Shown here piece after piece: positions 1 through 64,000 of a stretch of DNA of 64,000 nucleotides (positions within the stretch are counted from its first letter, which is position 1; every line of letters begins with the position of its first letter). The notes beneath the pieces are model-generated. The model ran no database searches and was not told the origin of the DNA. It saw only the letters and a list, made by a program, of their open reading frames with translations. The translations under genes and the position numbers were made by a program. Source of the DNA: Styela clava (taxonomy: Eukaryota); assembly GCF_964204865.1 (NCBI RefSeq), contig NC_135262.1, forward strand, positions 9,486,001 to 9,550,000. Reading direction: 5' to 3'.

Positions 1-270
1 CAGAGGTAAGTGTACCAATATGGAGATAACTATTTTTGTTTGCCCACTTTACATCAAGTTGTATAAAGAGACTGAAACCTATGAGCAAGGGCTTACACAT
101 ACAGTCCTCGAACTTGTAATACTACTAAAATGAGGAAAATCGGAATAAAATTATGACATAATCTGGTACACACACTATGGGAAGAAATTATATATTCTTG
201 GTGAAAAGCCTTGATTTATTTTGCTATTCATTTTTTTATCTGTAAACGATTAATAACAATTAATAACTAA

Positions 271-947
271 TTATAAACAATTAAGCAAGTTATAAAACTT
301 TGCCCAGACCGAAGTTAAATTAAGTGTTCGTTTGAAAATAAAATAAATTATAACAAAAAAATTCAAAGCTCTAATTAAAGAAATCGAAATCGATCAAAAC
401 TTCATTGAAATTCAAAGAGTCTATATTCTAGAATAGATATATTTAATTTTATTTCACGTACTTTTCAATAACAAAAATATAATTAATTATTGAGAGTAAT
501 TTTTAAGTATTTTAAAGGGTAACGATTAAAATTTCAAGCCGTAATTTCAACAAAATTTCATTTGCACAAATTCTAGCTAATCGGGCTTATGTCCTTAGTT
601 TGCCTTGATTCCAGTCAGTATTATTGCAATGAAAAAGGGTAATATATTTGCGGTCGTTCTCAAATTATAGTTTCATTTTTTGTTAAGATGGTCATTTGGA
701 ATATTATTATATGAAGCGATCACGCTCGGAGCATCTCCGTATCCGGAAATACCACGAGATGAAATATTCGACAAACTGAAAAGTGGATATCGAATGAAAC
801 AGCCTGAATCATGCAGTTTATATCTGTGAGGTATGTTTTTATCATCGTACCCTATGATGTTCTAACTTACCCCAGTGTCTCACATATTGAATAGAGAGAA
901 ACTGATGTTTACTTTTTGAAATGAGAAAATGGATATATATTATTATA
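271..947 (+). repeat. Dispersed duplicate of RTK segment 46366-47043 (intron + kinase exon + intron)
   Basis: Near-identical to 46366-47043 from ttataaacaattaagcaag to ggatatatattattata. Bracketed by a 58-bp direct repeat (185-242 and 1019-1076, one mismatch). Confidence 0.95.
688..825 (+). pseudogene. Orphan copy of RTK kinase exon (subdomain IX-X: [45 protein letters not shown])
   Basis: 138-nt phase 2-2 exon with AG acceptor and GTGAGG donor intact. It differs from 46784-46921 only by two synonymous changes. Neighbouring RTK exons are not present nearby. Confidence 0.8.
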
Positions 948-1619
948 AATGAACATCTACCACATAATAGATCAGAGATTCAGAGGAACATGATTATTCA
1001 AAATCAATTATTGTTTGTAAATTATATATTCTTGGTGAAAAGCCTTGATTTATTTTGCAATTCATTTTTTTATCTGCCACAGTTATTTATATGACAAAAC
1101 TATTTCTAGGAAGCCGCAGCAATAATGAAAGCAATTGTAAATGGGTACTGGCAGAAAAACTTATTCCAAAAATAAGAAATGTTTGATGGAATTTAGGTTG
1201 GATTTGAATGATAATTGTTTGCAACTTTTGTGCAATATCATTTCATTGTTAATCTTGAAGTCAAGGGTCTCGAATGCTACAATGATGCGCCTGCATTATT
1301 TTTGTTTGCCGAACTGTACATCTTTGTGCCACCTTGCACAAGGCCGACAAAGACGTCAGACCACTGAGTGAATATAAATTACATAATTGTGCATGCGCAG
1401 TAAAAATTGAATGGAGTACAAGAAGGTTGATCGGCGAAATGCGATCAATTTGATAAGTATATTTGTTTTTTTTTGCTCGTTCGAGTGTTTGTACAAATTT
1501 TTATCTGTCGCAACATTTAATTAAGAAACTTACATGTAAACGTAAAACCTAAAGTGACAACAGGTTAATGAAAACAGTGTTATCAATATCGTGACTGGTG
1601 AATAATATACTGTTTAAAG

Positions 1620-2548
1620 CAGGGGTGTACAAACTGCGGCGCGCGGGCCAAATGCGGCCCGCAAAGAAAAATTGTGCGGCCCGCGGAGAAGTGCCAATTT
1701 TGAATAGTGTGCCCGCGAAACGAGTTTTTAGTTGCAGTAATCTGGCAAGTGCGCGCAATTCCAACCTCTTTGCGCAATTCTATACCAGTACCTGAATGCC
1801 ACTGTCATATTAGCAAAACTAGCTAGCAAAATCCTGTTGCAAAAACACAATGTCATATTGACGTGTTTCTTACTGAATTCGTTCATAGTTTATGTGCCAA
1901 CAAATTTGAATAGCTGTTTTCGTTAGAAATTTGTGCGTTTTAACTCAACATTTCTGCAAGGACCCGGATGCCGTAAGAACAACAATAACAAAAGGGAACA
2001 ATTTTTGTGCTTGCAACCACAGTAGAAACAGTATTTTCATCATATCATCATCTTCTCACTAAATTTCGCTATCAACACATTATACGTACCCGCGGTAAAC
2101 AAAACGGGCCAATGAGATGACAGATAATTCATTGCCACGCCATACACGGCTGCCTTCGATTACGATAAAATGGGAAATAGTTGTAAAATATAAACACGTG
2201 GACGGCGGCGCTAGAATATGTGCGCCATATTCAGTATTCGGTATATAACACGAAAAATGATATTGGAAGGTTGCGATATTAGATTAGTATATTCAAATTA
2301 GACATCCCCTATTCAAGCACCTTATTTAAATTAACCTAAAATAAACAAATATCCTTTTTTTTATGTTTTCGGCCTTCTGTATGTAGGAAATCTTATGATA
2401 GCCAAAGCAATATTTTTACGACAAGAATTTTCGTAATTTGGATTTTTCGTATCCAGAGTCTTCTGTAGGTAGAGTTTTCAGGTGCGGCCCGCGGCACCAC
2501 CCAGTTACTTTTATCTGGCTCTCGTGTAAAAAAAGTTGCCCACTCCTG
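1620..2548. mobile_element. Non-autonomous hAT (Charlie/Buster-type) DNA transposon
   Basis: Termini CAGGGGTGTACAAACT...AAGTTGCCCACTCCTG, repeated subterminal GCGGCCCGC motifs, perfect 8-bp TSD GTTTAAAG (1612-1619 and 2549-2556). Confidence 0.9.
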
Positions 2549-2928
2549 GTTTAAAGCTATGATCTTTGCAACTCTGCCGACGTCTCGTAACAAGACATAA
2601 ATCACTTTTTATTGACATAATGCGGCTTCACATGAACCAAAAACTTCCTAAAAAGCTATTGTGTTTATATCATTTTCCTGAACATTATATTGCGGAATAT
2701 CTTGAAAATACTCCGATTACTGTGCAGTTTTGCCATTATAGACATGCACTGTAATAATATCGTATGCATAGAAACAGAAAAACGTTTGAATTTATTACCA
2801 CTGTGGAACATTCCTGTGCATCCACGTTGGCAACGCGCACTCCTATCTCGTCACTGGCAACATTTCAAATGGCATAATAGATAAACTTCTGACTTGTCCA
2901 AGCAAACTTCCTGTCAACTGCAAATCTA

Positions 2929-3224
2929 GATAGCGATCGGAGGCCGCCGACTTATCGATCTGCGGTTTTGATTCATTCGCTCTGACTCAACAGCGACACC
3001 GCGTGTCCGATCACTAATTAATTAATATTTATACGACATAATTAATCCAAAATCGATAGGCTTCTGGTTCGAGATATGGTGAATGTCGATGCAAAATTTG
3101 GAGCAGATTCATCTTCGCTTTCGTGAGATATCGCGTAACACGCGAACGTGTCCAACAGACAAAGAAACAAACAGACAAACAGACAAATACCTATCAACAT
3201 ACTTACCGATCGAGATCGATAAGT
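2929..3224 (-). mobile_element. DINE-1/HINE-like (Helentron-associated) element, divergent copy
   Basis: Shares the core (gcaaaatttggagcagattc...gctttcgtgagatatcgcg), the (ACAG)n microsatellite and the terminal CTTACCGAT..ATCGATAAG hairpin with four other copies. Confidence 0.75.
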
Positions 3225-3567
3225 GATAATCAGAGCTAAGACAGTAATTTGTAACTCGTAAGTAACGAACCAGTGAGGCACCAAATCTCAGTGTACACAG
3301 TACAGTAATTATTTATTATGCAGCAATAATAGTAAAAGCTGAGCTAGAAATTAAGAGGAACTAACGTCCTTTCCTGCTTCCTTAAGGGACATAAAGGCTC
3401 AATTTTAGGAATCTTCTTTCAAATATTGAGCAGTTAGTAGTTCTAACGGTTGCATATCAGTAAAGAAACGAAATGCATTTGTTTGAATATTCTTCCTAAA
3501 AAATAAAAATTGTCAAATAAGAACGGTGTAGGATCAAGAATTCCAGTCGATTTTCAAAACAAGGTGG

Positions 3568-3874
3568 AAACGAGAATATCGGTCAGAGACCGGAGACTTA
3601 TTGATCGAAAGTTAGGGGATCCCCCAAAACAGCGCTCTCCATCCATAGTGACACCTTGTGTCCCATCGCTAATTAATTAATAACTCGATAATTATACCAC
3701 ATAATTCGCCCAAAATCAATAGGCGTTTGGTCCGAGATATGATGAATGCACATGCAAAATCTGGAGCAGATTCAATCTCGCTTTCGTGAGATATCGCGTG
3801 CATCTAACAGACATACACACATACAGACAGACAAATACCTATCAACATACTTACCGATTAAAATCGATTAGTAA
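3568..3874 (-). mobile_element. DINE-1/HINE-like (Helentron-associated) element
   Basis: About 300 bp with sub-terminal inverted repeat ACTTATCGAT/ATCGATAAGT, an adjacent partial IR, a (GTCT)n microsatellite on the minus strand and a TCGGTC-NNN-GACCGA-type stem-loop at the other end. Confidence 0.85.
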
Positions 3875-4357
3875 TGACATTCAATAACAGGTTTTGCACC
3901 AACCTAAGAAATAAGTAATAAACTTCTATGATGTCTATATTTCATTATCATTTCAAATCACTCTCTATTTTTGACATTTATCATGTTTCACAAAAATTAA
4001 ACCGTAATTTATGTTGTGAGACATGTTATTTAATGTGCAACCCGTAGAAAAACTAATGGAAACGTTTAAATCGTTAAGTTGCCTTCGGTTTATATATCAA
4101 ACTAACTAAGTAAGAAGATCAAAAGAATATATTGTGACCTCATTATTCGGTGTTGATTAGAATCATTTTGCCGCTAGATAGAGCTCATATGTTACACTAG
4201 AAACATGCTCGTGGATGACACAGTTCACGGGCCCTGAGTTATAACGGAAACTCAAATTTGTTAGTACCAGCGACGTAAGAACAATTACTTACTGGCATCT
4301 TGCAAGAATTCGCATCAGCTGAAGACAAGTTTCCAACATATTATATCTCCAATATGG

Positions 4358-4663
4358 AAACGAGAATATCGGTCAGAGACCGAGGACTTATCGATCGAAA
4401 GTTAGGAGATCCCCGAAAACTGCGGTCTTACTCCATAGTGACACCTTTTGTCCAATCACTAATTAATTAATAACTTGCTAATCATACGACATAATTCATC
4501 CAAAATCAATAAGCTCCTGTCCGACATATGATGAATGCACATGCAAAATCTGGAGCAGATTCAATCTCGCTTTCGTAAGATATCGCGTGCATCTAACAGA
4601 CATACACACAGACAGACAGACAAATACCTATCAACATACTTACCGATTAAAATTGATAAGTAA
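4358..4663 (-). mobile_element. DINE-1/HINE-like (Helentron-associated) element
   Basis: Near-identical to 3568-3874. Confidence 0.85.
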
Positions 4664-7600
4664 CAACCAACGATAGCGCGTCAAGCCAGAATAATAATTA
4701 ATGTGTTTTGGGTATAACGTCTGGTTAAAGATTTTGAACAAGTTGAACGAACGTTAGGTGGATACAAGTCTTTTTTAGTGCAATCCTATTACATAAGATC
4801 TTTGAATAACAATCATCATTAGCCAGACTGTGGGAATAACCTGTACGAAGCTTCGCTTTATAACCCACGGTGATGGTCCGTAGATACTCAAACATAGAGC
4901 AAGTAAACTATGTCACGACGTCTTGCGTATGGATTTAGTTTTTGCTTTGGTAGTTGGGCGCTGCTTACCTGAACAATTTTTGAGATCAGTGGATCACACA
5001 GCAAGTGAAAAAATAGGCGGTTCATAAAACCGCGAAGAATCCGAAACATGCCTGTCAGGGTGGATGTTAATATCACTCAGCTCAAATTCGATAACAAATT
5101 TTATGAGATGAAAGGTTAGACAGATATATAAAAATTATTGGAAGGGTTAGGATAGAAAAGGTGCGTGTCAATGTGATGACATCAAAATGATCAAATAAAA
5201 ATATTCACTTCACAAGAAAATAAGCGGAGTCTCCAACAATAGCAAATGACTAAGTTTATTAATTTCTCATAATAAAATAGAAATCATCTAAGCCGAGTAT
5301 AGTAAAATATAGAATCAATGGTTGCTACGTTTATTTCAATGACTCAGTGATTTATTGTATGAAGTTGCCAGTGGCAAGAGATAGCATCACAGTGGTAGAC
5401 AGAAAGTAAAATTCAGCCTATCTCATCATATTGCATAATTCCAATGCACAACTTTATTTTCCATTCCAGGTATAGCTGCATAAGTGCATGGAATGAAGTG
5501 CTTGAAATAAAAGCTCATTGATATCAGAAAACTTTACAAAGTTTTCGCTCACGAAATTTCAACTAGTTACTCAGTGGCGAAAATGCATAATTTTGTATTA
5601 TTATCCAGGTTGTAGGCCTATATATGTCGAATAATTTTTAACATTTTTGAGTGCGTTTAAAATATTTCATTCACTTGTTGTCAAGCCCAACCTTGTTGTT
5701 TTAAAGCTGATATTGTTTATGAGATAAATTCAATTCCCAATTTGATTTATCAACTAATCATTGGATAGATTTGATAAAAATGGACCATGAATGTCGTTCT
5801 CAAAGATTTCATTTGTACCGAGTTCTGCATTAACTCACGCAAAACTCACTGTTTCGCGTTTTGAGTCTATCATTACTGTCACGCCACTTATTAGGATGTA
5901 TCGAAAGCCGCACCGTAGTTCGAAAATACCGTATAAATTTCGTATATATATATGCTGAATCTGTAGATATCGACCTACACGAATACACGGTGAAATACCC
6001 GAAACATCTACCTCTTGTTGTTATCATGAACATTCAATCAATTTTTCGTCAGTTTCCCACTGCTGATACTTTTGTCTCAAATCAGGTTTTCTTTTCTCAA
6101 AATATCATGAAAATATAGTACTAAATTGTATAATCAAGTTGACTCAAGTTTTTATAGTAATATTCATTAGTCCTGTGCTTCTTGACAACACCGGAAAAAA
6201 TTTTGGTAACTGACTGAAGATTGTACGTTGTGATGGTTTGAACCGACCGACTGGTATTCCAAAAAGTGAAATAATCTACCAACGGTTTTATTTTAGTTCA
6301 GGTGTTTTATTTGTTAGAGAAGTAGATATCTTCCGTCAAACACGACCTTCAATATAAGTCCGTTATGTTAGATAGAAGTTTCTAGTTTATCAAAACTTGA
6401 TTGTTCAGTCGGTATCATCAGCAGAAAGCCAATTCGGTACAGTATACAAAGAATAGGTTTCAATGAAGCTCATATATAAAACATGGAATTTAGCAAAAAA
6501 AAGTGGGACTTCAAATGGGACTTATTTTTTTATTGACATTTGACAAAGATTTTATTTGAGAAACAAAAACACCTGAATGAATCATGAGGCTTACAAATAG
6601 TATTATATATTATTCTTACAGACCCACAACTTTCGCATGCAAATTAGGGAAAATCGAGTAAGTACCCATACCCGGTAATTTTTATCGTGCCAGTGTCGAA
6701 TACCGCATGTGGTAGTGGAACATTATTGTATAGCGAAGCACGCACCGAGCGGGGATTTTATCGGTTTGTTTAGTGACGTAATGTGATATTTCGGCTGTGA
6801 CAAGCTTGCGCGCGAGAGAGTTGTGTTATTCAGGCGAAGGCAAGCCAGCTTCGTCGAGTGAATAAGTAAGCTATGGCTGTACCAGTTTGTAGATCATGTT
6901 TCATTTGTCAATTGTAAAATGATTCGGTGCCACGCAAGTGCACCATGAAATACTAGCATACCCGCCTACTAGAAAGCACGAAACGCTGAAGGTATTTCCA
7001 GATTATAAATTGCTTCAGTTTGTAATAGTAACAGTTTTATAAAAGATTGACGTGCACGAATTTTTGGTAGACACATTTAGTAGGAGCCAAAAGTCACTTC
7101 TTCAATTTATGTAGCCTACTTAGGTATATTTTATTTTTTATGGAATTTTTGTTGTTGTTATGGAATTTTTAAGAAAGCAGTAAAACTTCAGATGTGTTTT
7201 CATGTGTGCTCAATTCTATATACAATCGTCGATGGTACGTTGACCAGGTACGACGACGTTCCGAGCGGAAATTTCATTTTCAATGCAGTTTGCCTCACAC
7301 GCGGTTTATTCTATAAAATGGGTTATCGTTTATTCTGAGTGACGTAGCCGTCTGCTTAAATAAATCCGGTGGACGTCAAATGTTTACAAACGAGGTTGTC
7401 GTTTCAGCAGGCAGCATATGGTAGTGATATATTGATTTTGACTGGGATATTTTTCACTGTATTTTTTGAGAAAGATTACGAACGGTGCCTAAAAATATTT
7501 ACAAATGTTGATATTGAGAGATAAATAATGTACATTCAGTCACATGTTCAGTGTTTCCAAGCGCTTGAAGCTATTGAAATATATCGTTTAATATTTTCTG

Positions 7601-8069
7601 TGAATATTAATAGTCTTGCATTAAATTAGTGCTACCCCAAGTTAGACAAAAATCTTTTTTTTGTTTATAAAAAACTCATGCGTAAGTTTCTAGATCACAT
7701 TCTATTTTTAATCTCATTCACACTGTCGACATACGCATGATACTTGGTCGTTTCCCTATGCTTCGATGCGAGTAAGTAATGATAGCACAGTATTTAGTGT
7801 ACGTTTGCTCTAACCGAGGTCACTCGTGGTAAATAGAGATCCACGCATTGAATGCTTTAGAATGTTTCTACCATCCAAACCACTGAAGCTTCTACTAATA
7901 TATTATTATTAATTTAGTGAGAGTACTTAAGGTATAGTCGTAATATACAGCGAAATGAGTGTGAATATATAGTTAGATTGTGATTCAATATCAAAACTAA
8001 TGTATTCTATATGCACCCAAGGTTAATATTTAATACATTATAGTTATACTATCAAGAAAGTCAATTAAA

Positions 8070-11000
8070 ATGGACAGCAGGGGGTTCGCCGGTCGTGAAA
8101 ACGAGCCTGAATTACAAAAGATGGCTGCATTTTTGAAAGAGAGATGTGACCGAGGAAAGTATGGTCTAAGATACTATGAAAACGACAAAAATATGATTTG
8201 TATTCCGTGGCCGACCGTACCAAGGCAAAGCGAAGATATTCCGGACAGTTTTCATATGTTTACGGTATGTGTGCGTACAAATTAAATATTTGTTTGTGTT
8301 GCATGCTGGAATGGATTTATGTGTCACTGAATAGTAAAATATCAGCTATATGTCTAGTCGGGCGACGTCCGAACGGCGTCCGAAACGCTGAACACTTTTG
8401 TCTGGTAACCTATTTATTGCACGCTGACTGAGTCCAACATTTCAATTGAATAAATTTGAAACCGTGTAATTATGTCAAGAATCCCGGAGTCAGAAGCCAT
8501 GCGAAAAATGCAGGGCGCCTCGAGTTAACACAATGCTAGGGTAATTATGTTATACATATATATTTGGGATCACAGCTTCGACGCAGAAATGTTCATGCAT
8601 TAACGACGAGACCATCGTATATTGGAAAAAAAAACGTACCTTCTTCTAATGTCAGGTAGCTAAAACAAAACCTTTTTCGTCCAACGATGGATATTTTATT
8701 TTTGTCACAAGGCAGATCCTTGTTATTAATATAAAGTAATGAAAACGAGCTTGACCCTGCAAAGTAATAGTTTTTTTCACGTAAGCATTGTACGCCTTAC
8801 GTATAGACGTAAATCCAATGCTACATCGTTTTAACTACCTCTTACGCTACTTGGTCACGTGATCGTCAAGACGCTGTGGTTTGCTATACGAATAAAAAAA
8901 GTTTCATTAGGTCTTCGCTTGATTCATCATTGAGATAGAATGCATCGCCGCAAACTAATTATAACAAATCGGGCATATTTTGACAAAATTTAAACGGAAA
9001 GGCTTTTCCAACATAGTGGCATTTCACAAAGCCTACACCCCTACTCCTGAAAAGTTGCTCGTCATATATTTCAGTAGATATTAAGAAACATATCAAAAAA
9101 TAAAACAATAGTATTATAAATTATATTCACAATTGTCAATTTTGGTTGAGAAACAGACCTTAAATGGCTGTAGATCTTTAGATTGCTAACAAACAACTCA
9201 TATAATATTACATCAATTTTATTTTTAGTCGCTACTAAAACACAGGACCTTTATACATAAGACTGTAGTCAGCAATTGTATTTGTTAAAAAAAATCCCAT
9301 TGTTGATTCAGCGTTATTTGTCATATGTGTATTAAATTTCGAAACCATGGCAGTTTCGATATGTCTCTTATTCTATTTAATTGTGTATGAAACATTATAT
9401 AATCTTGAACATGTTTTACATTTGAGTAATTGCACTATAAGAAACTTAGTTTACGTGTCATGCCTTCCGATCAACATTTATTTAAATATTTATGCGATGT
9501 CAAATATGGCCTATGATATTAAAACCGTTTGTAAAGTAAGCGAGGATTTAAATTATTAGCCACGTCCTCAGTGACGAAAAAATATCTTTCGGTTCTTTGA
9601 AGATAATATTTAAGTACTTTTTGAGTAAAACCTCTGAGTCGTTGACAGCTGTTTTAGAAATGAAATAACGTATGGATCTTATACAATGCAGCGGATGATC
9701 AGAAGGATAAACCTCGTTAAAAATTTCTACATGCTCAAAGGCTCATTAGGCTTTCCCGGAATTGCCTAACAATGCTAAGAAAGACTTAAGTTCATGCCAG
9801 GAAGTATTTAATACTTTAATGATGTTTGCCTACTCATTGTATACTATAATATACAGCAAATCATGCAGCCCGTTCTGTTATCGAGTACTCATTGTGGAAG
9901 TAACGTTAGGTGACTCAATCATGCTTCCTCTATTGTGTTCTGACTTATCTGTGGAAAACAACACACAAGCTTTTAAAAAATGTTGTGGTTTTCAAGGAAA
10001 ATGCAGTGTTAATGATTGGGAATAAATCACAAGCCATTATATGCTTCTGATAGAAATCCCAATTCTTTAAATTCGTTTGAAACCTTACCTGTAGGCTATT
10101 GTTTATCTCTTACCAAAAAAACTCGTCATATACAACCTTGTTTCGCCCTATATAAATACCAGAGAAAATAATATAGTTCACAAGGCATTAAGACTTCTTG
10201 GAAACATGGCAAACTTGTTTATTACAATGAAAAATTCAATGAAAAATTCATCTCGTGGTTAAACCCAATCCACAAGCAGTTCTGATAATTATTCGTATAT
10301 ACATATATATTCCCGCTGCTGTGATTCTGAGTGCAAATCTCAAATCACTTTTGTTTGATTCAAATTTGGTCAGGGCAAGTTTTCGCGTTCTCGTCTCAAT
10401 AGACTACCGTGTATAAGAGTACTGACGAGCTGAAAGTTTTCTACTATAACGCTGTCACGTTACTTAAACCTTTAGTTTGCTGTTAGGAATCCGGGCCTTT
10501 TTTAAATTATGGCGCTTGGTTATTTAAGCTTATGTATTAAAAGTATGTCTAAATTACTCGGATTAATTGTTATCGGGATATCCAATTAAATAAATAAACG
10601 ACGTAATGTCTTCTGGATTTGGTGCGTTTGACTTGTGTCATATTTTCACTATTATTTTCGTATTTTCTAGTTTCAGTTTCGCTTTCGTCACATCATCTTT
10701 GAAATGCGTTTATGTCAAGTGTTAACTGTTAACAAATTATAACGGTGATTGTAATTTGACTATACGGATGCTTTGTTGTAAACTCATGACAATATGCATG
10801 AATCTATCGATGAGCGTGCGAGGTACTTTCTTATATGCATCGGATGAACATTTGCCATTCATGTTTGCATGGCTTAATTAAAACGTATATGACTTAACGC
10901 CGACGTCATTTCCTTCTTGTGTATTGGCTATCCATGTTCAGTATCTCGAATTTAAAATACGATAAACACATCATTCAATCCAAACACGGAAATAAATATT

Positions 11001-14000
11001 GCGTTATTAATTTAATAAATCAGACAATGAGGTGCAAGATATTGCTGCATGCTGGTGGCTCACTATAATTACCATGAGAGCATTGATCAGATGTATATGC
11101 ACACGAATGTCCAATTGCAGTACCGTTAGCTTATGTGAATTTAGTAAAAAATTTCAATATCAGAAAAATAAGATATTTTTTCAACAGAAAATTTGAAAAA
11201 CGATCGATAGGTTTGCTTCGTCTCCAATGAAGTCAATTTTTTTAATGCATCGTGATTTGTAATAACGATAGTAAACAATGTATTTCTGGTAATGGTCCTG
11301 TAGTAAATTATTTATTTCATTTTCTAATCATGGAACCGAGTCGCTTTATTATATATCTTTGCCAATAGATCAAAATATATATATTTTTATTTAGGAATGG
11401 GCCTATTTGTCATTCCGAAAACGAGGAGGAAGAGGCGAACAACTCGAAACAGAACCATTGAGCGCACAGAAACATCGATTCAGGAACGCACTAGCAAGGG
11501 CAGACGGATTGAAATGCAATAAACAGCTTTCTACTGATACACTCAGAGTCTATGAATTTGCCGGTAATTTTTTCGATTACAACATTCATCATTACCCATA
11601 TTAGCCAGCCCAAAATTTCTTCAAAACCTTAATCTTCAAGCTTGAACTACCACTCCACCGCCTTTAAGTTGAATCATATACTTTTCTTATGCTGTCTGTA
11701 TTCATTGTATTTCATTATTTTTACATTTGCTCAGATACTAAAAAAGAGAAAGAGCAAACAGAAAATGGAAATTTCCGATCTGGAAGAGGAGGAAATTCAC
11801 CTCACTCTTATTACGAACAACAAGCAGCCCCCGAAAGAAATGATTATGCGTATAATGTTCAAATGCATCACCAAGGTGGAATACCAGGTAAAACTATTGT
11901 TCTTACACATATCGTCACGCTAATAACCGAATTGCGTAAGTCATTTTTAGCAGTTTTGAGTAAAACGTAAAAAACTTCCTAATGATATTGCTATGCCATT
12001 GAGAATCAATAATTTGCCATAGTTCAATTTTTCGATCGTAGACGGATTCAAGTTAATTTGTATGACGCAGTCAAGTGACGTCATAAAGGCGCTCTGTGAC
12101 TTAGGCAGAAATGTGTTAGGGGACATACGCAATTTGGCAACTTGACTACATGTACCAGTCCTGAAAACAAAACAATCCAAAAATGAATGTAATTCTTAGT
12201 ATATACGATGTCTAATCCCCAAAATAGCTAATCTGCTTCAATTACTTTATTTTTTATGTTTAAAAATATATATTTCCAAAAAACACGCTCTGCACATCCA
12301 CCGAAATAAGACTAACGTTAAATATAAAGAATAAAACAGCAATGTACCCTTATATAAAAGCCAACCAAGGTGAATTGGATTCAGACAGTGAATATCACAA
12401 GTGCACGCCTTCCTATACTGTAGTTTAAACTGAAACTTATAAGCGCTAAGCTAGAATCTGAGATGCAAAAACTCGAAAATCCTTCGCCGAGGTTATTTTG
12501 CCTTTGTGACGTCATAATAGTCCTGCGTTAACAATGATAATTCATTATGACGAAACAATTGAACAAATTTGCGTATCATACAAATTCTATATTTTTATGG
12601 GTTTCGGAATTCTTAAAATAAAATCTGAGTTAACAGACAGGTGCGCAGCATTACATAAATACTATTTTATGAAAAACTCAAAACCGCCAAAAATGACTTA
12701 CGCAATTCGGTTATTAGCGTGACGATATTCTGCTTTGCACACGTTCACAATGTTTGCAAATTATCTACATTTGGAGGATGGATAAGTATGGATGTACAGT
12801 GTTGCACACCCATACCTGTTTCTAAAGTAAGTGATCCATATTGGAATCCCCATACATATGCTACACTTTTTACTTGAAGATAGGAATCCACCATAAGTCT
12901 GAGCTTTTAAGAGCTTAAAAGTTAATATATATACCCGAATGTAGAATTTTATTTCGGTAAAATATGAAATGAGTATATTAAAAAATCCAATACCAGAATA
13001 TTCATTTAAAATCAGTCATCTTTGGCAACGTGAATACATTAACACACATAAAAATGAATTCTTAAACTATAACGATTATTGCCAACTGTCACAAGAAAAC
13101 TACACAAAACTGACACGATTTTGCAGATAAGTCGTATCGACTGCACAAAACTGAGTTTTAAAGCCGCTGTATTACCGTCCTATAAGATCATTATTGTTGT
13201 AAATCAAATTAATATCTAATATCATATTATTTTATCTAAATTAATATCTCCCAACATCACTCAACTAATAATCTCATATCAAACAAAATTCTTTTTAGAT
13301 AAGAAAAAATGATTTTATTAATATTTTGTGAATATATACAATATAGTGGCAAAAAGCATCATATTTGGAAAGCACCACCGGGTTCTAAAGAAGTTCCTGG
13401 AAATTTTTTCATTGTTTCGTTTTTCTAAGCTAAGAATTTTGTGGTTGACTCAAACTCTATGTTTATTCAAGGGTGCAGTGTACTGTATAATGAACTTCCT
13501 CTCGGTATATGTAAGCGAGTCAAACTGAATAATTAATCGACATCAAGAAAAGTTACATTTTTTGCATTTTGATCGGAACCATTTAGTTTCAATAATGTGC
13601 TTTTTATTTGTGTTGGTGTTGAGCTATGTTTCATTGTCTAACCTGAACATTCTGTTGTAATCCAGCAAAATTTTATTCTGTACAAATTAGATTTTCACAA
13701 CTCGGAACACAAAAATGCTATGATTCCTACATATGAAATCTGTAAAAATTCATTGGATTAATTTAACTTTGTATTTTATTTTTCTGAAATGTGGATTTTG
13801 AATCGACTTTTCAGTAATACTTTTACGTCTTTTCTATAGACCAACGTGAATGGGAAAACTACGGCAGCTCTCCTATGACAGTGACATCATCACCAAATCA
13901 CATAGCATGCTTCCAACCCCAGACAAATTTTCAGATTCCACAGACGACAGAAATGCAGGACGACAGAGAGCCATCCATCGGTACCCTTATTGAAGAGATG

Positions 14001-17000
14001 ATAAACACGCCTGAACCCACTCTCCCGGACGCTCCTGTGACCATCGATTATCAGCAACCGAACGGCGCGTACAGCACATACGCTGTTCCTCAACCAGTTC
14101 GCAATGTAACTACAGCGTCGCATGTACCTCAACAAGATTATCAAATGGTCCAAGCACCGCAGCTACAAGTTCCAAATCGATACGTGACAGCCACTGCAGG
14201 CCCACACATGAACGGCCACTCGGCCGTTTCTCCGCCACAGAATTTAAATGAGAGTCTTCTAATCAAGGTGTATTTTCGTGGTAACGAGGTCATGAAAAAA
14301 TCAGTCACTAATTCTTCCGGATTTCGATTGTACTCCGGCAACAACATTCCGGATATGTCGCGACTTCTTGATACAGCACAGAGAGATCAACTTCAGAGAC
14401 TCACCAGATTCAATAGCGAATACTTATTCGGTCCAGATTCAGTGGAACAGGTGGAAGTGAGTCTTGTTTTAAATATTTTTTAATCAAAACAAAACGAACG
14501 ATCAGCTACGTTTTTTCTTACCTTTCTCTGTAAAATCTCCCTTTCTATATTTATTACTTGAACATTTTATAAAATAAGGATAAAGTAAGTCATCAACTGA
14601 TATAACTTCAACAACTAAATTCACTGAAATTGTCTTTTTACGGCGCGTGTGCTGAGTAGTCAATATGACATCCCATCGCTTAAATTTTGTGGGAACGTGT
14701 AATAACCCCTTTATTAATTAACTGATATCCAGAAAATTGACGGCGAAGAATCAAATCATGACTATAGACTAAACAAAATACCAACTAGACTAGACGATGA
14801 AAAACATCTTATATTTTTTTTATATGTTACTGAGTAAACAATTCGATATATATACCATCCCGCTTCGCTGTTGCATCACTATAAATGCATTAAAAATGCT
14901 GGGTTAATCTGATTTCATTTGATTACTTTACGCGGTGTATATGGATCATTATGCAAAATTGTAGTTGAGATGCTTTGGGTTGTTGTTATTTTGAAATATC
15001 GCTTTTCTGAGCAACTAATAATCCAACGAATTACAAAGTGTCGGTACTTGAAGGTTGACGAGAACGCTGGAATGCTGTTACTTTTTGGGCCTATCTACCC
15101 GAAATTTTACTCAAAATTTTCTAATTTAATCAATTTAATTCACAGCCACTTTAATTCGATATTTGACTATTTATATTTGGGTATTGCTCTCTTGTATACA
15201 GTTTGTAGATGTTAAGTGCCATACATTGGTTGACCATTGATTCAAAGAAAACACTATGTGAAATTTTGAAATCGTAGGCAATATAGGCCTACAACAATCA
15301 TCACGATCTGTATAACGTCGCTTTATTCATTAACTACTCTGGGGGTTTCCATCGGGGTCGACGAGTCATATTTTAGAATGAAAATTATTAACCCTGTACT
15401 AGCAGACATGATTTTATTGCATTTCCCACATTTATGTATTTCTAGCAAACAGCGATGAACGTGTTATTTCGTTGGTCGAAAGCAAATTTGTTTTATATAG
15501 CGTGAACTGAAGCGAATCCAGGGACAAAACAGCCTTTATAATAAAACATTATTCATCATCGCTCAGTGGATCGCAGTCTTCAGCTGTATAATCCATGTCT
15601 TACGCCTAAGTACAAACAAACAGTAATCCCGTGTATGTGTCGCTTAAAGATGGCGAATGTTGAAAGAAGATAATAGCTGGTCCTTGTAGATATTTCCATC
15701 CGATATTACTCAAATACCGATCATTCTAACAAAGGAAAAGCTAGAATTATTTAGACTGGGAACTTCCCATTCACAAAAAGTTTTTCGGGTATATAAAATA
15801 TTTCGTGACATGAATAGCAACACCAAACAGGCATTTTCAAACCTCTACGTCACTTTCAATAAAGCGGATCTGTGTGGCTGTTTTGATATCGATGTGATTA
15901 ATAATCAAAGGCAATACTTCGCAAATGATCTTACTGATTGTAATTATTTGAATCATCTAAATGCAGTCGACATATACCTTATCGTCAAATAAAATTGTTT
16001 CATGTTGTTCTATTACAGTGGCATGATGAAACGACGGATTTTAGTTATTTTATTTCCCAAACTCTAAAATCTAAATCATCATCAATGTAATGTTCGTTAC
16101 ACAAGTCCAACCAATCCTTCCTATTTTATTTTAGATGCCATCCATAAAACAGATTACAGACAAGCAAGCATTACAAACGAATGAGATATTATCAAATATG
16201 GATCGAGGACTCATATTTTATATTGAAAACGCGAATAACGACGTTACGCCATATGACCAAGCTATCATACCCAATGTATATTGTATCAGACTCTGCCAAA
16301 CAAGGGTGAGGCTCATTAATTTTGTCTAAATCTTGATTTTTACTTTTCAGAAATTTTCCAGAATTATTTAAAATACAGAAGTCAACGGATCACAAAATTA
16401 CAATTTTATGATTATTTTACTAAACAAACTTTTGTTGGTTGAAAATTATTTAATGAAATTTTAGCCTTCCTGTATAAGTCACATTCATCCCTTTGCACAA
16501 AAATATCGAGGATGTTAAAAAATTTTCGGGTTTTGTGCATAAAATTTGTGTTCGATTCCCAATAGATTATATTATTACGTCATTCCACATGTGTCATACA
16601 TTGTATGATAAAAAAAATGACCTCTCCTTCCTGGTTTGTGACCTTTTATCATCTTCGTTGACAATAAGCACAGACATTCAGTTAGGGATTAACATGGAAG
16701 TGTACAACTGTCTTGATGACTTCTGCCCGTTGGGAACAAATTTTTGTACAAATTAATTGCTATGTATTAGATTGTTTTTGTGGTATATTTATTAATTTTA
16801 TGTTTCCTGTGAGTAAAACTCCAAATATAATGGCAACAATACTCAACTCATCGTATCAAATGATTCTATAGATCATTTTGTGCCCAATTGGTCTCGGGAG
16901 ATGTGATGCTTGTTTTTTAAATGGGTTTCTTTTTGAAGCATATTTTGCATAAACCTTATTTTATTACAAATATTTTATCTTTCATATTATATACATTTTA

Positions 17001-17765
17001 TTCCAAAATTCGCCCTACTTACTGTGTACGAAAAAGTTAAGAAAAATTAAAAAAAGGTTTAGGGATAAGATTTCTTTTAAACCGCATATCTACTATCATT
17101 TCTATTACAAGAATAGACCCACCCAGTTCGCAGCGTCTTCTATGCCGTAATTTGACACATCTAACCAAATAGGGTCTATGAATTCGTGGAATATTTCAAC
17201 TGATCATGATATGACGTAGTGAAAACATATTATTAAATTTTTATAAAACATCCGCTGTGGACATGACAGTTTTGAATATTGGAATATACCCGCGTGATTT
17301 ATCTCATATTAAATTTGAAATTATTTACATTTTATTGTATTTATTTTTATATTTATATATTTCTTTATTATATCATTGTTGTTGTTTTAGGTCTTCCCAT
17401 ATGGTACTAACGTACAGGAAAGTGATGTACTTGAATGTGACGGTTTGGCGCGAATGAAATGGGCAAAGATATTCGACTCAAACGAGTTTTTGCGCCAGAT
17501 GTCGAGAACTGGAACCACACCGTCGTCGACCATTAAGCTTTCTGTGGGACAAAAGCCGAAGAAACAAGAAGGTCTTCATTGTTTAGTGTCCATTACAGTT
17601 TCGGTTACGCAAGCCAAAATTCTTGCTGATCGTCAAGTGGAAGACCAGCTAGATGAGATTTTCATCTCTGACAAGAATTCGATGGACGTCGCAGCGCAAC
17701 TTATACAAAACCAAATTCGTCAAAAAATTCAACTGGACGACAACGCCGTTGTCATGAGATCATAA
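8070..17765 (+). CDS. Interferon regulatory factor (IRF)-like transcription factor, ~559 aa, 6 coding exons
   Basis: Exons 8070-8264, 11395-11563, 11735-11887, 13840-14456, 16135-16305, 17391-17765 join in frame with GT-AG introns. N-terminal IRF DBD motifs: ICIPW, MFTEWA, KHRFRNAL, RVYEF. Pro/Gln-rich linker. IRF-association domain motifs: IKVYFRG, GFRL, LFGP..VEQVEMP, ILSNMDRGLI, RLCQTRVF. Confidence 0.92.
9753..9761. promoter_or_regulatory. GAS (STAT-binding) consensus TTCCCGGAA in IRF intron 1
   Basis: Optimal TTCCNGGAA motif match. Similar sites at 10195-10203 and 13394-13402. Function untested. Confidence 0.35.
10669..10686 (-). promoter_or_regulatory. ISRE/IRF-E element (GAAAGCGAAACTGAAACT) in IRF intron 1
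   Basis: AGTTTCAGTTTCGCTTTC contains three TTTC cores at 6-bp period, matching the ISRE consensus AGTTTCNNTTTC. Confidence 0.55.
11909..12728. mobile_element. Non-autonomous TIR element (MITE) in IRF intron 3
   Basis: About 53-bp near-perfect terminal inverted repeat ATATCGTCACGCTAATAACCGAATTGCGTAAGTCATTTTT...AAAAATGACTTACGCAATTCGGTTATTAGCGTGACGATAT. Superfamily not determined. Confidence 0.85.
15758..15767 (+). promoter_or_regulatory. NF-kB-like site GGGAACTTCC in IRF intron 4
   Basis: Matches GGGRNNYYCC. A second match, GGGGGTTTCC, is at 15341-15350. Confidence 0.3.
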
Positions 17766-19830
17766 AAAATACAAGCTGTATTGTTTGTTCGGCTGACCTA
17801 AAAATTCAATTACCGGTCAAATTAAAAAGATACATTGCCAATTGCCATAGAAATCCCAGGACTCTTATGGAGTTCAGACTCTTGCGCTTGAAAAATTGCA
17901 TCATTTGAGAAGAAAAATGTATCCACGTGCATTGATTTGAAGTACTTTATTTTTAAGTGTCTAGATAAACACTCTGACAAAGAATGACGTATATTTTTTG
18001 CTTAATTAATTTCAGTTGAATTGTATGCTAAATTTTTATTACCAGGGTCCTCCTATACATATATTTTCTGGGGAGTTTTTATGTGAAATTTTTGTTTTTT
18101 ATGTGATTTGATTGTAGGAATGATTTGTTTCCTTTTATGACATTACCGAATTTGTTGGGAAAGTTTCTAAAATTTTGAAAAATTCCAAAAATTTTGAATG
18201 TACTCAATACGAGTAAAGCACGTCTTCTTGTCCCAGACGATGTTAAAGATCGTCGCTATTGAATAAAAAACACTTCAGCAAAAAACTTGAAAGCAATTTC
18301 CTGGATTTTCCCGGCCTTTGTTTGAGCGTGTACTTACTTGCAGCATACTAGTATTGAAACATATTTGGTCGAGTATGATTCTTTGTCAAACATATAACGA
18401 ACAGCCTTGGTTGTGGAAAATATTCAGATTAGTCAAATCCTAATATTTTTCTCCCGAGATAAACCTTCCAAAATTTTAGCTGTATAGTGAGTATTATTTT
18501 GACTATCGAGGGCACGAAATTTTTTTTAACTTCATTGATAAATAATGTAAAGTTTACAAATATCTAAGTGCATAAAATAACCTTAAATAAAGAAATAATA
18601 CTCAAAATCAAAATCGCACTTTGCTCATCAGAATCCATTTTTTCTACTTTGTGTCAAACTTTTGCTATGCATTTTTTTCACATATTAAATAATTGATGTT
18701 TTTCAAGTCTTTCTTCTGTTATTGTAAATAATATAATTTTTTTTTAGGTCTCAAGCTTTAGATAATAAGGGTCACTTTCGGGATCTTATTGGGGGCTATT
18801 GATAAATCGAGCACGGTTCTTTTTAAAAACAATTTTATGGTGAATTTTTTCACTTTCTTCCAGTCATAACGATGTCACCCGATAACTTTGGTCAAGACCA
18901 CCTGATATGAATCAATGTATGATAAGGGACTAACTGTATTATTCCCATAGAAAGTATCACAGAACAGGGTCTTTGTCTTTATATTACAATTAGAAATGAC
19001 GCACGGATAAATACAAGACGCACCCGTATGAATGCTAGAACAACGTGCTGGTATGAGTATCCATCGTTCGAAGTTAATAGTTTCGTATGAATTTTTGTTT
19101 CTATCTGTAATTTCCCAGCATCACTTGTTTTATCTTCGGTTTCTCGCAACACAATTAATTTTTCATGAAATTTTAAAACTACCAAACTGTACATCTTACG
19201 GACATATTTAGTTTCATATAAGGTGTGACTCAATTTAAATAAACTTCAATTTTCCAACCTATCGACCAATCTGCTTGAACTGTTTTTTTTTATTACCTAG
19301 TTTCATTAAACGAATTAAGCCTTTCATTTTATTACATCCTGTATAATAAAAGAAACTTCTTCCAATTTAAATGCTTTCTTTGTTTAGTGTCGGAATGTTT
19401 AATTTTTTTTCTGTATTATTTTCAACTCTATTTTTTAATTTAGTTAGTGATTTATTCGTTTATTTTTCTTGTCGTCAAAAATTTGTGTGTCTCCAAAGAA
19501 TTTACGGTAAACAGTGAAGAATGCGTTTTTTATAGTTTGGAAAAGTTCCGATTTTTTAGTTAGTTGAGCGAAAAAAATTATAAAAAACCCAACGCATTGT
19601 TGTGAGCATGAAACGTAAACGCTGCATGGGGAAAAGTTTAGAGTAATAATCATTGCTCAGTTTACAAATTAGTTTGTTTAAAAGCCTAAATGATAGTTTC
19701 ACTTCACAGAGAAATAGGTGGTGCCTGTGCTGAGTAAACTAAAATAATCAACCCAAAGGCTTACCCAGGATTAAATCATCAGAGAACTCTTCAAAACTTG
19801 TTGTCTTCCACTAATTATTTTGATGTAGAC

Positions 19831-20303
19831 CAGGGTGGTCCAAACCCAGGCCCGCGGGACACATGGGGCCCGCCGCTCCATTATCTGTGGTCAGCGCCGC
19901 ATTCGGAGAGTAATCAAAACATCGTATTTTAAATTGCTTCTCATAAAATAAATCAGAAAAATTGTTTGACATCTTGTTGTTATATCACTACTGTGACTGA
20001 ATTGACTAGTATGATGGCTAGCTGAAGCAACTAGCGAAGTGAATATGTGATGGGCAGTCTAAATTGTTACATGGATTTCTATCGTTTTGGTCGGGAATAT
20101 ATGCTAACAATATAGGCATGATAGAAAACTAAACATCGGATGCGAATTCCATTAGACTAGGTTTGCAATGCCTGATCCCTATGTGTTCACACAATAGAAG
20201 TGCTTGTTTTGTATTGCACTGTTTACCTATTCTTGGTACTATTGTGGCCCGTGACCCAAAATAATTTTGTGGCCCGCGGAGCCCACAACCTTGGACCACC
20301 CTG
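19831..20303. mobile_element. Non-autonomous hAT DNA transposon
   Basis: TIR CAGGGTGGTCCAA/TTGGACCACCCTG, GGCCCGC subterminal motifs, perfect 8-bp TSD ATGTAGAC. Confidence 0.92.
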
Positions 20304-21188
20304 ATGTAGACTATTCCAAGACTCGGTCAATTAATATATATACGTTTTATTTTTGAGGCTAAAACATGTGTGTCTGATGACATCTGGGCAAATATTTGTT
20401 TTAGTTGTCATACATTTAATCTATAAATATTATTATGGGCAGGTGTTCAGATATTACTCCGTTCGATTCTTAAAAAAGGAGATCGTTTACGATATCATGT
20501 TCACGAACAAATGATATATTGTCATAAACACAACTTTATCTTTTATCATCAATAAATTTGCACATGAGCATTCTTCAAGTAGATGTCAATATAAAATGCT
20601 TTCACTAACCAACAAAACCTCGGGATTTCCGAATTTCGGCTTGTTCATCCAGATCCCATTTGCCACCCGGTGGAATCGCGGTACAACATATTTATTTGTT
20701 GGATTGTCGTCTTATATAATTTGCCTGTTTTTATTTTGTGCCTCAACTTTTTGCCTGTTTTCATCCTCTCGTAACTCAGAAACGTTTTGCTCGATCCACT
20801 ACATTAGCGTGATTTGTTCGCATTCATTCCGTGTAACAGTATCCATTTGTGCGCAAACTTTAAACGCTTATATTTACAAATCTGCTTTTTGTTGGCATAT
20901 CTTTCACCAATCTGCTTCCCCAACAAAGCTTTTGTTTCAAATACTTCCCGCCAAACTATCTATTTACTTATTCATGCTAACGTTATGACTCGCTACCATA
21001 TTTTGAGAAAAATTACTGATGACAAAACCAAAATGGGCTGGAATTGAAAGCATGCAACTACGAGTTAATTGATCAGGAACATGGAATATTAAATAATAGC
21101 GAGTAAAAAGTAAACTAATAATAATTATTCTATATATATATGGTCATAAATATAATCGAGTCGAATACTCTTATACAAATATACCGTA

Positions 21189-22272
21189 TCATTCGTCATC
21201 TAATGTCGTTAGAGGTCTAGTAAGCTCATTATAAGCTCGCAATGAACCACGAGAGGGACCAAGATACACTCGACACGCTTGATCAAGCAGGTAACGGTTG
21301 AGTGGGTGTGCTCGGTTACGTGCCACGTTCAAATCCATTCGGTAAAAATCCTTTGAGGTACGGGCAAAGTCAATATCATTTTTCTGTTGCGCTCTGGTCC
21401 CGTACATTTGCTGCATCTGCTGTCTTCAAAACAAAACAAAATTACTCTTATAAATAAGTACACAATGGAGTTAGTAAAAATCAAGGATGCAAAGATTTGT
21501 TACCTCAGTTCTTTGACATGTGTAAAATTAATAGTTCCTTTGTGCATAGCAATCTCAGGGCGGCGGTAATTCACTTTTGCAAAAGGCGTTAGATGGGTAC
21601 TACCTTCCTTCTGAGACCACGGAATCGGCTTACTTCTGAGAGGTAAAGAACTTCCGAATAAAAATCTACATAACTTTTGTTGGGGTTACATGGGACGAGG
21701 TACCTAAGCTAAGTCTAAGTCTTTGCGATCTACGATATTTATGCTTATAATGCAAGAATGTTGTATCAAGAATGAGATGGAACGTTACCGAAATACGTTT
21801 ACTTTAGCGTGGAGCAGGATTCTTGATTCACATGTATTATAATTATATGTGCATGCCCTCTTTTTTATCATATTTGAAACGCTTTTAGCGTGTTAGTAAG
21901 ATGTATATTTACTTTGGATCCAATATATCTTCTCCAGTAGATGGCAGCTTCATTCTCTCTTCTCTTCGTTGACTAAGCAATTGTCTACGTGTTAGATTTA
22001 TGTCGGGCAATGTTACCTGTGGGCGAAACAAATTATTTTCACTCTCAAGTACTGTATAAGATGGAGGAGTGAAAATAGGGGAAACAAGTTAAAAAAATTG
22101 TAAACAGAAACAAGTATTAAATATCTGAGATGGTGATGAAGATGTTAAAAATATGATAAGGACAGAGTATGAAAAATATCTATGATGAGGTTACTCGAAA
22201 AGTGAAGCCAAATTTATATCAAATGAAAAAATATATAGAATAATTGCAGTGAAAAAGAAAATTGCAAAAAAT

Positions 22273-22306
<34 letters not shown>

Positions 22307-25300
22307 CTCTATTACGGTAGTTAAACGGACCTGCCATAATTGCAGTACTTAAGCGGACGTCGTTCCTGTGTCCGTATCATTGTTTTTAAATACGTACTTG
22401 GAGAGCGTGAGAGCCGTTGACAACTACGGAAAAAAAGAGTCAACACAATCCTCTCGATGACAGATATAAAATTTTTGTCCGCTTAATTCGTCCACTTAAT
22501 TCAGAGCACCAAATGTTTTAGCCTATTTCGGCACTAAGCCGGACCCCTCTTATATGTCGCCCTGGATGTCTACATAAATGATGCTGCTTTTATTTTATTA
22601 CGCATTTTAAAGCGTATGACCTCGCTTTAATTTCCAATGGATTCGAACCATTTAGCATTATTTATCACAAAAAATAGCATTTTTTTTTCAATGTTCAGTA
22701 TTTTGTGCAAGGGAGATGCACTGTGTTTGGTGTAGGAAATAATCTTCCATGTCAAAAAATACTCAAAATGCAACGTGAAGGTAGACAAATCGAAACAAAT
22801 TGATTCAAACGTAATATATATTTGAAACTGAGAAATACACAGAGCATATCACAAATGTTCACCTATTCCAACCCTATGGTGTAACATATAGATTAAACAG
22901 ATGCTATGTTGTGAGTGTCAAGATATCAATACCAAGTCAAAATTATTGCATTCAAATAATATTGATAAACTTTGCGCAAAATATATCTCAAAAATCCGCA
23001 TATCTATATGGCTAGTTATTAAGCGTGACATATAATTGAAAAACAAAATTTCGAAATGCCATACATATTGAGAAACAATACACAAAATATATTTCAAATG
23101 TATCACCAATTTGATTGCTAAAGTGTGAAATATTATTTTAAAAAGGAAGTGTGGTATATAATAGTAAAATAAAATATGAAAGTGCTAATATTATTGAGAA
23201 ACAATAAAAGAAAATTATATATACGCAGAAGGAAACCGCAGAATGAAATTCGGAAATGCCAATAATATTGAAAAAATATCACAAACTTTATCTCAAATGT
23301 CCACCTATCCGGCCTTTTAATTTATACAAATAATTGTAAATGGGAATTCTGGTATGTCATTAATGAAGACAAAAATCACACAAATTCGATTTCAAATGTT
23401 CATCTATTCGGTCACTCAAATGTGGCACGTAATTGAAAAATGAACACCAGCCCTATTGAGAAACATTACACAAAATATATCTCAAATGTCTACTTATCCG
23501 GCATTTAAGTGTGGCATATACCAAATAAAATAAAAATTATGAAATCATATTGAGAAATATTACACAAAGTATATCTCAAATGTCCACCTATCCGGCCACC
23601 TAAGTGTGGCATACAAGAATTGAAATGAAAACCCTGAAATCATATTGAGAAATATTACACAAAGTATATCTCAAATGTCCACCTATCCGGCCACCTAAGT
23701 GTGGCATACAAGAATTGAAATGAAAATTTTGAAATCCTATCGAGAAATATCACACAAAGTATATCTCAAATGTCCACCTATCCGGCCACCTAAGTGTGGC
23801 ATAAAGCATTAAAATGAAAATTCTGAAATCATATTGAAAAACATTACACAAAGTATATCTCAAATGTCCACCTATCCGGCCACCTAAGTGTGGCATAGCA
23901 TTAAAATGAAAATTCTGAAATCATATTGAGAAATATTACACAAAATATATTTCAAATGTCCACCTATCCGGCCACCTAAGTGTGGCATACAAGAATTAAA
24001 ATGAAAATTTTGAAATCATATTGAGAAATATCACACAAAGTATATCTTAAATGTCCACCTATCCGGCCACCTAAGTGTGGCATACAAGATTTGAAATGAA
24101 AATTCTGAAATCATATTGAGAAATATCACAAACTTTATCTCAAATGTCCACCTATCCGGCCACCTAAGTGTGGCATAAAGCATTAAAATGAAAATTCTGG
24201 AATCATATTGAGAAACATTACACGAAGTATATCTCAAATGTCCACCTATCCGGCCACCTAAGTGTGGCATAAAACAATCACAATGAAAATTCTGGAATCA
24301 TATTGAGAAACATGACACAAAGTATATCTCAAATGTCCACCTATCCGGCCACCTAAGTGTGGCATAAAACATTAAAATGAAAATTCCGAAATCGTAATGA
24401 GAAACATTGTGCGAAGTATAAATCAAATGTCCACCTATCCGGCCACCTAAGTGTGGCATACAAGAATTGAAATGAAAATTCTGAAATCATATTGAGAAAC
24501 ATTACACAAAGTATATCTCAAATGTCCACCAATCCCGCCACCTAAGTGTGGCATACAAAAATTGAAATGAAAATTCTGAAATCATATTGAGAAACATCAC
24601 ACAAAGTATATCTCAAATGTTCACCTATCCGACCACCTAAGTGTGGCATAAAACAATCACAATGAAAATTCTGAAATCATATTGAGAAACATTACACAAA
24701 GTATATCTCAAATGTCTACCTATCCGGCCATCTAAGTGTGGCATAAAACGATCACAATGAAAATTCTGAAATGATATTGAGGAACATTACACAAAATATA
24801 TATCTCAAATGTCCGAATACCCGACTGCCTAAGTGTAGCATACAACTATTGAAACCAATTCCTGAAATCATATTGAGAAATCTTACACAAAATTTATCTC
24901 AAATGTCAACTTATTCGACCGCTTCAGTGTGTGAAATATAACTAAAATACGAAATTTCGAATACTAATCATATTTTGATGTTGTGGAAAATTGCTCAAAA
25001 TTTATCTCAAATGTTCACCTATCCGATAACTTGAGAGTGACAAATATTATAAAACAAAATTTTGAAACCATATTGAGGAACAATACAGAAAATATATCGC
25101 AAATCGTCATTTACTCAGATACGTAAGTGTGTCATGTAAATGCAAAATGATATTTTGGAATGACAATAATATTAGGAAGCATTCAAAGAAAATTTCAACC
25201 ATCCGACCATTTCAGAAGGTATGTAATTAAAACACGAAATTCTTTAAAAAAATATCAAGAACCATTACACACAACATATCTCAAATGTTCAATTAAATGA

Positions 25301-28039
25301 CGTTTTCAGTGGGGCCTATAAATGCGAAATGAAATTTTGCCATGTCAACTAAAAAGAGAAACTTTACACCAATTATAACTCAAATGTCTACCTATCAAGG
25401 CGCGCCTAAGTATAGCAGTGATTATACAGTCAACTATACAAGCGATCAACATGAAATTATTCAACCCCGATATTAATTTAGAATCTTTGCACAATTTATT
25501 TAAAATTTTTGCACCAACTCGGAATACAAAAACATGATTGTTATTTTGAATTTATAATTAAATAGTAAAAATGTATGCCAAGTATGTATACGAATTTGGA
25601 TATGCCCACTAGATTAAGTTGTTGAGGAGAGACAAAATTATGTGTTCACTGCCGGTTCATCTTTATGGATTATACAGAGATGTCTTAAAGCTTTACAATA
25701 AACTTCTCGCAAGATATACAAAGCCGTGCAACTATTTTTCTTTTCGTCGTTTCTTTTCTGGTTCACGTTTATTTAGAAGCTTTTTTTGAAATTGATTTAC
25801 AGCCCTTTTCTTTTCCGTATATATGATTTTCTTTTAAGTCACTTACATTGCTTATTGAAAGTGATTCTGAAGATGGTGCGGTATAGTCTGTTGACTAATC
25901 TGAAACTTTGGTCAAAAATACATGCATAAGTCACAAAACATCATCACAGTGTTCTAGTCCAATTCAGAATTACGGTACTCTTGATTGACAGAACAAACGA
26001 AGTGTTTGAAATGGGGAATTGCATTATTACTCAAATAAAACAGTGGGGGCTCCCGAAGTATGCGAACCAAGATGGCGGACATCGGAATGTAATATGTGTA
26101 CTAGGTTAGGGTTAGGCAATAATTTTAGGTATAAATACTACGGGAGGCTCTTGGCTAGTCTTCGAACTGATAATAGGACTAAAATAAGGAAAACTGGAAA
26201 AAAATTATCGCCTAACCCTAACCTGTTACCCATGTTACGTTCCAATGTCCGCCATCTTGGTTCGCATACTTCGGGAGCACCAAACAGTGTTTTTAAACGG
26301 TGCAATACAATTATTCGTAGATAGCTGCGCTATTTGTGATGGGCTACAATTGATATTATGATTTGGTTTATTACCATTCATTGGTATCAATTTGAGATAC
26401 CGTATTTAATTAAAAACAAGCATAGCAAACTGATTTAATCACCTCCTGGCACAGCGTTCTCCGAATCACTACCCGCATTTCCGTCTGCTAAGTTCTGAAC
26501 ATGGGCCATCTCGTTGGAGAGTCACTTACATGTGAACAAAAATACAGCCCAGTAAATAACTAGATGAGGATGGTAAAATAACACAGGGATATGTGCCAAA
26601 TCACAAAACAAAATTGCTAGCAATGCAATTCTTTAAAACTGTTTTCCGAAGATAAAATATTCTAATCTAATATGAAGCGGTGTATTAAATATTTTTATTT
26701 ATACAAAGCTATACAAACCTATATAAAGTGGCGTCAACCACTCGCTTCTCGTGTCTCCTTCTGTTTCGAGAAAAATTTGAATTCATTGAATTTTCACAAT
26801 CTTCGTTTGTATTGTCATCTGGATTTAGAAATCCTTCTGAATTACACACTCTTACAAACGCAAACTCAGTCGTAGCAATATTTTGATGGTCAGATCAGAA
26901 CTACGACCAGTAAAAGCACAACAGTATCAGTAGTCTATATTTTGATAATCAGGAATAAGTGAAAAATCTCAACAACAAAAATATATGCTAATGATTTGGT
27001 TTCTGCAAGACTAACTGCATATCCTTCTTCTATGCTTTTGTGTCGGCGGATCCGTATGCATATAGTGCAAGTATGCTGTAGCAAGAGTAAAGATAACTAT
27101 CCTACAGTCCTAAGTGATTCAAGAGTCTTGCTGCACACTAACACAATTATATTTCTGTAACGTTTCGTCTGACCAAGGTCAGACTTCTTCAGACATACAT
27201 AGTAAATATAATTGTGTTAGTGTGCAGCAAGACTCCTGAATCACTTAGAACAAAAATATAGTAGCCCTAATATTAAAAATCGTTATGACTAATCACCTTA
27301 TCCGATGAGTGATGATTTCCAGCAGCATTCCTCGGTGACGTTGAAAACCTTGTTTCAAGTTATTATGACTCGACTTCAACTCACTGGGTAATTGATAACA
27401 CCTGACACAAAAGACTTGGATCGCTTCTCCAAACACAACTGTTCTATTTTATCTAAATTTCTGCAATCACTCACTCATGAAGATCCCGATCCCCTCACCA
27501 GGTTACTTGCGAACAAAACGGCAAACGTGGTAGGTAAAGTTCTCGGCAAACCCGACAGTTTTACTATTGCGACACAAAGCCTCTTTAGTACGGAGTTGTG
27601 AATTAAGGTCCTTTTCAGTTTATTGAGCTTATATTACAAAAAACAGAACGAACGATCTTCATGTTCTGCCTGGTTATTGTATCAAAATTATCAATCCTAC
27701 TCTCCAAAAATCGTAAAGACATATACCGAAAAATTAAAAGATTTTCGCGTAAACAAAATGTCCGCTTAGTGTACGAAAATAATACCCGTTGATTATAAAC
27801 CAGCAGAACTACTGTCCCCTTAAAGGTGGCGAAAATATGCAGATATTTTAAAAATATTGAAAGAACATATTATTTTTGATACTGTTTTATCAGAGAAAAA
27901 GAGAATTCAGCAAAAAATAGCAAAACGTTTTAATTATGGAACGTGGAATAATTAAGCGGACAGGAAAATGTCTACCCAATTTTTCCGTCTACATAACTGT
28001 CGCTTTTTTAGCACGGTATGTCTACTTAACTACCGTATT

Positions 28040-28088
<49 letters not shown>

Positions 28089-28721
28089 CCTTTGTTTGGT
28101 CGATCATCACATCGATTTCTGGATCAACAATATTTTGTACAGTTATTCGACTCTGGCCACCAACAAATGTATCATTGGGAAGTCTGTTGACGAATTCAGG
28201 GTCATATGTTCTTGCATACGGTCTTAACCCATTCCAAATATTTGGAGTGTGTGGTGGACTAGGTAAATAAATTAAAAAATTAAAATATAGCATTATATTG
28301 TGTTGCATTTGTCAGGAATAAACTTTCAACCTTACATTGGTTTTTCTGTCATCTGCACTATGTATGATGTTAGACGTAGCTCTGCTCTTGCTCTCGCTAA
28401 TTCCATCTGATTATGGTCAACAAAAGTTCGATTACCTTCTTTTCGTGCTTAATATATCAAAAAACATCAGTAAATAAAAGATAAGCACATAATATATAAC
28501 AGTAATGAATTAATTTAACCTCTAATGTTAACTGCGGTAGCAGGCAATCGTCCTCCATGACTTGTCACAGACGCTACTTCAGGCTCTTCTACAAATGATA
28601 CTTTCTGTATAAAATTTAGTTTTTCAAATTAATACAATATTTATTTCTATTTTAAGTTTTGATTCAATAACTAACATATTAAGAAAATTACCTTTTCTTT
28701 CACTGACATTCCGTTTGACAT
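21189..28721 (-). CDS. Uncharacterised soluble protein, ~298 aa, 7 coding exons
   Basis: Exons 28721-28692, 28604-28520, 28447-28336, 28258-28090, 22016-21913, 21665-21504, 21423-21189 splice GT-AG with consistent phases into an 897-nt open frame (MSNGMSVKEKKVSFVEEPE...PPHTPNIWNGLRPY...KDFYRMDL...TTLDDE). Confidence 0.85.
22276..22304. repeat. (TA)n microsatellite, left flank of large TIR element
   Basis: Pure TA run. Confidence 0.95.
22826..25412. repeat. ~95-bp minisatellite array, roughly 25-27 units
   Basis: Unit anchor caaatgtccacctatccggccacctaagtgtggc recurs at 92-97 bp spacing (23581, 23676, 23771, 23865 ... 24713). Homogeneous core with degenerate edges. Confidence 0.97.
26046..26281. 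mobile_element. Palindromic MITE with 8-bp TSD (Merlin-like), containing TTAGGG repeats
   Basis: About 80-bp imperfect TIRs starting GG(G/T)GCTCCCGAAG, TSD AAACAGTG. Second copy at 56808-57043. Confidence 0.88.
27110..27248 (-). ncRNA. Minimal type I hammerhead ribozyme core (Penelope-like pLTR type) enclosed in a 45-bp hairpin
   Basis: Minus strand reads UGU-CUGAAGA-A-GUCUGAC(CUUG)GUCAGAC-GAAAC-GUU-ACA (27195-27156). Arms 27110-27154 and 27204-27248 are inverted repeats with a single deviation, which is a G-U pair on this strand. Confidence 0.78.
28042..28081. repeat. (TA)n microsatellite, right flank of large TIR element
   Basis: Pure TA run. Confidence 0.95.
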
Positions 28722-31150
28722 GTTCAACTAACCACACTCAATCCTTCAACCCGTTTATAGAACCATATAATACAGATTTCATATTTACACCACCGCAGGG
28801 TGACTTCTCGTTTCATTCAGAATTACAAAAAAAATATGAATGTTTTAAATTGACCTCCTATAACCTGTAAACTTCAAAACTATTTATGTGTATTTATTAC
28901 AAATTTTTAAATGTTCGCATCAAGAGATTAAATATTTCCATCCATTGGACATGTGACGCTGGTACATAAACTGTGTCTGCCAAGTACGTATCATCTTTGG
29001 CGAATGTCTCTGTTTATCGCGAATTGTTTCAACACAAAACATGTTTATTTTATTTTCTACGCGTCACACCAAAGGACGTATGTTTACTGTCAATATACAT
29101 TGTCGTGTAATTTAAAAAGTTTGCTTACTTTGAGTATCTGATGTCAATTCAGAATTGATAGACCTTTAGCAATGAGATCTTATTTTAAAACATGTCGAAT
29201 TTCATATGATTGGTTTTTGCTGATGTAATTGTCAATGTTACTTTGCACATATATTGTGCATTTATCTTTGTTGCCTCTGATTGAATTCAATTGAAGATCT
29301 CTGAATTACACTTTCAAACAAAAATATCTGTTATGAACGTTGTGTTTTTTTTTTGCAATTGAAAATAAAATTCCACAATTGGTAATAGACTATATTATGG
29401 TTTTCCTGATTATGAGGAAAAATTTTTACTGTGCTCTATTACATAAAAATTCACAATAATAATACATTTGAAATGTTGTTAAATACTCCACATCTTCGTT
29501 CCTATCAAGTCCAAACAGTTTTTCCAGGCATCAATCATCTGATTGGTTATAACTTTAGGAGAAATTTACTAAAGCTCAAATCCGAGTATTCTATCCAACC
29601 TGCCTATATTGAGCTACATTAAAAATTATGATTCATCGTGTAATTTTTTAGCAAATAATTTGTTATGAATATACAAGATTCAATTTGATTTATTGAGTTG
29701 AGAATATTTTAATTGAAAATAGGCATCTAACTCGTCCTTTTTTGCAAAAACGAAGCGTTCAAAATTGTAAATTCAAAGTTAAGTATTGGGATTAAAATAC
29801 CAACATCGTTAGGTGGCGTGAATGTGCAACCACATGATGTAACTGGCATTGCACGTTTATGCAGAAATCGACAGAAGTTTTCCTAATAAAAATTCTACAG
29901 CGGTTGTGCTTGCCTTTATATCTCCTATGCTAACAATGATTCTCCCATTAACAAAAATGGCGTCAGCAACACACGTCGCTAATAATATGACGAAATTCAT
30001 TCCTCGTTTCATGCTACCTTTTCCGTCTGTATAAAGTTACAGTTTGTTGAATACAGGGAGATTATTTGAACCTCGTGTGAAATAAAAGTATCACGAAGAT
30101 ACGATTCCTTCTTGAATATATTTCTTAAATTTGATTTAGAACATGTGCAGTCTGATTTGTAAAACCTAGGAAATTTTTTGGGTTTTTCATCGAATTTCAG
30201 TGATAATTCTCGCAGGCAATCAGATGTTCGTGAAATGCTATTTTCAATACCCAAATTTCATATTGATTTCTGCAAATTATTCCAGCGATTGTCGCTTAAT
30301 TTTTCATTGAAGTGTGTATAATTATCCATATACCATTATATCATATACCAATTATCCATATCCATTCATATAAGATTTTTGATAACGTTATTTTAAGTTT
30401 GCAAGCAAAATATATATCAGTAAAAACATAAGTAAAACATTAAAAAATTTGAAAGTAGTCATTTCAGTTCAATGATATGATATCTAGAAGATTTCTTCAA
30501 GGCTAATCAATGTAACCAAAGTTAGGGGATAAAAATATACTACTTTTGCATTAGCTAATTTTTTCTGGTTTTTTTAAACTCAAATCTATCGTTTCCACTT
30601 CGCTGCAAAAGTATAGTTTAAACTTCGACCGCAAAGTTTTCAGGTTATCCCCGCCGTTTTAGTTTGATAGTTAAAGCTAGAAGCTCCCTAAGCAGGAACT
30701 GAATATAAATAGCAGAAATGCATTATTTTGTTTTACTTCATCTTCATATTTTTTTTGAGTGGAATATTTTTCTTGTTGACTATTAAAAACTTAGGTAGTT
30801 GATTCATATTATCTCAAAAGACACATTTCTATTAGCATAAAGTCGTGGAATAACTTCCATTGTCCTATTATGGATTTTTGGCTTGCTTTAAGTAAAACGT
30901 TTTTCATTGGCCTCGCTTTTAGCAACCATCTAGCTACCAACTGATTTCGATATCGACAAAACTTCTAGTTTTGACCACGCAAAACAGATTATTATATTTA
31001 GCCTTATAGTAACTAAGCAATTTATCTTTGCTTTTGCACAAAAAAGCATGGCTATGAATGGCTATCACTTTCACAAATAAGAGAAAGACACTTCAATGAG
31101 AAAATTTTCAAATAAATTCACCTTTTTGGTTTTAACAAACAACAATTAAT

Positions 31151-31442
31151 ACGAGAATATCGTTCAGAGACCGAAGACTTATCGATCGAAAGTCAGGGGA
31201 TTCTCCAAAACAGCGTCATTACTCCATAGTGACATCCTGTGTCCTATCACTAATTAATTATTAAACTTGCTAATTATACGACATAATTCATCCAGAAGCA
31301 ATAGGCTTCTGGTGCGAGCTATGATGAATGCACATGCAAAGTTTGGAGCAGATTCAACCTCGCTTTCGTGAGATATCGCGTGCATCTAACAGACAGACAA
31401 ATACCTATCAACATACTTACCGATCTTAAGATCGATAAGTAA
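31151..31442 (-). mobile_element. DINE-1/HINE-like (Helentron-associated) element
   Basis: Full-length homology to 3568-3874. Confidence 0.85.
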
Positions 31443-34400
31443 TAATGCTGACTATTAAATGAGTTACACAAGATTTTGGGGATTATTCGGCACTTTTGAT
31501 TAAATAATCGTCGAGCAATATCGAGATATTATCGTTTGTAAATGGTAATGGCCCAGTAGTAAAACACGTATAAGGGACAATATTTAAGTAAGACACTGAC
31601 GCGACTTAATTTCCGATCGCAGAAAATCAGATTTTCTCTTCACACTGCAAACTAAAATTTGCATAAAATCAGTTTTACGAATCGGACCGAGTCGGATATT
31701 TAGAACGCATAGTTTCCTGTGGAGAAAATATCTTCAAGACAATATTATCTAGACAATAATTGCTATGTGAAAATTGAAAAATTAGCTCTTATGCGGTAAA
31801 ATAAAAAATATTCTTTCTCAAAATAGTAATGTTAGAGATTAAATTGATGTTTGATAGCATTTAATGTCGCTCTACTAGTTACATAGTATTTTGTTCTAAT
31901 ACATACAGATGGTTAGTAGTCATTGATACCCATAATTACAAACAAACATTTTCTTGACTTCAAACAAAAAGTTCTAAAGGACCCAGAGGATTTTTTTCAT
32001 GCAAACCTTAAGCACAGGGTTGAGATTGTTTTCTATGGAACACAACTGTGGAAAATAATTATATACTTGACTTTCGCTGAAGTTTATATCGATTTATTTA
32101 GTCTTTTTTTAAAATTGTAGCGACATAAATGGGTAAAAGATTTGACTCATCATGTAAAAACGTACGCCTGCTTGTAATATAATGAATTTAACTTGTAAAT
32201 TTTCGTAATGTCAACATGGACGGGCGCTTTAAAATGATAAAAACGAGTCCCAAATTTATCTGATGGTAGAGTTAAGATGTCCTAAACGTCTATGGGATTT
32301 GACGCATCGTGGCTTGGTGTTTTACGTTAATGAACACATCTAGCTTGCTATGTACGAATGATATTGCAAACAATAAAAAGTCAAAAGTTTTAATAAACCA
32401 AATGTTCAAAGGTAAGATGACTCAATGAGGTAGATTATCTGTCACTCACATATCATTTTAAATCTTTCGATCGTTTCATTTATAAATGCTAAAATCCTGT
32501 CTCTTGTGCAAGAGTAACTGTTTATGCGCGAAGCGTGGTATGTATTTGCAATTTAGTTATACATTCATATAGTCGGGTAGTACGGTGTTAAACTCGTCCC
32601 TCTCACGATTTGCAATAACGTGATCTACATACAGTTGTTAAGTTTACAAATCTTTGATTAAATCTAGACTTATTATCAAATTTTCGCCCACAATTGTTCA
32701 CACGTGACAAAAATCAGTACTTAGATACAATATACCAAACAAAACCAAATATTCGCGGGACGATTTCGTGTCTGAAATTTGTACAAAAATAGAATTTCGT
32801 TTTGCCGTTACGTTGAAGTCTCACACCGTGTCGCTCCCGCCTGAGATATACTGTCACAAAAATAACTGATACTTTAATTAAATAATTCAGCTTAAATACA
32901 GTCCTATAGTTTGAAGATTTTTAACGCGGTTTTCCGCAAGAATTTGCTGGCCAGCGATAATTACGCTCGTATATTAGAACTGCTAAATACCGGAATATTA
33001 ATTTTATTATGATAGGGTTGTGCAAAAATATATAATAATATTAATATTATTGTGGGAATGTAATAACGTTGGCTTCGAACAAGGCGCGGCACAAGTAATT
33101 ATGTCGATGTACATAGAATTATGAAGTCAAAAAGATCGGATCTAGTCGATTTAGTTTTATCAATCCAACGTCTCCCAATACCATGAACAATGAACGAGCG
33201 AGGACTCAAACCTCAGAATATGATTCCAAATTACCTTTGAAAAAAAATGAATGAATAAAATTGGACAACGAGAACAACCAATACTATTAATATTATTCTA
33301 AACCTATCCAATCCACCAATCTTTGTTAAATATTTATGTTTTGCAAATGATAATGTATCAATGACACAATTTAAACATGAAGTGTATTGTAATAATGTGA
33401 GCAAGTTAGGATTTATTTGGACACAAAATATTTTCAGTTGTAACGAACGTAAATATACTATGATTCAAATTCAAGTTCTAACGTGGACGCTTGTCGTTCA
33501 CAAGTGTTATATTTTAAGGTATTAATTTCATTAATAGTTAAATATTATTTAAATATGACGAAATCTTACTATTTCAACGAGTTCAATAATAATTTTGCAT
33601 ATATTACAAATTAAACGAAAAACAAAACGGTTTTCCAGAATTTTAGGTAAATTCATCCGGTTTTCTGATAAGAAACTATTTATGGACTCAATCTAGGCAA
33701 CGTTTTCAAATTGTGGTTCTGGTTAGGATATGTTTTACTTGGCCGAAGTATTGGCCTTCGATGGACCGGCCTCGGGGGTTATTTTCGTTCTTTGGCCTAT
33801 GGTGTTCATGTTAAAATATAATTTCGAATGGCGGCTGAAATTAAATCTACTTTGCGCGAATTTATTGCTTGAAATTTATGTGCAATGCTCAAATGTTTAT
33901 TGGTTGGTTATTTATTAAAATTTGATTATTGGTTTCTTTAATAAAATTTGTCTAAGCCATATTCATTGAAACTCATGATTTGATCATACATTAGGAATAT
34001 GGCAAACATGCTAAAAGGGAAAATGCTCCTATTCATTCTGAACATTTTTTTCGTTTTGTGTCGTTTTTATCTTCAAGTCTTTGTATCGATATGGTATACG
34101 GTAAAACTGGAAAAATTGAATTATTGCATTATCATTCGTTATATCGAATAGAATTTAGATCATAACAGAGACAGGTAAACTGCCTGGATACATCTGAATT
34201 AACATATTATCGAAATTCCGAGCCAAATAGTAGATTTATCAATATTGTTGCTGTGGGTTTTTTCGTTGGCGGATTTCCTCGACTTCCATCGTAACCAGGT
34301 ATTAGCAAGCGCAAAACAATATTTTTGTTCCGGTTGGATGAACTCAAAATCACGTGTGTATAGATTTATATTTTTGACGTTGTAAAGTAAATTACAGTAT

Positions 34401-37400
34401 TTTGTAAATTCATGGATAATATTTTGTTGCCAGGACATCATGAGTCAGTTTTGTTCGGTTGGACAGACAAAGAGTGACAGCATCGTATACCCAATATATG
34501 CGACTATTGTTATCCTGAGATCAATACTGATGTGTCTTTGCTTCAGTTTCAAAAGGTTTCGAAAGGCATTGTACATTTGATATCGCTATTCTCAAAGAAA
34601 TATCTAATACTTTCGTAATACTGTGATGTAAAATTTGAAAATTACAAAATTTTGTCTGCAATTTATCACTCATTGTCTGATTTTCAAAAAACATTATTGG
34701 AAAACCCGAACATTCTTTTGTGGGCTCTAGGTGTTTTCCTGGACCGCTGGCGTCGAAAATATTTTCTTCGAATAACAAAAGCGTCAAGTATCTCGTTCTG
34801 AACTAGTTAACCATCTAGTCTCCTAACAACGATGCCGGTTTTTCGTATTCTGAGATTAACAGAAAATTAATAAAATATTATAAAAGTGCGAGTGTAATAC
34901 TTCAAAAATATGATCCTCGGACGTAATACAGACGAGATAACCGACGGCCGGCCAATTATTTAAGTCTTTTAATCAGTAAGCGATGCGTTGTATAATTCGC
35001 TTCAGTTCGCTTATGGCCGTGAACGACATACCGAAAAACAAACGTTTTACACTGGAACAAACGTGGTAAAAATCACCGGTATATACGGTACTTGCTCCTG
35101 TTGATCGCTGATTCGACTGTAGGATTGACAAAAACAGAAAGTCGTCAATTATGGAGAGTACCATTAGATGCAGGGTATCTGCGACACATGATCGACGATG
35201 ATTTTTTTTAATTATAAAAATGAAAGTTTATTTACGATTCGTGAAAGTAAATCCGGAAAATCAACTGAAACCTTTTGTTTTCATATAATTCGTGACAAAT
35301 TTCACTTCATTCGCCCAAAGGCGATTCACGATATTATAGGCCGCGGTCATTTATTATCATGCTATGGCTTTATTGACAAGGCGAAATAGGATTTAGATTA
35401 AGACCAAATAAATGAAATATAGTATATACATTTGTGCTTTTACAGTGACTGTGCTATTCAGATATCAGTGATTGTCGATATATGATTCAGTAAAAAAAAT
35501 GAGCAAATTTTGGCCGCCTAAAATTTATTTTGGTCGGTACGTTTATCTAATTTGACTTGTTTGCAAGCTGTTTATCTGCAACATGCCCGCAATTAAGTAA
35601 AATCTTCGTTCAGCGGAAAATTCCGTTACAGTTTTTGAATACGGCGTTAGACTAAATACCACGTAATTTGGCCAAGAAAATATGCCACAGTGCGTTCATG
35701 GTTCACGCATCAATTACCCGTGTGGGTTGTAGATTGTCTTGCGTTTAGGTACTTTTGAAAAACAAGACGAACAAAACAAATTTATCTTTTGTTTGAGAGG
35801 CACGTTTCAGAACTTCAATTGGAAGTAAAAACTACAATTGTTAGATATCGATTACATTTAAAACCATTCTTCGTGCTTCTATCACAATTCTACAAAAATA
35901 TGGAAATTAGAACTCTAAAATTACGTTCCATTCTTGATTTAGTCATTTTGATATCACATAGCGACACGCACTCATTGCTGATGAATTTTCTAGAGTGAAT
36001 CGATCATATATGTACACTTTTGTTGAACTGCGTTTATCTGTTGCTCAAATATATTAACAAAAGAATAGTAATTGCGGGTATGGTCTATTTAGATTGCCAG
36101 ATGTGCGCGGTATACTAAGAAATCGAAGTAATATTACACGAATATTGTCAACGTTGTTGCTGTGTACAAAGTTGCTGCAATAAACAGCAAGCGAGCGAAA
36201 TATAAGTAGTAATACTTCGCTGCGTTTCCGGTCTTTAAAATCGGGCCCAATCGGGGATTTCAGATTCAATCGACGACAAGACAGCGTAACACGATATTTA
36301 GGGTTTTCTTTTTGTGCGCTATTGTATGTTGAAGAAATACGTCATTCACGGGCCTTGTTGAGCACTCGCTCGCTAATAAATAAATAGAATATATAAGAAA
36401 AAAAGTAGAAGTAGGCTGGAAAGTATTTCGTAAACAAATTCGTCATATAATACTTGAGGCGTGATTTACTGAGCGAGTTATTATGAGTTCACGACGGGAC
36501 CCGACAGATAGCGGGGATTTAAAAGTATGTTTAGCGATTAGGTATATTTTAATACTGAAAAAATATTTTCTCTGGCTAAATTTGGTTATTATTCACTACC
36601 TAAAAAATAAGCTTCATGTGGATGTGTTTGACAAGTTGGCAAATATTTTGACGTGATTATGGATGGGATCAATTATTTAGAATTCGAATTTGTGGACAAG
36701 GCTAAATATAGTACTGAATGAACAGGTAGTACAAAAAGTCTGAAAGCAAACATTCGACTGTTTTCGACTTTTTTCCAAAAAGACAATTCAGGTTATACAT
36801 CAACCCATCGCTTTTGATTTAGAATTAGTCATTTCAAACGAGGCTGTTATTGCAGATCCCGAAACAAAGAGATACATTGGTCACCGCGAACTGAATAGAA
36901 CTATTGAATGTGTCATGTATGTACCGTTGGCCAAGTATGGTTACGATTAATTTTACGTCTATTTAGACGCGGGTTATATATTATATTCGCTTAAGGAAAT
37001 CTCAAAATTTTGAACATCCCTGCAGCAAGAATGTTACGAGATTTCAATAAGCAAACTCTTGAGTAATATGTCCGCTTTGGATTCGTCATGGATATTGAAA
37101 TTTGAACCCAAAATTTGTTTCAATGGGTCAGGCTGCACTTTATTGTTATTTTTATTTGTTTTAATTGCTCACCTAACTTGTATGACACGATTCCATTGAA
37201 TTTAAACGCAAATCATTTTTTTCAAAATGGCGCGAAAATGTTTATATGTGAGAAGGACGATGCTTGTAAATTATTCGCCGTTCGACACTGAATAACTGAA
37301 GATGAAAATAGAGAGGGAACGAAGATTAGAAAACAATTAAAGGCAAAGTAGAAACGGAATGGAAAAACAATATTTTATACAAATAACATCAACGCGTGAC

Positions 37401-38111
37401 AAAGACACCCCATATCTGAATAAAAAAACAAACATACAATAATAGAAGGTGATCTATAACAAAGCCTGTTTTATTGGAAAATCGTCAGTTACCAATTTCT
37501 TAAAAGTTTATCGTCTTTTGTACCTCAAAATTTATTTTATTTTGTTAAAATCGCTGGATAGGACCTAGCGATCGCCTGCGGCAGGCTATATTCGAATTAG
37601 GCTAACGTCAGATATTTCATCTCTATTTTCGTCACAACTTATCGTATCGCAGTGATATACCATGACGAGGTAGCTGGTTGCCTGTGTCAAATTGAAATAT
37701 CTGTAGCTGTAGGCAAGACATGCGTTTGGGTATGTAAAGTGATTCATATGTTGTCGAATTTCGCCTAATAATTTCTAAGTATATGTATGAGAATAATGTT
37801 AAGCCATGCACGGTGATATATACTGAGGATAATACGTCATGTGCGATTTACACCGGACCATACCTCACATAATATAGTTCCACAAATTAAAATGTGAAGT
37901 ATGAGAACGAAAGTGTGTAAAGCTGACTTGATCATTTTTACATTCTGCCTGTAGTATTGTTGTAAAAATGAATTTTACTTGTACACAGCGGTAAACGAGA
38001 TTATTAACAAGCACTTTTTTAGTATATCCAGAACTCTTCAATAGCTTACTTTACGTTTTTGATGAGCTTTGTCATATTCAACTCTACGCGGAATAAGTTA
38101 GCTTTTGAGAG

Positions 38112-41100
38112 ATGAAGACTTACCTTGGAATTATTACCGTTGTGCTTGCAATTGTGATGTCCACTGAAGCATGCGTTGGTTCTCAAAGAAGTAAGTTTTG
38201 AAATATCCTATTGGTATATATATATATAAATATAAAGTGCTTTTATATTTGGATTGTGCACAATACAGTACATAGTCAGAGTGTGAGCGAGATAAAAATG
38301 AAAAATTATACTCAACACTCAAATTTAGGGTGGTGCTAGGATCAGTCTGTTTCTTATTTGGTTTCTATGTGTCTCGCTTTGATAGCAATTGTAAGTCACA
38401 GTACCCTTTCATTTAATATATAATAATGCTGAAGGGCGTAAAAACGAAATCTGTGAACCAGAAACAAATGAGGTATAATAAATAGTGACATTATTCAATT
38501 ATTGGTTACGTTTACGAAATTTAACACAAAACTTGATGAATTTCAAAATAAACGAAGTTACATGATGTATACGAAGTTTCTAGCGATGTGTAACTATACC
38601 GGTAATCGGATGTCCACAAATGCGACATAAGCACGCGACAAACTTATTCAAATATGAGTATTGACGCATATCAACGATTACGTCAAGTTACCACTGTAGG
38701 GTTATAATTCGGTCAAAGCACGCCACAAGTCAGCAATGTAGTAAATGTATTTGACATTGTTTGGACCATACGATTTCATCGAAGATAGTTCTTTTTTTTG
38801 CGAAAGATTCTTTTGGCCTTACTTTTAAACAGTTGTTTGCCATTTACAGATCCTTCTCTTTCTGAAATCGAGATTTCAAACCTGGAAGCTGATTACAAAT
38901 TTCATTTGGAAAACAAATCAGAACTTTCAGAATATAAGTTGACATTGGTTATGTCATGGAATATAAGTGAAGGTAAGTAACATATTTCAACTCGGTTTGT
39001 TTTACCCTATATTTAATCATTCCAAATAATCGAAGGATCTTATATAGATAATTCTATATTCAGGGGTAGATTACGATGGGATACTGGTAAGGCTCACCGA
39101 CAGCGAATCTCAACCTCAATTGAGAAAACGAAGATTTATTCCACCGCCTCCACCTCCTGGTATGTAGAAATTTTTATTAACCTATGATAAAGTAAATCAG
39201 TTTAATAACCCCACAAAAGCACGCATATTAACAATGCATACAAACGGGTAACTGTTGGCGGCATTCCAATTTCTGATTTGAAGTAGTTTCCAAGAAAACT
39301 GGAACTAGAAACTACAAAAACCAGGAAAATTGCGTTCACGGTAAACTGATGCAACAATGGCTTTTGCAATCATTTCTTCTGGTTGCTCGTTGATCAAGCG
39401 CACCTTGTGATGTGTGAAACGTTTTAAATCCTTAATCAAATTGAATGGGATCATATAAAGTAAATTTTATATTCAATGTGTGATATAATGTCATAGTTTC
39501 AATTATTAAACATCCTAAAATTTTAATATTAATTTTTTTTTTTTCAGTTATCAACACAACACCGTGAGTACAAAGATACAGTCATATGCATTATTTGTTT
39601 TTAAGCTAATGTGATTATCCTAGCGTTGCTTTGAGTACAACAATTTTTTCAAATTTTTGTTGATTTGTTTTCTTGTCATAACATACAGTATATTGACATG
39701 ATACTGTGTATAAATTCGCTGATGCAGTGTGTATTTTGATGTGCACCACGAAACCGTTTTTTGTTTTTGCTCCACGCATGCTTATATGGTTGAAATAAGA
39801 ATGGCGATAATTAGGTATTACCAACACAATACCTAGGTGTTTTAACACGCCCTTATCCATCATTATATCGGTAAATAACTATTTAAACAATGGTGATCAC
39901 CCATTTAGATCATCGTGCAACAACAAAACACTATGGACCGTTGATAGTAACGGTACATCGGTAGAATGTCAAGTTCCATGCAAGGGTATATTGAGTGAGC
40001 CTTGCCTCTATTCTCAAGTTTGTGCGCAGCTTGCAAATAACTTCACTTCTTTGCCAAAGGTATGGTTGGTATTTTATTTTGAATTTTGCAAAGAAACTTA
40101 CTGTGAAGTTAATGTTTGAAATTTGCCTCAATGTATGGTCTACATAGCATGGAATAGCAGTTTTCTACATCAGCACTTGTTGCAGTTTTCATATATCTTG
40201 GCCGAACGATGAATTTAGAAATCGTGATATATGACAAATTTTAAAGCTGTATATATATATATATATATATAGATATAAACTTTTAATCAGATTTACAGCC
40301 TGTGTTTGAGATAGCAATGTTTATCGCTATCTAGATTTGAAGATATTGAATTTTAATAATTTTTGATCGTCTATGTATCCATTCCATTATCTGCTCAGAG
40401 TATTTTACTATTGAGCAGGCAATTTCAAACGAAGAAGATTTAATAAATAGAGATAGTTCCTTAAGTATGAGTAATTGCTTGCTTAGGTTCATGTTTCAAG
40501 CAATGTGTTGGGAATACTACATGCGAATATAATTGTTGCTTATAATCACCTCATAATGTCAGTCAACTTTTCTTATCTTTTTATAGAATCAGAGAAAATT
40601 AGAAATGCCTATTGAGTTCGGAAGAGTCTACAGATTCAAAATGATGGTTTATAAAGAATGGAGTATAGGACATGAAGTGGAGTTCAAACTTACAGAGATA
40701 GTGTCGTTTTGTCGACATGAGCTAATTACAAACCACAAAGTTGATGAAACACTGGCACATCAATTCTGTAGTGATGAACAAGACATAGCAAGTTAGTAAT
40801 ATATTTTAAGGTTTTTGTGGCATATCATAGTATAAAAAATTATACCCCAGTGTTAATATACATTTTGTTTTGTCAGTATTAGGTTTGCTTTTGTATATAT
40901 TTATAGTTTGTCGGATATTAAAAACAATTAAACTATTGTACAGGGGTTCCTTGAGTCTCTGGAATAGTACATTGGGGTTCACCAAAATGCTTGAAAACCT
41001 TCTTATAATGCCAACTGCAGATAGCAGTATTGAATTAGTGTACTTCTTGTACTACCGTCGTGCAAAGCTGGTAGTTTTCTACAATCTGATTTATTGAGTG

Positions 41101-44100
41101 GTTATATATATTTTGCTACAGCATACTTAAACGGGAATCATGTTTCAGGTTTATTTTTGATTAATATAAATCCTAACACATTATCACTTAATTTTAGAAA
41201 ACACTTACTTCAGTGGGCCACCGGCAAACTTGGAAATTTTCAAAGAGTATAGAGATATGAGTATCAACAGAGGAGTGGTTGAACTCCGGTGGAGCGACCC
41301 TCATGACTTGCTTCCTAACGTTACTGTGCTAAGTTATGCTGTATTCGCAAGCAAAGGAGAACCCAACAGGGGAACAGTGGTAAACAAGATACATTTTCAC
41401 TTTTTTAAAAAGCTTTTGCATCTCGGTTTTTTGATATTTTCGACTCCTTATTAGGATAAAGTCATTATTGCAATTGTCTTTGCTGTCTATTTTTTATGAA
41501 ATACCAACGAACAATTTACAACCATATGGAGTTCATGCAATGTATACTTACAATATGTTAAAATATAATGAATAGGACCAATATATCCAATATTCATTAT
41601 TAACTTATTTTAGTTTGCAAGTGAAAAATCAGCAGATGGAAATTACACAGTATTGAAAATAACTAATATAAAATTCGGCGAAGAAGTTGAAGTCAGAATC
41701 ACTCCATATACCGACAACTGTGACGGATGCACAAATTATGGATTTCCCGGCGTTAAATTGTTCAAATTTTCAGGTATTATGTTCTTTCTACTTATTTAGT
41801 AAATTCTTTGTTTCATAAAAAACCTACTGTGAGTTATTCGGGAATTACATCTTGTCGAGTACGTCTATGATATCTATATATTTCATTTCGTTTTCTTCAG
41901 ATATTGATGCTTGCAAAGGAGACAATATTACAGAACCGTATTGTCATTCAGCAGCAATCTGTCACGATTTTCCGAGCAGTAATGAGAGTTCTGCTTCATG
42001 TACATGCGGTGTGGGTTATGAAGGAAATGGAATCGCGTACGCAGGAGGAGAAGGTTGCGTCGATTATGACGCATGCGCTGCAAGAAATGTCAGCAACCAT
42101 ACCTGTCATCCTTACGCTTTTTGTAAAGACTTACAAGCTCCGAGCATGGGAGCAAATTGTTCATGCCCGTAAGTTGAGTACGCCATATAATCTTATAAGA
42201 ACGTTTAGACAAAATTTGATTAATGAATGTTATGAACCATGTACAGGGCTGATTTCGTGGGAGACGGGTACAGATCCGGATCAGGATGCACAAAACTATC
42301 GTTAATAATTGCTTTAGGTGTTGGACTTCCTGCTGTAGCCTTGGTCGTTGTGGCTGTGCTGGCAGTTTTATGGAAAATGAGACTTTATAAAAAGAGGTGG
42401 GTAGCTGTTTTGAATCAAATGAATTCTTTTTAATAAAATGGTTGCAAATAACAACTGTTAAAAATCCGCTGTCAATTATTTTGAATTTGGTAACAACAAT
42501 TCAATAAATGAATATCTAATTGAATATTTGGCATTTTAAGCGGAATGTTGACCGTTGGTTTTATCATTTAACATAATTTTAATCGACCGGTCAAGCTTTT
42601 GAAGTGATAAAAGCGTCTCACACAGTGCTTCATATATAAATTGACTGGCGATGGCTTCATTCTTTGTTTATCCGACTCCGTTATCGTGGATTGAAAAAAC
42701 CTGTATCCATGTTCTCATATATTTCCCATCAGGGAAAGCGTATGTATGTCTTCAACTCAAACTAAAACTAATAATATTTTTAGACAAATCGAGAAAAAGA
42801 TGTCCCATTTCTTCTCGACTCCCGATGTGAATTACACTTCATCAATATCCAAAAGTATATTTATGAATAAAAATACCATGGAGACACAAGACAACGGAGT
42901 TTTCGGCAAAAAATGGGAGCTCGATCGAAATTCAATCGAACTGAAAGGCAAGATATATATAATTTTAGTAACATTGATTAACTTATATAGGCGTCGTATT
43001 TATTAGAGAAACTTTGCATTTTAGCTCCCCACCCTGATATAATAAACCTTCTATAAATCTCAGCAGGCTGCTGTTATTAAGTAACTTCTTACCCAATGCA
43101 AGCAGACTTGTTATTTTAACCAATAATTCAACCAAAATATCGTTTGTATATATGTTTTAAAATGGCGGGTTGATCATAATTTTGAAAAATTTCATAACTC
43201 ACAGGCGTCATCGGTCGTGGAAATTTTGGGGTTGTTTACAGAGGATTGTACACAGCAGAAGGAGAGGAAAAGTCAGTCGCAGTGAAAATGACTCCAGGTA
43301 AATGACCTACAACATATTATTGAGTATGTATTGTTAACGCCGTTGTACTCTAATAACCCGTTACTCTCTATGTTTTAGAAAATCCGTCGGAATCAATCAG
43401 ACAATCTTTTCTGGCTGAAATATCTTTGATAACGTCAATCGGTTTACATGAAAACTTAATCGGAATGATTGGATGTTGTACAGCTGGTGATCCACAAAAA
43501 CCAATATATTTGGTCTCGCAATTTATGAAATATGGAGATTTATTGCATTTCTTGTGGGATGCAAGAGAGGTTTGTGAACTATTTTTGAATTTAAACTACG
43601 TCAAAATTAGTTATCTATAAATTATCAAGCTTATCAAACTATGTAACAGATTTTTCATGCCATATTCTTGCACACTGTTACTAAACCTCAATTTTATCAT
43701 GTAATTTTAGCTGTTGTGATTGAATATATAATAAATAATGAATAAACCAAATAAACTGATGACTAATTCATCGGATTCATCGGACTAATCAAGTCACAAT
43801 AAAAGCTCAGATTTGTGCATGATAAATTAAGACTATCGCTATAAAAACAATACTGCCTTAGGCAATAATTTTCCGATAATTGAGGCTTGCTATGAAAACA
43901 ACATCGATTTATTTATGTTAAAGTATTTTTGGTCAATTGTTATTGTTTAATAAGAAAAACTTTATAAAATATAATAAAGTAAAATTATACAAATAGATAA
44001 AAAAAAACTCTTATAGTTATGTTCAGTCCCATTATGCCCAAGCCAATTTTGCCAATTTACAATTCCAAATTTGTTTCTTATGAAAAAACATTAAAATATA

Positions 44101-47100
44101 TTTTATACCAAATAATAATTTTGAAATTTGCCATTTTGTAAAAAATTGTATTGTCTCAGTATTCAAAATTTACGACCCTGCGAAAATTATTTGAAATTGT
44201 TGAGAACTATTAATTATTGATCTATGAAATTAGTTCTGCAAATAATTAAAATTAATTAATGAAATAGCAAATCCATTTTCTAAAAATTGCTAAATATTAA
44301 GTGTTCAGTTTTTTAAATATGGTTTATTTAGTTCCAATTGTTTTGCATATTCTTCTTCTGTGGTCTATATTATGCGTATGAAAAATGTTAGATTAATAAA
44401 CTAAATCCTGCAAAAAAAAATTTAACAGAAATTCTAATTGGCAATTTATACATATGTATATGGTTATTTGCTTCTATTTTCTGTTTACAATGTAATGGAC
44501 GTAAAATTTATCAAAACATTCAAACTAATTACAATAAAAAACATATCGAAAGCGTCTCCTTCTAATCTTTTAAAATCTGACCTTCATGGCGTCAATGGTG
44601 GCGTCAAAAGGTGATAAATATATGTTGTTAGTGGTTGAGAAAGTCGAAAATCGCACCGCGTGAAATTCTATCAATTTTTAATTTTTATTTCGCATAGTCA
44701 CGCTGACAAGTTTTTGCAGTCTTTTACTTTTGGACCGTTGCTTTCGTTTTAAACCACAGAATAATATTTGAAATCTATTTTTACACGGATTTTCCAATTA
44801 CATATATTATAAATAATATAAATTTGAATCCGTTATGCATATCCATCCATTTGACCAGGGGGGTGCAACCTGCAGCCAAGGACAAGGAAAAATAGTGCGC
44901 CCGAGGAGGAGTGCCAATTTTGAATGGTGTGAGACCCGCGAAACGAGTTTTTAATTTTGTTTAATCTGATACGTGCGAGTAATTCCAATCCCATTGCGTT
45001 GCAAAACCTATATCTGAGTCCAATTTTTTTTTTATCTATGCTTATGACGTTACACAGCTAGCTTATGCGAAGCGGACAACGCGTGTCAAAGATCAATAAT
45101 CGAGATTTTTGTGCTTGCAACTACTAGAAAGCCTATGTTAATTATAGTTGCGGCCCGCGATTTCATCCAGTTGTTTGTATTTCACCCGATTGTATTAGAG
45201 GTTGCACAGCCCTGCATCAGACATTCATAAAACCTTGAATATTTAGGCAAATGTTGCTTTTTTAGTGGTCAATACCTACTGCTGTCTAAAATTATCATGT
45301 AAAAAAGCATTCCGTGCCAGTCTACTTTAACCAACGCCTATTTTTTGTCTGTTCCCACATAGTGATCCTTTTATATGTCTGATCTTCTATCTAAATGTGC
45401 TAATATCTAACTTAATGGATTGAAGATTATAAAATTTACAGGTGACTGAGAATTAGAATCATATTTATATATTACAGGAAAGTAATCGTCTCAAGGATCC
45501 TATCTACAATTTGACGGAGTTGGGAATCTATCATATTGCTGCCCAGGTTGCAAATGGAATGCAATATTTGAGTGAAAATAAATTTATTCACGGGGACATA
45601 GCAGCAAGGAATATTTTAGTCGACGAAGTGAGATCTTATAATATTTGTGCAATAATTGATAAAACTAACTTAAATTTGCAAGGTGAACATGATTGTATTT
45701 ATTCTAATTCTAAGATTTTGCATAACGAGTAGTATCCATTTTTGTCGTGTTAGAAGCTCTATCTATGAATATTTGCCCTGGGGCTGATATAGAGTGTCAA
45801 AATGCTTTCAATGCGATATAATTATGGCAAAAAAGACATAAATACTGTGTAGTGTAGTGTAATTTGTTCGTGATCATTTCCCAGAATATTGTGCGATAAA
45901 GTTCCGTGACTCTGTATGAGATTAGACAGTGGTATACTGAACTAAAATTAGTAAATTGTTTTCTTGATTTCAGGGTCTCAAATGCAAAATTTCTGATTTT
46001 GGATTAGCGAACGATGTTTATCGATATGGCATGATCAAAGGAGCGGCAGAAAAAACCGTACCCCTAAAATGGGTTAGTCCAGAACGAATGATGGCTGGAA
46101 AAGTACCGATTACATGGAGAAGCGATGTGTACGTATTGGAAATTAAACATTCATTAAAAGAGATCATTGAGTAAAATTACATTTAGGATTATTTATTGGA
46201 TAGGACGCTGGCGTTTGGCTCGTTTGCTAAATTTTTGTTGTGGTACTTGATTTTACTGTTATTGGCGTTGTTTACTCCGGACTAATTTCAGTAATGTTAT
46301 TTTATTGTCTTCAAATTTGTTTCTTGGTTTCTGTTATCCTATATTTATACTTGGGTGGACAAGAGTTATAAACAATTAAGCAAGTTGTAAAACTTTGCCC
46401 AGACCGAAGTTAAAGTAAGTGTTCGTTTTAAAATAATATAAATTATAACAAAAAAATTCAAAGCTCTGATTAAAGAAATCGAAATCGATCAAAACTTCAT
46501 TAAAATTCAAAGAGTCTATATTCTAGAATAGATATATTTAATTTTATTTCACGTACTTTTTAATAACAAAAATATAATCAATTATTGACAGTAATTTTTT
46601 TCAGTATTTTAAAGGGTAACGATTAACATTTCAAGCCGTAATTCCAACAAAATTTCATTTGCACAAATTCTAGCTAATCGGGTTTATGTCCTTAGTTTGC
46701 CTTGATTCCAGTCCGTATTACTGCAATGAAAAAGAGTAATATATTTGCGGTCGTGCTCAAATTATAGTTTAATTTTTGTTCAGATGGTCATTCGGAATAT
46801 TGTTATATGAAGCGATCACGCTCGGAGCATCTCCGTATCCGGAAATACCACGAGATGAAATATTCGACAAACTGAAAAGTGGATATCGAATGAAACAGCC
46901 TGAATCATGCAGTTTATATCTGTGAGAAATGTTTTTATCATCGTACCCTATGATGTTCTAACTTATCCCAGTGTCTCACATATTGAATAGAGAGAAACTG
47001 ATGTTTACTTTTTAAAATGAGAAAATGGATATATATTATTATACTTTTTGTAGCTTGAAAATGTAATTGAAATTATCATCTGTAAACTTTTAGTTTGAAT

Positions 47101-47556
47101 ATAGTCGTCGACTCCTAAACCAACTAATTTCCAATTTCAAACTTTCAATGCCAATCTTCCTCACATTCAGCATGTAATTTACCATAAACAATGAACTAAT
47201 ATAGAAGATAGTTGTCTTTTCCAACACATTTATTTTATTATTATTGTTGTGAATATAACTGCGCACTCAGTGACCCCTTCTATTTACATTTCGTGTTTTA
47301 CAGATACAACATTATGCTCAAATGCTGGGAATGGAAACCATTAAAACGTCCAACGTTCAAACAACTCGTGGATGATATGAAACCGCCTTCATTACAGGAC
47401 TCCGAACACTATGTTAATATTGTCGCTATGGTGCCAACATTAGACGCTTTAGAAGAGGAGGGAAGTTCTACGTCACAGAGTATTGGAGTGTCACGTCATC
47501 TTGATATTACACCTCCTCACCAAAACGGAGACTTAAATGGATCATTGGTAGTCTGA
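38112..47556 (+). CDS. Receptor tyrosine kinase (signal peptide, FN3-like repeats, 2 EGF-like, TM, non-RD TK domain), ~857 aa
   Basis: Exons 38112-38190, 38850-38972, 39064-39159, 39548-39563, 39909-40059, 40587-40791, 41198-41379, 41614-41773, 41901-42168, 42247-42396, 42784-42947, 43205-43297, 43379-43569, 45478-45627, 45974-46128, 46784-46921, 47304-47556 join in frame. Kinase motifs [38 protein letters not shown]...RPTF. TM segment [24 protein letters not shown]. Optional exon 38340-38390 and alternative acceptor 42733 are possible. Confidence 0.9.
44856..45214. mobile_element. Degenerate non-autonomous hAT element in RTK intron, related to 1620-2548
   Basis: TIR CAGGGGGGTGCAACCT/AGGTTGCACAGCCCTG, imperfect TSD CATTTGAC/CATCAGAC, shared internal sequence gtgccaattttgaat...cccgcgaaacgagtttt. 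Confidence 0.8.
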
Positions 47557-49918
47557 TTCAAATTTTGTGAATTGATTCGTAATTCGTATTTTACGCACGG
47601 AGGATAGAACAGAAGAGGAAAGGAGGACAAAAGATTATGCGAATGGATTTAGCGCCATGATTTTGCAATATGACATTTCAAACTAACTAAGCCACTGATC
47701 CACTATTACAACTCTTGTTTTTAATATAAGGTATATTCAGTCAAATGTTGTTTTTTGTTCATTGAAGATATAACCAATTGATGCTCTGTAGCTCATTAGC
47801 GAATATAAATTTACGATGCATGAAGAAAAAAAATTGATTGTGACTTTGAAAATGGTGAAATTTCTGTCGTATATTCATTCGTCAAAATTCTTTTATAACT
47901 TTCACTTAAACTGACAAGTAGTCTTAGTAATGGGGACCGATGTCTTCATTTTGCAGAACATGCCTACTTGCATTACCATATAATAAGGGAGACTAATTTT
48001 TACCTCAAACCTTTAGCCGTTGAGTACCATCGTAAGTGTTTGCAAAAGTACTTTTCGCCCGCCGAAATTATCCACGAAAAATGTGTGTAATTTATTATGC
48101 AAATCTCTAAAGAAATCTATCCCTTCTGTTAGAAAACGTCTGCAAGCAGATCATTTTTTATTTATTCTCTTTTTATACTTATTGAAAGTGAGCAAAATTT
48201 TCAGCAACATTTGAAAATGCGTGAATTAGATAGTATTGCAAATTACTTTTGCCAAATTCTATATATTTTAAAATTCAATATGGAAACTATGAAAAAGTTG
48301 CATTATCATCAGCGCACAACGGTTGCTGCAAAATTAGTTATGGTTCAAAATGTTTCATTGTGTTTCTTGTTTCTTTATTATTTTTATTATAACTTTCAAC
48401 TTTTATTGAAAAAATTGTATGTGATTTATGCGCATGCTCTTTATTCATTGGGTACAAAGGTCGAACAAGGGTTTTAAATCACTAATACGCATCACAGAAT
48501 ATACAACATTGACATAAAACGTTTGGAAATTGTAAATTTGTTTTTACTTGATCTCAATCCATGTAAACTGGAGTAATTGTAATCTAATACTAATCAATAA
48601 CATGTTACGTTGTTTCAAGTTCATTTTTAGATTTGTATTTTACTGTCAATATGTCAAAAAATTATGCATATTTCAAATACATATATATTAATTTGAATAG
48701 TGATTTAGTCTTATAATTTGGAAATTTACACTTTAAACTTGACAAATATAATCGTAGAGTTCGCTCAGCATAATATATTAAAATAAACACCTAGAGCTGT
48801 CTTGAAATCGAACATTCCATTTGACGAGATGATTCAACTCTTTTTACAAAACTATTCACAGTTAAAACGTGGTTTGAATGAATTGGGTAAGCGACATCGA
48901 CCGAGCAAAATTCCAATCCTTTCAGAATAGTAGCTCCTAACCTATCCCCTGGTCTAAAATCTTGTTCGGATTGAAGCTCTGAAAATAATACAAAAATGTG
49001 GAAATAATTAGTAATGTTAGTCATGTTGTTGTGCCGCCAATTTGAAGGAAAATAATAGTGTTGTACCTGAATTTTCGACTACTTAATCAATTTTATTTTG
49101 AGTTGCTTCTCAAACAAGTATTTCAAGATATGTTTTGATTTATTGAATGCATATGATTTCAAATATGACCTGAAAATAAATCAGTGAATGATGTATCATT
49201 TTGTTTTCTTTGGTATTTCGCGTTCAAGTCAATCAAGTTGATAATTAAGAATAAACCTCGTCAATTTATCATAACTTATTTAAAACAGCCACCCAATGAC
49301 CTACCAGGAATGCGTTACATCAATCTATTTGAGTTGAGCCTTTAAGAGTGCTGGATTTAGTTAAATATTTTTTGATTTTTTTCTGGCGCCAAAAGATTGA
49401 AACCCCTAAGACTCATAGGTTAATTTGTGCTACCGCAACACATAAAACATATTCTATCAATTTCGAGAAAAAGCTTGAATCACAAGGGCTATATTTCAAA
49501 TATAAATGTTTACGATCTTGTATTACAAAAAGAGGTGCGAAATATGCAGCATGTGCAGAAAACATCTGCTTATTATAGACTTACGAATATTTTATATTTA
49601 TATCGGTCCGAGACAAAAAAGTAGAAAATATTATAAAAATGGCTTATAATACGAGTCGGATATCAGATATACAAGTACAGGTTGTCGATTTCCAATTTCT
49701 CGCGTTGTTTGGTATAGAACAGAATTTCATAGCACGTTAGGCGTTGAGGGCCAATAAACTCACACTCAGTGTAATTCCTTGCTTAGCTACAAGCCGAATA
49801 TTGATTTCTATTTGCAATATACTGTATTTTATTGTTGCAAAATTGACCCTAATTCATTCCGCTGGCAATTGAAAATGTATTTTTGATAATTTTTGCAGCT
49901 CAGATCATTACTGCAGAA

Positions 49919-52900
49919 ATGATACCTTCTGTCAAGTTCCTTGTAGTTTTTTGGGCTTTGTCACAAGCAACGGGACAACGCGAACAAAGCGTCCCTTTTC
50001 ATACATCCAAAGATTCATGCAATGTCATCAATGTTCAATGTGGAAAAAGTCAGTTTGATGAAACAAGTAATGAAGAAAGTCAATCACGTGGCCCGCAAGG
50101 CCCGCCAGGTAAACTTGGTCCCAGAGGTCCCCATGGCTCAGGAGGAGACAAGGGTCAAAAAGTGAGCATTAATTAAATTGAAGAAAATGATATGCTGAGA
50201 CATTTATTGAATATTTATCGCGCCACGTTCTTTGCTCTTCCAAAACTTGATTTTAACAATCCGTGTAAGAGTGTAAAAATTAGGGTAACAATATTCATTA
50301 CGTAAGTTTTTTAGCTGATAGCTATACTAGTGTTTTTGACACAGGTGCGTACTATTCGAGATTTTTTTCAACAATTTTAAATATGTATCAAACCTGAAGT
50401 ATATTGACATGCATGAAATACTCTATTTATACTTTCATTTTTTCGATTGATTAGAAATTTGTTATGGGTTTGTGATGACATTTTTTGTATTGCTTTATAT
50501 TATATGCCATACTTACACATTGATGCTTAAAACAGTAATAATATAGCAGCAAACATGCATTCCATTCAAAATGCTTCCATGAAAAGAAAGTATAGTTAAA
50601 AAAGCAAACTGGTCCCCGCTCGACATTAATATTTTACACTGTTTCAAGTCACGAAAATTTGGTAGTACATTTTTTCATAAACAAAATTTCATACTTTCAC
50701 AAAGTTCATATCCAAAAAATTTTTGTAATCCACTAGCGTTGTTAATTTTAAATTCATGTCATTTGATCAAATACTATCATGGACTTACATTAAAGGGCGA
50801 GGTTGGAATGAAAGGCGAGCCAGCACCTGATGTGAGATCCAGCTTCATTACCGATTTAATGTTTGAAATTCTTCGTAAGTATTTGAATTTTCATCCATAT
50901 AAATTTGAATAAATCTTGAGCAACGGTGCCCATTTGAAATTAAACAGCTAACTTAAAGAAAGAAAAAACTTACAAATCAAAAAAAACGTTGACTTACTCA
51001 AGTGCCTTGGTAAACCTTTTAATCATAGTATAAGCAATTGGCCAGGATTTATTTAGATGAACAACATACAGAACAGTGAAACAATTTGCAAATGAGAAAG
51101 AGGTGGTTGTTGAAACGATAATATTAAATAAAAACATATAAATCGACGTAGATGCCAGACTCTAATTGTTCATCTAAGTTATATTTTGGTGAAGGTGTGA
51201 CGAGTTGTCGACAATTGGAAACGGAATTTGGTATCACACAATCTGGATTTTACGTTATGAAATCACCGGAATCCACACAAGCAATGCATATGTATTGCGA
51301 CTTCCATGTATATGAAGGTTGGCAATAGTTTATAACTTGTCCTAGAAGAATGCATACGAATATTAATTCCTATTCAAATAAACTATAGCAGTATCTTTAT
51401 TTTACTCCAACAGACTAAAAAAATAATAAGCAAATTTATTGTTTCCAAAATGTTTCCTTCGCGATAACCCTGAGTATCTCATTGTTTGAAGTATTTCGCA
51501 TATCGCAATTCAAAAAAAAACACACCTACATCTTTCGCATTCTCTCATCGAAGCATTGGGTGTGTTCAGGCAATGCTAAGTACTTATATGTTATATTCCC
51601 ATGGACCGGTGCTCAACGTTTATCAAATACTATCAATATCACAGGTATCACCACTTGCCATCATCTAAGATTGAAATACAAGGTAATAATGTCGGGAATT
51701 TATAAAATAAGGAAAAACAGCGGAAGCAATGTATTGGACCTATATTGCAACCTATCGTCGCCAAGAGGTTGGTTGAAACTATGATTTACCCATCCGCTTT
51801 ATAACATTGAATATGTTTTATAGTCATCGATTCACATTTTTAGTCTCGGTTCACAAAAAGCATTAAATGCTAGTATTATCTCCTAGTGTAGCAAAACATT
51901 CTGATTCCATAAGTATTAATGATACAATACTAAATTGAACAACAATAAAAGCGACTTTATTATTTTTAGCTACAACTAAAGTCTGGCATAATATGATGGA
52001 AGAGAATTTTATTACTGAGAAGTGCGAGGAAAAAAACTGTTATAAAACAAAACCCAGTTACTTCATAGCCGATCAGGAAATATTGGACATAGTTACCAGT
52101 TCAGAAGAGTGTAGACAGTATATAAAAGTAACTTTCTAAAGTATTGAATTTACTGCTAAATATTTCAATTTTTGAGTTGGAAGCTTTTTTTTTATTAAGT
52201 GTCACTACGCTAATTAAGTTTCACTACGCTAAGAGTTAAAATAGAAATAAAACATCCTAATTAGTATCACATCAAACGTATACGAGTCAGTAAAAACTCA
52301 TTGAGGAAGCAAACTTTGACTGCAATATTTGATATACTCCATCAACGTTTTGTTTAGCTGACCTACCAAACTTTTGTTCCGTTACAACAAGTCATATCTC
52401 TAAATTGTTTCATCTCTATATCGCATCACGCTATAATCAATAATATAAAGTTGATGATGAGACATAGGATTCAGAAATTCGGAAAATCTTGAAATATAAA
52501 AATAACAAACTATAGTGCATGTTTTGGTGAATAAAATTTATCATTATATTATTGTAGTTTAGATGTTTTGGTGTAGTTTTAACATTCGGGTCTTAGATTG
52601 CTCGCGTTGGAGAAGTCATGACATACTGGGGAGGATCGACATCAAGAAGAGCTGGGTATTGCGCTTGTGGAGAAATAAGTGAGAAATATTTATAGTCAAA
52701 TCAAAAATTGTATTTTTAGTATTTGAAGGTTTTTGAATTTAATCTGGTTCTATTATTTTTGTCATTCTCTAGTCTAGACAATTTGTTCGCTCTAACGATT
52801 TGTTTTATGGGTTTGAAACGTAGTTGGTAAACTTTTTTGTTGCCTTCGAACGACTTCACTTCTAATGAGTAAAAACAAAAATTTTCATAATTTGCTGTGA

Positions 52901-54033
52901 TTAGCGTTAGCCAAGAGACGGCATCGGCAACCTACGACACGCGGGCCTAACCCGGCCCGCGGAGTAAAATAATCCGGGCCGCGACGCTCCACTGAATTAT
53001 AGCGACAAAATGGCGGTTTTGATGATGGATTAATTTTATATTCCACGCTTGAGGAGTTGATTATATTTTTCACGTAACAGAATTTATTGTGAGACATGTG
53101 TAGATTAAATTATAATATACCCCAACTTATACTTAGTGATTATCTACTTGTTTGACGAGTCTACAATTTAATTGTAATTAGACAAATGGCAACACGCAGA
53201 AAAGTTAATGCTGAGTGCAGAGGGTGCAATGGCGCAGAAAATATTTGAGCTTCTTGACATGCAATGCAATGAGGAAACAAAATCCATATTGTATTCGAGA
53301 GATGTATCACTGCTTCATTTTTATAAAAAGTATCTTCTTGCGTGCGAACAATTATTTTCGAAAATGAACATCACAAAGAAAAGTCGGAAAAATCGTAATC
53401 GGTGAAAAAATTGTGATTCTTTTTTACCTTCCTAAAAAATGTGTGCCGCCCGCCAAGACTCCCACCCCTAGATTTTGGTTCGCGATCGACAAAGGGTTTC
53501 CGACCCCTGGCGTACGCGAAAGAACATGTCAATTGTTAGTTTTTCGCGTGCCGAACGGGCTACCGATAATTGTAATTAACACAGAAATAAAAATTGTTGG
53601 TTTGTCAGTGTGCGTCAAAAGTTTAATGGGCCAATTGTTTATATGCGGAAATTGATGAGGCCCTCACACTGCCCCTATGTTCATTTATGGCCCAGTAGTA
53701 GACTGGTTTAAAACATGGCGATTGATTGTGCGAAATGTCATTTTATAGAGTTGAAACACAATTTACTCAATATATTCTTTAATTAATATGAATGGAATAA
53801 TTTTGAATTTTCCAGTCTAATTTTAATTTATTTATTTAGACTCGTGTGAACCAAATCATTTAGGCAATCGAGGAAAATGCAACTGTGACAATAATCAATT
53901 GCTGCTTACCCAAGACGAAGGGTATTTGACTGATAAAACCAAACTACCAGTTCAGGAACTTCGATTTGGTGACATGGGGGGGACACCTGAAACTGCCAGT
54001 ATCAGTCTTGGAAAACTGGAATGTATGGGTTAA
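49919..54033 (+). CDS. Secreted short-collagen + CASPR/neurexin-IV-type fibrinogen-like domain protein (ficolin-like layout); in-frame TAG at 52594, so possibly a pseudogene or null allele
   Basis: Exons 49919-50161, 50796-50874, 50959-51009 (least certain), 51195-51317, 51645-51767, 51970-52127, 52558-52678, 53840-54033. Signal peptide, ~11 Gly-X-Y triplets, motifs SCRQL..SGFY..YCDF, SEECRQYIKFRC, TYWGG..CACG, CNCD..DEGYLTDKTKLPV..FGD..LGKLEC.G. Confidence 0.82.
52918..53509. mobile_element. Degenerate non-autonomous hAT element
   Basis: Right end GGTTTCCGACCCCTG, degenerate left end TCGGCAACC, GGCCCGCG subterminal motifs. No clean TSD. Confidence 0.7.
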
Positions 54034-55171
54034 AAAAGAAACCTTACAAAATGACCTGTTTAATTTTAATCTTATGCTCATGCTAAATAGTTGCAAACAC
54101 TTCTTTTTAATTCTTCAATTTTGGGTGATTTAAACGGTTATAATACTATAGCTGTTATATAATACATAAACTACATTTTTAATAAGTAATTGTTTCATTA
54201 GAGTTGTTGATGATTGTACAATAGTCTACTCTGATTTTTTGTTAAATTGTTGTTAAGGAGACCGCTTTTTTTGAGAAGAGACTTTTTTTATTGCCCCTCA
54301 ATTAAATCAATAATCAATTGCCCGATTTTTGATTTTTAATAGTTGAAAGTGGATGAATGTCTATCAATTTAAATTTTTCAATTTCAAACTCCCAGGATAT
54401 ATTTAATACAAAACTTTGTTGTTCCATCTTAGTACATAGTAAAACCTTTCACAATACTAGAAAATTTTGTTTGTCTCGCCTGTTCTCCCAAATTTTCAGT
54501 ATATTCGGTCTCAGCTGAGGTCCCACTGTAGTATACCAACACCCAAACTTCGTGTTTATATATTTGAGAATTTCACTCTTGTTCAAAAATGTGATAGGAA
54601 GTCAACAATTGTACTATTACTGAAAAGCATGTGAATATCTATATATTCAGTTTTAAATCGTATCGTTGGCAAAAGTTTTCGAGCTCGACCAACTTAATGT
54701 TCTGCTCTGTCGTTCTATTATTTTAATTATATCTGATTAAACAGCATTGTTTTTCTATATCTCCAAGTTGGTTATATAGCCACATGCATGCATGTCATTG
54801 AGTTTTTTCTATTACTAATGAAATACACATCGCTTTATTGCACAATAATAATATTTATCAGTAAGTATGTATCATTGTAAAAAATATAAAATCATTATTG
54901 CTATCTGATAATCCAATATATGCTCCCATAACACGTTTTAAAACTGTGTTTTGTTGAAGATACGTTAGTGTAGTGAAGTCGATAGTAGTTAACTTAAGTT
55001 AGGTTTTCAAGCTTGTACTTGGGGGATCAGTCAGTGGCCCATAGATGCCATAAAAGAAATCCTAATTAGAACTTCCAATGAGTACGTATAACAGTGCAGG
55101 ACAGAATCTATTTACAACCAATTTCAAAGTTTCTCCTTCGAGTATGTTCAGTTTCAAGTTGAATGTTAACA

Positions 55172-57254
55172 TCAAGGGATAGTGTTGCTCTCCTTTGGGG
55201 AGTGATGAATGGGTTTGAAAGTATGAGGCTTTACATATAAGGTATGTGGATCAACAGCCACAGTGTGAGCAGGTATAGAGGAAGGCTCATGAAAGTATAC
55301 AAATAAAACAGAAATGATGCTTTGATATAAAAGAGCGCTGAAAACTACAATCATGAACCACCATTTTCCTTGTCCCTGTAAAATGAAGAAATGTTAGGTG
55401 TTTCAGCTCTGGAAAAGTAAACATCGTTGTCGTGTTACTATTAGAAAGCTAATATTGAGGTATGAAAACTGTTCTGATTAGTAAAGTGTAATTAAAATTT
55501 TATTCAAATTGGTTGAACACAAGCACAAATTTAACATAAATTTATCAGCTCTCATGGGAACTCATCATACCATAAGTTTAACGATTAAACGAACGAGGAG
55601 AACAAGAATTTCTAAAGTTTTTACTAATTTCAACTTTATGCAAACGAGTATACATACAGAAAAAATAGTGAATATTCCAATATTCAATGAAACGGGGACT
55701 AAAACAACGACTAAACAGAAATCACGTAAACACAATCTGTTCGACGGTTTTTATTTATTAAAGTGACTGAAAATATTGTAATTCACTGTAAAATGCTCAC
55801 CACTGTTTCTCTTTTATAAAACCAGGATAACAGAAGACATACGAAGATACTTACTAAAAAAAATTCAGGTAAAAACAAATTAGATGTCAAAAATTTTCGC
55901 GTGCAAATGTCACGTTTGATTAGGGTGACGAATAGAATGAATGAATTGATACGTCAGAGTCTAACGTACGTTTGCATTTAGAGCCCATCATTTTGGAAGT
56001 ATCAGGTAGGCAGTTGAATACATTCAGTAAGTCTCAGGATAGTTCTCTGTTACTATTGGAGAACGTTTATCCATAGGCAGCTATTCAAAAGGTAACACAT
56101 ACGTCAAGTTTTGGAGTCTAGCATGCACGCTCTAATATACAAACGAGAATATCGGCCAGAGACCGAAGACTTATCGATCGAAAGTTAGGGACTCCCCCAA
56201 AACATCGCTCTTACTCCATAGTGACACCTTGTGTCCCATCACTAATTAATTAATAACTCGCTAATTATACTACATAATTCATCCAAAAACAATAGGCTTC
56301 TGTTCCAACATATGATGAATGCACATGCAAAATCTAGAGCAGATTCAATTTCGTTTTCGGGAGATATCGCGTGCATCTAACAGACAGACAGACATACAGA
56401 TACCTATCAACATACTTACCGATCAAAATCGATAAGTAATAAGCTACTGCCTTCATTTAGTGCACTGTGTCGATTTCGCTACCAACAACATTAAATGGGG
56501 ATGTATGAATGAATCTTGTCATTAATAAGTTATATTTATTACGCACAATACCAATCTATGCATGATTGTTTACATGGCATATTTAATTATTAGATTATTA
56601 AAGTAACTTACTTGCAATATTGACAAGTAGATATAAGTCATGGTGAACTGATGATGACTTAATTCCCACGAGTACTATCGCAATAATTGCAACGATAAAA
56701 CTTATTGCACCGTAACCGCGCACAAGTTTACTCTGAAAAAATTAAATGAATAAAAAGTGATAGATTCACATGAAGGCTCTTAAACCTAATGACGTTACTA
56801 TTAAGTGGGGGCTCATGAAGTATGCGGACCAAGATGGCGGACATCGGAATGTAATATGTGTACTAGGTTAGGGTTAGGCCATAATTTTAGGTATAAATAC
56901 TACGAGAGGCTCTTGGTTCGTCTTCGAACTGATAATAGGACTAAAATAAGGAAAATTGGAAAAAAATTATCGCCTAACCCTAACCTGTTACCCATGTTAC
57001 GTTCCGATGTCCGCCATCTTGGTTCGCATTCTTCGGGAGCACCATTAAGTGTTCTCCAAATCAAGCTATGATTCCCCTTCCCATTTTATTAAATACTGTC
57101 GTTAAGAATTTCAAGAGGGCCTATATCTACTGTTTTCGGTCACAGAATATTCCCAACTGTTCAATGTTTCCTCCAAGTTAGGTAAGTAATTTCGTACGCT
57201 TACCTTAAGAGGACTGATTTCGTAGTAGATTGGTCCAGATGAATTATTCTCCAT
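55172..57254 (-). CDS. TMEM243: TMEM243-like three-pass membrane protein, 142 aa, 4 coding exons
   Basis: Exons 57254-57204, 56732-56612, 55853-55801, 55375-55172 in frame. Three hydrophobic segments. GPIYYEISPLKSKLV, LLSWFYKRETV and FVYFHE resemble, from recall, TMEM243 PLFGETSAKDRII, LIYWYRQGDL and NLYFHD. Confidence 0.72.
56141..56439 (-). mobile_element. DINE-1/HINE-like (Helentron-associated) element in TMEM243-like intron
   Basis: Full-length homology to 3568-3874. Confidence 0.85.
56808..57043. mobile_element. Palindromic MITE with 8-bp TSD (Merlin-like), second copy
   Basis: Near-identical to 26046-26281, TSD ATTAAGTG. Confidence 0.88.
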
Positions 57255-58746
57255 TGCAACTCTGCCTTCTAAATTAAAATTTACCTGTAATATTGACGGT
57301 TTAAATCAACAGCAGCATAGCTTAGATGTATCATATACCCGTGGTCGCTCTTATGAATTGTTTGGATAGACACGCCTGGACGACTAGTTATACATCACAT
57401 GAGTGTGGCACAGAATAACATTGTGTAACCTCCACAATACGTCAGATAACTCGAATATGATTAACGTATTTAGTTCCATCTTGCAAAATGCGTGATCATG
57501 CATACGCACGAAATATCTAAATACTAGGTCGTTGAAGAATAATAAAGATTCTGAAAAATTCAACTAATTTTTGTACCAGGAGTTATTTTCGAAATAACAT
57601 TATTCATTTTATACCGGAGCTAAACAAAAGTCGCGAGTTGATTTGTGCTCGACGGTTGGTATGAGCCCTAAAATAACGCGAGTTTTAAGATACTGTATAA
57701 GAATATTTTTCTGTCACAGAAAATAATTTAGTTGGCCGAAATCTGTTAGCGGTTAAAATTCGACAATTACTCTAGAACAAAAAAAAAACGAAAGATAAGT
57801 TTTGTTCCTCAGAATGTCAGTTTAAAAGTTTGTATATAACATTCTTCTCATTCAATATAACTTAGGTATAGAATATTTCGACAAAAGTTTTTTTTCCAGA
57901 GAGAAATTTGTAGTATTCAATATGTGTCTCGAATATGGTGACTGCGTCTATATATTCAAGCTGTTCTCGTGTAGGCAAGATAAAGCCAATAATTCGAAAC
58001 AGTTGTCTGTGGATAAGGTAAGCAAGGCTATAAAATAAGTCAAAGTGGAAAAGCATGGCATAAAGAGTAACTCACGGATAGATGAATAACCTTAGTAAGC
58101 CATGATAAATTCGTGTGCCGAAATACTGTACCTGTAAATACTGTGCCTGTATTTTAAAAAATGAATTCGAGTTCATGAATTTGAATCGCTTTTATGCTTT
58201 GCTGAGTGTTACCAGGTTCTCAAATTCCCATTATATTTTAAAGATGATTGCTGGATACAATACGAATAAGAAAAGTATTTCTGAAATTTGCATAATATCC
58301 CATTTTCCGCCAGTATCGCATTATATTATTATATTGCAGTTTCCTAAAATTGCCAATTTAAGATCCGATTTTCTGAGTTCATTTTGCACCGTTCATTTTC
58401 AGAAAACTTTTTTTTAACCAACAGGCTTTAAAACTTCATTCGTAGCTTTTTAAAAGCGTATGCTCAAGTTCTGTATGACGAGATAACGCTAAAGGTTTAT
58501 TCTTCTTGATGTCATTTTACATGATATGCGACCTAATATCCAAGAATCTGTAAAGGTTTAGCAGATAAGGGCTTCTGTGTAGTGTAAAGGTTTATGCGTT
58601 AATTATAGATAATTAACTTTACTGTTCTTGTGGCATTTTCAAACAAAACAAAACCTCAACCATTATTATAGCTAAAATCGTTACTGAAAAAGTCACAATT
58701 ATATTTACGGAATTTGCAAAGTCAGCGCTTCACTTGACAATTCTCA

Positions 58747-58754
58747 TGACGTCA
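58747..58754. promoter_or_regulatory. Palindromic CRE (TGACGTCA) in the divergent intergenic region between the TMEM243-like and ACOT-like genes
   Basis: Motif match only. Confidence 0.3.
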
Positions 58755-59783
58755 TGCCCTTATTATTACTGCAAATCAGCTTCAAAATGAAGGGAATGTA
58801 ATTATTTTCGAAGAGAATTGGCGCAACAAATCGTAAGTAAGCCAATATGCGTCGTTACAACGAAATTCGTGATGGATTTCAAGTTATATTCTTGTTCACA
58901 ATTTAAGCTTATATATCTGCTGGCCTGATGGGGCTGATAAGCTGGAGTGCGCATAAGCACGGAAGGATCGTTGTAAAGCAAGCTTTCGAGATAGAACTGG
59001 AAAGACGTTGCGGATATAGGAAGATGCATTTTCTACACAATTCCCATTTCCAAATTTTTCAAAGCAAGTTTGGGAATTGAATGACAGCATAAGAACGTCA
59101 AGTATAAAGAACACGCTATTTCTTTTTACTGTGTCTATCAAAATTAATCCAGTGGATCAGATTCAGAATGTTGAAACTAATTATACTATTTTCTTACTTT
59201 CAAAAATATTTACACTTACTTATTCATAAAATATTCGTAGAATGAACATAAAATCCTAGACCAGTTATATATGCTTCCTATTTCGATGTATGATGGCGAA
59301 TGTCTATATTTCCTAATTAAATACATGTTTAACCTTATTTTGTGAAGAGATATCGAGATGCGTATGATTTTACCAGTCATCGTACTGAAGCAAATTTTGT
59401 ATTGCATTTGAAAACGTCCAAACGACTGTGTGCTATCGTATTTCAATTCACCACCCCACGCTAGAAATCAGCTTGTCGCACTTCATATCGCAATTCTGAT
59501 GATATTTAATATCAAGTTTACACAAAAAATGTTTCGCAATAAAACTAATCTTTTTTATATGATGTTTGTTTCAATTATTGTCCAGATTAATTGATCTCGA
59601 GTCGCTTAGGTATATCATAGCTACGCAATTTTATTGATTGTGAGGCATACACAATAACTCTTCATTACGTGACGACGTACAACGTTTTTCACCTTCAAAT
59701 TATTGTACAAACGTTTTAATCAATTTCAAACGAGATATCGTTTGTATTGCATGAAGCAGGCATGTGTACGTTTTCGGATAAAT

Positions 59784-61094
59784 ATGGCTAAAATAATTGT
59801 CAAACCATACAATTCTTTGTATGATGATCCCAATTTGGTGATCAGAGTGGTGAATCTAGGGTTAAATGAGAAAATAACGATACAATCATGTCAGACGAGT
59901 GATAAAGGAAGAGAATTTCATGCTTATGCATATTACATAACTGACGACAATGGAAAAGTTGATGTTTCGGTCGATTCTTCGTTTGGAGGATATTACACCG
60001 GCGTGGAACCGTTGGGACTATTATGGGCAATGAGAATAGTTCCGGGACCAAAACAGAAATTTTCGTCTTTAGTTAAGCAAGATGCAACCACACCTGCTTT
60101 CATTATATATAAAGTGTATAGAGGTCACATTGACATTGATCAAATTGGAAGCATAAATACCAGAAAGTGTTTGATGGTGTCTTCTAAATTTGAAAGAAAA
60201 TTTGCGAATTCTAACATTCGTCGGTTCGTTGTAAAAGAAGGTGATCTCAGAGGTGTTATATTTGTTCCTGAACAAAAAGGTTCTTTTATGGGTGTTATAG
60301 ATTTAGGAGGAGTGAACGGTGGGATGGTAGAAATGCGCGCGGCACTACTTTCAAATTACGGATTTGTTGTACTGAGCCTAAGTCTCTTTGGCGCTTTCGA
60401 TCAGATAAAAAAAGTTTCTCACGTTGATTTGGCGTACATTGAAAGAGGGGTCAAATATCTTCTTTGCCACGAGAAAGTTTTTAAAGATGGGGTCGGGGTG
60501 TTGGGAGTTTCATTTGGAGGAAGCGCTGTATTGGCTGCAGCAACATTTGTCAAAGATATAAAGTGCGTTGTGAATATTAGTGGTCCTCTTTCTGCTTCTG
60601 GTTTTACAAATTTCAAATATGGTGAAAAAATATGGATGCCCACGGAAGAAAAGATTAATGGACATCCAGTGATTGACGGCATACAGCGTCCATCGTGCAT
60701 GATACAAACTCCACAATATCTAAAAATTCATAAGCACTTCCCAGAATTTCAAAAATCGGAGGCATCCATACTTTTTATATACGGCGAAGATGACAGATCA
60801 GTGAACTGGAAAGAACAGTCAGAACTTGCTATACAGCTAATGAAATCTTCAAACAAGACAAATTATGAAATAAAATCGTACCCCGGAACTGGCCATATGA
60901 TCTTTCCCCCATACGTACCCATGTTTTCTTTGGCGTATATCTTGCCAACGGCCAACTATCCCACCTACCTCGGTGGTACATCGAAAGATCATGCATATGG
61001 TCAGGCTAATGCATGGAAACACATTATCAGCTTTTTGAAAGAACATGGGAACAAAATGAGAGATAACAATTTCACTCTCGAATCACGTTTGTGA
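59784..61094 (+). CDS. Type I acyl-CoA thioesterase / BAAT-family alpha/beta hydrolase, peroxisomal, intronless, ~436 aa
   Basis: N-terminal ACOT domain (FGGYYTGVEPLGLLWAM), EMRAALLSNYGF, nucleophile GVSFG, acid GEDD, His in YPGTGHMIFPPY, C-terminal PTS1 -SRL. Start chosen at MAKIIVKP; an upstream in-frame ATG exists at 59751. Confidence 0.93.
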   Translation: MAKIIVKPYNSLYDDPNLVIRVVNLGLNEKITIQSCQTSDKGREFHAYAYYITDDNGKVDVSVDSSFGGYYTGVEPLGLLWAMRIVPGPKQKFSSLVKQDATTPAFIIYKVYRGHIDIDQIGSINTRKCLMVSSKFERKFANSNIRRFVVKEGDLRGVIFVPEQKGSFMGVIDLGGVNGGMVEMRAALLSNYGFVVLSLSLFGAFDQIKKVSHVDLAYIERGVKYLLCHEKVFKDGVGVLGVSFGGSAVLAAATFVKDIKCVVNISGPLSASGFTNFKYGEKIWMPTEEKINGHPVIDGIQRPSCMIQTPQYLKIHKHFPEFQKSEASILFIYGEDDRSVNWKEQSELAIQLMKSSNKTNYEIKSYPGTGHMIFPPYVPMFSLAYILPTANYPTYLGGTSKDHAYGQANAWKHIISFLKEHGNKMRDNNFTLESRL

Positions 61095-61917
61095 GTTCTA
61101 AACACCGGAGTAATAAATAAATAGTGGAACGTGTGTTTCCGAATATATTTATACAGCGTACATTTTTTAAATTGTTCCAGTATTTTATTTAAAATATTGA
61201 TACAAACGAGCATGATGTTGTTAAAAGTCGAAGTTTGAAAAAATAGACGCAGAGAAAAGGTATTATGTGTTTGGCTGACCACCTGTACTAATATATACAG
61301 TATATGCCTCTTTCTGGATATTCAAGAACAATTATATTCCTGTTAATAATAATAAAATTACAGGAGGAGGATGTTTTAAATTTTATATGGACGTTCACCA
61401 CTTATGAAAGGGATGTAGGAAAATTACTGTGTGACATCATATTAAAGAGAAGTGACAAGGGTCAATTTTCAAGTAATGGGTTAATAAAGTTATTTTGAAC
61501 TAATTTGCTTGTATACACAGACTATTGTAACAACCTGTACAAATATTACGTTTCCTAGTCAGTCTGCTAGTAGGGCATAGAAAAAAATATAGTCCAATTT
61601 CAGGAAGGCGTCAAAATAATAGAAAACCAGCTAATATTATAATATTTCTTGATGTTATGGGCTGTGGACTGACAAAAATAGAAATTTGGACCAAGTCCGT
61701 CTTGATATCGTCACAAAAGCTACAAAATGGAACTGCACAATAAAGCATGAGATTGAATTTATCGAAAAAAAAATTCTTATTCACTGAAGGGCAAATTTCA
61801 ATATGACGTTAAAGAGCTCCCAAAGTTTTGAAACAAATCTATTAGTTGTGTTTAATAGGTTTTAGTGTTTTGGGTAGGTGATCGAGGGTATTCGAGTGTG
61901 CGGGATTAGGTCAAGGG

Positions 61918-62193
61918 CCGTGTTCCCTTCAAAGTGTGTGCGTGTGCGCGCGCACATAGCTTTCAGAGGCTGCGCACACGCATAGATTTACTGCGCACAG
62001 ACGTATTTCGATGTAATGTAACCATGTTCTCGGTTGGCAGGTTGAGAAAGTTTGTTGTTGGCCCACCCATTATCCGGTTAGAACGCCAAAATTTCTTCAT
62101 AGATTTTTGCACAAATATTAGTAATTTCCAAAAAAGTGCGCACACACCAAAATTTCTGCGCACACATACTACAAAAAATTGAAGGGAACATTG
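61918..62193. mobile_element. Non-autonomous hAT-like MITE
   Basis: TIR CCGTGTTCCCTTCAA/TTGAAGGGAACATTG, TSD GTCAAGGG/GTCAGGGG (7/8), repeated GCGCACA subterminal motifs. Confidence 0.82.
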
Positions 62194-64000
62194 GTCAGGG
62201 GACATGTTGGTTGTGGTCGCGATATGCTTGGCAGTTAACAAAAGTGATTGACTCTCTGTCTACCTTCCGTGGCTGCAAAAACTTTTAATACAGACGCTAG
62301 ATGCCATTGGAGTTATACAAAAAATGCCAAATTTACGTACTTCTTTGTATTTTTTTATACTCACGGCCCTCATTTGTTCATTCTACATATTACTGTGTCC
62401 TGATCTAAAATAAGAGTTCATTATAGTAACTTTATGATATAATTTACTTCCTGAACAGACGTAATTTTGAACGATCGTGTAAAACTAGCTAATTTTCCTC
62501 AAAGTTTATAGTTATAATTTATATGAAGACAAAAATGTCTTTTTCATTTAACTATTGAATCCAACCAGTTCAAATTTTTGAGCCATTTTTTAAACTGGCA
62601 GTTGTAAGCCGTCAACAAGAGATTCACAAAAAGTCGTCTGTGGGCAGCAGAGGTGTGTTGGTTCACCATCAGTGACTGGTCATTTATGTTTGGAGCGTTA
62701 AAGTACGATACAAGGGCTTATCCAATAAGAGCGTTCAACATATAGTTGCCGCATTGTGAGGGAAGACGAGGAAATCAATCTTAAAATCAGAGAACATTGC
62801 CCCACCTGCAATAAGACTTGTACGGATAATGAAAAGCGGATTTACTCAGTGAGACATTTTACTGTAGCATACTATTTTGTGCTTGCTAGGGAAATTGAAA
62901 TAAGTATGTCGTATGTTAGTAACAAAATATCAGCTTGAACAAAAATAAGAGCAGATGTTACTTATATACGTGTTTTCTTCTTTGATCCCATATTACTGTA
63001 TATTCCAGAATACATTTTATTAGCTTCTCTTATTAGCTGAGCACCAAGATTGCTGTCAAGATCAGAGAACAGGTGTGGCAAGGTACAATCCGCTGTTTAA
63101 AGGTTGTATATTATCGGCATTTGTGTACGTATTAGATATATATAATGTCCGAGAATTGACTGACTAGAGTTTGATAAACTTCGTTGACCGAGTCTGACTA
63201 GTAAGCCGACTCTTTGCCCTCAACGCCAACGCGAATGATTAGACGTTAAAAAATCCATATTTGATTTTATTTGTAGATTTTCAAAAAACACTGAATGCAA
63301 TCCTAAAACTTCTCAAGACTTGAAAACGTGATCTCATGATCACGTCGTAAACAGAAATTCTTATTACCTCAATATGGGCAATTATGTACGCCGTACGGAT
63401 AGGAAACGTGATTATTAGGTTTATAAATTAACTTATGATCTAGTACACATTACGTGGCGCCAGTAACATTTATTGCTATCGAAGATGCATTTTTGGAGAA
63501 TCACTGCTTTTTGATTCGCATACTTTTTCACTATAATTTAATATATAGGCCAGGCTCTAATAATATTGTCCATATGTTTTGCATGTAAGTACATATCATG
63601 TAAAGTTTACGTTATTGACTATGCACGCTCGTATGATGTACAGCACGATTTTGCTTTCAACAATTCAAAAGATGCATGTTAAAATATCAGCCGCACGTTT
63701 GACTGGATACAACCAAATTTCAGTAAAGTATTTCGTATTAAATGCATTGTGGCAAGCTGCCCTATATGTACAATAACTAGTCTTTAAGCTTTTTATGTAA
63801 GTAATGAAATAACGCACATACCGAGCGCAAAATCTTTATCAAAATATTTGAAAATTCAACACATTTTCCTGTTTTATCACTCGAACCTATTTGTTTAGGT
63901 ATATTTAAATAACTTTTAATAACTATAAATAACAGATAAATGTTAGAAAAAAAAAATACTTCTATGTATTTGATAAATACCACACCTCATTTAGAAATAT

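What the first reader, a model, noticed from the sequence alone, without database searches (positions are those of the whole stretch)
27110..27248. Intronic hammerhead ribozyme core locked in a 45-bp hairpin on the host gene's transcribed strand
Seen (minus strand): stem I UGU/ACA, core CUGAAGA plus one extra A, perfect 7-bp stem II GUCUGAC/GUCAGAC capped by CUUG, then GAAAC directly followed by the GUU triplet (predicted cut between 27159 and 27158). Stem III is reduced to the palindrome AACGUU. Established: this is the minimal type I hammerhead of Penelope-like retroelements and retrozymes, which is thought to cleave as a dimer through the palindromic stem III. Unusual here: it is a solitary copy with no RT nearby, stem I is extended by a 45-bp inverted repeat whose only deviation is a G-U pair on the ribozyme strand, and it is sense to the host pre-mRNA. 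Inference: either a compact ~140-nt ribozyme-bearing mobile hairpin or a self-cleavage module affecting host intron processing.
Basis: partly seen in the sequence, partly recalled or inferred. Interest (0 to 1): 0.82.

Follow-up and report, generated by a model that had tools for sequence, protein, structure and literature searches.

The report
Truncated Penelope retrotransposon end with hammerhead
The hairpin with a hammerhead ribozyme motif is a real but ordinary 263-bp leftover of a Penelope-like retrotransposon, one of about 1,200 copies of that motif in this animal genome, and not a solitary or host-adapted ribozyme.

Summary
The sequence is as described. On the minus strand there is a minimal type I hammerhead (core CUGAAGA plus one extra A, 7-bp helix II, GAAA, palindromic ACGU, predicted cut 27159|27158) inside a 45-bp stem with a single G-U pair.

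It is not solitary. The 34-nt motif occurs 1,193 times in the 377-Mb genome. In many places it lies about 410-420 bp downstream of a GIY-YIG domain on the same strand. One copy has two direct motifs 3,394 bp apart around a 927-aa RT + GIY-YIG frame, which is the layout of a Penelope-like element (PLE) with hammerheads in its pseudo-LTRs.

The window copy is a 263-bp insertion (26986-27248) with a 12-bp target duplication; paralogues without the insertion confirm this. It consists of a severely 5'-truncated PLE end joined head-to-head to a shorter inverted copy of the last ~45 nt. That junction makes the hairpin and is a published hallmark of PLE insertions. The insertion landed in a 5.8-kb repeat that later amplified.

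The extra A, the long helix II, the G10.1-C11.1 pair and the palindromic helix III are the published marks of PLE minimal hammerheads. Cleavage could not be tested, and the genomic copies carry no trace of it.

First readers of this scan noted at least 8 similar PLE hammerheads elsewhere in this genome. Interest is low.

The parts
27249..27260 (.). Target-site duplication, upstream copy (TATATTTTTGTT read on the minus strand)
   Evidence: Identical 12-mer at 26974-26985. Paralogues of the host repeat without the insertion carry it once.
27204..27248 (+). Inverted, 5'-truncated PLE copy: the last ~45 nt of the element's 3'-terminal segment, read on the + strand. On minus-strand RNA it is the 5' arm of the hairpin.
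   Evidence: Reverse complement of 27110-27154 except one position. Its outer end coincides with the short-form PLE 3' terminus seen in L081.
27196..27203 (-). Native PLE sequence just upstream of the hammerhead, marking the 5' truncation point of the direct copy
   Evidence: Colinear with the PLE 3'UTR in L081/L082 and in many copies.
27156..27195 (-). Minimal type I hammerhead motif. Helix I: UGU 27195-27193 with ACA 27158-27156. Core CUGAAGA: 27192-27186. Extra A: 27185. Helix II with loop: 27184-27167. GAAA: 27166-27163. Palindrome ACGU: 27163-27160. U17: 27159. Predicted cut: 27159|27158.
   Evidence: The same motif lies 3' of the RT/GIY-YIG frames of four PLE families.
27110..27158 (-). 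PLE 3'-terminal segment, from the predicted cleavage site to the short-form 3' end. It is the 3' arm of the hairpin.
   Evidence: 97.9% identical to L081 5639-5735. Nearly invariant among PLE families A-D.
26986..27109 (-). Long-form 3' extension ('tail'), homologous to the stretch between the pseudo-LTR and the ORF start in the full-length element. Present on one side of the fold-back only.
   Evidence: Aligns to L081 2341-2451. The same 3' end is seen in L082 and in independent short copies.
26974..26985 (.). Target-site duplication, downstream copy
22250..28100 (.). Host repeat of about 5.8 kb in a (TA)n tract, into which the PLE fragment inserted. The repeat amplified afterwards.
   Evidence: Copies with the insertion are 93-95% identical over most of this repeat (95-98% in the 3-kb stretch around the insertion). 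Older copies (88-94%) lack window 26986-27248 exactly.

Best explanation
Window 26986-27248 is a dead-on-arrival insertion of a Penelope-like retrotransposon (PLE), here called family A of this genome.

On the minus strand it consists of:
(i) a severely 5'-truncated copy that starts about 10 nt upstream of the pseudo-LTR hammerhead and runs through the ~48-nt 3'-terminal segment to the long-form 3' end about 125 nt further on;
(ii) joined head-to-head to it, a second inverted copy that holds only the last ~45 nt of the 3'-terminal segment and ends at the short-form 3' end.
The two copies of the terminal segment make the 45-bp stem, and the hammerhead sits in its loop.

The whole unit went in at once by target-primed reverse transcription, leaving a 12-bp duplication. 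It inserted into a copy of a 5.8-kb repeat, and that repeat then multiplied and carried it along.

The hammerhead is the minimal PLE type, which lacks a helix III of its own and is thought to act only as a dimer through the ACGU palindrome. This copy has one motif and no partner in cis, so it is most likely catalytically silent. Any activity would need a second transcript.

Shown: the anatomy, the copy number, the link to RT/GIY-YIG elements, the target duplication and the empty sites. Inferred: priming from both target strands as the origin of the inversion, and the inactivity of the monomer.
For: - Copy number: 1,193 motif matches against 0 in the control.
- Link to PLE: GIY-YIG hits lie about 410-420 bp upstream on the same strand at 10 or more loci.
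- Colinearity: the window unit aligns with L081 over hammerhead + terminal segment + extension.
- Retrotransposition: independent short copies have variable 10-14-bp target duplications.
- Empty sites: four paralogues of the host repeat lack exactly 26986-27248 and carry the 12-mer once.
- Typical architecture: among 30 randomly placed exact-motif copies there are 5' truncations at many points, and about a third have an adjacent inverted copy with varying breakpoints.
- Literature on architecture: PLE insertions are 5'-truncated, often have an inverted 5'-truncated copy immediately adjacent, a tail at one end only, and hammerheads in the pseudo-LTRs (PMC8557442). A PLE protein cleaves and extends both target strands and starts reverse transcription at two internal sites (PMC11167929).
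- Literature on the motif: PLE minimal hammerheads have a 7-8-bp helix II, an unpaired base between positions 9 and 10.1, G10.1-C11.1 and palindromic 15.2-16.2 (PMC4209133). All are present here.
- Conservation: across four PLE families, the hammerhead plus terminal segment is nearly invariant while the upstream 3'UTR cannot be aligned. The variable spots are N7, loop II and wobble-compatible helix II positions.
Against: - No Rfam hammerhead model matches.
- No fully compensatory base-pair change was found in helix II, so covariation support is weak.
- The conserved block also covers the terminal segment, so part of the conservation may reflect recognition by the RT or endonuclease rather than catalysis.
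- Several independent fold-back copies share the same centre, at a native short palindrome. This could also mean a propagating fold-back master copy rather than de novo double priming.
- Helix I is only 3 bp in this family.
Confidence: 0.88

Rival explanations
1. The fold-back unit (hairpin plus tail, about 260-320 bp) is itself a propagating non-autonomous element, a retrozyme-like or SINE-like parasite of the PLE machinery. It would be copied from fold-back master copies rather than generated anew at each PLE integration.
For: More than 10 independent insertions with their own target duplications share the same outer ends and the same palindrome centre. 11 loci keep an intact centre. Many motif copies do not continue into the PLE 3'UTR.
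Against: Inverted pairs occur with many other breakpoints (L054, L069/L070). Each short copy has a different central deletion and either orientation of the centre. The centre is native PLE sequence, so recurrent snap-back there is equally possible. The literature describes such structures as by-products of PLE integration (PMC8557442). This rival would not change what the window copy is.
Confidence: 0.12
2. A self-cleaving module that acts on the host pre-mRNA intron.
For: The core is intact, and a hammerhead-compatible fold is only about 3 kcal/mol above the MFE.
Against: It is one of about 1,200 copies and is nested in another repeat that carries the same insertion to 10 or more other loci. 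It has no helix III and no dimer partner in cis. Minimal PLE hammerheads show no activity as monomers in vitro (PMC4209133). The host gene and its strand could not even be established.
Confidence: 0.02
3. A cut-and-paste fold-back or MITE element, or a miRNA/hairpin-RNA precursor, whose loop resembles a hammerhead by chance.
For: There are sub-threshold Rfam matches to long-hairpin miRNA models: MIR6274 at 45 bits against an 80-bit cut-off, MIR2599 at 43 against 120. The stem is long and nearly perfect.
Against: Target duplications vary in length from 10 to 14 bp. The unit is colinear with an RT/GIY-YIG retroelement. The motif is shared by four PLE families. The Rfam scores are far below threshold. 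Processing of the hairpin into small RNAs as a side effect is not excluded.
Confidence: 0.02

Closest known systems
Minimal hammerhead ribozymes (min-HHR) in the pseudo-LTRs of metazoan Penelope-like elements (Cervera & de la Pena 2014, PMC4209133)
   Same: Type I topology. Catalytic boxes CUGANGA and GAAA. 7-bp helix II. Unpaired base between A9 and G10.1. G10.1-C11.1 pair. No helix III loop and palindromic 15.2-16.2. Short helix I. Position 3' of an RT + GIY-YIG frame. Hundreds to thousands of mostly single, dispersed copies. Pairs on opposite strands.
   Different: Helix I is only 3 bp in this family (4-5 bp reported). Only wobble-type helix II variation was seen among the families sampled here, not the rich covariation reported. 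Activity was not tested.
Canonical PLE insertion architecture (Evgen'ev & Arkhipova 2005; Craig et al. 2021, PMC8557442; Mob DNA 2024, PMC11167929)
   Same: 5' truncation. Adjacent inverted 5'-truncated copy giving inverted repeats. Extension ('tail') at one end only. Two alternative 3' ends. Variable target duplications. Partial tandem (pseudo-LTR) in the full-length copy.
   Different: The extension between the two 3' ends is about 120 nt here, against the 30-40 bp usually described. The direct copy is truncated so severely that almost only the hammerhead and the terminus remain.
Animal non-LTR retrozymes (Cervera & de la Pena 2020, PMC7229834; bioRxiv 10.64898/2026.07.22.740005)
   Same: Non-coding, type I hammerhead, derived from or mobilised by PLEs.
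   Different: Retrozymes are head-to-tail tandem units that yield circular RNAs. The window has a single motif in a head-to-head fold-back and no tandem.
CChMVd (+) hammerhead with an extra A between A9 and G10.1 (De la Pena & Flores 2001, as cited in PMC4209133)
   Same: An extra unpaired base at the same core position, compatible with catalysis.
   Different: That is a viroid ribozyme with a full helix III; it is unrelated in sequence and context.

Membership tests
PLE minimal hammerhead (min-HHR) | Catalytic boxes CUGANGA ... GAAA with an H at the cleavage site | tested here: met
   CUGAAGA, GAAA, and U17 after GU.
PLE minimal hammerhead (min-HHR) | [quoted passage not shown] | tested here: met
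   Extra A at 27185. Helix II opens with G and closes with C. The criterion comes from PMC4209133.
PLE minimal hammerhead (min-HHR) | Long helix II (7-8 bp), and no helix III loop with palindromic 15.2-16.2 | tested here: met
   Perfect 7-bp helix II with a CUUG loop, and an ACGU palindrome.
PLE minimal hammerhead (min-HHR) | Located in the pseudo-LTR of an element encoding RT plus GIY-YIG | tested here: met
   Met for the family: L081 and 10 or more further loci. The window copy is a fragment colinear with them.
PLE minimal hammerhead (min-HHR) | Covariation or compensatory changes in the helices among family members | tested here: inconclusive
   Only changes at N7, in loop II and at G-U-compatible positions across four families, plus one mismatched copy. 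No double compensatory change.
PLE minimal hammerhead (min-HHR) | Self-cleavage (as a dimer) | not testable with these tools
   Only assembled contigs of public runs were available and they show no read-end pile-ups. Copies starting exactly at the cleavage site number 8, against 8 and 6 at control offsets.
Rfam hammerhead families (RF00163 and relatives) | Covariance-model score at or above the gathering threshold | tested here: not met
   No hammerhead hit at gathering score in the window, none at E<=10 in 26900-27450, and none for RF00163 genome-wide among the candidates scored. This is expected for a motif without helix III and with an inserted base.
PLE insertion (fold-back form) | Target duplication, 5' truncation, adjacent inverted 5'-truncated copy, extension at one end only | tested here: met
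   12-bp duplication and empty sites. Arms and extension mapped on L081. The same architecture is seen in other copies.
Non-LTR retrozyme | Head-to-tail tandem units, each with a hammerhead | tested here: not met
   There is a single motif in the window and no direct repeat of the unit nearby.
MITE / cut-and-paste fold-back element | Target duplication of fixed length, and terminal inverted repeats at both ends of the unit | tested here: not met
   Duplications of 10-14 bp that differ in length between copies. The unit is asymmetric, with an extension on one side only.

The most novel reading that the evidence does not exclude
The short fold-back units (inverted terminal segment, single hammerhead, ~120-nt extension) may be a self-propagating non-autonomous parasite of the PLE machinery. 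In that reading the long clamp on helix I and the native palindrome about 10 nt upstream of the hammerhead direct a reproducible snap-back during reverse transcription. That would make them a fold-back counterpart of tandem retrozymes.
Probability: 0.1. Interest if true: 0.4.

Novelty: new member of a known kind. Interest (0 to 1): 0.12.

Why it matters
It matters little as a discovery. It is one more copy of a well-described class: PLE pseudo-LTR hammerheads occur by the hundreds to thousands in many animal genomes.

Its use is practical. This genome has a young, abundant PLE family with a clean set of intermediates: full-length copies, truncated copies, fold-back copies, and two alternative 3' ends about 120 nt apart. 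It also has a ~100-nt block (hammerhead plus terminal segment) that is nearly invariant across four families. That is good material for studying where PLE reverse transcription starts and how inverted copies arise.

The report also warns that the many similar 'intronic hammerhead' notes in this genome are the same repeat.

Tried and rejected
- Rfam at gathering score and at E<=10: no hammerhead hits. Only sub-threshold miRNA-hairpin models matched, and I treat these as generic hairpin matches.
- RF00163 across the whole genome: 0 matches, but only 74 of about 48,700 candidates were scored, so this says little.
- RNA evidence: no listed run is on record as RNA and all are kept as assembled contigs. 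Laying four of them showed only the repeat's boundaries and no begin/end pile-ups.
- Genomic trace of cleavage: I counted copies whose homology starts exactly at the predicted cut (8), 4 nt upstream (8, five of them from one duplicated array) and 4 nt downstream (6). There is no spike.
- Covariation: 40 loci next to GIY-YIG hits gave too little diversity.
- Host gene and strand: ORF lists, Pfam and one protein-atlas look-up gave no usable exon.
- PDB sequence search with the PLE protein: no match.
- MITE and chance-motif readings: rejected on the variable target duplications and the colinearity with RT-bearing elements.
- No big protein search was run, because it was not needed.

Full report

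Yes, in its sequence part. Read on the minus strand, 27195->27156 gives helix I UGU/ACA, the core CUGAAGA, one extra A, a perfect 7-bp helix II closed by CUUG, GAAA, the palindrome ACGU, U17 at 27159 and the next base at 27158. The flanking arms 27248-27204 and 27154-27110 form a 45-bp stem whose only deviation is G27236 opposite U27122. The 151-nt RNA folds at -91.7 kcal/mol, z = -16.9.

Chance is excluded locally. A sequence pattern for the motif is expected 0.02 times per window. A structural min-HHR scanner of my own found one hit in the window and none in 50 shuffles.

No Rfam hammerhead model reports it, at gathering score or at E<=10. Only long-hairpin miRNA models score, far below threshold.

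**2. It is not solitary.**

The hairpin has 82 scored matches, from 1,787 first-look candidates, in the window's own 377-Mb assembly. The 34-nt motif, with up to 3 mismatches, occurs 598+595 times against 0 for the reversed control, and at least 100 copies are exact.

An alignment of 30 copies shows a unit of about 260-300 bp: left arm, variable centre, right arm, then a ~125-nt extension with no poly(A). Independent copies carry target duplications of 10-14 bp that differ in length between copies. That is the mark of target-primed reverse transcription, not of a cut-and-paste MITE.

**3. What the family is.**

Hits to the GIY-YIG domain lie about 410-420 bp upstream of motif hits, on the same strand, at 10 or more loci.

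One locus (L081) has two direct motifs 3,394 bp apart, a 238-bp direct repeat at 99.6% identity, and between them an uninterrupted 927-aa frame. [quoted passage not shown] The protein-level GIY-YIG match (22.5 bits) is just under Pfam's 22.6-bit cut-off, whereas the six-frame genome search scored the same place 26.1 bits, over the cut-off. The insertion is flanked by its own target duplication. This is the canonical organisation of an endonuclease-positive Penelope-like element with hammerheads in its pseudo-LTRs (PMC4209133, PMC8557442).

In L081 the insertion ends about 48 nt after the predicted cleavage site. That 48-nt terminal segment is the right arm of the window's hairpin, and the left arm is its inverted copy. 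The ~125-nt extension of the window unit is colinear with the stretch that follows the pseudo-LTR and precedes the ORF in L081. The same long 3' end is used by L082 and by about half of a sample of 30 copies. The family therefore has two alternative 3' ends, about 120 nt apart.

**4. How the window copy arose.**

The window unit is 26986-27248 (263 bp), between two copies of a 12-mer. It lies in a ~5.8-kb repeat (window 22250-28100). Older paralogues of that repeat (88-94% identity) lack exactly these 263 bp and carry the 12-mer once, while 10 or more younger paralogues (93-98%) share the insertion. So the hairpin plus extension entered as one insertion, and the host repeat then copied it around.

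Both arms share a substitution relative to other copies. This fits one template for both arms.

A sample of 30 exact-motif copies shows the expected PLE spectrum:
- 13 continue upstream into the 3'UTR or ORF, with varied truncation points.
- 7 have an inverted arm directly at the motif. Counting the inverted copies that lie further upstream in L054 and L069/L070, about a third of the sample has an adjacent inverted copy, and the breakpoints vary.
- 10 are truncated within about 20 nt of the hammerhead.

The literature describes exactly this: heavy 5' truncation, partial tandems, 'often an inverted 5'-truncated copy immediately adjacent', and a tail at one end only (PMC8557442). A purified PLE protein cleaves and extends both target strands and starts reverse transcription at two internal sites (PMC11167929). 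Priming from both strands is my inferred origin for the head-to-head structure; it is not shown here.

Several fold-backs share a centre at a short native palindrome about 10 nt upstream of the core. This allows either recurrent snap-back at that site or a fold-back master copy, and I keep the latter as a minor rival.

**5. Is the hammerhead genuine?**

By the published criteria for PLE minimal hammerheads, the motif fits on every structural point: helix II of 7-8 bp, an unpaired base between positions 9 and 10.1, G10.1-C11.1, and palindromic 15.2-16.2 (PMC4209133).

Four PLE families of this genome carry the motif 3' of their GIY-YIG domain. Their upstream 3'UTRs cannot be aligned, but a ~100-nt block of hammerhead plus terminal segment is nearly invariant. 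The differences sit at N7, in loop II (CUUG, CUCG, UCUG, CGUG) and at two helix II positions that change to G-U pairs.

That pattern is what a hammerhead allows. However, there is no fully compensated pair, and the conservation extends into the terminal segment, which probably serves reverse-transcription initiation. The covariation evidence is therefore weak.

**6. Does it work?**

This could not be tested. Public runs holding the sequence are kept as contigs and none is on record as RNA; laying them shows repeat boundaries but no end pile-ups.

As a genomic proxy, I counted copies whose homology starts exactly at the predicted cut: 8, against 8 and 6 at offsets of -4 and +4. There is no spike.

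All insertions end 48 or about 170 nt beyond the cut, so their templates were uncleaved at that site. This agrees with reports that min-HHRs cleave poorly and only as dimers (PMC4209133), and that cleavage is dispensable for PLE insertion in vitro (PMC11167929).

Inside the long hairpin, a hammerhead-compatible fold costs only about 3 kcal/mol more than the MFE. The MFE itself pairs the GUCUGA at the junction of helix I and the core with the 3' strand of helix II. The monomer has no helix III and no partner in cis, so this copy is most likely inert.

**7. Host context.**

I could not establish a host gene or its strand around the element. The claim 'intronic, sense' stays open and does not affect the verdict.

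**8. Comparison, novelty and verdict.**

The element works like, and passes the structural membership tests of, a PLE pseudo-LTR minimal hammerhead in a fold-back truncated insertion. It fails the Rfam models and the tandem criterion for retrozymes. It is a new member of a known kind.

First readers of this scan have already noted at least 8 similar PLE hammerheads or fold-backs elsewhere in this genome; those notes are unchecked and I did not use them as evidence. Interest is low (0.12).

The most novel reading still open is a self-propagating fold-back non-autonomous PLE derivative. I put it at about 0.1 probability, and it would be of moderate interest if true.

Noticed in passing
window 22250-28100: A ~5.8-kb repeat sitting in a (TA)n tract, with 4,073 first-look candidates in the genome. 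It has older copies without the PLE insertion and younger copies with it, internal segments that match each other at 72-75%, and no long ORF in the window copy. Its class was not determined.
   Followed up: partly
window 26046-26281: A second, unrelated hairpin inside the same host repeat: 81-nt arms, 90% complementary, 74 nt apart. It is also present in paralogues at 73-95%.
   Followed up: no
G000 C18:17132783, C2:8222332, C2:8276845, C17:20066388, C6:18964254, C18:14465794: GIY-YIG domain hits inside very long open frames (1,761-2,871 aa). No hammerhead was found within 1.2 kb downstream in the two I fetched (L090, L107). They may be a different class of GIY-YIG-bearing element or gene.
   Followed up: no
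L081, L035, L038, L043 and relatives (alignment): Four PLE families share a nearly invariant ~100-nt block (hammerhead plus the 48-nt terminal segment), while the rest of the 3'UTR cannot be aligned. In all four, the hexamer GUCUGA at the junction of helix I and the core can pair with the 3' strand of helix II, an alternative fold that would hide the core.
   Followed up: partly
G000 C14:12473966-12557991: Five copies of a PLE remnant (GIY-YIG plus hammerhead) spaced about 21 kb apart, which looks like a tandem segmental duplication carrying the element.
   Followed up: no
window 17445-17762 (+): An ORF with a weak match to the IRF-3 domain (PF10401, E 0.002). It probably belongs to the IRF gene that another reader noted further upstream, which would place that gene on the + strand.
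   Followed up: no
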